Of a stretch of DNA of 55,632 nucleotides, positions 1 through 55,632 are shown piece after piece. Below the pieces are notes generated by a model. It saw only the letters and a program-made list of their open reading frames with translations. It had not been told where the DNA came from and made no database searches. Where the stretch lies: positions 1 through 55,632 of the forward strand of contig JAZQTA010000064.1 in NCBI GenBank assembly GCA_045630385.1, read 5' to 3'. The stretch is from Eubacteriales bacterium. Its GTDB lineage: Bacteria; Bacillota; Clostridia; Oscillospirales; CAG-272. The translations under genes were made by a program, and so were the position numbers. The stretch's first letter is position 1, and each line of letters opens with the position of its first letter.

Positions 1-890
1 GCGGCGGCCGCGGTTTGCTGCTGGGCGGCGATGCGCGCCAGCTCCCCTGGGTGGGGGGGGGAAACGTGCTTGCGGATCTTATCCGCAGTGAAAAAATTCC
101 CACGGTTCGCCTCTCGGAGATCTTTCGTCAGTCGGAAAAAAGCCTCATTGTCACCAACGCGCATAAGATCAACGAGGGTGAAATGCCGAACCTTTGCGCA
201 ACGAGCGGAGATTTCTTTTTCGTTCGCAGAGAGGATGAAAGAGAGATCGCGCCCGCGATCAGCGAGCTGATCTTCCGCCGTTTGCCGAAAACCTACGGTG
301 CCTCCATTCGGGATCGCATTCAGGTGATCACGCCCTCCAGAAAGGGAAGCGGCGGCGTTGAAATATTAAATCAAACGCTTCGTGAAGCGATGAACCCGAA
401 AACGAGCGTGAAAAAAGAGAAGCAGCACCACGGCGTTCTTTTCCGCGAGGGAGATCGCGTGATGCAGACTGCGAATAATTATGAGATCGAATGGGAAAAG
501 AGCGGCTACGTCGGCACGGGCATCTTCAATGGCGATATCGGCGTGATCGAGCGCATCCTGCCCATGGAAGAAAAGATGATCATCCGCTTTGATGATCGCG
601 TGGCGGATTATCCGTTCGAAATTCTTGAGCAGCTGGAGCTTGCGTACGCAATCACGGTACATAAAAGTCAGGGAAGCGAGTATCCCGTGGTCATCGTTCC
701 GGTGTATCCCTGTGCGCCGATGCTGATGACGAGAAATCTTCTGTATACGGCGATCACGCGCGCAAGAAGCATGGTGATCCTTGTCGGATGCGTTTCAGTT
801 GTGGAGCAAATGGTGAGAAATGACCGCCGTATTCTGCGTTACACAACGCTCTGTGAGCGCATTGTTGAAGCAGCTGAAGCATTTGAATAA
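1..890 (+). CDS. recD2: RecD2-like SF1 DNA helicase, C-terminal portion (5' end lies outside the window)
   Basis: The frame is open from the window edge to TAA at 888-890. It carries the C-terminal SF1 helicase motifs ITVHKSQGSEYPVVIV and LLYTAITRAR typical of RecD/RecD2 helicases. Confidence 0.8.
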   Translation, partial: GGRGLLLGGDARQLPWVGGGNVLADLIRSEKIPTVRLSEIFRQSEKSLIVTNAHKINEGEMPNLCATSGDFFFVRREDEREIAPAISELIFRRLPKTYGASIRDRIQVITPSRKGSGGVEILNQTLREAMNPKTSVKKEKQHHGVLFREGDRVMQTANNYEIEWEKSGYVGTGIFNGDIGVIERILPMEEKMIIRFDDRVADYPFEILEQLELAYAITVHKSQGSEYPVVIVPVYPCAPMLMTRNLLYTAITRARSMVILVGCVSVVEQMVRNDRRILRYTTLCERIVEAAEAFE

Positions 891-905
891 AAATCCAAAA
901 AGCAC

Positions 906-934
906 TTGCATTTATATATTTTTTCGTGTATAAT
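906..934 (+). promoter_or_regulatory. sigma-A type promoter upstream of the mreB-like gene
   Basis: TTGCAT (906-911), exact 17-bp spacer, TATAAT (929-934). It lies 34 nt upstream of the ATG at 968. Confidence 0.6.
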
Positions 935-967
935 ATAGAAAATGACATTTTTTGAAAGGAGAACGGC

Positions 968-1993
968 ATGGTAACGAAGATCGGTCTTGACCTCGGTTAC
1001 GCTAATATCACGCTTTCGGATACCGCTGCGGGAATATACCGCGAGCCCTCTGTCGCATTGATGGACAAGAATACCAGCCGTATTCTTTCACTTGGAACGG
1101 AAGCGACAGAAAAGGCTTCCGAGGGCGGCGTTCTCGTTCGTCCCTTTAAAAACGGACTTCTTTATTCAAAGGAGATGACGGGGGCCGTTATCGATAATGC
1201 TGTTTCTGCAATTCTTCCTGCTGAGAGGATCCGTGCCGTGCTCGGTCTTCCTTCTTCGATTCTTTCAAAGCAGGAGAAGGATCTATATGAAATGATGGCG
1301 GCAAGCGGTGTTTCGGAATGCTACGGTGTGCACCGAGCCATGGCGGCGCTGATCGGCGCAGGCTATTCGCCGTCTCTTTCTGCAATCTCCGTGAATATCG
1401 GAGCGAGCGCAACCGAAATTTTGGTGCTTCATAAGGGGAGCATCCTGCTGGAAAACACGGCAGAGATCGGCGGCGAGGATTTTGACCGTGCTGTGAAAAA
1501 TTACATTAGCGATCAGGGAGACGTTTCGGTTTCTCTTTCGGTTGCCGCCGCGATCAAGGAGCGCCTCGGAGCGGTTTGGCAGGGCAAGCCCTCGGAAAGC
1601 CTGGATATCGAGGGAACGCTTTCCTTGACGGGAAACAGGATCACGATGAATCTGACGACGGAGGATGTCGTCGGCGTATTTGAGAAGCCGCTTTCGCGCC
1701 TGCTTCTTGAAATCGCGGACACCGTGAAGAAGATCCCCTATGACTGTGTGAAGGATATTTTTGAAAACGGCATTGTACTTTCGGGCGGCGGTGCTATGCT
1801 CTTCGGACTTGACCGTATGATCGAGCGTATTCTTGAGATTCCCGTTGTTTTGGCACCCGATCCGATGGATAGTGTCGCCAAAGGTCTTTCGCGTATTAAT
1901 AATTTTCTTCCGGCGCGTATGAGAGGGCAGAATAAGGATATCACGTCCCAGCTTTCTAAGCTCTATGAAGCGCGTAATACGGAGAAAAAGTAA
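968..1993 (+). CDS. MreB/Mbl-family actin-like protein
   Basis: 341 aa with a GAAAGGAG RBS just upstream. Actin-fold phosphate-1 motif IGLDLGYANI is present. LSGGGAMLFGLDRMIE...PVVLAPDPMDSVAKG matches the conserved MreB C-terminal region (GGGALLxGLD...DPLxxVAxG). Confidence 0.7.
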   Translation: MVTKIGLDLGYANITLSDTAAGIYREPSVALMDKNTSRILSLGTEATEKASEGGVLVRPFKNGLLYSKEMTGAVIDNAVSAILPAERIRAVLGLPSSILSKQEKDLYEMMAASGVSECYGVHRAMAALIGAGYSPSLSAISVNIGASATEILVLHKGSILLENTAEIGGEDFDRAVKNYISDQGDVSVSLSVAAAIKERLGAVWQGKPSESLDIEGTLSLTGNRITMNLTTEDVVGVFEKPLSRLLLEIADTVKKIPYDCVKDIFENGIVLSGGGAMLFGLDRMIERILEIPVVLAPDPMDSVAKGLSRINNFLPARMRGQNKDITSQLSKLYEARNTEKK

Positions 1994-2028
1994 TAAATCA
2001 AACATAAAGAAACGAGAGGGTATGGAAA

Positions 2029-2139
2029 ATGAAGCTTAACAAGGACTCTATGGTTGTGAGAATTCTTGCGCTTTGCATGGCAGGCCTTTTGGCTGTCGGT
2101 GTCATTGCGGGCGCGGTTGCTTTTATCATTGTGAAATAA
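2029..2139 (+). CDS. small (36 aa) single-pass membrane protein, below the ORF-track length cutoff
   Basis: ATG at 2029 preceded by GAGAGGG (2014-2020). It translates to MKLNKDSMVVRILALCMAGLLAVGVIAGAVAFIIVK, with one hydrophobic helix and positive charges at both ends. A terminator follows at 2182-2214. Confidence 0.4.
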   Translation: MKLNKDSMVVRILALCMAGLLAVGVIAGAVAFIIVK

Positions 2140-2181
2140 GCGATTCATCCTGCAAAAAAATGCTTTGATGAAATCTCAAAG

Positions 2182-2214
2182 GCACTTGCGGTAATTTTGC
2201 CACAGGTGCTTTTT
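2182..2214 (+). terminator. intrinsic terminator after the mreB-like / small-ORF unit
   Basis: Stem GCACTTGCGG (2182-2191) pairs with GCCACAGGTGC (2199-2209), with one G-U pair and one mismatch. A T5 run follows at 2210-2214. Confidence 0.55.
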
Positions 2215-2276
2215 GTCTGACTAAAAAACGGAAAAATACAGAAAAAGAAAAGAATTGTTTTCATATCGGAGGTTTT

Positions 2277-3299
2277 ATGCTTCATTTTGTGAACGATTAC
2301 AGCGAGGGCGCTTGCGAAGAGATCCTTCGCCGCTTGATCGAAACGAATCTGCAGCCCGAGAGCGGATATGGGTACGATAGCTTCACGGCATCGGCAAAGG
2401 AAAAGATCCGCGAGGCGTGCGCCACGCCACAGGCGGGCGTATATTTTCTCGTTGGCGGCACGCAAACGAATAAGGTTGTGATCGATTCGCTTCTCGCACC
2501 CTACGAGGGGGTTCTCTGTGCCGCAAGCGGGCACGTCGCTCTGCACGAGGCGGGCGCGATCGAGCATTCCGGTCATAAGGTGCTGCCGCTTGCGCATAAA
2601 AACGGAAAGATTGCGGCAGAGCAGGTAGAGGCCTACGTTCGCGATTTTTTTGCAGATCCCACGTATGCGCACATGGTGCATCCCGGTATGGTTTATATCT
2701 CGCATCCCACCGAGTACGGAACGCTTTACACCAAGGACGAGCTGACCGCTCTTTCCAAGGTTTGCCGTGAAAGAGGGCTTCCTTTATATCTTGACGGTGC
2801 GCGCCTCGGTTACGCGCTGGCCGCTCCCGAAAGCGATTTGTCGCTTGCGGATATCGCAAGGCTGACGGATGCCTTTTATATCGGCGGAACGAAGGTTGGC
2901 GCTCTGATGGGAGAAGCCGTCGTTTTTCCGAAAGCGGAGCCAAAGGGCTTTTTCACGCGTGTGAAGCAAAACGGCGCATTGCTTGCCAAAGGCCGCTTGA
3001 CCGGGTTGCAGTTTGATACGCTCTTTACGGACGGGCTTTATTTCCGTTTGGGCGAAAACGGTATCAGGACTGCGCGCCGCCTGCGTGAGATCTTCAGGGA
3101 AAAGGGATATAAATTCTTTATTGATTCGCCAACGAATCAGACCTTCGTTATTCTGGAAAACGAGAAAATGCAGGCGCTTTCGTCCTCGGTTCGCTTTGAT
3201 TATTGGGAAAAATATGATGAAACGCACACCGTCGTGCGCTTTTGCACAAGCTTTGCCACGCGCATGGAGAGCGTAGAAGCGCTGGCGGCGCTGATCTGA
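2277..3299 (+). CDS. ltaE: low-specificity threonine aldolase / beta-eliminating lyase family PLP enzyme
   Basis: 340 aa with a GGAGG RBS. Family-typical FVNDYSEG, GGTQTN, and the PLP-lysine region YIGGTKVGALMGE. Confidence 0.75.
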   Translation: MLHFVNDYSEGACEEILRRLIETNLQPESGYGYDSFTASAKEKIREACATPQAGVYFLVGGTQTNKVVIDSLLAPYEGVLCAASGHVALHEAGAIEHSGHKVLPLAHKNGKIAAEQVEAYVRDFFADPTYAHMVHPGMVYISHPTEYGTLYTKDELTALSKVCRERGLPLYLDGARLGYALAAPESDLSLADIARLTDAFYIGGTKVGALMGEAVVFPKAEPKGFFTRVKQNGALLAKGRLTGLQFDTLFTDGLYFRLGENGIRTARRLREIFREKGYKFFIDSPTNQTFVILENEKMQALSSSVRFDYWEKYDETHTVVRFCTSFATRMESVEALAALI

Positions 3300-3314
3300 A
3301 AAGGAGAGAATGTC

Positions 3315-3530
3315 ATGCAGATGCCGAAAAAGGGAAAATATCGCCATTACAAGGGCAATGAATATGAGCTGATCGAAATTGCAAATCATTCCGAAACCCT
3401 GGAGAAAATGGTGGTCTATCGCGCGCTATATGGAGAAGGTGCGCTTTGGGTGCGCCCGCTCTCTATGTGGAGCGAATCCGTTGAGGTAAACGGAAAAAGC
3501 GTTCTTCGCTTCACTTATATCGGGGAGTAG
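3315..3530 (+). CDS. DUF1653 family protein
   Basis: 71 aa. YRHYKGNEYELI...HSETLEKMVVYRALYGEGALWVRPLSMW matches the DUF1653 consensus (YRHYKG..Y......HSET.E..VVY..LY....WVRP). Confidence 0.7.
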   Translation: MQMPKKGKYRHYKGNEYELIEIANHSETLEKMVVYRALYGEGALWVRPLSMWSESVEVNGKSVLRFTYIGE

Positions 3531-3563
3531 ATAAAAAAATTATATTCACGGTCAAAAATCGTC

Positions 3564-3592
3564 TTGCGCGTACGGCCGTTTTGTATTATAAT
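3564..3592 (+). promoter_or_regulatory. sigma-A type promoter upstream of the GH2 gene
   Basis: TTGCGC (3564-3569), 17-bp spacer, TATAAT (3587-3592). Confidence 0.5.
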
Positions 3593-3635
3593 CTCTGTAT
3601 AGACTCAACACTTTGATAAAGAGAAAGGGACACCA

Positions 3636-5330
3636 ATGAAAAGATTTATAAAAGAGCATGAAAAGCGCCGCTCCGTACCTTTAGACGGACTTTGGCGTTT
3701 TATTACCGATAAAGAGGATAGGGGCGTTTCGCTCGGCTACGAAAAGGGCTTGCCCTGCGAGGCGAAAAGCACCTACGTCCCCTCCGTCTTCGCCTCCACC
3801 CCCTCGCTCCTCGGCTACGAGGGCGTTTGCTGGTATGAGCGCCGCGTATTCATGGAGAAGGGAACGGTGCGCTTGCACTTCGGCGCGGTGATGACGGAAT
3901 GCGCCGTCTATCTCGACGGAGAGAAGATCGGCGCGCACTACGGCGGTTTTTGCGAGTTTGAGCTTCTTGTGAATATCGAAAGCGAGGGCGAGCATCTTCT
4001 CGTTGTTTCGGTGGATAACCGATTTGATGCGCATTCCATTCCGCAGGCGGTGGTGGATTGGTATCATCACGGCGGTATCACGAGATCCGTAACGCTTGAG
4101 TATCTCTCGGGTATCTCGATCCTCTCAAATCACATGCATTACACGCTGAATGAGGATCTTTCCTGCGCAAGCGTTTTCTTTGAGCTTTCGCTTTACAATG
4201 CCGAAGCCACCGCGCTCAGCACCGATCTTTCGGTTTCCCTCGATGGCGAGGCGTTGATTTCCGTTCCCGTCTCTCTTGCCGCAGGGGAAGAGAAAACCGT
4301 CACCACCGAAGCGGTAACGGTAAAGAATATCCGTCTTTGGGATCTCGGCCGTGCCGAGCTCTATGCCTTAAAGGCGGAAACCGAAACCGACGATCTGTTT
4401 GACCGTGTCGGCTTCCGTAAGATCGAAACGAAGGGCTATCAGATCCTTCTGAACGGTAAGCCTATGATGATCAAGGGCGTAAACCGCCATGAGGAGCATC
4501 CCGATCTCGGCTTTGCCTTCCCCGAGGCTATGATGGGAAGAGATATCGAGCTGATCGAGGATATGGGCGTGAACTCTATCCGCGGCTCGCATTATCCGAA
4601 CGCGCGCCCCTTCCTCGACCTTCTTGACGAGCACGGAATCTGCTTTTGGTCGGAGATCCCCTTCTGGGGCGTGGGCTTTGAGCCCGAAACCGTTGCCGAT
4701 CCCATCGTCGTTTCGCGCGGTCTTGAAATGATGCGCGAAATGATCAAGTATTACTATAACCATCCCTCGATCCTTATCTTCGGTATGCATAACGAAATGC
4801 CCACCGATACCGAGCCTACCTTGGAGCTGACGAAGAAGCTTCACGCGATGCTGAAGGAGAAGGGTGGCAACCGACTGACCGTCTTTGCCTCGCATAAGCC
4901 TCTTTCGGACATCTGCTTTGAATACACCGATCTTTACTGTATCAACGATTATCACGGCTGGTACAGATATGATCTCGAAGGAACGGCAGATTTTGTAAAG
5001 GAGATCGAGGATCGCATCGACGCGGTGGGCCTTCCCGCACGTCCGATGATCATGAGCGAATTCGGCGCCGCTTCGATCTACGGTAAAAGAGATTTTGATA
5101 CCGAGATCTGGTCGGAAAATTACCATGCAAATCTCCTCGATTATTGCATCCGTCTCTTCTTTGCAAATCCGAAGTTTGGCGGCTGCTATATCTGGCACTT
5201 TGCGGATGCGCGCACCTCATTTAAAAATCTGAATCGCGCCCGCGGTTTTAACAATAAAGGTATCTTTAACGAGTACAGAAAGCCGAAGCTTGCGTACGAT
5301 GCTGTGAAGAAGGCCTATCACGAGCTTTAA
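3636..5330 (+). CDS. glycoside hydrolase family 2 enzyme (beta-glucuronidase / beta-galactosidase-like size class), no signal peptide
   Basis: 564 aa. It has an N-terminal sugar-binding jelly-roll (CWYERRVF), the TIM-barrel motif NSIRGSHYPN, an acid/base-like FGMHNEMP and a nucleophile-like IMSEFGAAS. Confidence 0.75.
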   Translation: MKRFIKEHEKRRSVPLDGLWRFITDKEDRGVSLGYEKGLPCEAKSTYVPSVFASTPSLLGYEGVCWYERRVFMEKGTVRLHFGAVMTECAVYLDGEKIGAHYGGFCEFELLVNIESEGEHLLVVSVDNRFDAHSIPQAVVDWYHHGGITRSVTLEYLSGISILSNHMHYTLNEDLSCASVFFELSLYNAEATALSTDLSVSLDGEALISVPVSLAAGEEKTVTTEAVTVKNIRLWDLGRAELYALKAETETDDLFDRVGFRKIETKGYQILLNGKPMMIKGVNRHEEHPDLGFAFPEAMMGRDIELIEDMGVNSIRGSHYPNARPFLDLLDEHGICFWSEIPFWGVGFEPETVADPIVVSRGLEMMREMIKYYYNHPSILIFGMHNEMPTDTEPTLELTKKLHAMLKEKGGNRLTVFASHKPLSDICFEYTDLYCINDYHGWYRYDLEGTADFVKEIEDRIDAVGLPARPMIMSEFGAASIYGKRDFDTEIWSENYHANLLDYCIRLFFANPKFGGCYIWHFADARTSFKNLNRARGFNNKGIFNEYRKPKLAYDAVKKAYHEL

Positions 5331-5401
5331 TGGAGCAGTGCGCTTTCGTGCAATTTGAAAAAACATAAAAATGGTAAAAATCAAAGAAAGGGAGCATAAC
5401 G

Positions 5402-6280
5402 GTGCAATACGTTCTAAAAGATTTTGAAACCGCCGTTGCGGTTGAGCAGATCGCGAATATCCATTATTTTGAATTTACCGATGAATATAAAACGCATTCC
5501 GATTCGCACGATTTTTGTGAGCTCGTCTATATTGATAAGGGGTCGCTCGCCATCGTGAGCGAGGGCTTTTCAGGCACTCTCACGGATGGGCAGATTTTGA
5601 TCCACCGTGCAGGCGAGGCGCACAGTCTTTCATGCGCGGGCGGTCTTGCACCCGGTGTTATCATCATCGGATTTTCTTGCACCTGCTCTGCTCTTACGCC
5701 CTTCAGCCAAGCGCCGACGGTGCTTTCCGCGAAGGAAAAAAGACTTCTCTCCGAAATCCTGAAGGACGGTATGTCGGTCTACGCGCCGCCGTACGATCTG
5801 CCGAATACGGATATGAAAAAGCGAGACTTTTATCCCTTCGGTGCGGATCAGCTTCTCAAAAATCATCTTGAGGAGCTTCTCATCTCGCTCATTCGCCGTC
5901 AAAAGGACGAAGGCATCTTCCTTGACGTCAGCGATAGCGGAAATACGGTCGTTTCGCATATCACCCAGTACATCAACGAGCATTTTACGGAGCGTATCAC
6001 GCTTGATAGCCTTTGCTTTCTCTTCGCCACGAATAAAACCACGGTTTGCCGCGAGTTCAAGCAGGAGCACGGAAAAACTGTGCTGGAGTATATCAACGCC
6101 TTGAAGATCAAGGAAGCCAAGCGCCTTCTTCGTATGCAAAAATATTCCGCCACCGAGGTTTCCGAAATGGTCGGTTATAGCTCGCTTCATTATTTTTCCC
6201 GCGCCTTCAAGTCCGTCACGGGGCTTTCGCCGAAGAAATATCTCGAAACCGTCCTTTCAAAGCTTGAAACAGAAAAATAA
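5402..6280 (+). CDS. AraC family transcriptional regulator (cupin sensor + HTH)
   Basis: GTG start preceded by AAAGGGAG. The C-terminal double HTH (TLDSLCFLFATNKTTVCREFK ... VSEMVGYSSLHYFSRAFKSVTGLSPKKY) is classic AraC/XylS. Confidence 0.85.
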   Translation: MQYVLKDFETAVAVEQIANIHYFEFTDEYKTHSDSHDFCELVYIDKGSLAIVSEGFSGTLTDGQILIHRAGEAHSLSCAGGLAPGVIIIGFSCTCSALTPFSQAPTVLSAKEKRLLSEILKDGMSVYAPPYDLPNTDMKKRDFYPFGADQLLKNHLEELLISLIRRQKDEGIFLDVSDSGNTVVSHITQYINEHFTERITLDSLCFLFATNKTTVCREFKQEHGKTVLEYINALKIKEAKRLLRMQKYSATEVSEMVGYSSLHYFSRAFKSVTGLSPKKYLETVLSKLETEK

Positions 6281-6295
6281 TTTTTATAATAAACA

Positions 6296-6341
6296 AGGCA
6301 ATGCAAAACCGATCTTGGCGCTGCATTGCCTTGCTTTTTTT
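6296..6341. terminator. bidirectional intrinsic terminator between convergent genes
   Basis: A perfect 11-bp stem, AAGGCAATGCA (6296-6305... ) pairing with TGCATTGCCTT (6322-6332), followed by a T7 run (6335-6341). A-rich sequence lies on the other flank. Confidence 0.7.
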
Positions 6342-6343
6342 AT

Positions 6344-7423
6344 TTAGTCCAGATAAAAATACCACATATCGTATCTGTCTGCTCTCTTTTTCATCACCTT
6401 GCGAAGCTTTCCTTCCTTGTGCATACCCCAGAGTACCATATAGGAAAGCTCGGCGTAGGGCTTGAAAAGCGTATTTCCCTTGTAGAAAACGCAATCCGAG
6501 TTGATCTCGTGCCAGATCGGCTTCCATTCGGTTTCATACATTTTTTCAAGATCCCAAAGATTCTTTGGGCTGTCCTTCTGTCCCTTCAGATAGGCTTCGG
6601 TCAGATCGTACGCCTTTTTATAAATATCCGCCGTGATCAGCTCCATGTGCATATTCTTGATGCGATGGCGCGTTACGGAGAATTCACCCGCCGTCACGGA
6701 GGAAACAACGCCCTCGGGTGCGCGGATCACGGTGTCGAAGCGGATATCCTCGGGGAAGCCGAATTGCGTGGTCGCGATGTAGCTTTCTCCGTCAACGAGG
6801 CCGATGCTCATCGGTCTGTCGAGCTTTGCGATCGCGATCTTGTCGGGCTCGTTTTTGGAAAGGGCAATGGAAACGACGCCGTTGGGGCGCTCGCCGAATG
6901 CCTCTGCCATCGCTTCGCAGATCGGCATGCCTCTCTCCATAAATTCGCCCACGCGGATCGCATAGGATTCCGTACCGTGGTAGACGCGTCCGTCAGGCAG
7001 GGCAAAAAGCGCGTTCGGGTCGCTTCCGTAAATCGTGCTTTTCGGGATTCTGCCCGCCGCATAGTGCGCATTCATAAAATCGTGCGTGATCCTTTTATAT
7101 TCGTCAGTGTTGGTGGTAGAAAACGTTCCGTTTGCCACGAGTGCAAGCGAGTCCGCAAAATCCGTGAAGGGATGCATCTGGCATTGGATCTCTCCGCCGG
7201 GGCGCGAGTGCGCGATACCAACCGTGCCGGGGAAATTCAAGGCGTCCGTTTCTCGGATCAGCGTATCCACGTCGCCCACCACCTTGGCGGTGTAAAGAAT
7301 ACCGTTATGCACGGTTGCAATGCCCGTGCCGGCGCTGCCGTCGTAATGCTCCTGGCGGCGGATCATGTCAAGAAGAATGGGGGCGGCTTGTTTTTTGCCG
7401 ATATAGCCTGCAATATTACACAT
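6344..7423 (-). CDS. stand-alone class II (Ntn) glutamine amidotransferase domain protein with an uncharacterised C-terminal region
   Basis: 359 aa starting MCNIAGYIGKK, i.e. Cys2 as nucleophile as in GlmS/PurF N-termini. HYDGSAGTGIA resembles RGYDSAGIA. No sugar-isomerase or PRTase domain is recognisable after it. Confidence 0.6.
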   Translation of the reverse strand: MCNIAGYIGKKQAAPILLDMIRRQEHYDGSAGTGIATVHNGILYTAKVVGDVDTLIRETDALNFPGTVGIAHSRPGGEIQCQMHPFTDFADSLALVANGTFSTTNTDEYKRITHDFMNAHYAAGRIPKSTIYGSDPNALFALPDGRVYHGTESYAIRVGEFMERGMPICEAMAEAFGERPNGVVSIALSKNEPDKIAIAKLDRPMSIGLVDGESYIATTQFGFPEDIRFDTVIRAPEGVVSSVTAGEFSVTRHRIKNMHMELITADIYKKAYDLTEAYLKGQKDSPKNLWDLEKMYETEWKPIWHEINSDCVFYKGNTLFKPYAELSYMVLWGMHKEGKLRKVMKKRADRYDMWYFYLD

Positions 7424-7488
7424 GAAGTCTACCTCGCGTAAGGTTTTTCTTAATTATATCACGAAAAAATAAAATGTCAAGGGAAAAG

Positions 7489-8496
7489 TCAAAATCCTTC
7501 CGCCGAAAAGGCAGAGAAGGCATCCAGCACCGCGTCGCGATTTTCCTCGCTGTATTCGATCTCCTTGGAAAAATCCTTTGCCGCCTCGGCAATCTCCGAG
7601 AGCGTTTGCCGCCCCTCGGATTCGCAAAGCGCGGCGACTATCGCCGTAGCAAAAACGGCAAGCCCGATCGGCGCCGTCACGTCGCCCTCGGCGGCGTAGG
7701 TAAGAAAGTACCGATAGATAAAATAGGAAAGGATCTTTGAGAGCATCATTTCTTTTTCGCGTGTCATTTTCGGAGCGGGTAGATGCTCGCACCGCGCCTT
7801 CCATGAAGGGGAAAGAGGATCAAGTCCGAGAAGGATCTGTTTGTATCCTTCCATCCTCTCTTCCGTAAAGAAAGGGACGAATTCATCGGTTTTTTCGCAA
7901 AATGTAAATGTTTCTTTGCTTATATCGGCATTTTCAATGAAATTTTGCAGCCTCGTTCCATATTCTGTGAGAGTAAAAAGCTTCTTCTCCAAAGAGATTT
8001 CGTTGTCCAAAATGCACTCTTGCATCTTTTCTCTTTGTGCAAAAAGGAGCGAGAAAAGTGCCTCGTCGATCTCGCCGCCTGCATCCTCCTCGCGCATCTC
8101 TTCCGTATAGAAGCGAGCATCCTCGCTTTCAAGGATCAGCCGCGCCGCGCTCTCGCAGGCAAGGCTCACGCCCCATTCGCAGATGCCGCCGTAGTAGTTA
8201 TAAAAGCGCGGATGCTCGCGGCAAATATCGCAAAGCGCGTCCTCTCCCGCCTCGCATATAATGCGGCAGAGTCCGCTTTCGAGAAGATGCGGGCAGCGCC
8301 CGTTTTCCGTGAGGCGAAAGCATCCGTCCTCGGAGAGGCTCTTCCTTATATCCTCGTAAAGTGCGCCCGTTCCGTTTTTATATTTTTTGAGTGCTTCCTC
8401 GTCTGCGTATATTTCCCAGCCGATACAGCAGCTGTCGCGGCAATCCGAGGCGATGCATTTGAAATTTTCCGTATATTTCGGTGCTCTGTAGATCAT
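7489..8496 (-). CDS. FliB-family (flagellin lysine-N-methylase-like) Cys-rich protein
   Basis: 335 aa. The N-terminal cluster FKCIASDCRDSCCIGWEIYADE matches the C-x4-C-x3-CC-x-GW-x-I signature I associate with FliB/YkgJ-type Cys-cluster proteins. Further Cys pairs occur at CPHLLESGLCRIIC and CDICREHP. Confidence 0.5.
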   Translation of the reverse strand: MIYRAPKYTENFKCIASDCRDSCCIGWEIYADEEALKKYKNGTGALYEDIRKSLSEDGCFRLTENGRCPHLLESGLCRIICEAGEDALCDICREHPRFYNYYGGICEWGVSLACESAARLILESEDARFYTEEMREEDAGGEIDEALFSLLFAQREKMQECILDNEISLEKKLFTLTEYGTRLQNFIENADISKETFTFCEKTDEFVPFFTEERMEGYKQILLGLDPLSPSWKARCEHLPAPKMTREKEMMLSKILSYFIYRYFLTYAAEGDVTAPIGLAVFATAIVAALCESEGRQTLSEIAEAAKDFSKEIEYSEENRDAVLDAFSAFSAEGF

Positions 8497-8573
8497 GATT
8501 TTTCCTTATTTTATAGGGAATGTATAAGGGCTTGCGGCCGAGATCGGCGCGTCAAGCCCTGTTTTTTTTTGTA

Positions 8574-9746
8574 TTAAGCGCGTGTGTAAACGCAGTTGCC
8601 CTTAACGAAGGTCTTTTCGATTTCGATATCGTCATTGAAGATCAGAATATCGGCGTCAAAGCCCTCCTTCAGCTCTCCGATGCCCTCCAGTCCGCAAATG
8701 CGCGCGGGTACCTTCGTTGCCATCTTCACAGCTTCGGTCAAGGGAAGCTCTGCGAGCCTTACCATGTTGCGCACGAGTCTGTCCGCGGTCGCAACGCTGC
8801 CCGCAAAGGCGGTTCTGTCGGGAAGCTTTGCCACGCCGTCCTCGATGATGATCTCCATGCCGTTTTCCGCGCTTCCGATGATCGAAGGACCCTCGGGCAT
8901 GCCTGCGGCACGGATCGAGTCAGTCACGAGGGCAACGTTGTCCGTGCCCTTGATCTTCGTGATTAGCTTCAGAAGCGAGGCGGGCAGATGGCATCCGTCC
9001 GCAATGATCTCCACGGTCATGTCATCGTTGAGATATCCCTCCTCCACGATGCCCGTGTAGCGGTAAGCGTTCTTTCTGTGCACCATGCTACAGCCCGAAT
9101 AGAAGTGTGTCACGTGCGTAAAGCCCCATGCAAAGGCATCGCGCACCTCCTTATCCTCCGCATCGCTGTGACCGATGCAGGGAAGGCATCCCTTTTCGAT
9201 CGCGGCACGTGCAAAGCTCTCGCCGCCCGCAAGCTCGGGAGCGGCGGTCCAGCGCAGAATGCGGTCGGAAAGCGCGAAGATCGCGTTATATTCCTCGGGA
9301 TCGAAAACGCGCAGGTGTCTTGGATCCTGTGCGCCTGCCTGCGATGCCGCGAAGTAAGGTCCCTCCAGGTGCACGCCGGGCATATACGCGCCGTGCGTCT
9401 TGGAGTCCTTCACGCGCTCGTAAGCCTCAATGGCACGCTTCAGATCCGCGTAATTTGAGGAGGTAATGGTTGGAAGCACGGTGGTTGCGCCGTGCGTCGC
9501 CTGAAATGCGGTCGCCGCAAGGAAGGCCTCCTCCGTGCCGTCAAGGAAATCGTATCCGGCCGCGCCGTGGGTATGCGTATCCACGAAGCCGGGAGAAACG
9601 AACATTCCCTTCGCGTCGATCACCTCGTCTGCCGCAAGCGTATCCTTCGTGATCGCAAGGATCTTCTCACCCTCGAAATAGAGGGTATAGCCCTCGAGGA
9701 TCTTCTCGCCCGTAATAATTTTTCCGTTTTTAATCGCGTATTTCAT
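8574..9746 (-). CDS. nagA: N-acetylglucosamine-6-phosphate deacetylase
   Basis: I use the internal start MKYAIKNGKII at 9746 (RBS GGAGAAA) rather than the ORF-track start at 9824. The amidohydrolase metal motif GFVDTHTHGAAGYDF and the NagA-like length (390 aa) fit. Confidence 0.85.
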   Translation of the reverse strand: MKYAIKNGKIITGEKILEGYTLYFEGEKILAITKDTLAADEVIDAKGMFVSPGFVDTHTHGAAGYDFLDGTEEAFLAATAFQATHGATTVLPTITSSNYADLKRAIEAYERVKDSKTHGAYMPGVHLEGPYFAASQAGAQDPRHLRVFDPEEYNAIFALSDRILRWTAAPELAGGESFARAAIEKGCLPCIGHSDAEDKEVRDAFAWGFTHVTHFYSGCSMVHRKNAYRYTGIVEEGYLNDDMTVEIIADGCHLPASLLKLITKIKGTDNVALVTDSIRAAGMPEGPSIIGSAENGMEIIIEDGVAKLPDRTAFAGSVATADRLVRNMVRLAELPLTEAVKMATKVPARICGLEGIGELKEGFDADILIFNDDIEIEKTFVKGNCVYTRA

Positions 9747-9762
9747 ATCATTTCTCCGAATA

Positions 9763-10650
9763 TCAGATCTCGGGCACGGTGATGGAGATCTCCTTGTCCT
9801 CGGTGAAGGAGCGGATGGTCGCATCGATCAGCGCCACGGGGTATCTCAAATAATCCAGCGTTCTGTCCACCTTGCCGGTCTTGATCGCATCGAGGAAGGG
9901 AACGAGCTCGTCGTTGTATTTTGCCGCACCGAGATCGATCTTGGGTGCAAAGGTCTTCTGATCCTTGCCGTAGATCGTCACGGCGTAGTCACCGCCGTAG
10001 AATGCGTTGACGGTGAAGGTATCGTACTTGTAGATCGCGCTCACGCTGTCCGCGTTCTTCACGGCGCGCACGCTTTTAACGTCCGTACCGAAAACGGTGA
10101 GCATCATCTCTGCAAGGTGCTGGGTGTAGAACCAGAAATCGCCGTAATCGTTCACCATGTTCACGGGTGCGCTCACCGCGCCGCCAATGGCGAAATCGGG
10201 ATTTTCAAGCATGAATTTCTTTGCTTCCTTGATTCCTGCGGTGTAGTAAAGCGTAGAGCCGCCGGTCACGGTGCTTCCGTACTTCTTCTGAAGTCTTGCA
10301 ACCTCCACGAAATCCTCAATGGATGCCGTGATGGGCTTATCCAGCCAAACGGGAATGCCTGCCTCGAGATATTTTCTCGCGTACTTCAAGTGATCGCCGC
10401 CGTGGCGCGCGGTCACCATGACCGCATCGGCCTCTCCGAGAAAGTCGTCGTAATGCTCGGCATAGCGCGTGCAGGAGCAAACGCCCGCAAGGCGCTCCAT
10501 GCCAACCTTCACGTCCTCGCGGCCTGCCTCGCCGTAAAAGCCGATCAATTCAAAATCGGGGAACTGCTTTTCGCCCTCCTTGGGAGCAAGCGCGGCGGCA
10601 AAGCTCCATGCGTGGCTGTTTTCGATACCTAAAATAGCAATCTTGATCAT
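9763..10650 (-). CDS. Gfo/Idh/MocA family NAD(P)-dependent oxidoreductase
   Basis: Start MIKIAILGIENSHA at 10650 with RBS AGGAGAAAAA. It has an N-terminal Rossmann-like segment and a family-typical length. Confidence 0.7.
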   Translation of the reverse strand: MIKIAILGIENSHAWSFAAALAPKEGEKQFPDFELIGFYGEAGREDVKVGMERLAGVCSCTRYAEHYDDFLGEADAVMVTARHGGDHLKYARKYLEAGIPVWLDKPITASIEDFVEVARLQKKYGSTVTGGSTLYYTAGIKEAKKFMLENPDFAIGGAVSAPVNMVNDYGDFWFYTQHLAEMMLTVFGTDVKSVRAVKNADSVSAIYKYDTFTVNAFYGGDYAVTIYGKDQKTFAPKIDLGAAKYNDELVPFLDAIKTGKVDRTLDYLRYPVALIDATIRSFTEDKEISITVPEI

Positions 10651-10661
10651 AATTTTTCTCC

Positions 10662-11507
10662 TTAATCTCTTCCGAGAAGCTTTAATAAATTTTCCATGCA
10701 AAGGCAGCTGGGGGCGTATCCGCCGTCCGAAATCGCAGAGCCCTTGGGATTTTTGAGGGTTTTTTCGTCAATTTCTCCCGCGATGCGGTAATGCGTTTCC
10801 AGCATGATATCGCCGTCGTAGCCGATCTCCTTCAGCTTGCCGAAGATGCCCTTGTAATCCACGGCGCCCTCGCCCACCGCGGTGGCAACCGTCTCGCCGT
10901 TTACTCGCTTTGCATCCTTGATATGTACGTGGCCGAGCATATCCTTGATGGCAAGATAGCCGTCGGGGTAGGGGATCTCGTCGGTCGCGTAAATGTTGTT
11001 GCCGGGATCGTAAAGCGCCTTGAAATACGGGCGGTCCACACAGCGCACAAGCTCTGCGATATCGGCACAGCAAGCACTGTTCGTGGTCGGCTCGGATTCG
11101 ATCAGGATCGTAACGCCTGCCGCCTCCGCCGCCGCGTAAGCCTCCGCATAAGCCGCCTTGATCATCTCGCGCGTCACGCTCTCGTTTTTGAGGAAGTCAA
11201 AGCAGCGGATCTTTTTTGCGCCGAGAAGCTTCGCGAAGCCGAGAAGCTTCTTGAATTTTTCGGTATGAATTTTTATATTCTCCTCGGAATATTCGCATTT
11301 GAACATCGGGGAGGAGATTGCCGTCACGGGAATGCCGTAGCGGTCGGAAAGCGCCTTGATCGAGAGGATATCCTCCTCGGTATAATCAAAGGGCCCCTTT
11401 TCGTAAGCGGAGCGAAGCTCCACGCAGTCGAGTCCGTAGTCCTTCGCAAAATCGAGAGCCACCGCGAAATCCTGCGAAACCTCGTCGGTAATCACGCCTA
11501 AACGCAT
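10662..11507 (-). CDS. sugar phosphate isomerase/epimerase (xylose-isomerase-like TIM barrel)
   Basis: 281 aa. MRLGVITDEVSQDF...LDCVELRS and HVHIKD...MLETH are typical of the AP_endonuc_2 / TIM-barrel isomerase family. Confidence 0.7.
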   Translation of the reverse strand: MRLGVITDEVSQDFAVALDFAKDYGLDCVELRSAYEKGPFDYTEEDILSIKALSDRYGIPVTAISSPMFKCEYSEENIKIHTEKFKKLLGFAKLLGAKKIRCFDFLKNESVTREMIKAAYAEAYAAAEAAGVTILIESEPTTNSACCADIAELVRCVDRPYFKALYDPGNNIYATDEIPYPDGYLAIKDMLGHVHIKDAKRVNGETVATAVGEGAVDYKGIFGKLKEIGYDGDIMLETHYRIAGEIDEKTLKNPKGSAISDGGYAPSCLCMENLLKLLGRD

Positions 11508-11519
11508 AGCACTATCTCC

Positions 11520-12278
11520 TTATTTCAGCTCTGCCGCGCTGTCCGCGTCGCAGTAAAGAATGCAGTTTTCGCTCTTGCGCATGATCGTAGCGGGGCATTC
11601 CTCGCCGATCGCGCCGTTCACGGTTCTGTTGACAGCCCATGCCTTCGTCGGTGCGGGGACGACACAGAACTTATAGGTTGCGCTCATCAGCATGGGAACG
11701 GTCAGCGTCAGGGCGTATTTCGGAACGAGCTCGAGCTTCTCGAAGCATCCGTCGTTCACCTGCTGCTGGCGGCACTTTTCGTCGAGCGAAACCGCCTTGA
11801 CGAGCTTATCGTCGTTAAAATCCGCAACGTGGGGATCATTGAAGGCGATGTGTCCGTTCTCGCCGATACCCATGCAAACGATATCGATCGGATGCGACCT
11901 CAGAAGTGCGCTGTAGCGTGCGATCTCGTCATCCTTATCTGCACCGGCGTTGATGAGGTTCACGGAGCCGAAGGGCTTCAGATCGAAAATGTGTGCCTTC
12001 AGGAAATTGGAGAAGCATTGCGGTGCCTTGGGATCAAGGCCGATGTATTCATCCATGTGGAATGCGTTGATGCGGCCCCAATCGATGCCCTCCTCCTCGC
12101 AAAGATGCGCGAGCATATCGTTCTGCGAGGGCGCGGCGGCAAAAATCATATTGATCTCGGGCTTTTCCGAGAGAAGCGCGCGGATGCAGCGAGCCACGTC
12201 CTTTGCGGCGGCCGCACCCATGAGATCTCGGTTCTCGAAGATCTTCACGCTGAGATTATCTTTTTCAAAGCTTTTCAT
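11520..12278 (-). CDS. nagB: glucosamine-6-phosphate deaminase
   Basis: 252 aa. MGIGENGHIAFNDP is the NagB/6-phosphogluconolactonase family signature. It is the first gene of a tightly packed four-gene minus-strand operon. Confidence 0.85.
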   Translation of the reverse strand: MKSFEKDNLSVKIFENRDLMGAAAAKDVARCIRALLSEKPEINMIFAAAPSQNDMLAHLCEEEGIDWGRINAFHMDEYIGLDPKAPQCFSNFLKAHIFDLKPFGSVNLINAGADKDDEIARYSALLRSHPIDIVCMGIGENGHIAFNDPHVADFNDDKLVKAVSLDEKCRQQQVNDGCFEKLELVPKYALTLTVPMLMSATYKFCVVPAPTKAWAVNRTVNGAIGEECPATIMRKSENCILYCDADSAAELK

Positions 12279-12554
12279 GTTTTATTACTCCTTTGGTCGG
12301 GATAGATTACTTTAATTATAAAGTATATTTTTATAAAATGAAATATCCAATCTTAACTATTCCATTTCCAAAACACACTTTTTTGACGCAAAAAAACTCT
12401 TATATCAAAATTGTACCAAAAAATATCAAAAATGTCAAATCAAAAAAACGGCATGTTAAAAAAAGAGATACGGGATGTTTATTTTCGGTTTATAATCGTT
12501 TGTTATATTTTTATAAAAGGATAAAAATATATAAAAGACAAAAAGGAGAAGGCA

Positions 12555-14072
12555 ATGAAGAAAAAGCAAAAGCTGCGCCGTCTGTTGCGCCGCCGCGTAT
12601 CCGTTCTGATGATGATTTTTTTGCAGATCGTTTTCCTCGTTCTTTTGATGGTAGAGGGGGCAAAGCGGCCTTGGCTTGCGATTTTCATGTGGGGAATTTC
12701 CGGTATTGTTATCGTGCATATCTTGCTTCATCGCTCTAAGCGTGTGGCAATTTTGCCATGGGTGATCCTCGCGCTTCTTTTTCCGGTTTTCGGCGGTCTT
12801 TTTTATCTTGTTTTTCACATGGAGGCTTCCTCGCGTTTTATTCGTCACGGCGTTCGTGCTCTTTCGGCGCGTATATCCGTGCCGCGTGAGGAGGGAGCGG
12901 AGGCCCTGCCCGTGCCGGATCGCTATCAGCGCCTTGCGCATTATCTGTGCGAGGCCGGCGGATATCCCGTGTACGGTGAAACGGAGGCAGTCTATCTTCC
13001 GTCGGGTGAGGAAATGCTGAATGCGCTTCTTCGCGATCTGCGCGCGGCGCGCCGTTATATCTTCCTTGAATTTTTCATCATCGAAGACGGTGTTATGTGG
13101 GGGCAGATCCATGAGATCCTGAAGGAGAAGGCGTCCGAGGGGGTGGAGGTTCGCTTGATATACGATGATATCGGATGCTTTTTGCGCGTTGTGCAGGATT
13201 TCAAAAGCGAGATGTCCCGCGAGGGGATCGAGTGCCGCGTTTTCAATCCGTTCCGCCCGATCTTTTCCTCCTTACATAATCACAGAGATCACAGAAAGAT
13301 CGTGGTGATCGACGGAGAGATCGCCTTCACGGGCGGCGTAAATCTCGCGGATGAATATATCAACGCGGTCGAGCGCTTCGGGCATTGGAAGGATGCGGCC
13401 GTGCGCCTTTCGGGCAATGCCGCGCTTTCGATGTGTGCCATGTTCCTTGAGAGCTGGAGCCTCTGCCGTGAAAAATCGGAGGATGCGTCCGTTTATCTTC
13501 GTCCCGCCGAGGGAAGAGCGGCTTCAAGGGTGCTTGTCCAGCCCTATGCCGATTCGCCTTTGGATGATGAGCCGATCGGAGAGCGGGTGTACGTATCCGC
13601 TATCTCCGTCGCGGAAAAAACGCTTTATATCACAACGCCGTATTTCGTGGTGGACGATACGGTGGTGAAGGCGTTGCTCCTTGCGGCGAAAAGCGGTGTG
13701 GACGTCCGTATCGTCACGCCGCACGTTTATGATAAGCGGATCGTCCATTTGGCGACGAGATCGTATTATAGCGAGCTGATCCGCGGCGGCGTTCGGGTGT
13801 ATGAATACGAGCGCGGCTTCATTCATTCCAAAACTCTGGTAGCGGACGGCGCGCTTTCCGTGGTGGGGACGACGAATTTTGATTATAGGAGTCTATGCCA
13901 TCATTTTGAATGCGGCACGGTGTTGTACGGCAAAGAGATCGCCCATGCGCTCGAGGAGGATTTTGCGTCGGTGCTTGCCGTGAGCCGAGAGATCACGCTC
14001 GCGGATTGCAAAACGGGATTTTTTGCCCGCCTTCGGGATAATTTTCTCAGAATTTTCGCCCCGATGCTGTAA
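12555..14072 (+). CDS. cls: cardiolipin synthase
   Basis: 505 aa with RBS AAAAGGAGAAGG. It has N-terminal TM helices and two HKD motifs (HRKIVVIDGEIAFTGGVN and IHSKTLVADGALSVVGTTN). Confidence 0.9.
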   Translation: MKKKQKLRRLLRRRVSVLMMIFLQIVFLVLLMVEGAKRPWLAIFMWGISGIVIVHILLHRSKRVAILPWVILALLFPVFGGLFYLVFHMEASSRFIRHGVRALSARISVPREEGAEALPVPDRYQRLAHYLCEAGGYPVYGETEAVYLPSGEEMLNALLRDLRAARRYIFLEFFIIEDGVMWGQIHEILKEKASEGVEVRLIYDDIGCFLRVVQDFKSEMSREGIECRVFNPFRPIFSSLHNHRDHRKIVVIDGEIAFTGGVNLADEYINAVERFGHWKDAAVRLSGNAALSMCAMFLESWSLCREKSEDASVYLRPAEGRAASRVLVQPYADSPLDDEPIGERVYVSAISVAEKTLYITTPYFVVDDTVVKALLLAAKSGVDVRIVTPHVYDKRIVHLATRSYYSELIRGGVRVYEYERGFIHSKTLVADGALSVVGTTNFDYRSLCHHFECGTVLYGKEIAHALEEDFASVLAVSREITLADCKTGFFARLRDNFLRIFAPML

Positions 14073-14077
14073 AGGGT

Positions 14078-14106
14078 TTGAAAATTCGGCGATTTTTTGT
14101 TATACT
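14078..14106 (+). promoter_or_regulatory. sigma-A type promoter upstream of the two-component system
   Basis: TTGAAA (14078-14083), 17-bp spacer, TATACT (14101-14106). Confidence 0.55.
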
Positions 14107-14154
14107 ATATAAAATGCCGTGAGAAGTCGTGTAGGCTCTCGGAAAGGATGAAAT

Positions 14155-14829
14155 ATGTTTCGGATTCTCGTTGTTGATGACGATAAAAATACGCGCTTTT
14201 TCATAAAAGAGGCACTTTTGCTCGAGGGCTACGAGGTGTTCACCGCAGCGAACGGAGAGGAAGCGCTTACAGTGTATGACAGAGAATATATTGATCTCGT
14301 GATCGTGGATATCATGATGCCGAAAATGGACGGCTATGCCTTTACCCGTGCCTTGCGCGAAACGAACAAGGATCTGCTCGTGCTGATGATCTCCGCAAGA
14401 CAATTGCCGGAGGATCGAAAAAAAGGATTTATTGCGGGGATAGACGACTATATGTCAAAGCCCATTGATCCCGAGGAGCTCGTCCTGCGCCTGCGCGCGC
14501 TTCTGCACCGCGCGAGGCTCGCCGAGAGCCGCCGTATCACGGTCGGAGACGTGACGGTGGATTACGACAGCTTTACCGTTACGGGACATGGAAAGACGGT
14601 GGAGCTTCCGCAAAAGGAATTTTTGCTTCTGTATAAGCTTCTTTCGCATCCGGGCAAAATTTTCACGAAGATCCAGCTCATGGATGAGATCTGGGGGCTG
14701 GAGTGCGAAACGGGCTGGGAAACCGTCACCGTGCATATCGGTCGCCTCCGCAAGCGCTTTGAGGGCTGGGAGGAATTTTGCATCGAGAACGTGCGAGGGC
14801 TCGGCTATAAGGCGGTGAAGCGGGTATGA
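14155..14829 (+). CDS. OmpR-family response regulator
   Basis: 224 aa. Receiver domain (ILVVDDD, DLVIVDIMMPKMDG, K in YMSKP) plus a winged-helix output domain ending RGLGYKAV. Confidence 0.9.
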   Translation: MFRILVVDDDKNTRFFIKEALLLEGYEVFTAANGEEALTVYDREYIDLVIVDIMMPKMDGYAFTRALRETNKDLLVLMISARQLPEDRKKGFIAGIDDYMSKPIDPEELVLRLRALLHRARLAESRRITVGDVTVDYDSFTVTGHGKTVELPQKEFLLLYKLLSHPGKIFTKIQLMDEIWGLECETGWETVTVHIGRLRKRFEGWEEFCIENVRGLGYKAVKRV

Positions 14830-15878
14830 GAGAGAATAAAAGGCTTCTCGATGACAAGAGAACGCGGCGGCAGATGCGCTATGTGATCATTCTTTTTTCC
14901 TTCAGTCTGATCGTTTTTTCGCAAGCGGTCGCCACGGTGCTCCAATATCTTTTGTTTCGCTTCGGTATTATACGAAATGCGAATTTGACCTTTTTTCAAT
15001 CGGCGTTGCTGGTTGGCGGCGTCAGCGTGATCGTAGGAACGCTGCTTTCCTGGTTTTTCGGGCGTTACGTTTTGCGTCCCTTTGACGCGCTTTTGCGCGG
15101 AATGTCGGAGCTTTCCGCAGGGAAATACCGCACCCGTCTTTTGGAGCGCCCCGGTATGTATCTGCGCGCGTATAAAACCTTTAATGCGCTGGCAAAGGAG
15201 CTGGAAAGCGTTGAAATTTTGCGCTCGGATTTTGTCAATAACTTTTCTCATGAATTTAAAACGCCGCTCGTATCCATGCAGGGGCTTGTTTCGCTGATGC
15301 GGCATAAGCAATTGCCCGAGGAAAAGCAAAAGGAATATTTAGCGATCGTTGAGGAGGAGCTTTCGCGCCTCTCGATGATGACGACCAACGTCCTGCACAT
15401 GACCAAGCTTGAGTCGCAGGGGATATTGACGAACGTTGCGCGCTTCAATCTTTCCGAGCAGCTGCGCACCTGTATTTTGCTTTTTGAAAAGGCGTGGACG
15501 GATAAGGCGCTTTCGCTGTCCATTGATATGGAAGAGGCCATGATCGACGCAAACGAGGATTTTCTGAAGCAGGTGTGGCTGAATCTGTTGGACAATGCGA
15601 TTAAGTATTCTCCCGACGGCGGTACGCTCGGGCTTTCTCTTTCGGCGGCGGAGCACGCCGTTACCGTTCGTATATCCAATGAGGGCGAGCCGATCCCCGA
15701 AGAGGAGAGGGAAAAGATATTCATGAAATTCTATCAGATCGGTGCCCCCTCCAAAAGGAGCGGAAACGGCATCGGGCTTTCGGTCGTCAAGCGTATCGTA
15801 ATGCTGCACGGCGGAAGTGTGGAGGCCTTGTGCGAAGGAGCGCGCACGGTGTTTGAGGTCGTGCTTCCGATCGCGTGA
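14826..15878 (+). CDS. sensor histidine kinase (two TM helices, HisKA + HATPase_c)
   Basis: It overlaps the regulator stop by 4 nt. H-box FSHEFKTPL, N-box LLDNAIKYS, G-box GNGIGLSVVKRI. Confidence 0.9.
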   Translation: MRENKRLLDDKRTRRQMRYVIILFSFSLIVFSQAVATVLQYLLFRFGIIRNANLTFFQSALLVGGVSVIVGTLLSWFFGRYVLRPFDALLRGMSELSAGKYRTRLLERPGMYLRAYKTFNALAKELESVEILRSDFVNNFSHEFKTPLVSMQGLVSLMRHKQLPEEKQKEYLAIVEEELSRLSMMTTNVLHMTKLESQGILTNVARFNLSEQLRTCILLFEKAWTDKALSLSIDMEEAMIDANEDFLKQVWLNLLDNAIKYSPDGGTLGLSLSAAEHAVTVRISNEGEPIPEEEREKIFMKFYQIGAPSKRSGNGIGLSVVKRIVMLHGGSVEALCEGARTVFEVVLPIA

Positions 15879-15970
15879 AAAAACACCTTGATCTGTCAAA
15901 AAACTATTGCAATCATAGGAAAAATGTGTTACAATAAATGCATCAATTAAATGAAACGAGGACTTTTTTC

Positions 15971-17149
15971 ATGGATATGAAAAAATATTACGATTTGTTC
16001 ACCTCCGAGCTGAAGGACAGCTGTATTCCTTTCTGGCTGAAATACGGTCAGGATAAGGAAAATGGCGGCGTGATCACCTGTCTTGACCGCTTCGGAGAGA
16101 TCTATTCCGAGGATAAGAGCGTATGGATGCAGGGGCGTTGCGGCTGGATGTTCTCCTACCTCTATAATAATTTTGATAAAAATCCCGAGTATCTTGCGTT
16201 CGCAAAGAGCTGTATTGATTTTGCAAAGAAAAATTGCATTGACGGGGACGGAAGAATGTACTTCACCGTAACGAAGGACGGCCGCCGTCTGCGCAAGAGA
16301 AGATACTGGTTCTCCGAAACCTTCTATATCATCGCCAATGCTGAATATTTCATGGCGACGAAGGATGCGGCCTATCTTGCCGAGGCCGTGAAGTATTACG
16401 ATTTCGTTCTCGGTATGTACCGTGACGGTGAAAGCGATCCTTATAAGATCACCCCGAAATCCTTTGCGGAAACGAGAGATACAAAGTCCCTTGCTTGCCC
16501 CATGATCATCCTGAACGTGACCGCCATTATGCGCGATGCGGATAAGGAGAGGGAAGCGTACTATACGGATATCATCACGGGACTCATCGAGGATATCAAG
16601 GCGTTCCATAGCGAGGAGTTTGGTGCGATGTTCGAGTGCATCGGAGCGGACGGAAGCTTCCTTCTTGACAGCGCCACCACCCGCGTGATCAACCCCGGTC
16701 ACGATATTGAATGCAGCTGGTTCATTCTCGAGGAGGGACTGAAGAGAGGGGATAAGGAAATTATCGCCTTTGCCGAGAAGATATTCCTTGAAGCGTTTGA
16801 GCGCGGATGGGATAAGGAATACGGCGGCATCCTCTATTTCAAGGACGTCCTCGGAAAGCCCGTCGAGGCATACGAGCACGATATGAAGCTTTGGTGGCCG
16901 CACAATGAAACCGTGATTGCTTCGCTGATGTTCTATAAGGCAACGGGCAAGGAGATCTATGCAGAGATCTTCGAGAAGACCGTGAAATACGCGTGGGAGC
17001 ATTTCTCCGATAAGGAGTACGGCGAGTGGTTCGGCTATCTGCGCCGTGACGGAAAGCCCACCGAGCCGCCCTGCAAGGGCCATACCTATAAGGGTCCCTT
17101 CCACGTCATGCGTATGCTTGCAAAGTGCATTCCTCTTCTTAAAGACTGA
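15971..17149 (+). CDS. N-acylglucosamine 2-epimerase (AGE / cellobiose-2-epimerase superfamily)
   Basis: Start taken at MDMKKYYDL (15971, GAGGA upstream); the ORF-track start is 15938. (alpha/alpha)6-barrel family motifs are WMQGRCGWMF, WWPHNE and YKGPFHVMR. Confidence 0.75.
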   Translation: MDMKKYYDLFTSELKDSCIPFWLKYGQDKENGGVITCLDRFGEIYSEDKSVWMQGRCGWMFSYLYNNFDKNPEYLAFAKSCIDFAKKNCIDGDGRMYFTVTKDGRRLRKRRYWFSETFYIIANAEYFMATKDAAYLAEAVKYYDFVLGMYRDGESDPYKITPKSFAETRDTKSLACPMIILNVTAIMRDADKEREAYYTDIITGLIEDIKAFHSEEFGAMFECIGADGSFLLDSATTRVINPGHDIECSWFILEEGLKRGDKEIIAFAEKIFLEAFERGWDKEYGGILYFKDVLGKPVEAYEHDMKLWWPHNETVIASLMFYKATGKEIYAEIFEKTVKYAWEHFSDKEYGEWFGYLRRDGKPTEPPCKGHTYKGPFHVMRMLAKCIPLLKD

Positions 17150-17187
17150 AATTTATTTTCAGTTTAGATTCATCCTGTATACTGTGT

Positions 17188-17231
17188 CCGCATCCATCGA
17201 TTTTTGTCGAATGGGATGCGGGCATTTTTTT
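17188..17231 (+). terminator. intrinsic terminator after the epimerase gene
   Basis: CCGCATCC (17188-17195) pairs with GGATGCGG (17214-17221), followed by a T7 run (17225-17231). Confidence 0.7.
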
Positions 17232-17268
17232 GCCCTCGTCATTGTATAAATGTTTTTGGAGGTGCAGT

Positions 17269-18030
17269 ATGAATCCGAACAGAAAGAATTGGTTTAAGAT
17301 GTATGCCGGGCTTTTGAAGAAAACGAAGAAGCCCTCACACTTCGTATATCTTGGCGAAGAATTTTCGGGTAGCTCCGTGATCCTTTCCAACCACGTCGGA
17401 ACGGCGGGGCCGCTTTCCTTCGAGTTGTTTTTGGATCAGCCCACGCGTTTTTGGGGCGCGCATGAAATGAATAGCAGTCTTGGCAGTATGTATAAATATC
17501 AAAGCGAGGTTTTTTACCACGAAAAAAGGGGCTGGAATCTCTTTGGCGCCAGGATGTTCTGCCTTTTGGCATCTCCGCTGACTTGGATCTTTTACCGAGG
17601 CTTGAATTTGATCTCCACCTATCACGATATGCGCCTCGCGCATACGCTTCGTGAATCATGGGAAGCAATATCCGCCGGCATGAACGTCGTGATCTTTCCC
17701 GAGATCTCGGATAAGGGATATCTCGATGTCTTGGAGGGCTTTCACGGCGGCTTTGCTCTTCTTCTTGAATTTTGTCAAAAGCGCGGCGTAGACGTGCCGA
17801 TCTTCGTGACCTACTATAATAAAGAAAATCAGGCACACGTGGTGGATAAGCCCATTCTCTTTAGCGAGCTTTCCAAAAAATATCCGTCGCGCGAGGAACA
17901 GGCGGCATATCTTTGTGCGCGGTGCAATCGCATGGGAGAGATATCGCGTATGCTCGGAGAGGGATACTCGCTCCCCGAGGATCTTCCCGAAGCGGCGGAT
18001 GCGAGCCGCCGCCAAGCTGTCACACAATAA
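17269..18030 (+). CDS. lysophospholipid/1-acylglycerol-3-phosphate acyltransferase-like protein (divergent)
   Basis: Start MNPNRKN at 17269 with RBS GGAGGTG. It has PlsC-like blocks SNHVGTAGP and VVIFPEISDKG. The canonical H-x4-D appears as H-x4-G, so the assignment is tentative. Confidence 0.5.
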   Translation: MNPNRKNWFKMYAGLLKKTKKPSHFVYLGEEFSGSSVILSNHVGTAGPLSFELFLDQPTRFWGAHEMNSSLGSMYKYQSEVFYHEKRGWNLFGARMFCLLASPLTWIFYRGLNLISTYHDMRLAHTLRESWEAISAGMNVVIFPEISDKGYLDVLEGFHGGFALLLEFCQKRGVDVPIFVTYYNKENQAHVVDKPILFSELSKKYPSREEQAAYLCARCNRMGEISRMLGEGYSLPEDLPEAADASRRQAVTQ

Positions 18031-18046
18031 AAAACGGCCACGATAC

Positions 18047-18084
18047 AGAGCGAGGATGCGATCAAGCGGCATCTTCGCTCTTTT
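18047..18084 (+). terminator. intrinsic terminator after the acyltransferase gene
   Basis: A 13-bp stem, AGAGCGAGGATGC (18047-18059) pairing with GCATCTTCGCTCT (18069-18081) with one G-U, followed by TTTT. A second weaker hairpin with T5 follows at about 18091-18115. Confidence 0.6.
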
Positions 18085-18232
18085 CATTAAAGCCCGATGC
18101 GGTCGGCTGTTTTTCAAACTCGTTTGAATGCATTTGTTCCTCGTTCAAATAACTTGACACTTAAAAAAATGTGTTGTATAATTATAATAAGCGCATGTAA
18201 AATAAAATATAAATCTAAAAGGAGGATTTGTC

Positions 18233-19315
18233 GTGCGAAAAAGAGTAAAGCCTGTACCTCTTGTGTTTTATTTTAGCCTTGGATTTTTTATCCTCGGCGT
18301 TGTTTTTTCTTTTATTTATCGAAAAAGTTCCGCCTTTGCGGGCTTTATCAATGATACGTTTGCGCATGGTTTCCGATTTGTTTTGGGATCCGTCACGCGT
18401 GCCGTCCCATTTTCCATCGCGGAAATGCTTCTTTTCTCGATCCCCCTGCTGGCGGTACTTGCCGTGATCATTTCCTTTCGCTATGCTTATACGGCGACAC
18501 GGCGCGTGCGCATGCTATGCATCATCCTTTCAATCTTAATGCCCTTGTATCCGCTTTATATGCTTACGCTTGCACCGGGCTATCACGCGCCGACGCTGGA
18601 CGGGAAAATGCAGCTTTCCGCTGATCCTGTCGCTCCCGAGGAACTGAAAAAAACCGTCGAGATCCTGCTTTCCGAGATAGAGCCGCTTCTTGATGAGATT
18701 TCCTTTTCCGAGAGCGGCGCATCCGAAAATCCCCTCACATTAAAGGAAACGGGGGATGAGATCCTGAAGGCGTACGATGCCTTTCTCGCAGAATTTCCGA
18801 TTGCGAAAAATTTCAAATCGCGCCCGAAAACCGTCGTTTTGCGTAAGTATATGACCTTTGCGGAAATTACGGGTATGTATACCTTCTTCACGGGAGAAGC
18901 GAATGTGAACACCGTCTATCCCGACTACGTGATTCCGTTCACCGCGGCGCATGAATTTGCGCATCAGCGCGGCATCGCGCGTGAAAACGAGGCGAATTTC
19001 GTTGCCGCTCTGGTCTGCACCTATGCCGAGGAGGATTACGTTCGTTATAGCGGACTTTTCAACCTCTTCGAATACGTGATCTCCGCTTATGCAAGAGCGG
19101 ATCGAGAGGGCTACGCCGCTTTTTGGAAAAATATAGATTCTCGCCTGATCGGGGAAATGCGCGCTTATTCCAAAGCCATGGAACCCTACCGCGATCACAA
19201 GCTCGGTGAGGTTTCCGCCACCGTAAACAACGCCTATCTTGAAATGAACGGCACACCGGGTATCATCAGCTACGGTTTGGTTGTGGACTTGGCTGTTGCC
19301 TACTACACCCGCTGA
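18233..19315 (+). CDS. DUF3810-like membrane-anchored putative zinc metalloprotease
   Basis: GTG start with RBS AAAGGAGGA. It has three N-terminal hydrophobic segments and the HExxH motif AAHEFAHQRG. Confidence 0.6.
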   Translation: MRKRVKPVPLVFYFSLGFFILGVVFSFIYRKSSAFAGFINDTFAHGFRFVLGSVTRAVPFSIAEMLLFSIPLLAVLAVIISFRYAYTATRRVRMLCIILSILMPLYPLYMLTLAPGYHAPTLDGKMQLSADPVAPEELKKTVEILLSEIEPLLDEISFSESGASENPLTLKETGDEILKAYDAFLAEFPIAKNFKSRPKTVVLRKYMTFAEITGMYTFFTGEANVNTVYPDYVIPFTAAHEFAHQRGIARENEANFVAALVCTYAEEDYVRYSGLFNLFEYVISAYARADREGYAAFWKNIDSRLIGEMRAYSKAMEPYRDHKLGEVSATVNNAYLEMNGTPGIISYGLVVDLAVAYYTR

Positions 19316-19617
19316 TGTTGACGGTATAAACTGTGAAATACTGCGTTAAAGCATCGACTCGGTCAAATCGCCGTAGGCATCTACGGCTTCATCTCCCTCG
19401 CTCGCTTCGCCTTGTCTTTCGCAGTTTCTCCTCGTCAACATTGCTCTTTGATGCGTTGTTTCGCATCGCTCCCGCCCTTACGCCTTGTCTTTCGAAATTT
19501 CTGCCGATCAGCGCGCCTCTTGCGTGCATCCGACTCCTCCTCGTCACTCTTTTGCCATAGCAGAATATCATGATAAAAGAGGTGCAAATAAAATGCACCG
19601 TATTATCGGAGACTGCT

Positions 19618-20841
19618 ATGGAAAAATTAACTGTAAGAGGCGGCCGTCCGCTGAACGGAACGGTGCGCGTCAGCGGCTCGAAGAACGCCGCGTTGCCTTT
19701 GATTTTTGCAACCGTTCTGACCGAATCGGTTTGCGTGATAGAAAACGTACCCGGGATCCGCGACGTGGAGATGAGCCTTGAGATCCTCACGGCGATGGGA
19801 GCGCGGGCAAGCCTGACGGCGCATGGCACGCTGGAGATCTCTACGGAAAATATGCGCCCCACCTTGCCGCCTGCGCATCTCGTTCGTGCGCTTCGCGCAT
19901 CCACCTATCTGATGGGGGCGATGCTCGGCCGCTTTGGGCGTGCATACGTGCAGGACTTCGGCGGCTGCAATTTTTCGCCGCGCCCGATTGATATGCATCT
20001 GCTTGCCGCAGAGCGGCTGGGCGCAACGCTCGAAAATAACGGCCTTTTTGCCCCGAGCGGCCTGAAGGGTACGGTAATACCGTTTCAAAAGGCTTCCGTC
20101 GGTGCAACGGTCAACGCGCTTTTAATGGCGGTTCGCGCACAGGGAAGAACGGTGATCGAAAACGCCGCATCCGAGCCGCACGTGGAAAATCTTATTTCGT
20201 TTCTTCGCTCCATGGGGGCGGGCATCACGCGCCTTGGCTCGGCTTTGATCGTAGAGGGGGGTGTTCTGCACGGCGGCCGCGCCACGGTCGTGGGTGATAT
20301 GATCGAGGGAGGGACCTATCTTCTTTCGGGACTTGCCACGGGCGGCGCGGTCAGCGTAGAGGGATGCGATCCCGCGCATCTTTCCTCCTTTCTTTCGCTT
20401 CTTCGGCAGGGTGGTGCATTCGTGAAAAACGAGGTCGGCCGCATCTCCGTTTCGGGGCGGCTGATCGCGCCGATCGTGATAAAAACCGCGCCGTATCCGG
20501 GTTTTCCCACGGATCTTCAGCCGCAAACGGCGCTTGTCGGAGCGTTGCACGGCGGCGGGGTAGTAACCGAAACGGTTTTTCCTATGCGCTTTGGATATTT
20601 AAATGCGCTTGCGGATATGGGGCTCTCCTATGTGAAAAACGGTAGCGTTGCCTATCTTTTTCCCTCGAGACTGCATGCAAGTGCGGTGATGGCGGAGGAT
20701 CTGCGCGGCGGTGCGGCGCTCGTCTTGGCGGCGCTCTCGGCCGAAGGCGAAAGCGAGATATACGGTGCGTCCATGATCCTGCGAGGCTACGAAAATATAA
20801 CGGAAAAATTCTCCTCCTTGGGAGCAAGCATAAACTTTTAG
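19618..20841 (+). CDS. murA: UDP-N-acetylglucosamine 1-carboxyvinyltransferase
   Basis: Start MEKLTVRGGRPLNGTVRVSGSKNAALPL at 19618; the ORF-track start at 19570 adds 16 non-conserved residues. The active-site loop FGGCNFSPRPID contains the Cys of fosfomycin-sensitive MurA. Confidence 0.9.
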   Translation: MEKLTVRGGRPLNGTVRVSGSKNAALPLIFATVLTESVCVIENVPGIRDVEMSLEILTAMGARASLTAHGTLEISTENMRPTLPPAHLVRALRASTYLMGAMLGRFGRAYVQDFGGCNFSPRPIDMHLLAAERLGATLENNGLFAPSGLKGTVIPFQKASVGATVNALLMAVRAQGRTVIENAASEPHVENLISFLRSMGAGITRLGSALIVEGGVLHGGRATVVGDMIEGGTYLLSGLATGGAVSVEGCDPAHLSSFLSLLRQGGAFVKNEVGRISVSGRLIAPIVIKTAPYPGFPTDLQPQTALVGALHGGGVVTETVFPMRFGYLNALADMGLSYVKNGSVAYLFPSRLHASAVMAEDLRGGAALVLAALSAEGESEIYGASMILRGYENITEKFSSLGASINF

Positions 20842-20864
20842 TTCAGAAAGAAGGATGTTTAAAA

Positions 20865-21707
20865 ATGAAAAGAATTGTAACGGTTCAGGATATATCCTGC
20901 GTGGGCAGATGCTCCTTGACGGTCGCTTTGCCGATCATCTCCGCGATGGGCGTGGAATGCGGCGTGATCCCCACGGCCGTGCTCTCCACGCATACGGGCT
21001 TTCCGAAATTCACCTTCCGTGATCTGACGGAAGAGATTCCCGCGATCACCGATGCGTGGAAGGAGCTTTCCGTCGGCTTTGACGCCGTTTATACGGGGTA
21101 TCTCGGCTCGGAGCGCCAGATCTCTCTCGTCAAAGATTTCGTGCGCGATTTCGGTGATAAGGATAGCTTTGTGTCCTGGATCGATCCCGTAATGGCAGAC
21201 CGCGGAAAAATGTATCCCGGCTTCACGGAGGAGTTTGCGGGGAAGATGGCGGAGCTTTGCTCCGTGGCGGACGTCATTGTTCCGAATCTCACGGAGGCAT
21301 CCTTTATGCTCGGAATCCCTTACCGCGAGACCTATGACGAGGCGTATATCCGCGATATTCTCGTTCGGCTGACCGAGAAGGGCGCGAAGGCGGCCGTTCT
21401 GACGGGGATTGAACTCGAGGAGGGAAAAATCGGCGTGTATGCGTACGATTCCGTAAAGAAGAAATTTTTCTCTTATTATAACGAAAAGCTTCCCGCCTCA
21501 TACCACGGAACGGGAGACGTCTTCTCCTCCTGCGCCTTTGGCGCATATATGCGCGGCATGGCGCTTGAGAACGCGCTTTCTCTTGCGGTGGATTTCACGC
21601 TGGAATGCATGAAAAAGACCATGGCAGACGAAGATCGCCGCTTCTACGGCGTGAATTTCGAGGAAGCGTTCCCGATGCTGATCTCGCGCCTTGGCAAGCT
21701 GAACTAA
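20865..21707 (+). CDS. pdxK: pyridoxal/pyridoxamine kinase (ribokinase superfamily)
   Basis: 280 aa. VQDISCVGRCSLTVALPIISAMG and the anion-hole motif HGTGDVFSS. Confidence 0.8.
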   Translation: MKRIVTVQDISCVGRCSLTVALPIISAMGVECGVIPTAVLSTHTGFPKFTFRDLTEEIPAITDAWKELSVGFDAVYTGYLGSERQISLVKDFVRDFGDKDSFVSWIDPVMADRGKMYPGFTEEFAGKMAELCSVADVIVPNLTEASFMLGIPYRETYDEAYIRDILVRLTEKGAKAAVLTGIELEEGKIGVYAYDSVKKKFFSYYNEKLPASYHGTGDVFSSCAFGAYMRGMALENALSLAVDFTLECMKKTMADEDRRFYGVNFEEAFPMLISRLGKLN

Positions 21708-21726
21708 AAGGACAAGGATACGGAAA

Positions 21727-24700
21727 ATGGATATTGAGGCTCTTCTGAAAAACGGAAAAGACGGTTATGGGCCCGCTGTGATGTGGTTCACCTCGGGAAG
21801 GATCGAAAAAGAGGAAATGACCTATCAGCTGGAGGGCTTTCGCCGCGCGGGGATGAAGGATTTCTTCATCCATCCCGTGCTTGGCACGGCGGTGGATTAT
21901 CTCGGTCCGTATTTCTTCGGTATGGTAAAGCACGCGCGAGACGAAGCCAAGCGCCTCGGCATGAATTATTGGATCTACGATGAATATAACTGGTCGTCGG
22001 GCGTAGCGGCGGGGCAGGTGCTGAAAAACGCGCCTTGGGCGCACGGCTGCTGTCTTTTGCGCATGGAAGAAAGCGTGGCGGCAAGGGAAGAGAAGCGTAT
22101 TCCTCTTCCGCCTGCCGATCGTTTTCATACGGAGCTGCTTCTCTTTGCCGTAAACGGAAAGCCGACCGCGCCCGTTACGGACGGGGATAGCGTTATTTAT
22201 AAAAACGAAACGGACGAGCCGCAAAAAGTCGAGATCTTCGTTTCCAAATGGGATCTCGGCAAGATCGCCGCGCTCAAAAATTCCGAGGTCGTGGAAAAGG
22301 ATGTCGAGGGGTATCTTGATACCCTCGATCCCGAGGCCGTGGATGCCTTTATTGCCTCCACCCACGAAAAATATAAGGCAGAGATTGGAGAGGACTTCGG
22401 CGGATGCGTGAAGGGCGTGTTCTGTGACGAGGTCATTACTTATTTTGATTTCCACGAATGGGGAAGCGAGGATCTGAAAACGCTTCCGTGGTCGCGCCGC
22501 TTTGCCGAGCGCTTTTATAAGCGGTGCGGATATGATATTGTTCCGCGCCTTTCGGAGCTGATGAAGGGCGAAAACAAAAAGCTTTTGATCGATTATTGGG
22601 AAGCGGTTGCTGCCTTTATGATGGAGGGCTTCGCGGGGCGCACCTACGAATGGTGCGAAAAAAACGGCCTTCTCGCCACGGGGCATATCGATGGCGAGGA
22701 AAGCATTTTTTCGCAGGTCTACCGCTCGGGCGATAACTACGAATTTTATAAAAGATTCGCCGTTCCCGGCATTGACTCGATCATGACCTATTTCCGCACG
22801 GGGGATTATACCTTCGCGATCACTCCAAAGCTCGTATCCTCTGCCGCGCATTTTTTACATAAGGAGCGCATTTTGTGCGAAACCTTCACGGTCAGCGGTT
22901 GGGAGATCGGCCTTGCGGATATGAAGCGCGCCATCAATAAGCTTCTCGTCCTGGGCGTAAACTTCGTTCAGTATATGGGCGCAAGATACGATTTTAATCT
23001 CGCGCAAAACGCGAGCGCGATGACCAATAATTTCCAAAATCCGCTCTTTAAGCATTACGGCGCACTTTCGCATTATACCGAGGCGCTTCAGGCCTTCGTT
23101 TCGAAAACCGAATACGATGCGCATACCCTCCTTTTCTATCCGATCACGACGGCGCGTGCCCTGATCACGGGGCGAACCCTCATCGGTGAATGGGATCACC
23201 CCTTGAATATGACGATCTGCGGCGCGGTCAACTCGCTTCTTTCTCTTCAGCATCCCTTCGAGATCGGCTTCGAGCAGGTGATCGATGCGGCCGAGGTGAA
23301 GGGCGGCCGCCTGATCGTGGACGGAAGGTATTACGATACCGTCATTCTTCCCGACACGGAATATTTGAAGGAGAAGACCTTCGAGGTGCTTTCCGCCTTT
23401 TCGCTTGGCGGCGGCCGCCTGATCGCGCTGAACGCACATTCCCTGAAGGTGATTGGCGAAGCCGTTACGGAAAGAGAGCTTCCTTCCGTGATACGGGTGG
23501 ATTGCCGCGATTATGAATTCACGGGCGAAAATTATCCCTCGTGGAAAAACGGCCAGCCCTTTGACGGACATCAGTGCGATAAAATGGGTGGCTTCACCGA
23601 GGCGCTCTCCCTTGCGCTCGGCGGCATGGAGTCCTATCCGCTTTCTCTCGTACCCACGGATGGTATCCTTTCCTCCTTCCGCAAGGATAAGGACGGCTAT
23701 TACGCATTGATCATTAACGATAATAACGAAGAAACCGAGGTGCGCGGCCGCCTGCATAACGGCGAGGATGCCGCTCTCTTTGATACGCTTTCGGGAAACG
23801 TGCGCCCGATGTCGCGGCGCGGCAGAGAATTTTCCTTCACGCTTGCGCCCTACGAAAGCGCCATTCTCTCGGTAGGGGTAAGCACCACCGCCGAGGTATG
23901 TGAAGAACCCGAGAAAACCGAAATTCCGCTCGCGCCCGTGCGCCTTTCGATCGAGGGAGATAATTTCTCGCACTTCGATATGCGCCACCTTCGCGGCACA
24001 CTTGCCGAGCGCGTGATCGAGGCGCACCGTGCGCAGGATGCCTCCCTTGTCAGCACCCTTGCCATGGAGGCAAATGAAGAAAACAGCGTGCTTTGCCGTG
24101 CCCCCGAGAGCCTCTATATGCCCGTGCGCGGCAAGCGCGATTTCTACGGATGGTCACCGGTGGACGGTCGCGGCGCCAAGCCCTCGCAAACGGTTGCCTG
24201 CATATACGATTTTACCTTGGATACAAGCCTTGAGCGCCTTTTCGTCGTCTGTGATCCCGATTGGGGAACGGTCTATTATCTGAACGGTCAGCGCCTGGAG
24301 GTCAGCGCCACCGAGCGCGTTTGGCACCACAGAAACCTCGTTTACGATATTAAGGATATCGTGAATATAGGGAAGAACCGCCTCGTCGCGGTCTGCACGA
24401 TGCCTGTCTACGATCGCGCCTTTCCTCTGCCCGCCCCCGTCCTGAAGGGAAATTTCCGTCAGTTTGAGGGCTGTCACCTCACGGCGGAGAAGGGAAAGGG
24501 CGGATTCGGCAGTCTGAGCGAAAAGGGATACCTAACCTTCGGCGGCGACGCCACGTACGAAACCTCCTTCGCATACGAAGGAGAGGGAAGCCTTCTGCTC
24601 ACCGTTGAAACGAAGGATACCGTCGAGGTTCTTGTCAACGGCGTGTCCGCCGGCGTGCGCTTCTGCGAGCCGTATACCTTCGATCTCGCGGCGCTTGCAA

Positions 24701-24810
24701 AAAAAGGTGAAAACGCGCTTTCCCTCCGCGTCACCACAACGCTTTCGAATTTTATCTATAAAAGCGGTCCCTCGGGCATCTGCACTGCCCATCTTATTCT
24801 AAATGAATAA
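21727..24810 (+). CDS. large cytoplasmic glycoside-hydrolase-like protein (GH106-like architecture with C-terminal jelly-roll domain), family unconfirmed
   Basis: 1027 aa with no signal peptide. The N-terminal PAVMWFTSG...FFIHP and the C-terminal block (GGDATYETSF...VEVLVNGVSAGVRFCEPYTFDL...GENALSLRVTTTLSN) resemble the glycosylhydrolase-like jelly-roll tail of GH106-type rhamnosidase relatives. Confidence 0.45.
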   Translation: MDIEALLKNGKDGYGPAVMWFTSGRIEKEEMTYQLEGFRRAGMKDFFIHPVLGTAVDYLGPYFFGMVKHARDEAKRLGMNYWIYDEYNWSSGVAAGQVLKNAPWAHGCCLLRMEESVAAREEKRIPLPPADRFHTELLLFAVNGKPTAPVTDGDSVIYKNETDEPQKVEIFVSKWDLGKIAALKNSEVVEKDVEGYLDTLDPEAVDAFIASTHEKYKAEIGEDFGGCVKGVFCDEVITYFDFHEWGSEDLKTLPWSRRFAERFYKRCGYDIVPRLSELMKGENKKLLIDYWEAVAAFMMEGFAGRTYEWCEKNGLLATGHIDGEESIFSQVYRSGDNYEFYKRFAVPGIDSIMTYFRTGDYTFAITPKLVSSAAHFLHKERILCETFTVSGWEIGLADMKRAINKLLVLGVNFVQYMGARYDFNLAQNASAMTNNFQNPLFKHYGALSHYTEALQAFVSKTEYDAHTLLFYPITTARALITGRTLIGEWDHPLNMTICGAVNSLLSLQHPFEIGFEQVIDAAEVKGGRLIVDGRYYDTVILPDTEYLKEKTFEVLSAFSLGGGRLIALNAHSLKVIGEAVTERELPSVIRVDCRDYEFTGENYPSWKNGQPFDGHQCDKMGGFTEALSLALGGMESYPLSLVPTDGILSSFRKDKDGYYALIINDNNEETEVRGRLHNGEDAALFDTLSGNVRPMSRRGREFSFTLAPYESAILSVGVSTTAEVCEEPEKTEIPLAPVRLSIEGDNFSHFDMRHLRGTLAERVIEAHRAQDASLVSTLAMEANEENSVLCRAPESLYMPVRGKRDFYGWSPVDGRGAKPSQTVACIYDFTLDTSLERLFVVCDPDWGTVYYLNGQRLEVSATERVWHHRNLVYDIKDIVNIGKNRLVAVCTMPVYDRAFPLPAPVLKGNFRQFEGCHLTAEKGKGGFGSLSEKGYLTFGGDATYETSFAYEGEGSLLLTVETKDTVEVLVNGVSAGVRFCEPYTFDLAALAKKGENALSLRVTTTLSNFIYKSGPSGICTAHLILNE

Positions 24811-24870
24811 CCTGAACGAGAATTTGTCGAATGTATCGTTCATAATGTGCTTGTGAACGAAAGAACCAAT

Positions 24871-24929
24871 AAAAAAACAAGAGCAAGAAAAGAAGTTTTT
24901 CTCTTTTATCTTGCTCTTGTTGATTTTTA
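24871..24929. terminator. bidirectional terminator between convergent genes (hairpin A)
   Basis: A 12-bp stem, AACAAGAGCAAG (24876-24887) pairing with CTTGCTCTTGTT (24910-24921). An A-run lies on the left (a U-run for the minus-strand gene) and GATTTTTATT on the right. Confidence 0.65.
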
Positions 24930-24931
24930 TT

Positions 24932-24976
24932 GCATGGCTTGGAGCGATTGAAAACGTTCCAAGTCATGCTTTTTTT
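24932..24976 (+). terminator. intrinsic terminator (hairpin B) for the plus-strand glycosidase gene
   Basis: GCATGGCTTGGA (24932-24943) pairs with TCCAAGTCATGC (24958-24969) with one G-U, followed by a T7 run (24970-24976). Confidence 0.65.
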
Positions 24977-24989
24977 GTAAAGATATAAA

Positions 24990-26975
24990 TCAATTCTTCG
25001 CTTGAAGACGGAAGGATTCGGTTGCTGCATCCCAATAGGTTACGTAGTTTTCGTTCATGCAAACAAGCTTCGCCTCGTCTCCCTCGGTGTAAACGTAGCC
25101 CTCAGCAGGCTTCAGATTGAAGGCCGCGAAGTTAGCCGCCGCTTCGTCTGCGGTGAACTTGAAGCCGCTGAAGTCAACCGTGAGCTTCACCTGGTTCACG
25201 TTCAAGCCGATCGAGCAGTGTACAGTTCCGAGAAGCTCAACCGCGCCAACGGTCAGATAATCGTTACCGGTGAAGAGAATATCGTCATCGATATATCCGC
25301 CGAGCAGAGATACGGGGTTGTTGAGCGCGTAGATTGCCGCCTGTCCGCTTTCTGCATCGTTGTCATAGATTCTACCGCCGGTGATCGTCAGAGAAGGCCA
25401 ACGATAGTGATTCATGCGGAATACGTTTCCAAGCTCGCCCGCAACGTTGTCATGGATCTCCACGTTGCCGGAAACAACGTACTTATCTGCGCTTCCGCCC
25501 CAAACAACACCGCCGCCGCTTGCCGCATAGTTGTCAGCAATTTCACCGCCGTTGAAGAATACGTCGAGGTTGTTGCCGCTCCAGATCACGCCGCCGTTGT
25601 TTGCGGAATTGTTCTTGATTTCGCCGCCGTTCATTGTGAAGGAAACAACTCTTCCGCTCTGACCGTCAACGGTACGAACCACGCCGCCGATGCCACCATA
25701 GTTTCCGTTGATCTTACCATCGTTGATCACGATGTGACCGCCGCCCCAGATGGCACCTGCGCCGCCGCCGTTGTTGTTAAGGATCTCGCCGCCATCCAAG
25801 GTGAGTGTTCCGCCGCCGCGCGTTGCCAGGCTGATGGCGTTGCTTCCGTCGTTGTTCTGAACTACAGCGCCCTCACCGAGAACGATATTTGCGTTACCGC
25901 TTGTGGAGATGATATTCGCAGTGGTGGCAATTCCCGAGTTAGTAGTTCCGCGAAGGAGCACGGGATCGATTGCACCCGTCCATTTTGCACCGCCGTCCAA
26001 CGTGATGTTGGAAAGCGTGACGGTGTAGCCGCTGGCTACGGAGATAAGAGGCTTACCTGCCATATCTTCGGTCCTGTAGACCGTGATGCCGTCGCCGTCG
26101 ATTACAGCATTATCGGTAAATATCTGCGTTCTGCCACGCAGCGAGAGGGTGGCAACAGGGTAGCGCTCGTTCATGTAATCAATAAAGTTGTCATTGATAA
26201 CGAGGGGCTCTGCAAGAAGTACGTCGTCTCCGTTTTCAATTGCCGTAAAAAATGCATTCAGGGTCTGTACAGAGGTTTTGTAGGTTGCATCTGCATCATA
26301 CAGATTGTTCTCAAAATCTGCCTCATGTGTGTACTGTGTCGCAACGAGCTGGATGGAGAAGTTTGCGCCGATCGAAAGAAATTCGTAGTTGTTATCTGCG
26401 CTTTCTCTCATCTTGAAGGCAATCGTAGCCGTTGCCTCGCCAACTCTCTCGTAATTGCCGGCAGCCGTCTCGCCCTCGGGCAGGATCGCACCGTAGATAG
26501 CACCGTCCTTGTCCTCGATCATGTCACGAAGCGTTCCAACAGGGGTAAGGGCTTCCAGGTCGGTGCGGCCGATCTGTCTTGCACCTTCGATGAAGTAAAC
26601 GTCGATCACGTCTGCAAGAATGGAAAGCGTCTGCACGTTCTCGTCAAAAATAGGTTCGATCATCAGCTTATACTTGAATGCCAATGAGCCCTCATTTTTG
26701 ATTTTGATGTGTTTTGCTTCAACGTAACCGGGCTCCCATTTGTCATAATTGAAGATCGGTCCTACAGAAGCATCCTTCCAGGTAACGCTTGCGGGATCCT
26801 CATCCGCATTTGCCCAGTACATAGCAACATCAAGCGATCCTGCCTTGATGATGTTAGTATCGGAGCTAACGGAATCGGTGAACCACGCAAACGTCGTTCC
26901 GATGAGCATAGTGAAGCATACAACCAATGCGATCAAGCTGCTGAACAATGCTCTTCGAGTGTTTGAATTCGTCAT
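24990..26975 (-). CDS. secreted TasA/camelysin-like N-terminal domain fused to a parallel beta-helix (Pmp-like GG[AV][IV]W repeats) protein
   Basis: 661 aa with RBS AAGGAGG. The SipW-type signal peptide region ALVVCFTMLIGTTFAWFTDSV is followed by IIKAGSLDV...NEGSLAFKYKL...QLVATQYTHE (TasA fold). Residues from about 330 onward are Gly/Asn-rich beta-helix rungs (GGGAGAIWGGGHIVINDG, NNGGVIWSGNN, SGGGVVWGG). No LPXTG, SLH or C-terminal TM anchor is seen. Confidence 0.7.
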   Translation of the reverse strand: MTNSNTRRALFSSLIALVVCFTMLIGTTFAWFTDSVSSDTNIIKAGSLDVAMYWANADEDPASVTWKDASVGPIFNYDKWEPGYVEAKHIKIKNEGSLAFKYKLMIEPIFDENVQTLSILADVIDVYFIEGARQIGRTDLEALTPVGTLRDMIEDKDGAIYGAILPEGETAAGNYERVGEATATIAFKMRESADNNYEFLSIGANFSIQLVATQYTHEADFENNLYDADATYKTSVQTLNAFFTAIENGDDVLLAEPLVINDNFIDYMNERYPVATLSLRGRTQIFTDNAVIDGDGITVYRTEDMAGKPLISVASGYTVTLSNITLDGGAKWTGAIDPVLLRGTTNSGIATTANIISTSGNANIVLGEGAVVQNNDGSNAISLATRGGGTLTLDGGEILNNNGGGAGAIWGGGHIVINDGKINGNYGGIGGVVRTVDGQSGRVVSFTMNGGEIKNNSANNGGVIWSGNNLDVFFNGGEIADNYAASGGGVVWGGSADKYVVSGNVEIHDNVAGELGNVFRMNHYRWPSLTITGGRIYDNDAESGQAAIYALNNPVSLLGGYIDDDILFTGNDYLTVGAVELLGTVHCSIGLNVNQVKLTVDFSGFKFTADEAAANFAAFNLKPAEGYVYTEGDEAKLVCMNENYVTYWDAATESFRLQAKN

Positions 26976-27059
26976 TTTTTATTACCTCCTTAATTAGTTT
27001 TGAGACGAATATAGGCTGTATCTGAAAGCATATCGCTTTGAGATCTTGGATGAGGAGAA

Positions 27060-27084
27060 CACATAATGCCCATTATGTGATCAA
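27060..27084. repeat. left inverted repeat (IRL) of the candidate invertible switch
   Basis: CACATAATGCCCATTATGTGATCAA is the exact reverse complement of 27306-27330. It contains an internal dyad, CACATAATG-CC-CATTATGTG. Confidence 0.95.
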
Positions 27085-27123
27085 AAGCATCTCCTTTTTT
27101 TAAAGAGATTATCTGTGAGGTTT

Positions 27124-27152
27124 ATTATAACATAAAAAAAAGAAAAATGCAA
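27124..27152 (-). promoter_or_regulatory. extended -10 sigma-A promoter inside the switch, currently pointing at the TasA-like gene (ON orientation)
   Basis: The minus strand reads TTGCAT (27152-27147), a 17-bp spacer ending in TG, then TATAAT (27129-27124), giving TGTTATAAT. It uses the same TTGCAT-N17-TATAAT architecture as the promoter at 906-934. Confidence 0.6.
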
Positions 27153-27194
27153 TAGCTTTAGATACATATTTCAAATCAAAAATAAAAGAATTTT

Positions 27195-27269
27195 CAGCAT
27201 AACAAAAAGGCCTCTTAAAATCACAGCAGGGGTGATGGCAAAAAGGCTCTTTTTGTTATGCTGTTTTTT
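27195..27269 (+). terminator. long hairpin plus T6 inside the switch; terminator-like only when read on the plus strand
   Basis: A 15-bp perfect stem, CAGCATAACAAAAAG (27195-27209) pairing with CTTTTTGTTATGCTG (27249-27263), followed by TTTTTT (27264-27269). Read on the minus strand, the hairpin is followed by AAAATTC instead. Confidence 0.55.
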
Positions 27270-27305
27270 GTCGTGCTTTCTAAAAATATAAAATCAAAGT
27301 ACCGA

Positions 27306-27330
27306 TTGATCACATAATGGGCATTATGTG
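27306..27330. repeat. right inverted repeat (IRR) of the candidate invertible switch
   Basis: TTGATCACATAATGGGCATTATGTG is the exact reverse complement of 27060-27084. The central dinucleotide is GG here and CC in IRL. Confidence 0.95.
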
Positions 27331-27358
27331 ATTCGGATCGGCTTAGGTCGGTCTTTTT

Positions 27359-28198
27359 TTATAGGATCAGTCGCATGTTTTCCATTTTCCTTCTATGCTC
27401 GGCGGCGGTCGTCGTGGTGTAAATTCGTGTGGTGTTGATGCTGGTGTGGCCGAGAATATCGGCAAGCTTTGCAATATCCTTTTCCATTCCGTAAAAGGTT
27501 CGTGCAAAAAGATGCCGCAGATTATGGGGGTAAACCTTAGCGGGAGAAACATGTGCATCACAACAGAGATTTTTCATATCGCGCCATATATTGTGGCGGC
27601 TGAGCTGTTTTCCGCTTTTTGTGATAAATATCGCGCCCGACTTTATGCTATGCTCCTTGCAGTATTGTAATAGCCTCTTCCGAAGCTCGTAAACGATAAA
27701 AATGCGTCGGTTTTTTCCCTTGCAGTTGACAAAGGCCTCGCCGCACCTTGCCGCTTCCACGGTGATGAAAGGAAGCTCACTTATACGGATGCCGCTACCG
27801 CAGATCGTTTGCAGAACGAGGCACAGTCGATCGTTCCCTTTTTGTCGAGCTGTTTCGATGAGCCTCCGATATTCCGCCTTGGTTAGCTCCTTTTCCTCGG
27901 AGCAGAAGGCGGATTTTTGTATTTTGTATTGCTTCGCGCACAGCTCATAAAGACCGAGAAAACGAAAAAAACTGTTGATGGCTGCGAGCATGGAGTTGGC
28001 GCTTGTAACCGAGTATTTGCTCAAAAGATGGCTTTTATATTCCAAAACCGCTACTTTTGTTAAAGACTTTTTCTCCAAAAAAGAGAAAAAAACGTGCAAG
28101 TCATGTAAGTATTTTTCGATCGTTGCGGCGCTCCGTTCCTCTTTATACAGATGTTCCTTAAAAGCTTGCAGTTCTTTTTGATGCAAAAAATGTCCCAT
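27359..28198 (-). CDS. small tyrosine site-specific recombinase (XerC/XerD/integrase family)
   Basis: 279 aa. It has an N-terminal SAM-like core-binding domain. The catalytic residues are R in GSGIRISEL, H-x-x-R in HNLRHLFAR, H in LGHTSI and Y in TTRIYT. The gene looks more AT-rich than the window by eye. Confidence 0.85.
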   Translation of the reverse strand: MGHFLHQKELQAFKEHLYKEERSAATIEKYLHDLHVFFSFLEKKSLTKVAVLEYKSHLLSKYSVTSANSMLAAINSFFRFLGLYELCAKQYKIQKSAFCSEEKELTKAEYRRLIETARQKGNDRLCLVLQTICGSGIRISELPFITVEAARCGEAFVNCKGKNRRIFIVYELRKRLLQYCKEHSIKSGAIFITKSGKQLSRHNIWRDMKNLCCDAHVSPAKVYPHNLRHLFARTFYGMEKDIAKLADILGHTSINTTRIYTTTTAAEHRRKMENMRLIL

Positions 28199-28302
28199 TT
28201 TTAAACCTCCGATTGTGATTGTTATTGTTATTTTACCACAAAATGAATGTTATGATTATGATTTTTGCATTCTTCAAGATCTGAAATTTAAAAGTGCTTC
28301 TT

Positions 28303-28343
28303 TTAAAAGAGAGCGCCACCGTTCCCGAGAGAGCGGTGGCGCT
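28303..28343 (-). terminator. intrinsic terminator after the ABC operon
   Basis: A 10-bp perfect stem (AGCGCCACCG 28312-28321 pairing with CGGTGGCGCT 28334-28343). The minus-strand continuation is CUCUUUUAAAAG. Confidence 0.5.
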
Positions 28344-28367
28344 TGCCCTTTGATGAAGACCGGTTGG

Positions 28368-29138
28368 TCACATCTGCTTTTTGTTGAAAAGCGGTACGCT
28401 TACCGCGAAGAGCGAAATGCTTATGAAAGCGGTGATAAGGATGGAAGGCAAATACTCCTTGGGGTCTTTCGCACCGTAGATCAGAGAATTGCCGTCCATC
28501 AGCATTATTGGTAAATATTTGTTTGCTTTTGGAACCAAACCGATGAGATAAAAAGCAAAAACAGTGCCGCCCGTTCCGAGCAAAACGCCCGTGCTCGCGC
28601 TCGAAAGTGTGGAGAAAAAGACGATCAGCGCTATGATAAACGAACCGAAGAGCCATTGGCAAACGATGGAGAAGAGCAGATTTTTTGCCACGGAATTGTC
28701 CCAGAAATAGGTGTTGTAGGCGTAGGTGATCCCGAAGCAAAGAAAATATCCGCCGCTCCATGAAAGCATGAGCACCGCCGCCTTGGAAGCGAGCGCCTTG
28801 TGGCGGGAAAGCCCCTTCGTCAAGGAAAGGATCAAAGTGCCCGAGGCGTATTCCTTCGTAAAGATCGCGCTTTCGAGCAAAACGAAGGCGATCAGCGCCA
28901 TGGGAATGTTCTTGAAGAACTGCACCCACGAATCCATCGCGCTGACGGTCACACCGGTGACGGTCATGCCGCTTTCAGCGAGAGAATCCGCCATCATTTC
29001 AAGAAGCCAAGGGGTGAGCTTTGCGATCGCAGGATTCATGATTCCGAAAACGGAAAACAAAGCAAGAAGGATAAAAAGTCTTCCGGAGCGGATCTGCTCA
29101 AGAACTTCTTTTTTCATAAAGGCAAGCAAGGCGTTCAT
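28368..29138 (-). CDS. ABC-2 type transporter permease
   Basis: 256 aa with six predicted hydrophobic segments. Its ATG overlaps the upstream ATPase stop as ATGA (29135-29138). Confidence 0.7.
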   Translation of the reverse strand: MNALLAFMKKEVLEQIRSGRLFILLALFSVFGIMNPAIAKLTPWLLEMMADSLAESGMTVTGVTVSAMDSWVQFFKNIPMALIAFVLLESAIFTKEYASGTLILSLTKGLSRHKALASKAAVLMLSWSGGYFLCFGITYAYNTYFWDNSVAKNLLFSIVCQWLFGSFIIALIVFFSTLSSASTGVLLGTGGTVFAFYLIGLVPKANKYLPIMLMDGNSLIYGAKDPKEYLPSILITAFISISLFAVSVPLFNKKQM

Positions 29139-30034
29139 TTCTTTGCCACCTCCAAAAAAAGCTCCTCCAATCCCTTTTCGGGCTGCTCCAGCTTGAGAAG
29201 GGAGAGCCTGTGATCTGCGATAAAGCGCAAAACCTCCGAAAGCGCATGGTCATTTTCCGAGAAAACCATTTTGTTTTCGCCGTTTATTTTCATGCCGCCA
29301 AAGGCTCTTCGGAGAAGCTCTGTATCGGCGGCGTTTTCGGTCTCGATCGAATATTCTTTTTTCTTATAAAGGGCTTTGATATCCGAAAGCCGCCCTTGCA
29401 GTGTAGCCACGCCTTGATTTAAAAATGCAACGTCGGTGCAGATGCGTTCCACGTCCGAAAGAATATGCGTGGAAAAAAGCACTGTCGTTTGCTCCTTGAC
29501 AGCCAAAAGAATGTCCAAAATTTCTTTTCGTCCCATCGGATCGAGCGCGGACGTCGGCTCGTCGCAAATGAGAAGCTTCGGCTTATTCAGCAGAGCCTGT
29601 GCGATGCCGAGGCGCTGCTTCATGCCGCGGGAAAAGCCGCCGAGACGGTGTGTTTCGCTGAAAAGCCCAACGAGCGAGAGCAGCTCATCTGCGCGCGATA
29701 CGTTTTCCCTTTGGCTCATGCCGGTGATCTCACCGCAGAAGCGAAGATATTCCTTCGCGGTCATAAACGAATAAAATTCCGGCACGTCGGGAAGGTATCC
29801 GATATGGCGATTGGTGGCAGTCTGCCCGTAGGTCACTCGCTCGCCGTTCACGAAAATCTCGCCCGCGTCGGCTTTCAGGAGTCCGAGCACCGCCTTCATC
29901 ACGGTGGTTTTACCCGCACCGTTTTTGCCGACGAAGCCGAAAATGCTATGCGCAGGCACGGAAAGATCAAGCCCCTTCAGCACCTCTTTGTTGCCAAAGC
30001 GCTTATAAAGCCCCTCGACTTGCAATATTCCCAT
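29135..30034 (-). CDS. ABC transporter ATP-binding protein
   Basis: Start MGILQVEGLYKRFG at 30034; the ORF-track start at 30115 adds 27 residues. Walker A GKNGAGKTT, signature FSRGMKQRL, Walker B LLICDEPTSALD. Confidence 0.9.
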   Translation of the reverse strand: MGILQVEGLYKRFGNKEVLKGLDLSVPAHSIFGFVGKNGAGKTTVMKAVLGLLKADAGEIFVNGERVTYGQTATNRHIGYLPDVPEFYSFMTAKEYLRFCGEITGMSQRENVSRADELLSLVGLFSETHRLGGFSRGMKQRLGIAQALLNKPKLLICDEPTSALDPMGRKEILDILLAVKEQTTVLFSTHILSDVERICTDVAFLNQGVATLQGRLSDIKALYKKKEYSIETENAADTELLRRAFGGMKINGENKMVFSENDHALSEVLRFIADHRLSLLKLEQPEKGLEELFLEVAKK

Positions 30035-30240
30035 CAGGACTCCTCCTTGCCGAGAAGGAAATACAGAATAGGACCGATAAAGGTATTCATGAGAACGATT
30101 GACACCGCGGCCCACAGCGCGCGCGTGCCTCTTTTGTAGGTATCGTGTGTAAAGATGTGGCGTAAGGTCAAGCCGAGAACGGCAAGCTCCGCTATGATCA
30201 GCGGAATCAGAAAGGGAAGAAGCTCCTTGATATCAGGCAT
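30034..30240 (-). CDS. PLD-nuclease-N-terminal-domain (PLDc_N) small two-TM membrane protein
   Basis: Start MPDIKELLPF at 30240 with RBS AAGGAGGAAAACA. The WAAVSIVLMNTFIGPILYFLLGK tail is typical of PLDc_N. Its TGA overlaps the ATPase ATG (ATGA at 30034). Confidence 0.6.
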   Translation of the reverse strand: MPDIKELLPFLIPLIIAELAVLGLTLRHIFTHDTYKRGTRALWAAVSIVLMNTFIGPILYFLLGKEES

Positions 30241-30991
30241 TCTTGTTTTCCTCCTTTTCCGCAAACACCTCAACGCAAAGCCCCCTTCTTGCGCATTTGG
30301 GGCAGGTCAGTCGGCGCATTCTCGGCGTATGGTATGCCCAAAATGCCTCCCAAAATTTCGGCTTGAAGATCTCGTGGCACTCGGGGCAGATATAAGCCAC
30401 GTGCCCGAAATAGTAAGCGGACACGATCACGCCCCACGGGATCGCGACGGCCGCCCAAACGCCGAGAAGCCACCAAAGGCCGTTTGTGATGCCGAGAATG
30501 ATGGCGACCCATTGCAGAGCCGTGACGGGAATGCCCGTCAGAACCATGGTCCATCGCATTCTTTTCAGTTTGTTTTTCTGTTTCATAATGTGTGCTATAT
30601 CACCGATGGATTCAACGGAAAATTTCTCGATCTCTTTTGCCTCGCGCTTGATGCCCTCGATCAGCATAAGCTTTTTTTCGCACTCGGAAAGCTCGGAGCG
30701 AAGAAGCGCCTCTTGCTCCTCGAGAAGCACCGAAATGATGCTTTCGGGATTTTTCTCGGCGAACAGAGCGGAAATGCTGTTTATAGGAAGTCCCGCATCG
30801 CGCAGAAAACAAATGATGTGCATTCTTTTCAGATCATCCTCTGTGTAAAGCCTGCGGCCACCCTCGGAAAGCTCGCTCGGAATAAGAATGCCGCGATCGT
30901 CGTAGTACTGCACGGTTCTGACCGAAACGCCCGTGAGTCTTGCAACCTCACCCGTTGTATAGAAGATTGTATTTTCGTTGGCTTGTGACAT
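30233..30991 (-). CDS. MerR family transcriptional regulator with C-terminal two-TM segment and CxxC...CxxC zinc-ribbon
   Basis: Start MSQANEN at 30991, 9 nt after GGAGG. HTH motif YTTGEVARLTGVSVRTVQYYDDRGIL. Two hydrophobic helices follow (LTGIPVTALQWVAIILGI and LWWLLGVWAAVAIPWGVIVSAYYF), then CPECHEIF...CPKCARRG. Confidence 0.8.
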   Translation of the reverse strand: MSQANENTIFYTTGEVARLTGVSVRTVQYYDDRGILIPSELSEGGRRLYTEDDLKRMHIICFLRDAGLPINSISALFAEKNPESIISVLLEEQEALLRSELSECEKKLMLIEGIKREAKEIEKFSVESIGDIAHIMKQKNKLKRMRWTMVLTGIPVTALQWVAIILGITNGLWWLLGVWAAVAIPWGVIVSAYYFGHVAYICPECHEIFKPKFWEAFWAYHTPRMRRLTCPKCARRGLCVEVFAEKEENKNA

Positions 30992-31014
30992 AGCAATCAC
31001 CTCCTTCGCCCCCT

Positions 31015-31057
31015 ATTATACAATATCACGCAGCGTAACGAGCAATACCTTACGCTG
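31015..31057 (-). promoter_or_regulatory. MerR-type promoter with 19-bp spacer and dyad operator
   Basis: The minus strand reads TTGCTC (31045-31040), a 19-bp spacer, then TATAAT (31020-31015). The dyad CAGCGTAA (31031-38) / TTACGCTG (31050-57) straddles the -35 box. ACGCAGCGT in the spacer is itself palindromic. Confidence 0.55.
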
Positions 31058-31110
31058 GGGGATTTTTCGGGGAAAACATGATTTTTTTAAAAGATATATG
31101 GAAATTCGGA

Positions 31111-32208
31111 TCAGTCGTGCAGATATTCGATCTCCACGTGATCTCCGGTAAATGCGTAGAGCATCGCCGCATACTTTAGGCGAAAGCTTACCGTATCTCC
31201 TGTGGAAAGCGGCCTTTTTGCATCGGTCACGTCAAGGATCGTGTGGTCGCTTGAGCCGCCGACGACCTCAATGCCGTCCTCCATCGGAAGAAGATATGCG
31301 GGATGCCCGATATCCTGCTCGCCGATGGCGAGAATGGCGCGCATTCTGCGCCCCTTGTCCTCGGTCTTGATGATCTCGCCCGCCCAGTTCTTCGCGGAGG
31401 TGTTTTTCGGCGCGGAGTCCTTCTCCGTAAGCTCCACGATCTCTGCCGTCAGCGTCACGCTGTCCTCGCGCATTCCTTCGAAGGAAATGCCGCGGTTTAG
31501 GCGAATGTTGATGGGATTTGCGATCATGCCGCCGATGCGCAGATGATTGATGCCGCGCGGCATTTTGTTTTCGCCGCCCTGCAAAAGCAGAGTGTTGATC
31601 GAGCTTCCGCCCGAGGCGTATTCAAGCTCTCGGCCGATGGCTTTTTCCACGGCGCGCTTTCCCTCTAAAAGGTAGGAAAGATTTTTTTCGTCGGGAAGCA
31701 CGCCGTTTAAGCATGCAAGATTCGTGCCAACGCCGCGAAGCTTCAGATTTTTTAAATTCTCCTCCACGAAAACGGCGAGCGAGACAAGCGCGTCAACCGA
31801 ATCCACGCCCTCGCGAAGATCGCCGACGTCCAGCATAAGGATAATTCCGGGCGTCGTTCCTTCCTCTCTTGCGGCATCGTTCAGCGCGATCAAGGCGCTT
31901 TTGTCCGAATGCAGAGAAAGATCTGCGTATTTTGCCGTATCTTTTATATCACAGCGCGGCGGCGTTCTTGTAAGAAGCGTTTCGCAGCCAGCGAGTGCCG
32001 CTTTGATAGGGGCGAGGTGCTTGGCTCTCGAAACCGCGATCTGGCGGCAACCTCCTTCTTTATATGCGCGCGCAACAAGCGTGTCACCGTCCGAAAATTT
32101 TACAACGCCCGCAACCGTGATGCCGTGCCGAGCGCATTCGGCCGTGATGACCTCGGCGTTCTTTTTCAGCGCGTCAAGGTTCAAGGAAAGGCAGGGAAGT
32201 CTTTTCAT
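31111..32208 (-). CDS. alanine/ornithine racemase family PLP-dependent enzyme
   Basis: 365 aa. It has an N-terminal alanine-racemase-type TIM barrel with a probable PLP lysine in VAGVVKFSDG and a C-terminal beta domain. Confidence 0.6.
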   Translation of the reverse strand: MKRLPCLSLNLDALKKNAEVITAECARHGITVAGVVKFSDGDTLVARAYKEGGCRQIAVSRAKHLAPIKAALAGCETLLTRTPPRCDIKDTAKYADLSLHSDKSALIALNDAAREEGTTPGIILMLDVGDLREGVDSVDALVSLAVFVEENLKNLKLRGVGTNLACLNGVLPDEKNLSYLLEGKRAVEKAIGRELEYASGGSSINTLLLQGGENKMPRGINHLRIGGMIANPINIRLNRGISFEGMREDSVTLTAEIVELTEKDSAPKNTSAKNWAGEIIKTEDKGRRMRAILAIGEQDIGHPAYLLPMEDGIEVVGGSSDHTILDVTDAKRPLSTGDTVSFRLKYAAMLYAFTGDHVEIEYLHD

Positions 32209-32239
32209 CGTTTTCTCTCATTTCTGCTTTGTAATTGAA

Positions 32240-32276
32240 AATAAGAAGAAAGCACTCGTGATCGGATCACAAGTGC
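32240..32276 (-). terminator. intrinsic terminator after rpiB
   Basis: The hairpin GCACTTGTGATC...GATCACGAGTGC (32252-32276, one mismatch) is followed on the minus strand by UUUCUUCUUAUUUUC. Confidence 0.6.
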
Positions 32277-32296
32277 CGTCTTTTGTCAGATCGGGT

Positions 32297-32761
32297 TCAG
32301 TCCTTCTGGGAAGCCTCGATCTTATTCATGAGCGCCAAGCGCTCCGCGTGTCTGCCGCCCTCGAATTCGTTCTCAAGGAAGGCGTCCACGATATCCATGG
32401 CGAGGCAAGAGCCGATCACGCGTGCGCCCATGCAAAGCACGTTGGCATCGTTGTGGCATCTCGTCATTTTTGCGGAGTAGGTGTCCGAGCAAAGCGCGGC
32501 GCGAATGCCGTTGAATTTATTTGCGCACATGGACATACCGATGCCCGTGCCGCAGATCAGAATGCCGAAGCAGGAATCCTTGGGCTGGCGCTGAAGATTC
32601 AAACAAACGTGGCGCGCATAGTCGGGATAATGGCAGGAGGCGGTGGAGCTTGTGCCGCAATCGTTCACCACGTAGCCGAGCTCAACGAGATGCGCCTTCA
32701 CCTCTTCCTTGAGGGCAAAGCCTGCTGCATCCGCTCCGATAAAGATATTCTTTCTCAACAT
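32297..32761 (-). CDS. rpiB: ribose-5-phosphate isomerase B (RpiB/LacA/LacB family)
   Basis: Start MLRKNIFIGADAAGF at 32761 (RBS GAGGA); the ORF-track start at 33022 overlaps tsaB. Family motif ILICGTGIGMSMCANK. Confidence 0.85.
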   Translation of the reverse strand: MLRKNIFIGADAAGFALKEEVKAHLVELGYVVNDCGTSSTASCHYPDYARHVCLNLQRQPKDSCFGILICGTGIGMSMCANKFNGIRAALCSDTYSAKMTRCHNDANVLCMGARVIGSCLAMDIVDAFLENEFEGGRHAERLALMNKIEASQKD

Positions 32762-32789
32762 GATAAAATCCTCACTTTTGTAAATGAAA

Positions 32790-33500
32790 TTATTGTTTTG
32801 CTTGATTTTCTTTTTCGAGCCGTTCGCGCTCCGCCTGCGGAAGCCGCAAATAGGAGGGCGAGATCTCTCGGTCGGTGGCCGTTTGGTTCTCCGCCAGCCT
32901 TCTTTTTGCAACCGCCGCGCAGGATGCGCCGCTCTGTGCGCGAAGTCCTCTCGGCGTATTGAAAAGTGCAACGCCTGCGGCGAGAAGCTGCTTTTTTGCA
33001 ACGTCGTAGCCGTCACCGACAAGGTAAATTCCTTTTTCCTCGATCTGCTTCAGCTCCTCTGCGAGCGCATCCAGCGAGATCGCCCGATCCTCGGTGATCC
33101 GTTCAAGCGTCTCTCCGTCCGAGTAAAAGAGCGCGTTATATACTTGATTTCGCCTTGCATCCATCACGGCGGCGATATAGCCGCGCAGTCCGCGCAGATT
33201 TTCTGCCAAGGCCTCAAGCGTCGAAACCTCGATGCAGGGAATATTCTTTCCGAAGGCAAGCCCCTTCACGGTGGCAACGCCGATGCGAACGCCCGTAAAG
33301 GAGCCCGGCCCCACCGTGCAAGCAAGCGCGGTCACGTCCTCGAAGCCCTTATGCACCGAGGCGAGGCAATGCTCTGCCATCGGAAGCAGAAGCTCGCTCT
33401 GCGTGAGTCCGCAGTCCACGGAATATTCCGCTAAAATTTTTTCACCGTCCAAAAGCGCCACAGAGGCAACCTTCGCGGTACTGTCAAATGCCAATATCAT
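32790..33500 (-). CDS. tsaB: tRNA threonylcarbamoyladenosine (t6A) biosynthesis protein TsaB
   Basis: Start MILAFDSTAKVASVALL at 33500. VGPGSFTGVRIGVATVKGL is the TsaB/YeaZ signature. Confidence 0.85.
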   Translation of the reverse strand: MILAFDSTAKVASVALLDGEKILAEYSVDCGLTQSELLLPMAEHCLASVHKGFEDVTALACTVGPGSFTGVRIGVATVKGLAFGKNIPCIEVSTLEALAENLRGLRGYIAAVMDARRNQVYNALFYSDGETLERITEDRAISLDALAEELKQIEEKGIYLVGDGYDVAKKQLLAAGVALFNTPRGLRAQSGASCAAVAKRRLAENQTATDREISPSYLRLPQAERERLEKENQAKQ

Positions 33501-33504
33501 AGCT

Positions 33505-33951
33505 TCACCTCGCGATCGCATCCAGGCCGCAGATCTCAATGCGGCGGCCGCATCCGCCGTCGGTTCTCGTGATCGAGAGCGTGACGTGCGGGGAGGGAAG
33601 CGCGTCCTTCACGTTTTCGGACCATTCGATAAATAGATATCCCTCTCTTGCAAGATAATCCTCAAATCCGATGGCGTAAAGATCCTCTTCATCCTCAATG
33701 CGATACATATCAAAATGGAATACGGCGTGAGTGCCGGCGTATTCGTTCACAATGGTGTAGGTCGGGCTTTTTGCCCCCTTGATGCCGAGCGTCGCCGCAA
33801 AGCCGCGCACGAATGCGGTTTTGCCGACGCCCATTTCGCCCTCCATGGCGATCAGAGCCCCATGCGGTGCGATCCGCGTTAAGACCTCGGCAAGCTCCTT
33901 GCCGACAGCCTCTGTCTCTTCGGCAGAGCTCGTTAAGTATACGTTCTTCAT
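33505..33951 (-). CDS. tsaE: tRNA t6A biosynthesis ATPase TsaE
   Basis: 148 aa with P-loop GEMGVGKTAFVRG and FHFDMYRI. Confidence 0.85.
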   Translation of the reverse strand: MKNVYLTSSAEETEAVGKELAEVLTRIAPHGALIAMEGEMGVGKTAFVRGFAATLGIKGAKSPTYTIVNEYAGTHAVFHFDMYRIEDEEDLYAIGFEDYLAREGYLFIEWSENVKDALPSPHVTLSITRTDGGCGRRIEICGLDAIAR

Positions 33952-33975
33952 ATGATGCCTTTTGAAAACAATTAT

Positions 33976-35151
33976 TTACAATTCAAATTCTTTTAAATAG
34001 TTGCCCGCTTCGTTGCCAAGCAGAAATGCAAGTGCCGCCTTGTATTTTTCTTCGGCGCTCTTGTCGAAATCCTTCACCTTCACAGCGCGAAGAAGCGTGT
34101 TCTTCGGCGTGTCCTGCGGATCGGTCAGCTCGCAGACCTCCACGCGGTAGCCGTTCTTTTCAAGATAAAGCGCGCGCAGACCGTCGGTCAGCGCATCGCA
34201 AAGCTTGCGCTTCAGATGTCCGTAATCGGTGGCGAATGCGAGCGCGCCTTGGTTGATCCTTGCGCTGAGATATTTTTGGCAGCAGGGGGTGGAAAGCACG
34301 GCTCTTGCCGAAAGCCTTGCCGCCGTTTTTAAAACGATATCGGTGGCAACGTCGCAGGCGTGGAGCGAAACCACCAGATGCACGTCACCCTCGCTTTTTA
34401 ATTTGAGAATGTCCTCGCAAACGAATCGCATGCCAAAAAATCCGAGCGCGGCGGCCGTCCGTCCGCAAGCCTCGATCACGTCTGCCTTCAGATCCACGCA
34501 AAGCATATCCACCTGTCTGCCCTTCACGGCGGTAAGGTAGTGATACACGGCAAAGCTCAAATAGCTTTTTCCGCAACAAAGATCGTAAACCGAGAGCACG
34601 CCCTCCTCGGGAAGCGCGCGGTAGATCACCTCTAAATTTTCAAGAAAACGGTGGATCTGCCTGAATTTTCCTTGCATCTTATCGTGCACGCGGCCGTTTT
34701 TATCGCTGATGCCGAGCAGGGTAAGATATCCCTCCGTGCCGTCGATCAGATAGCTCTTTTTTCGGTCGAGCGCCTCAATCGCAAGCGCGGGCGTGTCCGC
34801 AGTATCCGAGGAAAGCTTTCTTTTCAGCTTTTCGCCGCCGAGCAAAACGGCAGAGCCGCCGTTTTTTTGCTTCAATTCTGCATCTCCGAGCGCGGTGATC
34901 AGATTGATCTGCGCAAAATCCGAGATCAGAGGGCGAAGCACCTCCTCCAGCTCGTCAAAGCCTACGTTCTTTTGCGAAACCGTACTGGATTTATGCGTGT
35001 ATTCAAGCGCGAGAAGCGTTCCGTTTTTTCCCTTTGCCATGCGGCCGCTGATCTTTGGATATTCTCCCGCCATCGGCCTTGAAAAAACGATCTTTTTCAG
35101 TTGGCTTTTGTCAAAGGCCTCGATGGCAAGCCATAAAAAATCATTCTGCAT
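33976..35151 (-). CDS. class I SAM-dependent methyltransferase (Methyltransf_32-like)
   Basis: Start MQNDFLWLA at 35151; the ORF-track start at 35253 lies inside plsY. SAM motif I variant VYDLCCGKSYLSFAVY. HACDVATD is also typical of that family. Confidence 0.6.
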   Translation of the reverse strand: MQNDFLWLAIEAFDKSQLKKIVFSRPMAGEYPKISGRMAKGKNGTLLALEYTHKSSTVSQKNVGFDELEEVLRPLISDFAQINLITALGDAELKQKNGGSAVLLGGEKLKRKLSSDTADTPALAIEALDRKKSYLIDGTEGYLTLLGISDKNGRVHDKMQGKFRQIHRFLENLEVIYRALPEEGVLSVYDLCCGKSYLSFAVYHYLTAVKGRQVDMLCVDLKADVIEACGRTAAALGFFGMRFVCEDILKLKSEGDVHLVVSLHACDVATDIVLKTAARLSARAVLSTPCCQKYLSARINQGALAFATDYGHLKRKLCDALTDGLRALYLEKNGYRVEVCELTDPQDTPKNTLLRAVKVKDFDKSAEEKYKAALAFLLGNEAGNYLKEFEL

Positions 35152-35917
35152 CCTTGGGTTCCTTTTCCTTCTTTTTGAAGGAGAGCTGGCGCTCGGTGCG
35201 GTTGGAAATGCGCTTGAGATTTTCCTTGTGCGCGAAAACGATGATGCACGCAACGAGGATCGAAACCAAAAGAATGGTCGGCGGTGTCGTCATCTGATAC
35301 ATGCTGAAAAAGCCGTAAACGAGCAGGGGATATGCGATCGCCGAGGTCACAGAGCCGAGAGATACGTACTTCGTCGTGCCAACGAGTGCGGCAAAGATCG
35401 CAAACATAATCAGGAAAAGGATCGGGGAAAGCATCAGCGCCATCGTTGCGGAAACCAGAACGCCCTTTCCGCCGCGGAAGCCGTAATAAACGGGGAAGAT
35501 ATGCCCGAGCACGGCGGCAAGACCTGCCGTATATGTGCCGATGCCCATGAACATCATGTAGCCGCTGTCGTATCCCATGCTGAATGCATTGATATAACCG
35601 AAGCCGAAAAGCACGCCGCCGATGAAAATGGCGATCACGGTTTTGAGCATATCGCCGACGAGAACGCCGATGGCCGCCTTGCCGCCGAAGGTGCGGAGCA
35701 TATTCGTCATGCCCGCGTTGCCGCTTCCGTACTTGCGGATATCATCCTTATAAAAGATCTTGGAGATCACGATCGCGGTGTTCACGCTGCCGAGCAGATA
35801 GCCTGCCGCAAGCGAGAGAATCAAAAACAGAAAGAAAACGAGCACGTTGTCTGCAACAACGTCCATGTGTGTGCCGCAAAGCGCGGCAAAGAGTCCGCCA
35901 CGGTTGAGTGAAAACAT
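35141..35917 (-). CDS. plsY: glycerol-3-phosphate acyltransferase PlsY
   Basis: Start MFSLNRG at 35917 with a strong RBS, AGAAGGAGGA. It is polytopic and carries the conserved YGSGNAGMTN motif. Confidence 0.85.
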   Translation of the reverse strand: MFSLNRGGLFAALCGTHMDVVADNVLVFFLFLILSLAAGYLLGSVNTAIVISKIFYKDDIRKYGSGNAGMTNMLRTFGGKAAIGVLVGDMLKTVIAIFIGGVLFGFGYINAFSMGYDSGYMMFMGIGTYTAGLAAVLGHIFPVYYGFRGGKGVLVSATMALMLSPILFLIMFAIFAALVGTTKYVSLGSVTSAIAYPLLVYGFFSMYQMTTPPTILLVSILVACIIVFAHKENLKRISNRTERQLSFKKKEKEPKDAE

Positions 35918-35960
35918 GAATCCTCCTTCTGTGCCAAAGCGCTTTGGCACAATCAAAAAT

Positions 35961-36215
35961 TTAATTCGGCTTTCTGCCCTTGGCAAAAAGCGCCGCAAGG
36001 CGCGAACGGTTTTTATCCTCCCGCCGCTGTGCCTCTTCCTTGCATAGAACGAGATCTGTAATTTTTCCATCCTCCAGGGTAACGTCCAAAACGTCGCCCA
36101 CGGAGATCTTGTAGTCTGCCCTTGAAAGGATCAGTGCCTCGCCGCCGTCATCGGGGATCAGCACGATCTTTTCGCCTTCGTATCGGTCGGCACTCATTCG
36201 TATCGTTTTTTTCAT
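35961..36215 (-). CDS. DUF3006 family protein
   Basis: 84 aa. ADRYEGEKIVLIPDDGGEALILSRADYKISVGDVLDV fits the DUF3006 pattern (DR.EG...VL..DDG........LP....EGDVL). Confidence 0.55.
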   Translation of the reverse strand: MKKTIRMSADRYEGEKIVLIPDDGGEALILSRADYKISVGDVLDVTLEDGKITDLVLCKEEAQRREDKNRSRLAALFAKGRKPN

Positions 36216-36247
36216 AGCACCTCACGGTTATATAATAATCCTTATAC

Positions 36248-36276
36248 AGTATACAGTATTTTTTAAATAAAGTCAA
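36248..36276 (-). promoter_or_regulatory. sigma-A promoter for the DUF3006-plsY-...-rpiB operon
   Basis: The minus strand reads TTGACT (36276-36271), a 17-bp spacer, then TATACT (36253-36248). Confidence 0.55.
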
Positions 36277-36284
36277 GAAATATA

Positions 36285-36313
36285 TTGCAATTGTCCCGAA
36301 AATTTTATATAAT
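36285..36313 (+). promoter_or_regulatory. sigma-A promoter for the queG-like gene
   Basis: TTGCAA (36285-36290), 17-bp spacer, TATAAT (36308-36313). Confidence 0.6.
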
Positions 36314-36345
36314 AAAAGAAAAAACCGAAGAAAGGAAAATATGCG

Positions 36346-37152
36346 ATGCAGTGGCTGGATGCGCTTTGTAAGGAGATCGGAATTGAGGTGTACGGCGCAC
36401 TTTCGATCGAGGATGCGGATATTATCAACGCGCGCCTTCTCGAGAGAGAAAGCTTTGTCGCTAAAAGCATTCTCGTTTTTTTAGTTCCTTATTACGCCGG
36501 CGAAACGGTCAATCTTTCGCGCTACGCCGCCGCAAGGGATTATCATATCGTATTAAAGGAGATCACCGACCGTCTGATCGCGGGGATCAAGCGCCGCTAT
36601 CCCGAGGCCAATGCCAAGGGCTATGGAGATCATTCTCCGATCGCGGAGCGTGCCGCCGCATTGCGTGCGGGGCTCGGCATTCTCGGCGATAACGGGCTGA
36701 TCATCAATGAAAAATACGGCTCGTACGTCTCTATCGGTGACGTGACCACGGATCTGCCCCCCGAGGCGCTTTTTGCAGAGCCCGCAAGGGAGATTAAATT
36801 CTGTTTGCATTGCGGTCGGTGCAAGGCCGCGTGTCCCACGGGTATTTTGCGCGGTGAAGGGGAGGATTGCCTTTCCGCGATCACCCAAAGAAAGGGAAGC
36901 CTTACGGATGCCGAGGTCGAGTTGATGAAAAAACACAATACCGTGTGGGGATGCGATCTGTGCCAGACCGCCTGTCCCCATAATAAAGCTCCGCGCGTAA
37001 CACCGATTGCCTTCTTTAAGGAGGAGCTTATTCCGCACTTAACGCTCGATATTCTTGAAAGCATGAGTGACGGGGCGTTCTCCGAGCGCGCCTTCGCGTG
37101 GCGCGGCAGAAAAACGGTGGAGCGCAACCTTCGCCTTTTCGAGGAAGAATAA
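36346..37152 (+). CDS. QueG-like epoxyqueuosine reductase / DUF1730 + 2x[4Fe-4S] ferredoxin-domain protein
   Basis: 268 aa with two Cys clusters, CLHCGRCKAACPTG and CDLCQTACPHN. The N-terminal region resembles DUF1730 of QueG. It is shorter than canonical QueG. Confidence 0.55.
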   Translation: MQWLDALCKEIGIEVYGALSIEDADIINARLLERESFVAKSILVFLVPYYAGETVNLSRYAAARDYHIVLKEITDRLIAGIKRRYPEANAKGYGDHSPIAERAAALRAGLGILGDNGLIINEKYGSYVSIGDVTTDLPPEALFAEPAREIKFCLHCGRCKAACPTGILRGEGEDCLSAITQRKGSLTDAEVELMKKHNTVWGCDLCQTACPHNKAPRVTPIAFFKEELIPHLTLDILESMSDGAFSERAFAWRGRKTVERNLRLFEEE

Positions 37153-37206
37153 AGAGCATAAAAAGAGGAAAACGAAGAATTGTAACCTTATAAGCCGAGA
37201 ATGCAA

Positions 37207-37250
37207 GAAAAAGAGCGAAGATGCTTTGAACATCTCCGCTCTTTTTCGAT
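37207..37250. terminator. bidirectional terminator between convergent genes
   Basis: AGAGCGAAGATG (37212-37223) pairs with CATCTCCGCTCT (37231-37242) with one mismatch. It is flanked by an A-run on the left and TTTTCGATTTT on the right. Confidence 0.6.
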
Positions 37251-37273
37251 TTTGCCTAAATGCGTCGCCCCTA

Positions 37274-38008
37274 TCAGACGATCGTTTTTTCAAGATACTC
37301 AAGCGAGCGTCTGACCATCTCGTCGCCAAGTTCTTTATTTGCTTCCTTGGCGCTTTCGGTAAACCAATGCTTGATCTCGGGCAGTCTTTCGAGCGTAACC
37401 GCCTCGGGGTAGAGTGACATAAGAATGGAGCACTCGTACTTGCCCGCATGGTCGTAGCCCGTCGCGTTCTGCACCTCGGTGCTCATCGTGGGGACCACCT
37501 TGATCCATGCAAAGGGGTTGTCATCGGTTTCGAGGTTTTCGTAATAGTCCTTGTAGCTTTCAGAGCCCCACCAGCCCTGGCCCTTGGTCTGCTCCAGGTA
37601 GCGCATGGTGGCTCTCTTTGCCGCCTTCATATAAGAAAGCGTCATCGGCATAAGGCTTTCCTGCTCAAACTGATGGTGGATCAGCACGTAAATGTTGCGA
37701 AGCCCCGCATACAGCATGCTCATGAAAATATTATAGGCATATTCCTCAAAAACGACCTCGTCAATATGCACCGTGCCGGAGGTCGCATCGCCAACCGCCC
37801 AGCTGGAGGGGGAATAAGCAATGGAGGGGGCGATAATGATATCCTTCTTCTCGGCAAGCTTTTCGAGAAGTCCCTCCGCAACCAGAGTATCACAGCCGTA
37901 GGAGCAATGCGGGCCGTGATATTCCACCGTACCGCCGACGATCACGACGGGCGTTTTATTTTTCTTTGCGTTTTCGATTTCTCTTGGGAAGCATTTATTG
38001 AGATACAT
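37274..38008 (-). CDS. creatininase-family amidohydrolase
   Basis: 244 aa. VVIVGGTVEYHGPHCSYGCD matches the creatininase/MftE family metal-binding region (E.HG.H). Confidence 0.7.
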   Translation of the reverse strand: MYLNKCFPREIENAKKNKTPVVIVGGTVEYHGPHCSYGCDTLVAEGLLEKLAEKKDIIIAPSIAYSPSSWAVGDATSGTVHIDEVVFEEYAYNIFMSMLYAGLRNIYVLIHHQFEQESLMPMTLSYMKAAKRATMRYLEQTKGQGWWGSESYKDYYENLETDDNPFAWIKVVPTMSTEVQNATGYDHAGKYECSILMSLYPEAVTLERLPEIKHWFTESAKEANKELGDEMVRRSLEYLEKTIV

Positions 38009-38013
38009 AGTTT

Positions 38014-39123
38014 TTATTCCTTCCTTCCGGCAGTAAATTCATAGCCCTCCCAGCGGTTGTCAACGATCTCACCGCCGTCAAAGGCAACAACGTTTTCGCA
38101 AACGAAATTTTTTATAGGCGTACCCGCGAGGTACATTGCGTAAACGGAGCGCGAGCGGACGTTCTTTACGGTAATGTTGTAGAATTCCTCGCTGGTGTTC
38201 TGGCGCGAGCCGTATGCCTTTACGTCACCGATTCTCACGGTCTGCAGCGCTCTGCCGAGAATGCCCGGGATCTTATCGGAAATATCCACGATATCGTCCA
38301 CGATCACGTCGTGAATGGTGGATTCGCCCTGGCAGAGAAGGCGCACGCTCGCGTCTAGAGAAGCGGAATGCACGTGGCGTACCATAATGTGCGAAATATC
38401 ATCGGGCCAGCCCTCCACCGCATAGACAAGCTTCGCCGTTCCTTTGGAAAGGGCAGTGAGTGCTACGGTATCGTCACCCGTGAAGCCGTAGATGTTTTCG
38501 ATCAGAATGTGATGGCATCCCTTGCGGATATCAATGCCGTCAGCCTGGCGGATGCGCATATCAAAGTAGTTTTCAAGAGAAAGACCGTGATATTCGTTTC
38601 CGTCCTTGTCAAAGCAGGTATCGTCGCCCTTCAGGGTAATATCGTGAATATGGCCGTTGCAGCAGTAGCCGTAATGCACCGCCCACCAGCGGAAGTTGTG
38701 TAAAGCGATATTCGCAAGCTCAAAGCCGTCCACGTTTGTGAAGAAGATCAGGCTGTTCACATAGATGTGAGGCCATCCGTCCTTGCTGTGATTTTGCTCG
38801 GAGAGTCCGTTGTACGTGCCGCCATCCAAAATCGCGCCGTTTTTGCCGATCATGCGGATGTTTTTGTCCGTCTCGGCCATCGTATTGCTCTTGTGATGCT
38901 CGTTGATGAACATATTGTCGAAGGTGTTGTCTGCCATCTTGAGATAGCATCCGTCGAAGATCAGATCAAAATTTGCAGGCACAACGATGTGGCTTTCAAT
39001 ATCCCAGTTGCCGGTGACGGTCACGGTGCGCGTTCCGTCCTTCACGGCGGCATCGATCAGACCTTGAATATGCGCCGTACCGCCGACGGAGAAGAGAACG
39101 CCGTATTTTTCTACGGTTTTCAT
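38014..39123 (-). CDS. cytoplasmic right-handed beta-helix protein, GH28-like
   Basis: 369 aa with no signal peptide. It has repetitive beta-helix rungs. QADGIDIRKG and FTGDDTVALTAL resemble the GH28 NTDG and GDDC blocks. No clear GHG or RIK blocks are seen. Confidence 0.45.
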   Translation of the reverse strand: MKTVEKYGVLFSVGGTAHIQGLIDAAVKDGTRTVTVTGNWDIESHIVVPANFDLIFDGCYLKMADNTFDNMFINEHHKSNTMAETDKNIRMIGKNGAILDGGTYNGLSEQNHSKDGWPHIYVNSLIFFTNVDGFELANIALHNFRWWAVHYGYCCNGHIHDITLKGDDTCFDKDGNEYHGLSLENYFDMRIRQADGIDIRKGCHHILIENIYGFTGDDTVALTALSKGTAKLVYAVEGWPDDISHIMVRHVHSASLDASVRLLCQGESTIHDVIVDDIVDISDKIPGILGRALQTVRIGDVKAYGSRQNTSEEFYNITVKNVRSRSVYAMYLAGTPIKNFVCENVVAFDGGEIVDNRWEGYEFTAGRKE

Positions 39124-39144
39124 AAAAATTCTCCAATTCTAAAA

Positions 39145-40320
39145 TCAGAAATCAAGCTCGATCAGTCCCTTGTTCAGATAATCGGTCATCGCGGTGCAGC
39201 CGTCCTTGGTAACTGCGATACCCTTTTCCCAACGGCAGCCGAAGGTCGGGCCGGAAATGAAGGTATCCACCTGGAAGGTCATGTTCTCCTCGAGGGGATA
39301 GTCGCTGATGGTCTCCATCCAGGGAGCCTCAACTTCGATCATACCCGTGCCGTGGCAGGGGCCGTAAACGAAGTTGTCCTTCATGCCGTTCTCCTCATAG
39401 AGCTTGTAGAAGTCCTTCGCGATATCGCTTGCAAGAACGCCCGCCTTGATGCGGTTCGTGGTCCAATCGTGTGCTTCCTTACAGAATTCAACGATTCTTC
39501 TTCTTTCGCCCTCCAGCTTGCCCATCACCACGGGAATACCGGTAGCGGGGGAGTAGCCGTCAATTTTAGCGGAAAGGTTGAGCTGAACGATGTCGCCCTT
39601 GCCGATCTTTCTGTAGCAGGAGCGGCTGATGGCGTGGCGGGTGGATTCCTCGCTGAATACGTACATGGGAAGACCCTCGTACTCTGCGCCGTTCTCGTAG
39701 ATCACCTGCTGTGCAACGCCGACCATTTCAAGCTCGGTAACGCCGGGCTTCAGTCTGCGGATCACCTCGTCGGTAGCAAGGTCGATGATGCGGAAGCCCT
39801 CCTTGATGCAGGCAAGCTCGTTTACGCTCTTGATCTTTCTAAGGGTAACCATGATGTCTGCGCACTTCACGATCTCTGCCTCGGGGAAGCTCTCCTTGAG
39901 TCCCTCGTAAATGGGAAGGGTGCATTCAACGTAAGAGCCAAGACCGATCTTCAGCTTCTTTCCGGTGATGCCGAGCGCCTTGAAAACGTCGGCAAAGGTG
40001 TCGGCGTGAAGCTCGGGATAGGAGGGGTCTGCGCTCTCTCTGAATTCCTTCAGAACGAATACCTTGTCAATGTGCGAGCGATCCTTTGCGAAGATCGCGG
40101 ACTCGGGGCCTGCAAGAAGAGCGGCATCGCCGTTAGCGGCGATCACAACGCCGGCTCTCTCGAAAAGAGGCCAGAAGCCGGAGAAGTATCTTGCGTTCGC
40201 ATAGTCGGATTCGGTGGAAACCACGAGCATCGCATCAAGGCCTCTTGCGCGAACGAGCGCGGCCGCCTTTGCAATTCTTTCGTGATATTCTTCGTGGGGA
40301 ATGCAAATTCTGTTTTCCAT
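39145..40320 (-). CDS. M24-family (creatinase/prolidase fold) protein, apparently lacking the canonical Asp metal ligands
   Basis: 391 aa with a creatinase/prolidase N-domain plus pita-bread fold. Typical members have GD.V..D.G....GY.SD at the first ligand block, whereas this protein reads GDIVQLNLSAKIDGYSPATG (N and P at the two Asp positions in my by-eye alignment). HGTGMIEVEAP is retained. Confidence 0.6.
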   Translation of the reverse strand: MENRICIPHEEYHERIAKAAALVRARGLDAMLVVSTESDYANARYFSGFWPLFERAGVVIAANGDAALLAGPESAIFAKDRSHIDKVFVLKEFRESADPSYPELHADTFADVFKALGITGKKLKIGLGSYVECTLPIYEGLKESFPEAEIVKCADIMVTLRKIKSVNELACIKEGFRIIDLATDEVIRRLKPGVTELEMVGVAQQVIYENGAEYEGLPMYVFSEESTRHAISRSCYRKIGKGDIVQLNLSAKIDGYSPATGIPVVMGKLEGERRRIVEFCKEAHDWTTNRIKAGVLASDIAKDFYKLYEENGMKDNFVYGPCHGTGMIEVEAPWMETISDYPLEENMTFQVDTFISGPTFGCRWEKGIAVTKDGCTAMTDYLNKGLIELDF

Positions 40321-40349
40321 GGTAAATTCTCCTTTATGTAAAATTTTAT

Positions 40350-41432
40350 TTACTTATTTAAGCTATTGATGCGGTTTTTCATTGCTTCTGCGGCATCGGG
40401 TGTCAGAATTCCCGTGCTCATGTGATAGGTAATGCTCTCGCCCTTTTGGAGAAATCTCTCGTAGCCCATTTTCTTGCAGTAAAGCTTTCCGAGATGCTCT
40501 GCCGTCGCGGGCAGAACCATGCCGAGCGCATCCTCGTCCTCGGTTCTCGAGATCCAGCGGATGCCGAAGGGAAGCTCCTCGGGACGGTGGCGCACGTAGC
40601 AGGCGTAGCCGTCGGGAAGAAGCTGCATCGTATGCGCATCGCCCTTCTCGTCAGCAAAATACTTGCAGGTGAAAACAATTTCGGGTGCATAGGATTGCGT
40701 GTCCTTGTCGATAAGATCCATCACGGAGGGATCCTTGTCAAGCTTTTCAAGATATGCGTTCGTTGCCGCCTCTGCCGCGTAGCCTGCGGGCACCTCGTGA
40801 TGCGCCTTGATGTTTTCGTGCTTTGCGGTGTAGAAGAGCCTTGCGCCGTCCTCGGGGCGGTAGTTGATATGGCAAAGATAATAGTATTCCAGCGGCATAT
40901 CCTTGCGGTTTTCAAAATGCGCCGTGATCTCCATCACGCCCTCGCCTTCGTAAAGGCGACACTCGGGGCGGAAAAGATAGTTGTATTCATAGCAGCGCTT
41001 ATGCTCATAATCGCCCGAAACGGCAATATATCTGCCTCTTTCATCCTCGCCGAAAAGAATATACGCCTTCTGATACGCGGCAATGGGAAGCTCGCCGTGC
41101 GGCAGATGATCGTCCTCCGCGGTGGGATTTCCGATCGCGGTCAGTCCGCAGTGCATCACGAAGCAGCCGTAGCTTTCGCCGTAGGTCTGCTTGCAGGGCA
41201 TCGGCTCGTCGTAGATCGTGCGCATCGTGCCTCTGTGGCCGAAGAATTCCATATCCCAAACCATCTGCCCCATGTAGGGAAGCACGACGGCGTAGCCTGC
41301 GCCGTTTTTGATGCGGATCGCCTCAACTCCCGTGCTGTAGATAAAGGTCTCTGCGGAAAGTGCGCCGACGGAGAGAACCGTCTTGGTGTCGCGCGAAAAA
41401 TGCTCTCTGTAAAGCTCAATGCGGCCGTTCAT
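40350..41432 (-). CDS. DUF4432 / aldose-1-epimerase-like (mutarotase fold) protein
   Basis: 360 aa. The N-terminal pattern (IELYREHF...LSAETFIYSTGVEAIRIKN...LPYMGQMVWD) and the size fit DUF4432. Confidence 0.5.
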   Translation of the reverse strand: MNGRIELYREHFSRDTKTVLSVGALSAETFIYSTGVEAIRIKNGAGYAVVLPYMGQMVWDMEFFGHRGTMRTIYDEPMPCKQTYGESYGCFVMHCGLTAIGNPTAEDDHLPHGELPIAAYQKAYILFGEDERGRYIAVSGDYEHKRCYEYNYLFRPECRLYEGEGVMEITAHFENRKDMPLEYYYLCHINYRPEDGARLFYTAKHENIKAHHEVPAGYAAEAATNAYLEKLDKDPSVMDLIDKDTQSYAPEIVFTCKYFADEKGDAHTMQLLPDGYACYVRHRPEELPFGIRWISRTEDEDALGMVLPATAEHLGKLYCKKMGYERFLQKGESITYHMSTGILTPDAAEAMKNRINSLNK

Positions 41433-41596
41433 TCTGTTAACCTCCGATAAAAAATTATCTTACACTCTAATTATAAAACAATAAAATAAATTTGTATTTA
41501 AATTATCTTCCCATATTTTTGCACAATCTTAAATTTCTTTATTTTGTATCAAGTAAAAAAGCCCCATCTCCGTTTCGTGCGGAAATAGGGCATTTT

Positions 41597-42454
41597 TCAT
41601 TTTGTTTCGATCTTATCCTTGCGGTAGAATGCGGGAGAAAGCCCGGTTCTGGACTTGAAAAAGCTGCTGAAATAGGAGGCATCCGAAAAGCCGAGAGAGC
41701 TTGCAATGCCGTAGATCGTTCGATCCGTATTCCGAAGCTCGTCCTTGGCGCGGTAGATCCTCTTTTCCGCAATGTAATCGGTCGGCGTCCGTCCGAAGAC
41801 AGCCTTGAATTTTTTTGTGAAGTAAGCGGTGCTGTATCCGATTTTTTCCGCGAGCATATGCATGGGCAGAAGCTCTCCGAGATGGTCGTCAATATATTCG
41901 GCGATCTCGCGGATCTCGGGTGGGATGCGCTGGTTCATCTCGTTGCGGATCGCCTCGGCTTGGGAAAGGACCTCGGCAACAAAGGAAAGGAGCGTCGCGC
42001 TTTGATTGATCTGTGTGATCGCGTCGTCCTGATCGGCGCGAAGCCGTATCAATTCCTTGAAAAGCCGCTCCAAGGCTTCTTCGTTCTTCGGCTCGAAAAC
42101 AAGTGGGAAGTGAAAATAATCGCAAATATTGGTTCCGCCGATCGCGAGATGAAAATGCGTATAATATTTTTCCAGCGGTCCGTTGCCGTCAAAGTAAAAT
42201 TGCAATTCGCTTCCCTCGGGAATGAAAACAACGCGATGCGCGGGAATATGATACTTTGTTCCGTTGATCCAAAGATCAAAAGCGCCCTTTTTCGTAAGAT
42301 AAATTGCGTTAAAATGAAAAATCGCTTTTCGATTCCAGAAATTTTTTCCGTTTTCATCCAGCCACCAAGCGCCGTCGCCGACCCATTTTGCTATGATGAT
42401 GTCCGTATCGTAATTGGAAAAAATCTGTTTGATATTGCTGTGCATCGGATCCAC
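41597..42454 (-). CDS. AraC family transcriptional regulator
   Basis: 285 aa. The C-terminal HTH pair is HMLAEKIGYSTAYFTKKFKAVFGRTP and IYGIASSLGFSDASYFSSFFKSRTGLSPAFY. Confidence 0.85.
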   Translation of the reverse strand: MDPMHSNIKQIFSNYDTDIIIAKWVGDGAWWLDENGKNFWNRKAIFHFNAIYLTKKGAFDLWINGTKYHIPAHRVVFIPEGSELQFYFDGNGPLEKYYTHFHLAIGGTNICDYFHFPLVFEPKNEEALERLFKELIRLRADQDDAITQINQSATLLSFVAEVLSQAEAIRNEMNQRIPPEIREIAEYIDDHLGELLPMHMLAEKIGYSTAYFTKKFKAVFGRTPTDYIAEKRIYRAKDELRNTDRTIYGIASSLGFSDASYFSSFFKSRTGLSPAFYRKDKIETK

Positions 42455-42560
42455 CCCCCCTTACGGAAAAATATTATATCAAATTTTTGTCATAAAGTCA
42501 ACAGATGACAAAAAAATCAAAAAAATGGTCGCATTTTTCATGGTTATGCGAAAAGGTGTA

Positions 42561-42569
42561 TGCTATAAT
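42561..42569 (+). promoter_or_regulatory. extended -10 element upstream of the GH78 gene
   Basis: TGCTATAAT lies 28 nt upstream of the ATG at 42598. No good -35 box is present. Confidence 0.4.
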
Positions 42570-42597
42570 AATTAAAAAGTATGGGAGGTTCTTTATA

Positions 42598-45144
42598 ATG
42601 CGGCTTTCTATCCAAAAACTTTATATTGATTATGATGCGCGCCCCTTGGTGCTGACGGATCGGGAAAGGCCCGTCTTTTCGTGGTCGATTGTCGGCGGCA
42701 CGCGCGGTGCGGTGCAAGCCGCCTTTCGCATCCGAGTGATGCGCGGCGATACGACCGTGTATGACAGCGGTGAGAGAAAAACGGCGGAGCAAAGCGCCGT
42801 ATACGGCGGCGATGCCCTGATCAGCGGCGAAAAATACCGCGTGCTCGTCAGCGTAACGGCGAGCGGCGGCGAGAGCGCCGCGTCCTCTGCGGATTTTAAA
42901 TATCTTGCGCCGCGCGCCCTGTCGGGAAAATGGATCACCGCGGCATCCGATGGGAGCGGAAGAGCCAAGCACTTCTTCCGTTCCTTTACGCTGGAAAAAA
43001 TGCCGATCCGCGCAACGCTCTATGCATCGGGCATCGGCTATCAGTATATCACCGTCAACGGCGCGGACGTGGAAAAATCCTTTCTCAACCCCGCGACATC
43101 TGCCTATCATAAGCTTTGCTATTACACGGTCACGGATGTGACCGATGCGCTCCGCCTCGGTAAAAACGGCGTTTTTGCAGTGGTCGGCGGCGGTTGGCGC
43201 GATATCGGCAATCATCTGGAATTCCTATGGGAAAATAAGCCGCGCACGAACATGCTCGGAGAAACGCGCCTGATCGCGGAGCTTGTGCTTGAATACGAAA
43301 ACGGCGAAAGCGAAATCATCGCCACCGATGATACTTGGCTTTCGGGCTTCGGCGCATTCACGAAAAACAATATCTTTGACGGCGAGACCTACGATGCGCG
43401 CCTTTTGCCGAAGGGCTGGGATACCCCGGCGTTTGACGGTGCGGATTTTCTCCCCGCAAGGATCTGCGAGGTAGATCCCGCGCCCCGACTTCTGCCCGAA
43501 ACGCATCCACCCGTGACCGAACAGCGCCGTATCCGCGCGCGCTCGGTCTATCCCTTGGGGGACGGCTCGTATATCTTTGATTTTGGCGAAAATATCGCGG
43601 GCGTAGGATGCCTTTCCATTCCCGAAAATATCGAAAAGGGAAGCGTGATTACTGTAGAATATTCCGAGGATCGCGCCCCAAGCGGCGATCTTTGCAAGGA
43701 AACCCTGCGCGGCGTTTTGCAGACCGATACCTTTATCGCGGGCGATCAAAATCCCTCCGTGTTCATTCCGCGCCTTTGCTATCACGGCTTCCGTTACGCC
43801 AAAATTTCGGGGCTCGACCGCGTGCCCACGGAGGATACCCTCGTCGCCATCGTATTTTATAACGATATCAAAAACCGCTCGCATTTCCGTTGCGGAAGCC
43901 CCCTCGTCAATCAATTGCAGGAAAACATCGTGCGCACCGAGTGTGATAATATCCATCATCTCGCGACCGACTGTCCGCAAAGAAACGAGCGCATGGGCTG
44001 GATGAACGATGCCACCGTCCGTTTCGAGGAAATGCCCTATAATTTCTATACCAACCGCCTCTATCGCAAGATCCTTCTCGATATCGTCACAGAGCAGGAC
44101 GAAAGCGGAGCGATCCCCGATACCGCACCGTATCTCGGCGGCAGTAAGCCCTGTGATCCCGTCTGCTCGTCCTTCCTCGTCATGGCGCTTGAAAATCTTC
44201 TGCACTACGGCGATACCGAAACCGTCAAGGAATATTACGGCGCGTTTAAGCGCTATAACGAGAGCCTTGCCGCCATGCGCACCGAGGAGGGAATTATAGA
44301 ATTCTCGCATTACGGCGACTGGGCAGGGCCGGACGATTTTTGCACCGCCCGCTTTGACGGTGTGCAGTCCGCCGTCACTCCGAACGCCCTCATGTCCACG
44401 GGCTTCCATTATTATAATTATACGTTGCTTTCGCGCTTCGCCCTTGCGCTTGGAGATGCGGAGGAAAGCGAAAGAATGCTTGCCGCTGCCGCATCGGTGC
44501 GCGATGCATTCCTTGAAAAATGGTTTGATGCAAAGCATGGCTACGTTGCCACGGGCTCGCAGGGAGCGCAGGCCTTTGCGCTTTGGCTCGGTATCTTGCC
44601 GAAGGAGAGCGAGCCGCTTGCCGCAAGGCGTATGCACGAGGCCGTCAAAAACGTCGGCTACCGTCTGACCACGGGAAATATCACCACGAAATATCTAATG
44701 GATATGCTTGCCGTTCACGGCTACGGTGACGATGCGTGGAAGCTTCTTTCGCGCGAGGAATATCCCTCTTGGGGCTATATGATCGCAAACGGCGCCACCA
44801 CGGTCTGGGAGCGCTTCGAGAATAAGCTCGGCTCGGGCATGAATTCGCATAACCACCCGATGTACGGCGCGGTCGGCTACTTTATGTACGCGCATCTTCT
44901 CGGCATCCGCCCGCTTTCGGAGGGATTTGCTCGCTTCACAGTCGATCCCATCTATCCCGAAGGGCTTCTCTTTGCCGAGGGCAGAGTGGATACTCTCATG
45001 GGCGAGATCTACGTGAAATGGGAAAAGCGCGAGGAGAAAACCTTCCTCTCCCTCGTCGTCCCCTTCGGTATGACAGCAGAGGTCACTCTTCCCGAGGGTA
45101 AGAAAATTTTTCCGTTCGGAACGTATGCTTTTGAGGTATCATAA
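42598..45144 (+). CDS. alpha-L-rhamnosidase (GH78), no signal peptide
   Basis: Start MRLSIQKLYIDYD at 42598 with RBS GGGAGG; the ORF-track start is 42505. The GH78 signature DCPQRNERMGWMNDA, an (alpha/alpha)6 region and a length of about 848 aa all fit. Confidence 0.85.
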   Translation: MRLSIQKLYIDYDARPLVLTDRERPVFSWSIVGGTRGAVQAAFRIRVMRGDTTVYDSGERKTAEQSAVYGGDALISGEKYRVLVSVTASGGESAASSADFKYLAPRALSGKWITAASDGSGRAKHFFRSFTLEKMPIRATLYASGIGYQYITVNGADVEKSFLNPATSAYHKLCYYTVTDVTDALRLGKNGVFAVVGGGWRDIGNHLEFLWENKPRTNMLGETRLIAELVLEYENGESEIIATDDTWLSGFGAFTKNNIFDGETYDARLLPKGWDTPAFDGADFLPARICEVDPAPRLLPETHPPVTEQRRIRARSVYPLGDGSYIFDFGENIAGVGCLSIPENIEKGSVITVEYSEDRAPSGDLCKETLRGVLQTDTFIAGDQNPSVFIPRLCYHGFRYAKISGLDRVPTEDTLVAIVFYNDIKNRSHFRCGSPLVNQLQENIVRTECDNIHHLATDCPQRNERMGWMNDATVRFEEMPYNFYTNRLYRKILLDIVTEQDESGAIPDTAPYLGGSKPCDPVCSSFLVMALENLLHYGDTETVKEYYGAFKRYNESLAAMRTEEGIIEFSHYGDWAGPDDFCTARFDGVQSAVTPNALMSTGFHYYNYTLLSRFALALGDAEESERMLAAAASVRDAFLEKWFDAKHGYVATGSQGAQAFALWLGILPKESEPLAARRMHEAVKNVGYRLTTGNITTKYLMDMLAVHGYGDDAWKLLSREEYPSWGYMIANGATTVWERFENKLGSGMNSHNHPMYGAVGYFMYAHLLGIRPLSEGFARFTVDPIYPEGLLFAEGRVDTLMGEIYVKWEKREEKTFLSLVVPFGMTAEVTLPEGKKIFPFGTYAFEVS

Positions 45145-45180
45145 TAAAAAAGGGCTTTCGCGTTTTTCGCGAAAGCCCTT
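45145..45180. terminator. terminator hairpin between convergent genes (best U-run on the minus strand)
   Basis: A perfect 13-bp stem, AAGGGCTTTCGCG (45150-45162) pairing with CGCGAAAGCCCTT (45168-45180). The A-run to its left gives UUUUUU for the minus-strand transcript. Confidence 0.65.
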
Positions 45181-45185
45181 AAAAA

Positions 45186-47279
45186 TTACCACTCGATGTG
45201 CAAAGCATCCTGCGCCGAAAGGGTGAAGGAAAGCGTGAGGGTATCGTTTTCCTTGTCCAAAACGGGCGCATAAGCCGAAAGCGCGGCGGGAATTTCTTCC
45301 TTCGCGCCGTATTCCGAAGCGCGAAGAATGATTTTTGCATTGCCGCCCTCGTCGCGGATGTTAAAAATAAAGAGATGCGTTTTTCCGTCCGTTGCCTTCC
45401 AGCCACCCGCGATCACGGTGGGAACAACAAGATCGTCACCGCCCCACATATGCGGCGTGGAGGTGTGCGTGGGAAGCTCGGTCGAAACGAGCGGCGGGCG
45501 AAGCATCGTTCCCGTCACGAAAAGCTTTCTCATATCATAGCGCAGATGTGCAAGCTTGTAGAGAAAGGGGAAGACGGCCTCGTTATCCTGCACGTCGTAG
45601 TTGATCCATCCGAGCTGCTGTCCCTGCACGAGGGATTTGGCAAAGGTATAGCGCGAATAAATGAAATCGCCCTTTCGCCAGCCGTTGATCACGCGGCCGA
45701 CCATCGTAATGTATCTTGAGTAGATCACGGCAAAGGCGGGCACCTCGCCGTTTTCGCCCCAATGCCAGGTAAGATAGCCGTCAAAGCTGTCAAGATACGG
45801 CTCTGCATTGCATTCCGTAAAGGAGAATTTTCGTTCGTCCTTTTCCGCGCGGATGCGGCGGAAGAGAGCGCGCGTGCCATCAAGCCATGCGCCGCTGTTG
45901 CCGGGCGCGTGCGAGTGCGTGGGATCTGCGCAGGGGCGTGCTCCCATGGCGGCGGTCTGATCGTAATAAATACCGTCAAGGCCGAGCTCGTCCTCAATTC
46001 TCTCGGAAAGGCGGGAGATCATCCGATGCCAAACGGGAGAGGAGGGGCAAACGGCGATGAGATTTGTCTTTTCTCCGTCGGGCTTGATCTGCGGATATAC
46101 CTCAACGAAGAGGTTTCCGTCCTTGTCCTTGGCGGCCTCGTGAATTCCCGTCACGGCAAAGCTTTCCTCGAGCGTGGGAGCGTTATCGCGGGATTCCCAG
46201 CTCGATGCATTGATATAAGGCGCGATATAGATGCCTGCATCCTGCACCCTTTTTACGCCGTCCTTAAAATCGTCCTTCGCGGGTAAAAAGTGCGGATAAT
46301 CGATATTGAAGGCGTTCTTGTGCCAGTTGTAAACGTGATAGCCCACGGGAAGACCGAGCTTTTCCTTTAGCTTGATCGCCTCGCGCCACCATGCGTCCTT
46401 GTCGCTGTTGTTTCGGTAGCGAAGGGTTTCGGGCATATTGTTTCCTTGCTCGGGAATGTTGGGAAGAAAGTCCATGATCCAGAAGGGAAGCTCCTTGAAG
46501 TAATCGGGCGTATCGGGGCGTCCGTATTCTCCGAGTGTGGGAAGCCAGTCGGCGTGCTGAACGAATTCGCCGTAGCGAAGCGCGCAATCGTACCAGTCCC
46601 CCTTGATGTATTCCCAGGTAACGCCGCCGCGCAGAGAAAATGAATTGGAAGCAAGTCCCATGCCCTCCGCAGGGTAGGAAGCGCCGAGCCTCAGCTCGCC
46701 TCCCTCCGAATTGACCGTATAATATTTCGTGCGCGCCTCGCGGTCGTGATGGCCGAGATACAGGGCATCTCCCTCAGCGAAGATCGCCATATACTGCATG
46801 CAGTAGCGCGAGGAGGGATACATCCAGTCGAGCTTTAGATTTTTGTGTCTGAAATCCTCGATCACGCGACCGGGGCCGCTCGTAATAAAGAGGTCGAAAA
46901 TATCGTTTTCCACGTTCGGATAAGGATACGAGGCCTCCATCACGCTGTATCGGCTGTCGAGGTTGGAAATATCCGTAGAGAAGGTAAGCCCCTTATCACC
47001 GATCACGGCCGTCACCGTCACCGCAAGATCGATTTTTCCCTCATATCCGCGAAAGAAAAAGCGCAGATACCCCTCTCTTTGCCGCACCGTCACCTCGCGC
47101 CATCCCGCCTCGGAGGAAACGGTAAAATCCTCCTTGGACGAAAGCGGTCGCAGATTCAGCGTAAAAAGAGGCGAGCGGCTGAACGCGATATGACCGAAGC
47201 GTCCGCCCGCAATATAAGCGCCCGCCTCGTTTTTTTCAAAATTCACGGTGAAGCTTTTCTTCCCGGTCGTGATAAACAT
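45186..47279 (-). CDS. large cytoplasmic protein of unknown family, probably a glycoside-hydrolase-like TIM-barrel protein (DUF6259-like)
   Basis: 697 aa with no signal peptide. It is Trp/Tyr-rich (WHKNAFNIDYPHF, YINASSWE, WHWGENGE). It sits between GH78 and an AraC/GH31 pair. The family assignment is from memory only. Confidence 0.35.
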   Translation of the reverse strand: MFITTGKKSFTVNFEKNEAGAYIAGGRFGHIAFSRSPLFTLNLRPLSSKEDFTVSSEAGWREVTVRQREGYLRFFFRGYEGKIDLAVTVTAVIGDKGLTFSTDISNLDSRYSVMEASYPYPNVENDIFDLFITSGPGRVIEDFRHKNLKLDWMYPSSRYCMQYMAIFAEGDALYLGHHDREARTKYYTVNSEGGELRLGASYPAEGMGLASNSFSLRGGVTWEYIKGDWYDCALRYGEFVQHADWLPTLGEYGRPDTPDYFKELPFWIMDFLPNIPEQGNNMPETLRYRNNSDKDAWWREAIKLKEKLGLPVGYHVYNWHKNAFNIDYPHFLPAKDDFKDGVKRVQDAGIYIAPYINASSWESRDNAPTLEESFAVTGIHEAAKDKDGNLFVEVYPQIKPDGEKTNLIAVCPSSPVWHRMISRLSERIEDELGLDGIYYDQTAAMGARPCADPTHSHAPGNSGAWLDGTRALFRRIRAEKDERKFSFTECNAEPYLDSFDGYLTWHWGENGEVPAFAVIYSRYITMVGRVINGWRKGDFIYSRYTFAKSLVQGQQLGWINYDVQDNEAVFPFLYKLAHLRYDMRKLFVTGTMLRPPLVSTELPTHTSTPHMWGGDDLVVPTVIAGGWKATDGKTHLFIFNIRDEGGNAKIILRASEYGAKEEIPAALSAYAPVLDKENDTLTLSFTLSAQDALHIEW

Positions 47280-47370
47280 AGTGATTCTCCTTTTAGAATT
47301 TCCGTGCTGTTGTATATAAAAACATTTTACATGAAAAAGATAAAAAAAGCAAGCAACGCTTGGTTGTTTC

Positions 47371-48123
47371 TTACCGCGCGGCGCGGGATTGCTTTTTGAA
47401 CTGCGCCGCAGATATCCCCTCGTATTTTTTAAACGCGTGCGAAAACGCGTAATAATCCGAAAATCCCGATCGCTCGGCCACCTCGGAGAGCGGCATATCG
47501 TAGCTGATGATCATTGTTTTTGAAAAATCAATGCGCTTTTTAGCAATATAATCGAAAAGATGAGTCCCCTCGTGTTTTTTGAAAAGCGAGCAAAGATATC
47601 CCGGCGCAAGATGCACCGCCTCGGCGATCTGTGCGAGCGTATAGTGCGCGTAAGGCTTGTCAAGCACCATTTGCTTCACCGCTCTCACGTAGGCGTTGCC
47701 GCCGCCCGTGGCGCTCTCGGTCAGAGAGCTCAATAAATAGGTCAGCAGGGAATCGCATTTTTGCGCTCGCTCGGGGCTTTCCGTGTGGTAGCATTCGTAT
47801 AGCAGCTTGAGAAGATATACGCCGTCGGCATTGACTGCATTTTTGATTACGCCGGAGAGCGAAAAGGCGTGCCCCTTCGGAAATACGAGATTTAAGCTTG
47901 CAAAGGTCGCGCTTTTTTCCGAAGCCGTTCGTTCTCGTTTGACGCCTGCGGGAAAAACGATCGCCTCCCCCGCGTGTAAAACGGTGGGGATTCCGTTGAA
48001 AAGATAGTGAAGCTCTCCGTCGATCAGATAGGTAATATCCGTATAGGGAAGTGTAAAAGGCGCCACCGCTCTCGGTGGCTCATTCGTATGAAAATTGTAG
48101 AGAAGTATTTGTATGTCCTTCAT
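47371..48123 (-). CDS. AraC family transcriptional regulator
   Basis: Start MKDIQILLYNF at 48123 with RBS GGAGAAAAA. C-terminal HTHs are LAQIAEAVHLAPGYLCSLFKK and EVAERSGFSDYYAFSHAFKKYEGISAAQF. Confidence 0.85.
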   Translation of the reverse strand: MKDIQILLYNFHTNEPPRAVAPFTLPYTDITYLIDGELHYLFNGIPTVLHAGEAIVFPAGVKRERTASEKSATFASLNLVFPKGHAFSLSGVIKNAVNADGVYLLKLLYECYHTESPERAQKCDSLLTYLLSSLTESATGGGNAYVRAVKQMVLDKPYAHYTLAQIAEAVHLAPGYLCSLFKKHEGTHLFDYIAKKRIDFSKTMIISYDMPLSEVAERSGFSDYYAFSHAFKKYEGISAAQFKKQSRAAR

Positions 48124-48396
48124 TTTTTCTCCGGGATGTTTTTTGTCGGTGTGTGGATTCTCCCACGCGATTATTTTAGCATAGCCGAAAGAAAAAGTCA
48201 AGAAAGCGCACCTGAATATTTCGCAACTTTTCGGGATAAGAAATGAATATTTGCTCTTGTCCGCCTTGAAAAAAACTGATATAATAAAAATGAAAAATGC
48301 ACTGTTTTTATGAAAAATGCATTTTTGTTATGGAAAAACGATTTTGGAAATGTTATACTGAATAAAACCGACTTTGTTCGAAAGGAAGGCGTATAT

Positions 48397-50574
48397 ATGA
48401 GTTTATCATTATTAAAGGTGAATGAAAACGCGTATCAGATAAGAGACGGCAAAAAAAGTTCTTCCATGCTTTCGCGTTACGGCATTTTAAAGGGAGAAGC
48501 CGTCCCCCATGAAAACGGTGCGGATATTTCCGTCCTGGGCGAAAGGGTGATCCTTGGTGCAAAGCGTCAGGTTGCGCTTTCCGTAAAGCGGTACGGGGAA
48601 CGCTACGTGATCGAGGTGCCGATCTCGGAAAACGAGGGATTTTACGGTCTCGGTGATTCCTCGCGTGACGGTATTCAGCTGAGCGGCAAGGAGATCACGC
48701 TCTGGAAATCCAACGTAAAATGCTACGGTCCCATGCCCCTCCTGCTTTCGGGTGACGGTTGGGCGATCCTTGTAAATACCACCTATAAAACCGTTTTTGA
48801 TATCGGAAAAAACGATAAGAATACGCTTGTTATCAAGGTGTACGGCGGCCAAATCGATTTCTACCTCTTTAAAGCCGATAGCCTCCTCGGGCTCGTGCAG
48901 ACGGTCACCAAGGTCACGGGGCGGCCGATGATGCTCCCGAAGTTCGGATACGGACTCACTGTCGTCAATAACGAGGATATCTCGATCCCTCAGCTTCTTG
49001 AATATACAAGACTTTACAGAGAGCAGGATATCCCCTGCGACGTCATGGGGCTGGAGCCCTCCTGGATGCAGCAGCATTACGATTTTTCGTTGGATAAATG
49101 GTGGAATAAGGAAAAATTCTACGTGCCGTATTGGATGCCGAAAAATACGGCGGGCGCGGGCACGTTCTTTCATCCCGTGCGTTGTATGGGCATGCAGATG
49201 TCGCTTTGGCTCTGCGAGGATTACGATCTGATCTACCATGAGGAGGGCATTCTCCCCGAGGAGAAGGACGAGAGCGGTTTCCCCGAGGGCACAGAGATCG
49301 AGGACGCGCATTTTAATAACGCCGTGGAATATCAGGATAAATTAACGAAGATCGGCGAGCCTTGGTTTCGGCATCTTGAGAAATTTGTGGATAACTGTGC
49401 GGCAGGCTTCAAGCTGGATGCATCGAATCAAGTGTTTGCACATCCGGACCGTCTTTGGGGCGGTAAATTCCATGACGACGAGGTGCATAACGTCTATCCC
49501 GTTATCCTCGCAAAGCAAATGTTCGAGGGCTTCAAGGCGCACACGGGCAGAAGAATTATGACCAACACCTCCTGTGCCTACGTGGGAACACAGCAGTATG
49601 CCGCTACTTGGGCGGGCGATACGGGCGGCGGCGCAAAAACGCTGATCTCTATCATGAACTATGCAATGTGCGGCCATTCCAACACCTCTTGCGATATGGC
49701 AACCACCGATCCGTATTCCATTCATTATTGCTTCCTCTCCCCTTGGGCACAGCAAAACTTCTGGAACTCGTGGAACTATCCTTGGTATCTGGATGAGGAG
49801 CTGAAAAGCCGTTTCGTGTTCTACGACCGTCTGCGCTCGTCGCTTTTTCCGTATATCTACTATACCGCACACGAGGCCAATCGGGACGGCATTCCCATGC
49901 TTCGTCCTCTGCCGCTTGTGTATGAGGGACAGGGCTACGATAATGTTAACAACGCCTATATGCTTGGTGATAATCTTCTGGTCGGTGCATTCGATATGCA
50001 TTTCCCGATCCCCGAGGGAGAATGGGTGGATTATTTCACGGGCGAGACTTATGAGGGCGGAAAATGGATCGATTACGAGCCGAAGGGACTTGCCTCGGGT
50101 GCGCTCCTCGTGAAAAAGGGTGCCGTGGTCGTCACGATGAAGCCGCAGAAGTATATTCTTGAGAAGGATCACGAATATACCGTAAATCTCTACCCCGGCA
50201 AGGATGCGGGGAAGAGCGCGATCTATGAGGATGACGGCTTTACCTTCGATTATGAAAACGGCGGCTATGCGCTGACCGAGATCACCGCAAGCGGCGTGCA
50301 TGACGGTCGCATCACTCTTACCGTCGGAAAGCGAGAGGGCGACTTTGCGGGCCGTCCCGAGAATGGGCACGATCTTCATAAAAATTCGATCCCGAGGATC
50401 GACGGCATTCGTCCCCTCTCGGATCTGAAGCTTGTGATCCATGGCGCATACGCGAAGCGCATCACCCTGAACGGTGAGACCGTTCCCTTTACGTACAAAG
50501 GAAACGATACGGAGCTTTTGATCCCTGCGGCATTGCGCGAATTCGCTCCGCTTGCATACGAGGTCGAGCTTTAA
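48397..50574 (+). CDS. glycoside hydrolase family 31 enzyme (alpha-glucosidase/alpha-xylosidase-like), no signal peptide
   Basis: Start MSLSLLKVNEN at 48397 with RBS AAAGGAAGG. The nucleophile-region AAGFKLDASNQ resembles the YicI block FKTDFGE, and the acid/base-region ATWAGDTGG resembles RWGGDC. Confidence 0.7.
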   Translation: MSLSLLKVNENAYQIRDGKKSSSMLSRYGILKGEAVPHENGADISVLGERVILGAKRQVALSVKRYGERYVIEVPISENEGFYGLGDSSRDGIQLSGKEITLWKSNVKCYGPMPLLLSGDGWAILVNTTYKTVFDIGKNDKNTLVIKVYGGQIDFYLFKADSLLGLVQTVTKVTGRPMMLPKFGYGLTVVNNEDISIPQLLEYTRLYREQDIPCDVMGLEPSWMQQHYDFSLDKWWNKEKFYVPYWMPKNTAGAGTFFHPVRCMGMQMSLWLCEDYDLIYHEEGILPEEKDESGFPEGTEIEDAHFNNAVEYQDKLTKIGEPWFRHLEKFVDNCAAGFKLDASNQVFAHPDRLWGGKFHDDEVHNVYPVILAKQMFEGFKAHTGRRIMTNTSCAYVGTQQYAATWAGDTGGGAKTLISIMNYAMCGHSNTSCDMATTDPYSIHYCFLSPWAQQNFWNSWNYPWYLDEELKSRFVFYDRLRSSLFPYIYYTAHEANRDGIPMLRPLPLVYEGQGYDNVNNAYMLGDNLLVGAFDMHFPIPEGEWVDYFTGETYEGGKWIDYEPKGLASGALLVKKGAVVVTMKPQKYILEKDHEYTVNLYPGKDAGKSAIYEDDGFTFDYENGGYALTEITASGVHDGRITLTVGKREGDFAGRPENGHDLHKNSIPRIDGIRPLSDLKLVIHGAYAKRITLNGETVPFTYKGNDTELLIPAALREFAPLAYEVEL

Positions 50575-50589
50575 AAAAATCAAAAACAT

Positions 50590-50631
50590 AAAAAGCATCT
50601 GCGGCAGAAAAATCTGCCGCAGATGCTTTTT
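50590..50631. terminator. bidirectional terminator between GH31 and fhs
   Basis: A 13-bp perfect stem, GCATCTGCGGCAG (50595-50607) pairing with CTGCCGCAGATGC (50614-50626). It is flanked by AAAAA and TTTTT. Confidence 0.8.
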
Positions 50632-50648
50632 ATATCATAATCCAATGA

Positions 50649-52325
50649 TCAGAACAAACCGGTGATCTCGCCGTTTTCGTCAATATCGATCTTTTCGGCG
50701 GAGGGAACCTTGGGAAGACCGGGCATCGTCATGATATCACCCGTAAGGGCAACCACGAAGCCTGCACCCGCGCTGACGCGCACGTTCTTCACCGTGATGG
50801 AGAAATCCTCGGGTGCGCCGAGCTTGGTCGCATCGTCCGAGAAGCTGTACTGCGTTTTTGCCATACAAACGGGGAAGGAGCCGAAGCCGAGCTCTGCAAA
50901 GCGAGCCAGCTGCTTCTTTACTGCAGGCACGAAGGTAACGCTCTTGCCGCGGTAAACCTTCTTCACGATCGCGGCGATCTTTTCCTCGAGAGAAAGCTCG
51001 CTTTCGTAGGAGTAGGTGAAGCTTGCGCTCTCCTCCTCGCAAAGACGAACGACCTCCTTTGCAAGCTCCTCGCCGCCCTTGCCGCCTTCAGCCCAAACGT
51101 TGGAAAGTGCAACGTTTACGCCGAGCTTCTTGCATTCTGCAATGATCGTCTCGATCTCGGCATCGGTATCGGTGGGGAAGCGGTTGACCGCAACCACGCA
51201 GGGAAGACCGAATACGTTCTTCACGTTGTCAATGTGGCGCATAAGGTTGGGAAGTCCCTTGCAAAGAGCATCCAGGTTTTCCGTGCCAAGCTCGGTCTTT
51301 GCAAGACCGCCGTGCATTTTAAGCGCGCGAACGGTGGCAACCAATACGACCGCGCGAGGAGAAAGTCCTGCCATGCGGCACTTAATGTCAAAGAACTTCT
51401 CTGCGCCGAGGTCTGCGCCAAATCCGGCCTCGGTGATGGCGTAATCGCCCATCTTGAGTGCCATCTTGGTTGCGATCACGGAGTTGCAGCCGTGCGCAAT
51501 GTTGGCAAAAGGACCGCCGTGCACGAATGCGGGCGTGCCCTCAAGGGTTTGCACGAGGTTGGGCTTGATGGCATCCTTCAGAAGTGCGCACATTGCGCCC
51601 TGAGCCTTCAGCTGACCTGCGGTTACGGGCTGATCGTCATAGGTATAAGCAACGATGATCTTCGAAAGTCTTTCCTTCAGATCCGAAAGAGAGGTGGAGA
51701 GGCAGAGGATCGCCATGATCTCGGATGCAACCGTGATATCGAAGCCGTCCTCGCGAGGAACGCCGTTCACCTTGCCGCCCAGACCGTCCACAACGTAGCG
51801 AAGCTGGCGGTCATTCATGTCCACGCAGCGCTTCCAAACGATCTTTCTGGTATCAATGCCGAGTGCATTTCCCTGATGAATATGGTTGTCCAGCATGGCT
51901 GCAAGCAGGTTGTTTGCCGCGCCGATGGCGTGGAAGTCACCCGTGAAATGAAGGTTGATATCCTCCATGGGAACGACCTGTGCATAGCCGCCGCCTGCCG
52001 CGCCGCCCTTGATGCCGAAAACAGGGCCGAGAGAGGGCTCACGCAGAGCCACAACGGCATCCTTGCCGATGCGGCGAAGGCCGTCGGCAAGACCGATGGT
52101 GGTCGTGGTCTTACCCTCACCCGCAGGGGTGGGGGTAATTGCCGTAACGAGGATCAGCTTTCCGTCCTCCTTCTTCGTGTCCTTCAGAAGGGAAAGGTCG
52201 ATCTTCGCCTTATATTTTCCGTAGTATTCAAGATAGCTCTCGTCTACGTGCGCGGTTTTTGCAACCTCGCTGATATGCTGCATTTTGCAGGCCTTTGCGA
52301 TTTCAATGTCCGTAAGATAAGCCAT
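50649..52325 (-). CDS. fhs: formate--tetrahydrofolate ligase
   Basis: 558 aa. The FTHFS signature is [19 protein letters not shown], and the conserved C-terminal segment [14 protein letters not shown] is present. Confidence 0.95.
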
Positions 52326-52337
52326 TTTTTCTTCTCC

Positions 52338-55300
52338 TTACTTAAAGTACTTCACCGCAGAAGCAAAGAGCTTCATGTCGTATTCACCGGGCACGTTCTT
52401 GTAAAGCCCGTTTCCGATTCTCTCGGAGTGTCCCATCTTACCGAGCACGCGGCCGTCGGGAGAAAGAATACCCTCGATCGCGCACATGGAGTCGTTGGGG
52501 TTGTAGTGAATATCATCGGTTGCAAAGCCGTCAAGATCCACGTACTGCGTAGCGATCTGTCCGTTCTCGGCAAGCGATTTCAGCACGCCCTCTTCAGCAA
52601 GGAAGCGTCCCTCGCCGTGCGAGATCGGCACGTTGTAGATCTCGCCAACCTCGCAGCCTGCGAGCCAGGGAGAATTGTTGGTGCAAACGCGGGTGCGAAC
52701 GATGCGCGACTGGTGGCGTCCGATCGTGTTATAGGTCAGCGTGGGGCAATGCGCATCGGTGTCGATGATCTTGCCGTAGGGAACGAGTCCGAGCTTGATA
52801 AGAGCCTGGAAGCCGTTGCAGATACCGAGCATCAATCCGTCGCGCTTTTCAAGCAGATCGGTAACCGCCTCTTTTACTGCGCCGTTGCGGAAGAACGCCG
52901 TGATGAACTTACCCGATCCGTCGGGCTCGTCACCGCCGGAGAAGCCGCCGGGGATGAAGATGATCTGGGACTCTGCCGCTTTCTTCGCGAAGCTTTCCAC
53001 GCTTCTCGAAATGCCGGCGGAGGAAAGGTTATTGATAACGAAGATCTCTGCCTCTGCGCCCGCATCGCGAACGGCCTTCGCGCTGTCAAATTCGCAGTTC
53101 GTGCCAGGGAATACGGGGATAAGAACCTTCGGTCTTGCAACCTTTACGGCAGGTGCCTTGACGGTACCCTTGGTATAATTGAAATGAGGGATCTTCTTCG
53201 TCGTGCTCTGGATATTGCAGGGGAAGACGCTCTCAAGCTTTCCTTCGTAAACGGCCTGCAGATCCGCAAGGGCAAGTGCCGCGTCCTTATGTGCGATCTC
53301 CGCCTTCTCGGTGGTCTCACCGATCAGAAGGCCGTCGATCTCTTCGGTAGCCTCAATGAGGAACGAGCCGTAGGAGTAAGCGAAGAGAGGAGCGACGGCA
53401 AGAGCGGCGTCATACTTAAAGCCGATGCCGTTACCGATCGCCATCTTCAGAACCGCCTCTGCAACGCCGCCCATACCGAGGGTGTAGGTAGCAACTGCCT
53501 TGCCGGCTCTCTGGAGCTCGGTTACCTTGTCGAAGAGAGAAAGAAGGGAAGCGGTCACGGGAAGACCGTCACCGTCGTATTCGGGAGAAAGGAGGTAAAC
53601 CTTGTGGCCTGCCGCCTTGAATTCGGGAGAAACGATGTTCTGCACCTTGTCGGTCGTAACCGCGAAGGAAACGAGCGTGGGAGGAACGTCGAGCTTCTCA
53701 AAGCTGCCGCTCATGGAGTCCTTGCCGCCGATGGCCGCAATGCCGAGCTCCTTCTGTGCGCGGAAGGCACCGAGAAGCGCCGCCATGGGCTGGCCCCAAC
53801 GCTTGGGATCCTTGCCGGGGCGCGCGAAGTATTCCTGGAAGGTGAGGTAGGTGTCCTCGAAGGATGCGCCTGCCGCGATCAGCTTCGCCGCGGACTCAAC
53901 AACGGCGAGATACGCGCCGTGGTAGGGGCTCTTCTCGGAAACGAAGGGGTTGTAGCCGTAGGCCATCAGCGAGCAATCGTCCGTATGTGCCTTTTCCACG
54001 GAGATCTTGTGAACCATGGCCTGAATGGGCGTCTGCTGATGCTTGCCGCCGAAGGGCATAAGCACCGTGCCTGCACCGATCGTGGAGTCGAATCTTTCGG
54101 AAAGACCGCGCTTGGAGCAGGTGTTGAGATCGGAAGCAAGTGCGTTATATTCCTTGCAGAAATCGTCGGAAATATCACGAACATGCAAACTATACTTGTC
54201 AGTTTCAATGTTAATATGCTTTTCCGCACCGTTGGAGTTGAGGAATTCGCGGTCGATATCAACGATGATCTGACCCTTCCAATCCATCACGAGCTTCTTC
54301 TCCTCGGTGACGGTGGCAACCACGGTAGCCTCAAGGTTTTCGCTCTCGGCAAGGGCAATAAAGGCATCCTTATCCTCGGGCGCAACCACAACGGCCATTC
54401 TCTCCTGCGATTCGCTGATCGCAAGCTCCGTGCCGTCAAGGCCGTCGTATTTCTTGGGAACGGTGTCAAGATGAATGGAAAGTCCGTCCGCCAGCTCGCC
54501 GATCGCAACCGACACGCCGCCTGCGCCGAAATCGTTGCAGCGCTTGATCATGCGGCTCGCCGTCTCGTTGCGGAAAAGGCGCTGGAGCTTTCTTTCCTCG
54601 GGAGCGTTACCCTTCTGTACCTCTGCGCCGCAGCTTTCAAGAGATGCAACGGTGTGAGACTTGGAGGAGCCGGTTGCGCCGCCGCAGCCGTCACGGCCGG
54701 TGCGGCCGCCAAGAAGAATAACCACGTCGCCGGGTGCGGGACATTCGCGGCGAACACAGCGCTCGGGCGCTGCGGCGATCACCGCACCGATCTCCATGCG
54801 CTTTGCGGCGTAGCCATCGTGGTAGATCTCGTCAACAAGACCGGTAGCAAGACCGATCTGGTTACCGTAAGAGGAATAGCCTGCCGCCGCGGTGGTAACG
54901 ATCTTTCTCTGGGGAAGCTTACCCTCCATGGTTTCGGAAACGGGCTTCGTGGGATCGGCAGCACCCGTTACGCGCATTGCGCCGTAAACGTAGGAGCGGC
55001 CGGAAAGCGGGTCGCGGATCGCGCCGCCGATGCAGGTTGCCGCACCGCCGAAGGGCTCGATCTCGGTGGGATGGTTGTGCGTCTCGTTCTTGAAGAGAAG
55101 AAGCCAAGGCTCTGCCTTGCCGTCTACCTCAACCGTGATCTTCACGGTGCAGGCGTTGATCTCCTCGGACTCATCCAGCTTATCAAGCTTGCCGATCTTC
55201 TTCAGATACTTTGCGGCAAGCGTGCCGATATCCATGAGGTTCTGAGGCTTCGTTCTTTCGAGCGCCTCGCGGGTAGCGAGATAATCCTTGTAGGCCTCCT

Positions 55301-55520
55301 CAAGAAGCGGATCCTCGAAGGTAACCTTGTCGATCGTCGTGAGGAAGGTGGTATGGCGGCAGTGATCGGACCAATAGGTATCGATCATGCGGATCTCGGT
55401 GATGGTGGGGTTTCTCTTTTTAGAGATGAAATACTGCTGACAGAATGCGATATCGTCGATATCCATAGCCAGTCCGTAGTCCTTCACGAAGGCGGCAAGT
55501 CCGTCTCTGTCGAGTGCGGC
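52338..55520 (-). CDS. purL: phosphoribosylformylglycinamidine synthase (single-chain FGAM synthase), 5'-truncated or interrupted
   Basis: Motifs DTYWSDHCRHTTF and NETHNHPTEIEPFGGAATCIGG, and a C-terminal type-1 GATase (LGICNGFQAL, ISHGEGRF), identify it. The reading frame hits a stop at 55560-55562, although about 200 N-terminal residues expected for this enzyme class are missing. The upstream boundary is approximate. Confidence 0.85.
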   Translation of the reverse strand, partial: AALDRDGLAAFVKDYGLAMDIDDIAFCQQYFISKKRNPTITEIRMIDTYWSDHCRHTTFLTTIDKVTFEDPLLEEAYKDYLATREALERTKPQNLMDIGTLAAKYLKKIGKLDKLDESEEINACTVKITVEVDGKAEPWLLLFKNETHNHPTEIEPFGGAATCIGGAIRDPLSGRSYVYGAMRVTGAADPTKPVSETMEGKLPQRKIVTTAAAGYSSYGNQIGLATGLVDEIYHDGYAAKRMEIGAVIAAAPERCVRRECPAPGDVVILLGGRTGRDGCGGATGSSKSHTVASLESCGAEVQKGNAPEERKLQRLFRNETASRMIKRCNDFGAGGVSVAIGELADGLSIHLDTVPKKYDGLDGTELAISESQERMAVVVAPEDKDAFIALAESENLEATVVATVTEEKKLVMDWKGQIIVDIDREFLNSNGAEKHINIETDKYSLHVRDISDDFCKEYNALASDLNTCSKRGLSERFDSTIGAGTVLMPFGGKHQQTPIQAMVHKISVEKAHTDDCSLMAYGYNPFVSEKSPYHGAYLAVVESAAKLIAAGASFEDTYLTFQEYFARPGKDPKRWGQPMAALLGAFRAQKELGIAAIGGKDSMSGSFEKLDVPPTLVSFAVTTDKVQNIVSPEFKAAGHKVYLLSPEYDGDGLPVTASLLSLFDKVTELQRAGKAVATYTLGMGGVAEAVLKMAIGNGIGFKYDAALAVAPLFAYSYGSFLIEATEEIDGLLIGETTEKAEIAHKDAALALADLQAVYEGKLESVFPCNIQSTTKKIPHFNYTKGTVKAPAVKVARPKVLIPVFPGTNCEFDSAKAVRDAGAEAEIFVINNLSSAGISRSVESFAKKAAESQIIFIPGGFSGGDEPDGSGKFITAFFRNGAVKEAVTDLLEKRDGLMLGICNGFQALIKLGLVPYGKIIDTDAHCPTLTYNTIGRHQSRIVRTRVCTNNSPWLAGCEVGEIYNVPISHGEGRFLAEEGVLKSLAENGQIATQYVDLDGFATDDIHYNPNDSMCAIEGILSPDGRVLGKMGHSERIGNGLYKNVPGEYDMKLFASAVKYFK

Positions 55521-55632
55521 GCTACGGTATACGATGCGGCACAGGCAGCTGAGCTTATATCAAGAGAGGTGCTGTGCGCTACGGTAAACGGCGAGGTAGT
55601 CGAGCTGAGCTATGCTCTTTGCTCTGACGCTG
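55521..55632 (+). other. plus-strand coding potential resembling the N-terminal TGS domain of threonyl-tRNA synthetase (runs off the window)
   Basis: The in-frame translation GATVYDAAQAAELISREVLCATVNGEVVELSYALCSDA fits the ThrRS N-terminal pattern G.T..D.A..I......A.A.KVNGE.VDL...L..D. No start codon is visible, and all minus-strand frames are closed here. Confidence 0.3.

Follow-up and report, generated by a model that had tools for sequence, protein, structure and literature searches.

Promoter inversion as a basis of phase variation has received much attention in Bacteroides, E. coli, and C. difficile, and far less in uncultured Clostridia, which are abundant in animal guts. In E. coli, fimS is a segment of ~300 bp, bounded by 9-bp inverted repeats, which carries the promoter of a surface-structure gene and is flipped by the adjacently encoded FimB and FimE. 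The sites on which tyrosine recombinases act comprise conserved binding arms and, between the cleavage points, a crossover region that must match between the two partners and whose asymmetry sets the orientation of the site, and recombination between sites in inverted orientation leads to inversion of the DNA that they enclose. A further arrangement is found at cwpV of C. difficile, where the invertible segment does not contain the promoter and a distant recombinase gene serves several switches (PMC2784873). In addition, a survey of a defined gut community published in 2025 delineated 'inverton group 139', which, in the accessible part of that source, comprises 33 invertons from 17 strains, 32 of them in Clostridia, nearly all of which adjoin a tyrosine recombinase assigned to 'invertase group 35' (PMC11892184). 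The examples given there include Intestinimonas butyriciproducens, with 13-nt repeats and a 228-nt gap, and Clostridium sp. D5, with 25-nt repeats and a 206-nt gap, and the ratios of reads supporting the two orientations shift over culture passages of cultured gut strains (PMC11892184).

The locus described here lies in a 55.6-kb stretch of DNA (the window, meaning the whole stretch that was analysed) from an uncultured gut Clostridia bacterium. Invertons as a kind are already known, and the locus is a new, well-defined member of that kind. The first-pass annotation had proposed a recombinase-driven invertible promoter, a reading that we consider highly probable and that is supported mainly by relatives of the locus, in which the cassette is conserved and is found flipped either way, the breakpoints coinciding exactly with the repeats. 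Like fimS, the locus has a short, repeat-bounded promoter segment beside a surface gene and an adjacent tyrosine recombinase, and ON/OFF phase variation would be common to both. It differs from fimS in that its recombinase is Xer-like, is one rather than two, and is transcribed toward the switch, in that its repeats are 25 bp long with an ACATAA-N6-TTATGT core as against 9 bp in fimS, and in having two dedicated terminators that would insulate the two states. With cwpV, as with flgB and cmr (RecV), it shares occurrence in Clostridia, a tyrosine recombinase, a surface protein as the target, and an intrinsic terminator predicted to depend on orientation; unlike in cwpV, the promoter is predicted inside the segment, and each switch of the family to which the locus belongs is paired with a neighbouring recombinase and a central sequence of its own. 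Judged by these comparisons, the switch would amount to a fimS-like promoter flip combined with a cwpV-like orientation-dependent terminator (PMC2784873).

The left recombination site, IRL, occupies positions 27060-27084 as a perfect 25-nt arm (CACATAATGCCCATTATGTGATCAA) whose core, ACATAA-TGCCCA-TTATGT, lies at 27061-27078, and the repeat continues on its inner side as GATCAA. The right site, IRR, at 27306-27330, is the exact reverse complement of IRL, with the core ACATAA-TGGGCA-TTATGT at 27312-27329. A perfect 25-bp inverted repeat had been claimed at this position, and the arms do agree at 25 of 25 nt (100% complementary), with 221 nt between them; the pair brackets a short intergenic segment, and segment and repeats together measure 271 bp. 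Each arm also contains the 9-bp dyad that had been pointed out, CACATAATG/CATTATGTG, around CC or GG. IRL and IRR form the sole long-range perfect inverted repeat in the window, all other inverted repeats of at least 16 nt being short-loop hairpins or imperfect pairs. The 20-mer CACATAATGSSCATTATGTG, with up to 3 mismatches allowed, occurs exactly twice in the window compared with 0.00 occurrences expected from shuffled sequences, and the consensus of the family, ACRTAA-N6-TTAYGT, is found in the window only at IRL and IRR, against an expectation of 0.10. Since the two sites are in inverted orientation, recombination between them would invert rather than excise the DNA that they enclose. The sequences flanking the repeats, GAGGAGAA on the left and ATTCGGAT on the right, read as first described; they differ from each other and contain no target-site duplication.

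Between the two sites, the AT-rich segment of 221 bp (27085-27305) holds a predicted promoter and an inner terminator, and homologous segments were found exactly inverted between natural contigs. The predicted promoter (27124-27152, minus strand) consists of a -35 element, TTGCAT, at 27152-27147, a 17-nt spacer, and an extended -10 element, TGTTATAAT, at 27132-27124, of which the hexamer occupies 27129-27124. The extended -10 is perfect (TGnTATAAT); the -35 is weak, sharing only 3 of its 6 positions with TTGACA, and for this reason our consensus scan missed the promoter. Reading of the sequence nevertheless confirmed the claimed arrangement of TTGCAT, 17 nt, and TGTTATAAT, directed at a gene for a secreted protein of 661 aa, and transcription is predicted to start at ~27117 on the minus strand. 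The accompanying claim that no other obvious promoter lies between IRL and the target ATG also held, in that the consensus scan gave no minus-strand match there. By promoter direction, the window was assembled in the ON orientation, as had been suggested.

The same element recurs among relatives. With a simple pattern (TTGnnn, 16-18 nt, TAnAAT, usually with TG), a promoter-like match was obtained in 45 of 61 distinct related segments, compared with 7.0 +/- 2.5 in shuffled ones, a more than six-fold enrichment; the remaining 16 of the 61 gave no match to this pattern. The position of the element is likewise constrained, the -10 ending 45-50 nt from the end of the segment in 32 of 51 matches, with a value of 45 nt in the window. 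Classified by promoter direction, 13 of the distinct related segments are in the ON orientation and 32 in the OFF orientation.

Two terminator-like structures accompany the promoter. The inner terminator (27195-27269, plus strand) is a hairpin with a perfect outer stem of 15 bp (27195-27209/27249-27263) and additional inner pairs, followed by TTTTTT at 27264-27269. It is predicted to fold with -33.4 kcal/mol (z = -4.9), a stability that none of the shuffled sequences reached. On the opposite strand, the tail after the hairpin is AAAAUUCUUUUAUUU, less suited to a terminator; the T-run being on the plus strand, the inner terminator reads antisense to the promoter. In 37 of 45 related segments, a stable hairpin with a T-run lies on the upstream side of the promoter, in antisense to it, and an alignment of 22 close relatives gives the block order site, A-run, hairpin, ~60 nt, -35, -10, ~47 nt, site. 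The second structure, between IRR and the recombinase stop codon (27335-27360, plus strand), is a small GATCGGC/GTCGGTC hairpin followed by T7, is antisense to the recombinase, and was the sole terminator-like match of a scan of 26700-28500. No fewer than 38 of 63 related loci have an equivalent small hairpin with a T-run, the stems varying from locus to locus (GATCGGC/GTCGGTC, CCGATACC/GGTATCGG, GCCGCC/GGCGG), which points to conservation of function rather than of inherited sequence. Neither terminator figured in the first-pass annotation; with them, the switch is more than a bare promoter flip.

In a terminator-type switch of the cwpV kind, mainly read-through transcription from the recombinase gene would drive the target, inversion would place or remove the inner terminator, and the internal promoter would be secondary or inactive. 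Such a scheme would be in keeping with the precedent of cwpV (PMC2784873), with the inner hairpin having a proper T-run on one strand only and being kept in 37 of 45 relatives, and with the recombinase sense strand, on which neither sequence reading nor the terminator scan found a terminator of its own before the switch. We nevertheless consider it improbable, as the extended -10 of the promoter-like element (TGnTATAAT) is perfect, matches to the element exceed shuffles more than six-fold and are locked in position 45-50 nt from the repeat, and element and terminator always occupy opposite strands, which is what a combined promoter-plus-insulator design predicts.

In an invertible promoter, which is the reading that we favour, the recombinase would bind both ACATAA-N6-TTATGT sites and exchange strands, with cleavage within the asymmetric central 6 bp (TGCCCA/TGGGCA), and, the two sites being in inverted orientation, the 221-bp segment would flip. 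In the ON state, the internal extended -10 promoter would fire across IRL into the 661-aa gene. In the OFF state, the promoter would be directed at the recombinase gene from its 3' side, the small terminator at 27335-27360 would end transcription after ~100 nt, and the inner hairpin with its T-run would face the recombinase transcript and prevent read-through into the target. The two conserved terminators would in this way insulate each state, and flipping between ON and OFF would be expected to yield a mixed population of cells with and without the surface protein.

The presumed invertase is a tyrosine recombinase of 279 aa encoded outside the segment at 27359-28198 on the minus strand; its open reading frame is intact, it is transcribed toward the switch, and its stop codon lies 28 nt from IRR. 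The full catalytic set that had been ascribed to it is present, as R, K, HxxR, H, and Y align with the XerA and XerD structures; in the alignment to XerA (4a8e), the motifs are R (GSGIRISEL), K (CKGKNRR), HNLRH, LGHTS, and Y (TRIY). With 83.3 bits for PF00589 (cut-off 27.1) and 36 bits for PF02899, the protein is a member of the tyrosine recombinase superfamily, and its best structure matches are 4a8e (E = 1.5e-21), together with 5hxy and 1a0p. It scores below the cut-offs of the Xer equivalog models (NF040815 XerA, 140.5 bits vs 220; XerD, 116 vs 330; XerC, 113 vs 335) and far below those of the FimB/FimE-type models NF007371 and NF007370 (36.5 and 26.5 bits; cut-offs 222 and 221), and by these profile scores it is neither a FimB/FimE-type invertase nor an Xer equivalog and is placed in a separate Xer-like clade. 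The likeness to XerA and XerC/D extends to the two-domain build, the catalytic residues, and a short dyad site with a central region of ~6 bp; the difference is that the window has two inverted sites next to the gene, suited to inversion, whereas Xer recombinases act at a single dif site in dimer resolution. The protein belongs to a very large family whose members are almost uniformly 279 aa long, its best non-self match being 77% identical, and its gene is preceded by a weak candidate promoter. That this adjoining recombinase is the enzyme that would flip the segment between IRL and IRR is suggested by their conserved adjacency at ~60 loci.

A scan of GTDB species representatives with the recombinase returned 77 loci, the window's own species not being among them. 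All except one (76 of 77) come from gut or rumen MAGs of Clostridia type, assigned to Oscillospiraceae, Christensenellaceae, Acutalibacteraceae, or 'Eubacteriales'. The ~60 non-duplicate relatives have recombinases 48-79% identical to that of the window. When inverted repeats were sought, independently of any motif, in the 800 nt downstream of each related recombinase gene, the longest one began ~28 nt past the recombinase stop at nearly every locus with enough DNA, with arms of 13-38 nt and a gap of 205-300 nt. The layout of the relatives is accordingly uniform: recombinase stop, ~28 nt, a site of the form ACATAA-N6-TTATGT, the segment, the inverted site, and then a gene, the core being usually extended by TGTA on its inner side. 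A total of 39 central hexamers, none of them palindromic, occur across 60 non-duplicate loci, and the two arms of a locus carry the same one in 59 of the 60, a pattern that is as knowledge of tyrosine recombinase sites predicts. In the P0051 lineage, all ten contigs show a single consensus-matching site. The first gene past the switch varies and includes genes for TasA-like, SipW-like peptidase, SPFH-like, and type IV pilin-like proteins, a giant surface protein, and an NRPS- or AMP-ligase-like enzyme, from which we conclude that the cassette is modular and serves mostly envelope functions.

The repeat and gap dimensions of this family, as well as its linkage to a tyrosine recombinase, match those given for group 139 in the accessible part of the survey, and, compared by dimensions and linkage only, the family is probably the same as 'inverton group 139/invertase group 35' (PMC11892184). 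The site logic, the terminators, and a TasA-like target are not described in that part of the source (PMC11892184), and our literature search found no paper on the site logic or terminators of the family or on a phase-variable TasA-like protein.

Direct evidence for inversion comes from homologous loci. The P0027 lineage is represented by seven contigs from different metagenome samples that share one identical recombinase, 75% identical to that of the window. Between four of these contigs (L001-L004) and two others (L005-L006), the flanks are 100% identical and a 242-nt block enclosed by 18-nt arms is an exact reverse complement; the seventh (L007) ends at the switch, 82 nt past the recombinase stop. 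A difference in gene calls between L001 (236 aa) and L004 (197 aa) also looked like an inversion and was discarded, the DNA of the two being identical. In the P0009 lineage, whose recombinase is 76% identical, the locus has three sites, and one contig (L121) is reproduced from another (L120) by two nested in-silico inversions, after which the two are identical over positions 1-358 and differ later only by a 1-nt change in a T-run; as two nested inversions separate them, all three sites must be active and the locus has four states. At least 3 sets of closely related species-representative MAGs differ by the same kind of flip, the inner segment being identical as a reverse complement at 99% between L016 and L019, at 97-98% between L021/L022 and L024, and at 98% between L028 and L029, the last pair having flanks 93% and 99% identical. 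Additionally, of 31 downstream contig ends, 20 lie no more than 1 kb from the recombinase stop and 7 are inside the switch, compared with 1 in the matching upstream bin, a pile-up that would fit mixed orientations breaking assemblies and lends this weak support, the count being biased by short MAG contigs.

For the window locus itself, a single orientation is available. In the collections searched, the exact recombinase protein was on no other contig and no second sequence of the window's species was found; the 25-mer repeat had no match in the metagenome collection, and the 18-mer core was matched on 31 contigs, in a single copy each and with no close relative of the recombinase (one weak match of 27%). 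The assembly of the contig runs through the switch without a break, which means that a single orientation prevailed in the source sample. This single orientation, the uninterrupted assembly, and the weakness of the only candidate promoter upstream of the recombinase gene might suggest a frozen relic that no longer switches and is permanently ON. Yet the arms are identical at 25 of 25 positions, the central 6 nt included, the recombinase reading frame is intact with all catalytic residues, and close relatives are demonstrably active, so that we judge a relic to be still less probable than the terminator-type switch considered above.

The genes neighbouring the locus are ordinary chromosomal ones (for an ABC transporter, EPSP synthase, cardiolipin synthase, a two-component system, and a rhamnosidase-like protein), and a search of viral contigs found no relatives. 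A mobile element (the unit as a MITE or IS remnant, or its sites as attachment sites of an integrase-borne element) might be suspected from the score of the recombinase as 'phage integrase family', the lower GC content at 27-29 kb, and, in the P0027 lineage, a large serine recombinase adjoining the cassette and varying upstream contexts, but it is hardly credible given that the unit is present in one copy in the window without target-site duplication, that the inverted orientation of its sites leads to inversion and not excision, that in ~60 loci it always lies ~28 nt from the recombinase stop, that the natural variants seen are inversions and not presence or absence, that its surroundings are housekeeping genes, and that no relatives were found on viral contigs. 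The argument against a MITE made in the first-pass annotation holds in this respect too, the 55.6-kb window having been found to contain a single copy.

The gene that the invertible promoter would control (24990-26975, minus strand) starts with an ATG at 26975, preceded by a ribosome-binding site, GGAGG, at 26989-26985, and is monocistronic because the next gene is convergent. Its 661-aa product had been called TasA-like, a description that would fit only the signal peptide and the N-terminal domain, the C-terminal two thirds being a predicted beta-helix. The signal peptide is of the SipW-dependent type (TIGR04088, 24.2 bits vs a cut-off of 19), and the match to PF12389 (camelysin/TasA, Peptidase_M73) is marginal, at 22.1 bits vs 22.5 and covering only profile positions 8-83. 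Homologues of ~640 aa occur in similar MAGs; PF12389 is annotated in many of the full-length ones, and the name of one reads 'SipW-dependent-type signal peptide-containing protein [Oscillospiraceae bacterium]'. In an AlphaFold model built from 38 aligned sequences (mean pLDDT 83.9), the N-terminal beta-sandwich has as its best PDB match the TasA fibre 8aur, which is a weak one (E = 7e-3, probability 1.0, TM-score 0.41), and the C-terminal beta-helix weakly matches Ag43, tailspikes, and pectate lyases; at the sequence level, the protein had no match among PDB sequences. The nearest homologue (62% identical) comes after a SipW-like signal peptidase gene and is without a switch, and no sipW gene was found in the 55.6-kb window.

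Taken as a whole, the evidence makes it very probable that the locus reversibly turns the gene for a secreted TasA-like protein on and off in this uncultured gut bacterium. Beyond the single locus, we lean slightly towards the view that gut and rumen Clostridia harbour a large family of portable switch cassettes, so far uncharacterised, of which this locus is one, each combining a dedicated Xer-like invertase, two sites, a promoter, and two terminators, with shared arms, a locus-private crossover, varied envelope targets, and, in some members, four states. Because members share binding arms while each locus keeps a 6-bp crossover of its own, one genome could harbour several cassettes that do not recombine among themselves, and the locus-private crossover sequences suggest that the family, if this holds, would provide a ready-made set of orthogonal recombinase/site pairs; on the same view, the locus would supply the first phase-variable protein of the TasA family. 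Together with its ~60 relatives, the locus defines a compact family whose members are recognisable from sequence alone by an adjacent 279-aa recombinase, a site ~28 nt past its stop with an ACATAA-N6-TTATGT core, a promoter lying 45-50 nt away from the distal site, and a pair of terminators. Such switches can therefore be annotated in MAGs, where they may explain some assembly breaks. For the bacteria themselves, the prediction is that cells differ in their expression of TasA-like secreted proteins and other envelope genes, a matter relevant to colonisation and to phage and immune pressure.

The first gene encoded 3′ of the switch is very different between family loci (e.g., L035, L037, L058, L062, L066-L069, L072, and others), while the cassette, comprising the recombinase, two sites, promoter, and terminators, remains the same. 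These first genes include those for SPFH-like proteins starting MAQIAEIIKYEGDN, SipW-like signal peptidases (L023, L030, L064, and L076), type IV pilin-like proteins (L034 and L071), and surface proteins exceeding 1000 aa, as well as NRPS- or AMP-ligase-like genes. For the 661-aa TasA-like target, the closest homologue has 62% identity and is located on a separate contig, where it directly follows a gene for a 279-aa SipW-like signal peptidase (region 2145-4941 of L117); neither the switch nor the recombinase is present at this homologue locus, and no SipW-like gene was found within the 55-kb window.

In part of the family, including L001-L006, L017-L023, L032, L053, L064, L077, L079, and L120-L126, the switch contains three sites, namely two direct copies approximately 32 nt apart and one inverted copy. 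Which side carries the extra site, left or right, differs between contigs that encode the identical recombinase. Comparison of the contig sequences of L120 and L121, which share recombinase P0009, revealed that two nested inversions turn the former into the latter, so that all three sites at this locus are active and it has four states.

In the inner terminator, the outer stem (GCATAAC ... GTTATGC, with its two halves at 27196-27202 and 27256-27262 in the window) resembles the recombination half-site, ACATAAY / RTTATGT. Of the 61 related segments, 12 contain the strict pair, compared with 0.04 expected; this site-like stem may serve as an accessory site for recombinase binding or may be left over from a duplication of the site.

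Among the family loci L009-L084, contig ends cluster in the first 1 kb or so after the recombinase stop codon (20 of 31 downstream ends), and seven fall inside the switch versus one in the matching upstream bin. Many database contigs bearing family recombinases are just 1-2 kb long, and heterogeneity of the switch may have fragmented the assemblies. A single copy of the 18-mer site core, ACATAATGCCCATTATGT, is present in each of 31 unrelated contigs from metagenomes of soil, termite gut, and other sources (L086-L116), in several of which it is close to a contig end or adjoins another GACATAAT; apart from one weak match of 27%, no close relative of the recombinase was found near the 18-mer in these 31 contigs.

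Elsewhere in the window, a strong hairpin just upstream of the recombinase (28297-28358) is probably the minus-strand terminator of an ABC-transporter operon, and is followed by a candidate extended −10 element for the recombinase, TGGTAAAAT. Another strong hairpin, at 50588-50633, has a perfect 21-nt stem and a 4-nt loop.

The switch and recombinase region (27001-29000) has a GC content of 0.43-0.46, compared with about 0.50-0.55 on both sides, a difference that may stem from the cassette having been acquired, or just from its AT-rich regulatory DNA. At L001-L006, which share recombinase P0027, the stretch approximately 750-2250 nt before the tyrosine recombinase, immediately upstream of the cassette, encodes a 501-aa large serine recombinase with Resolvase, Recombinase, and Zn_ribbon domains. 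Beyond this gene, the DNA varies by contig, carrying cobW genes, NAD synthase, or a phage-type integrase. In this lineage, a mobile element may have its margin at the switch and the associated operon.
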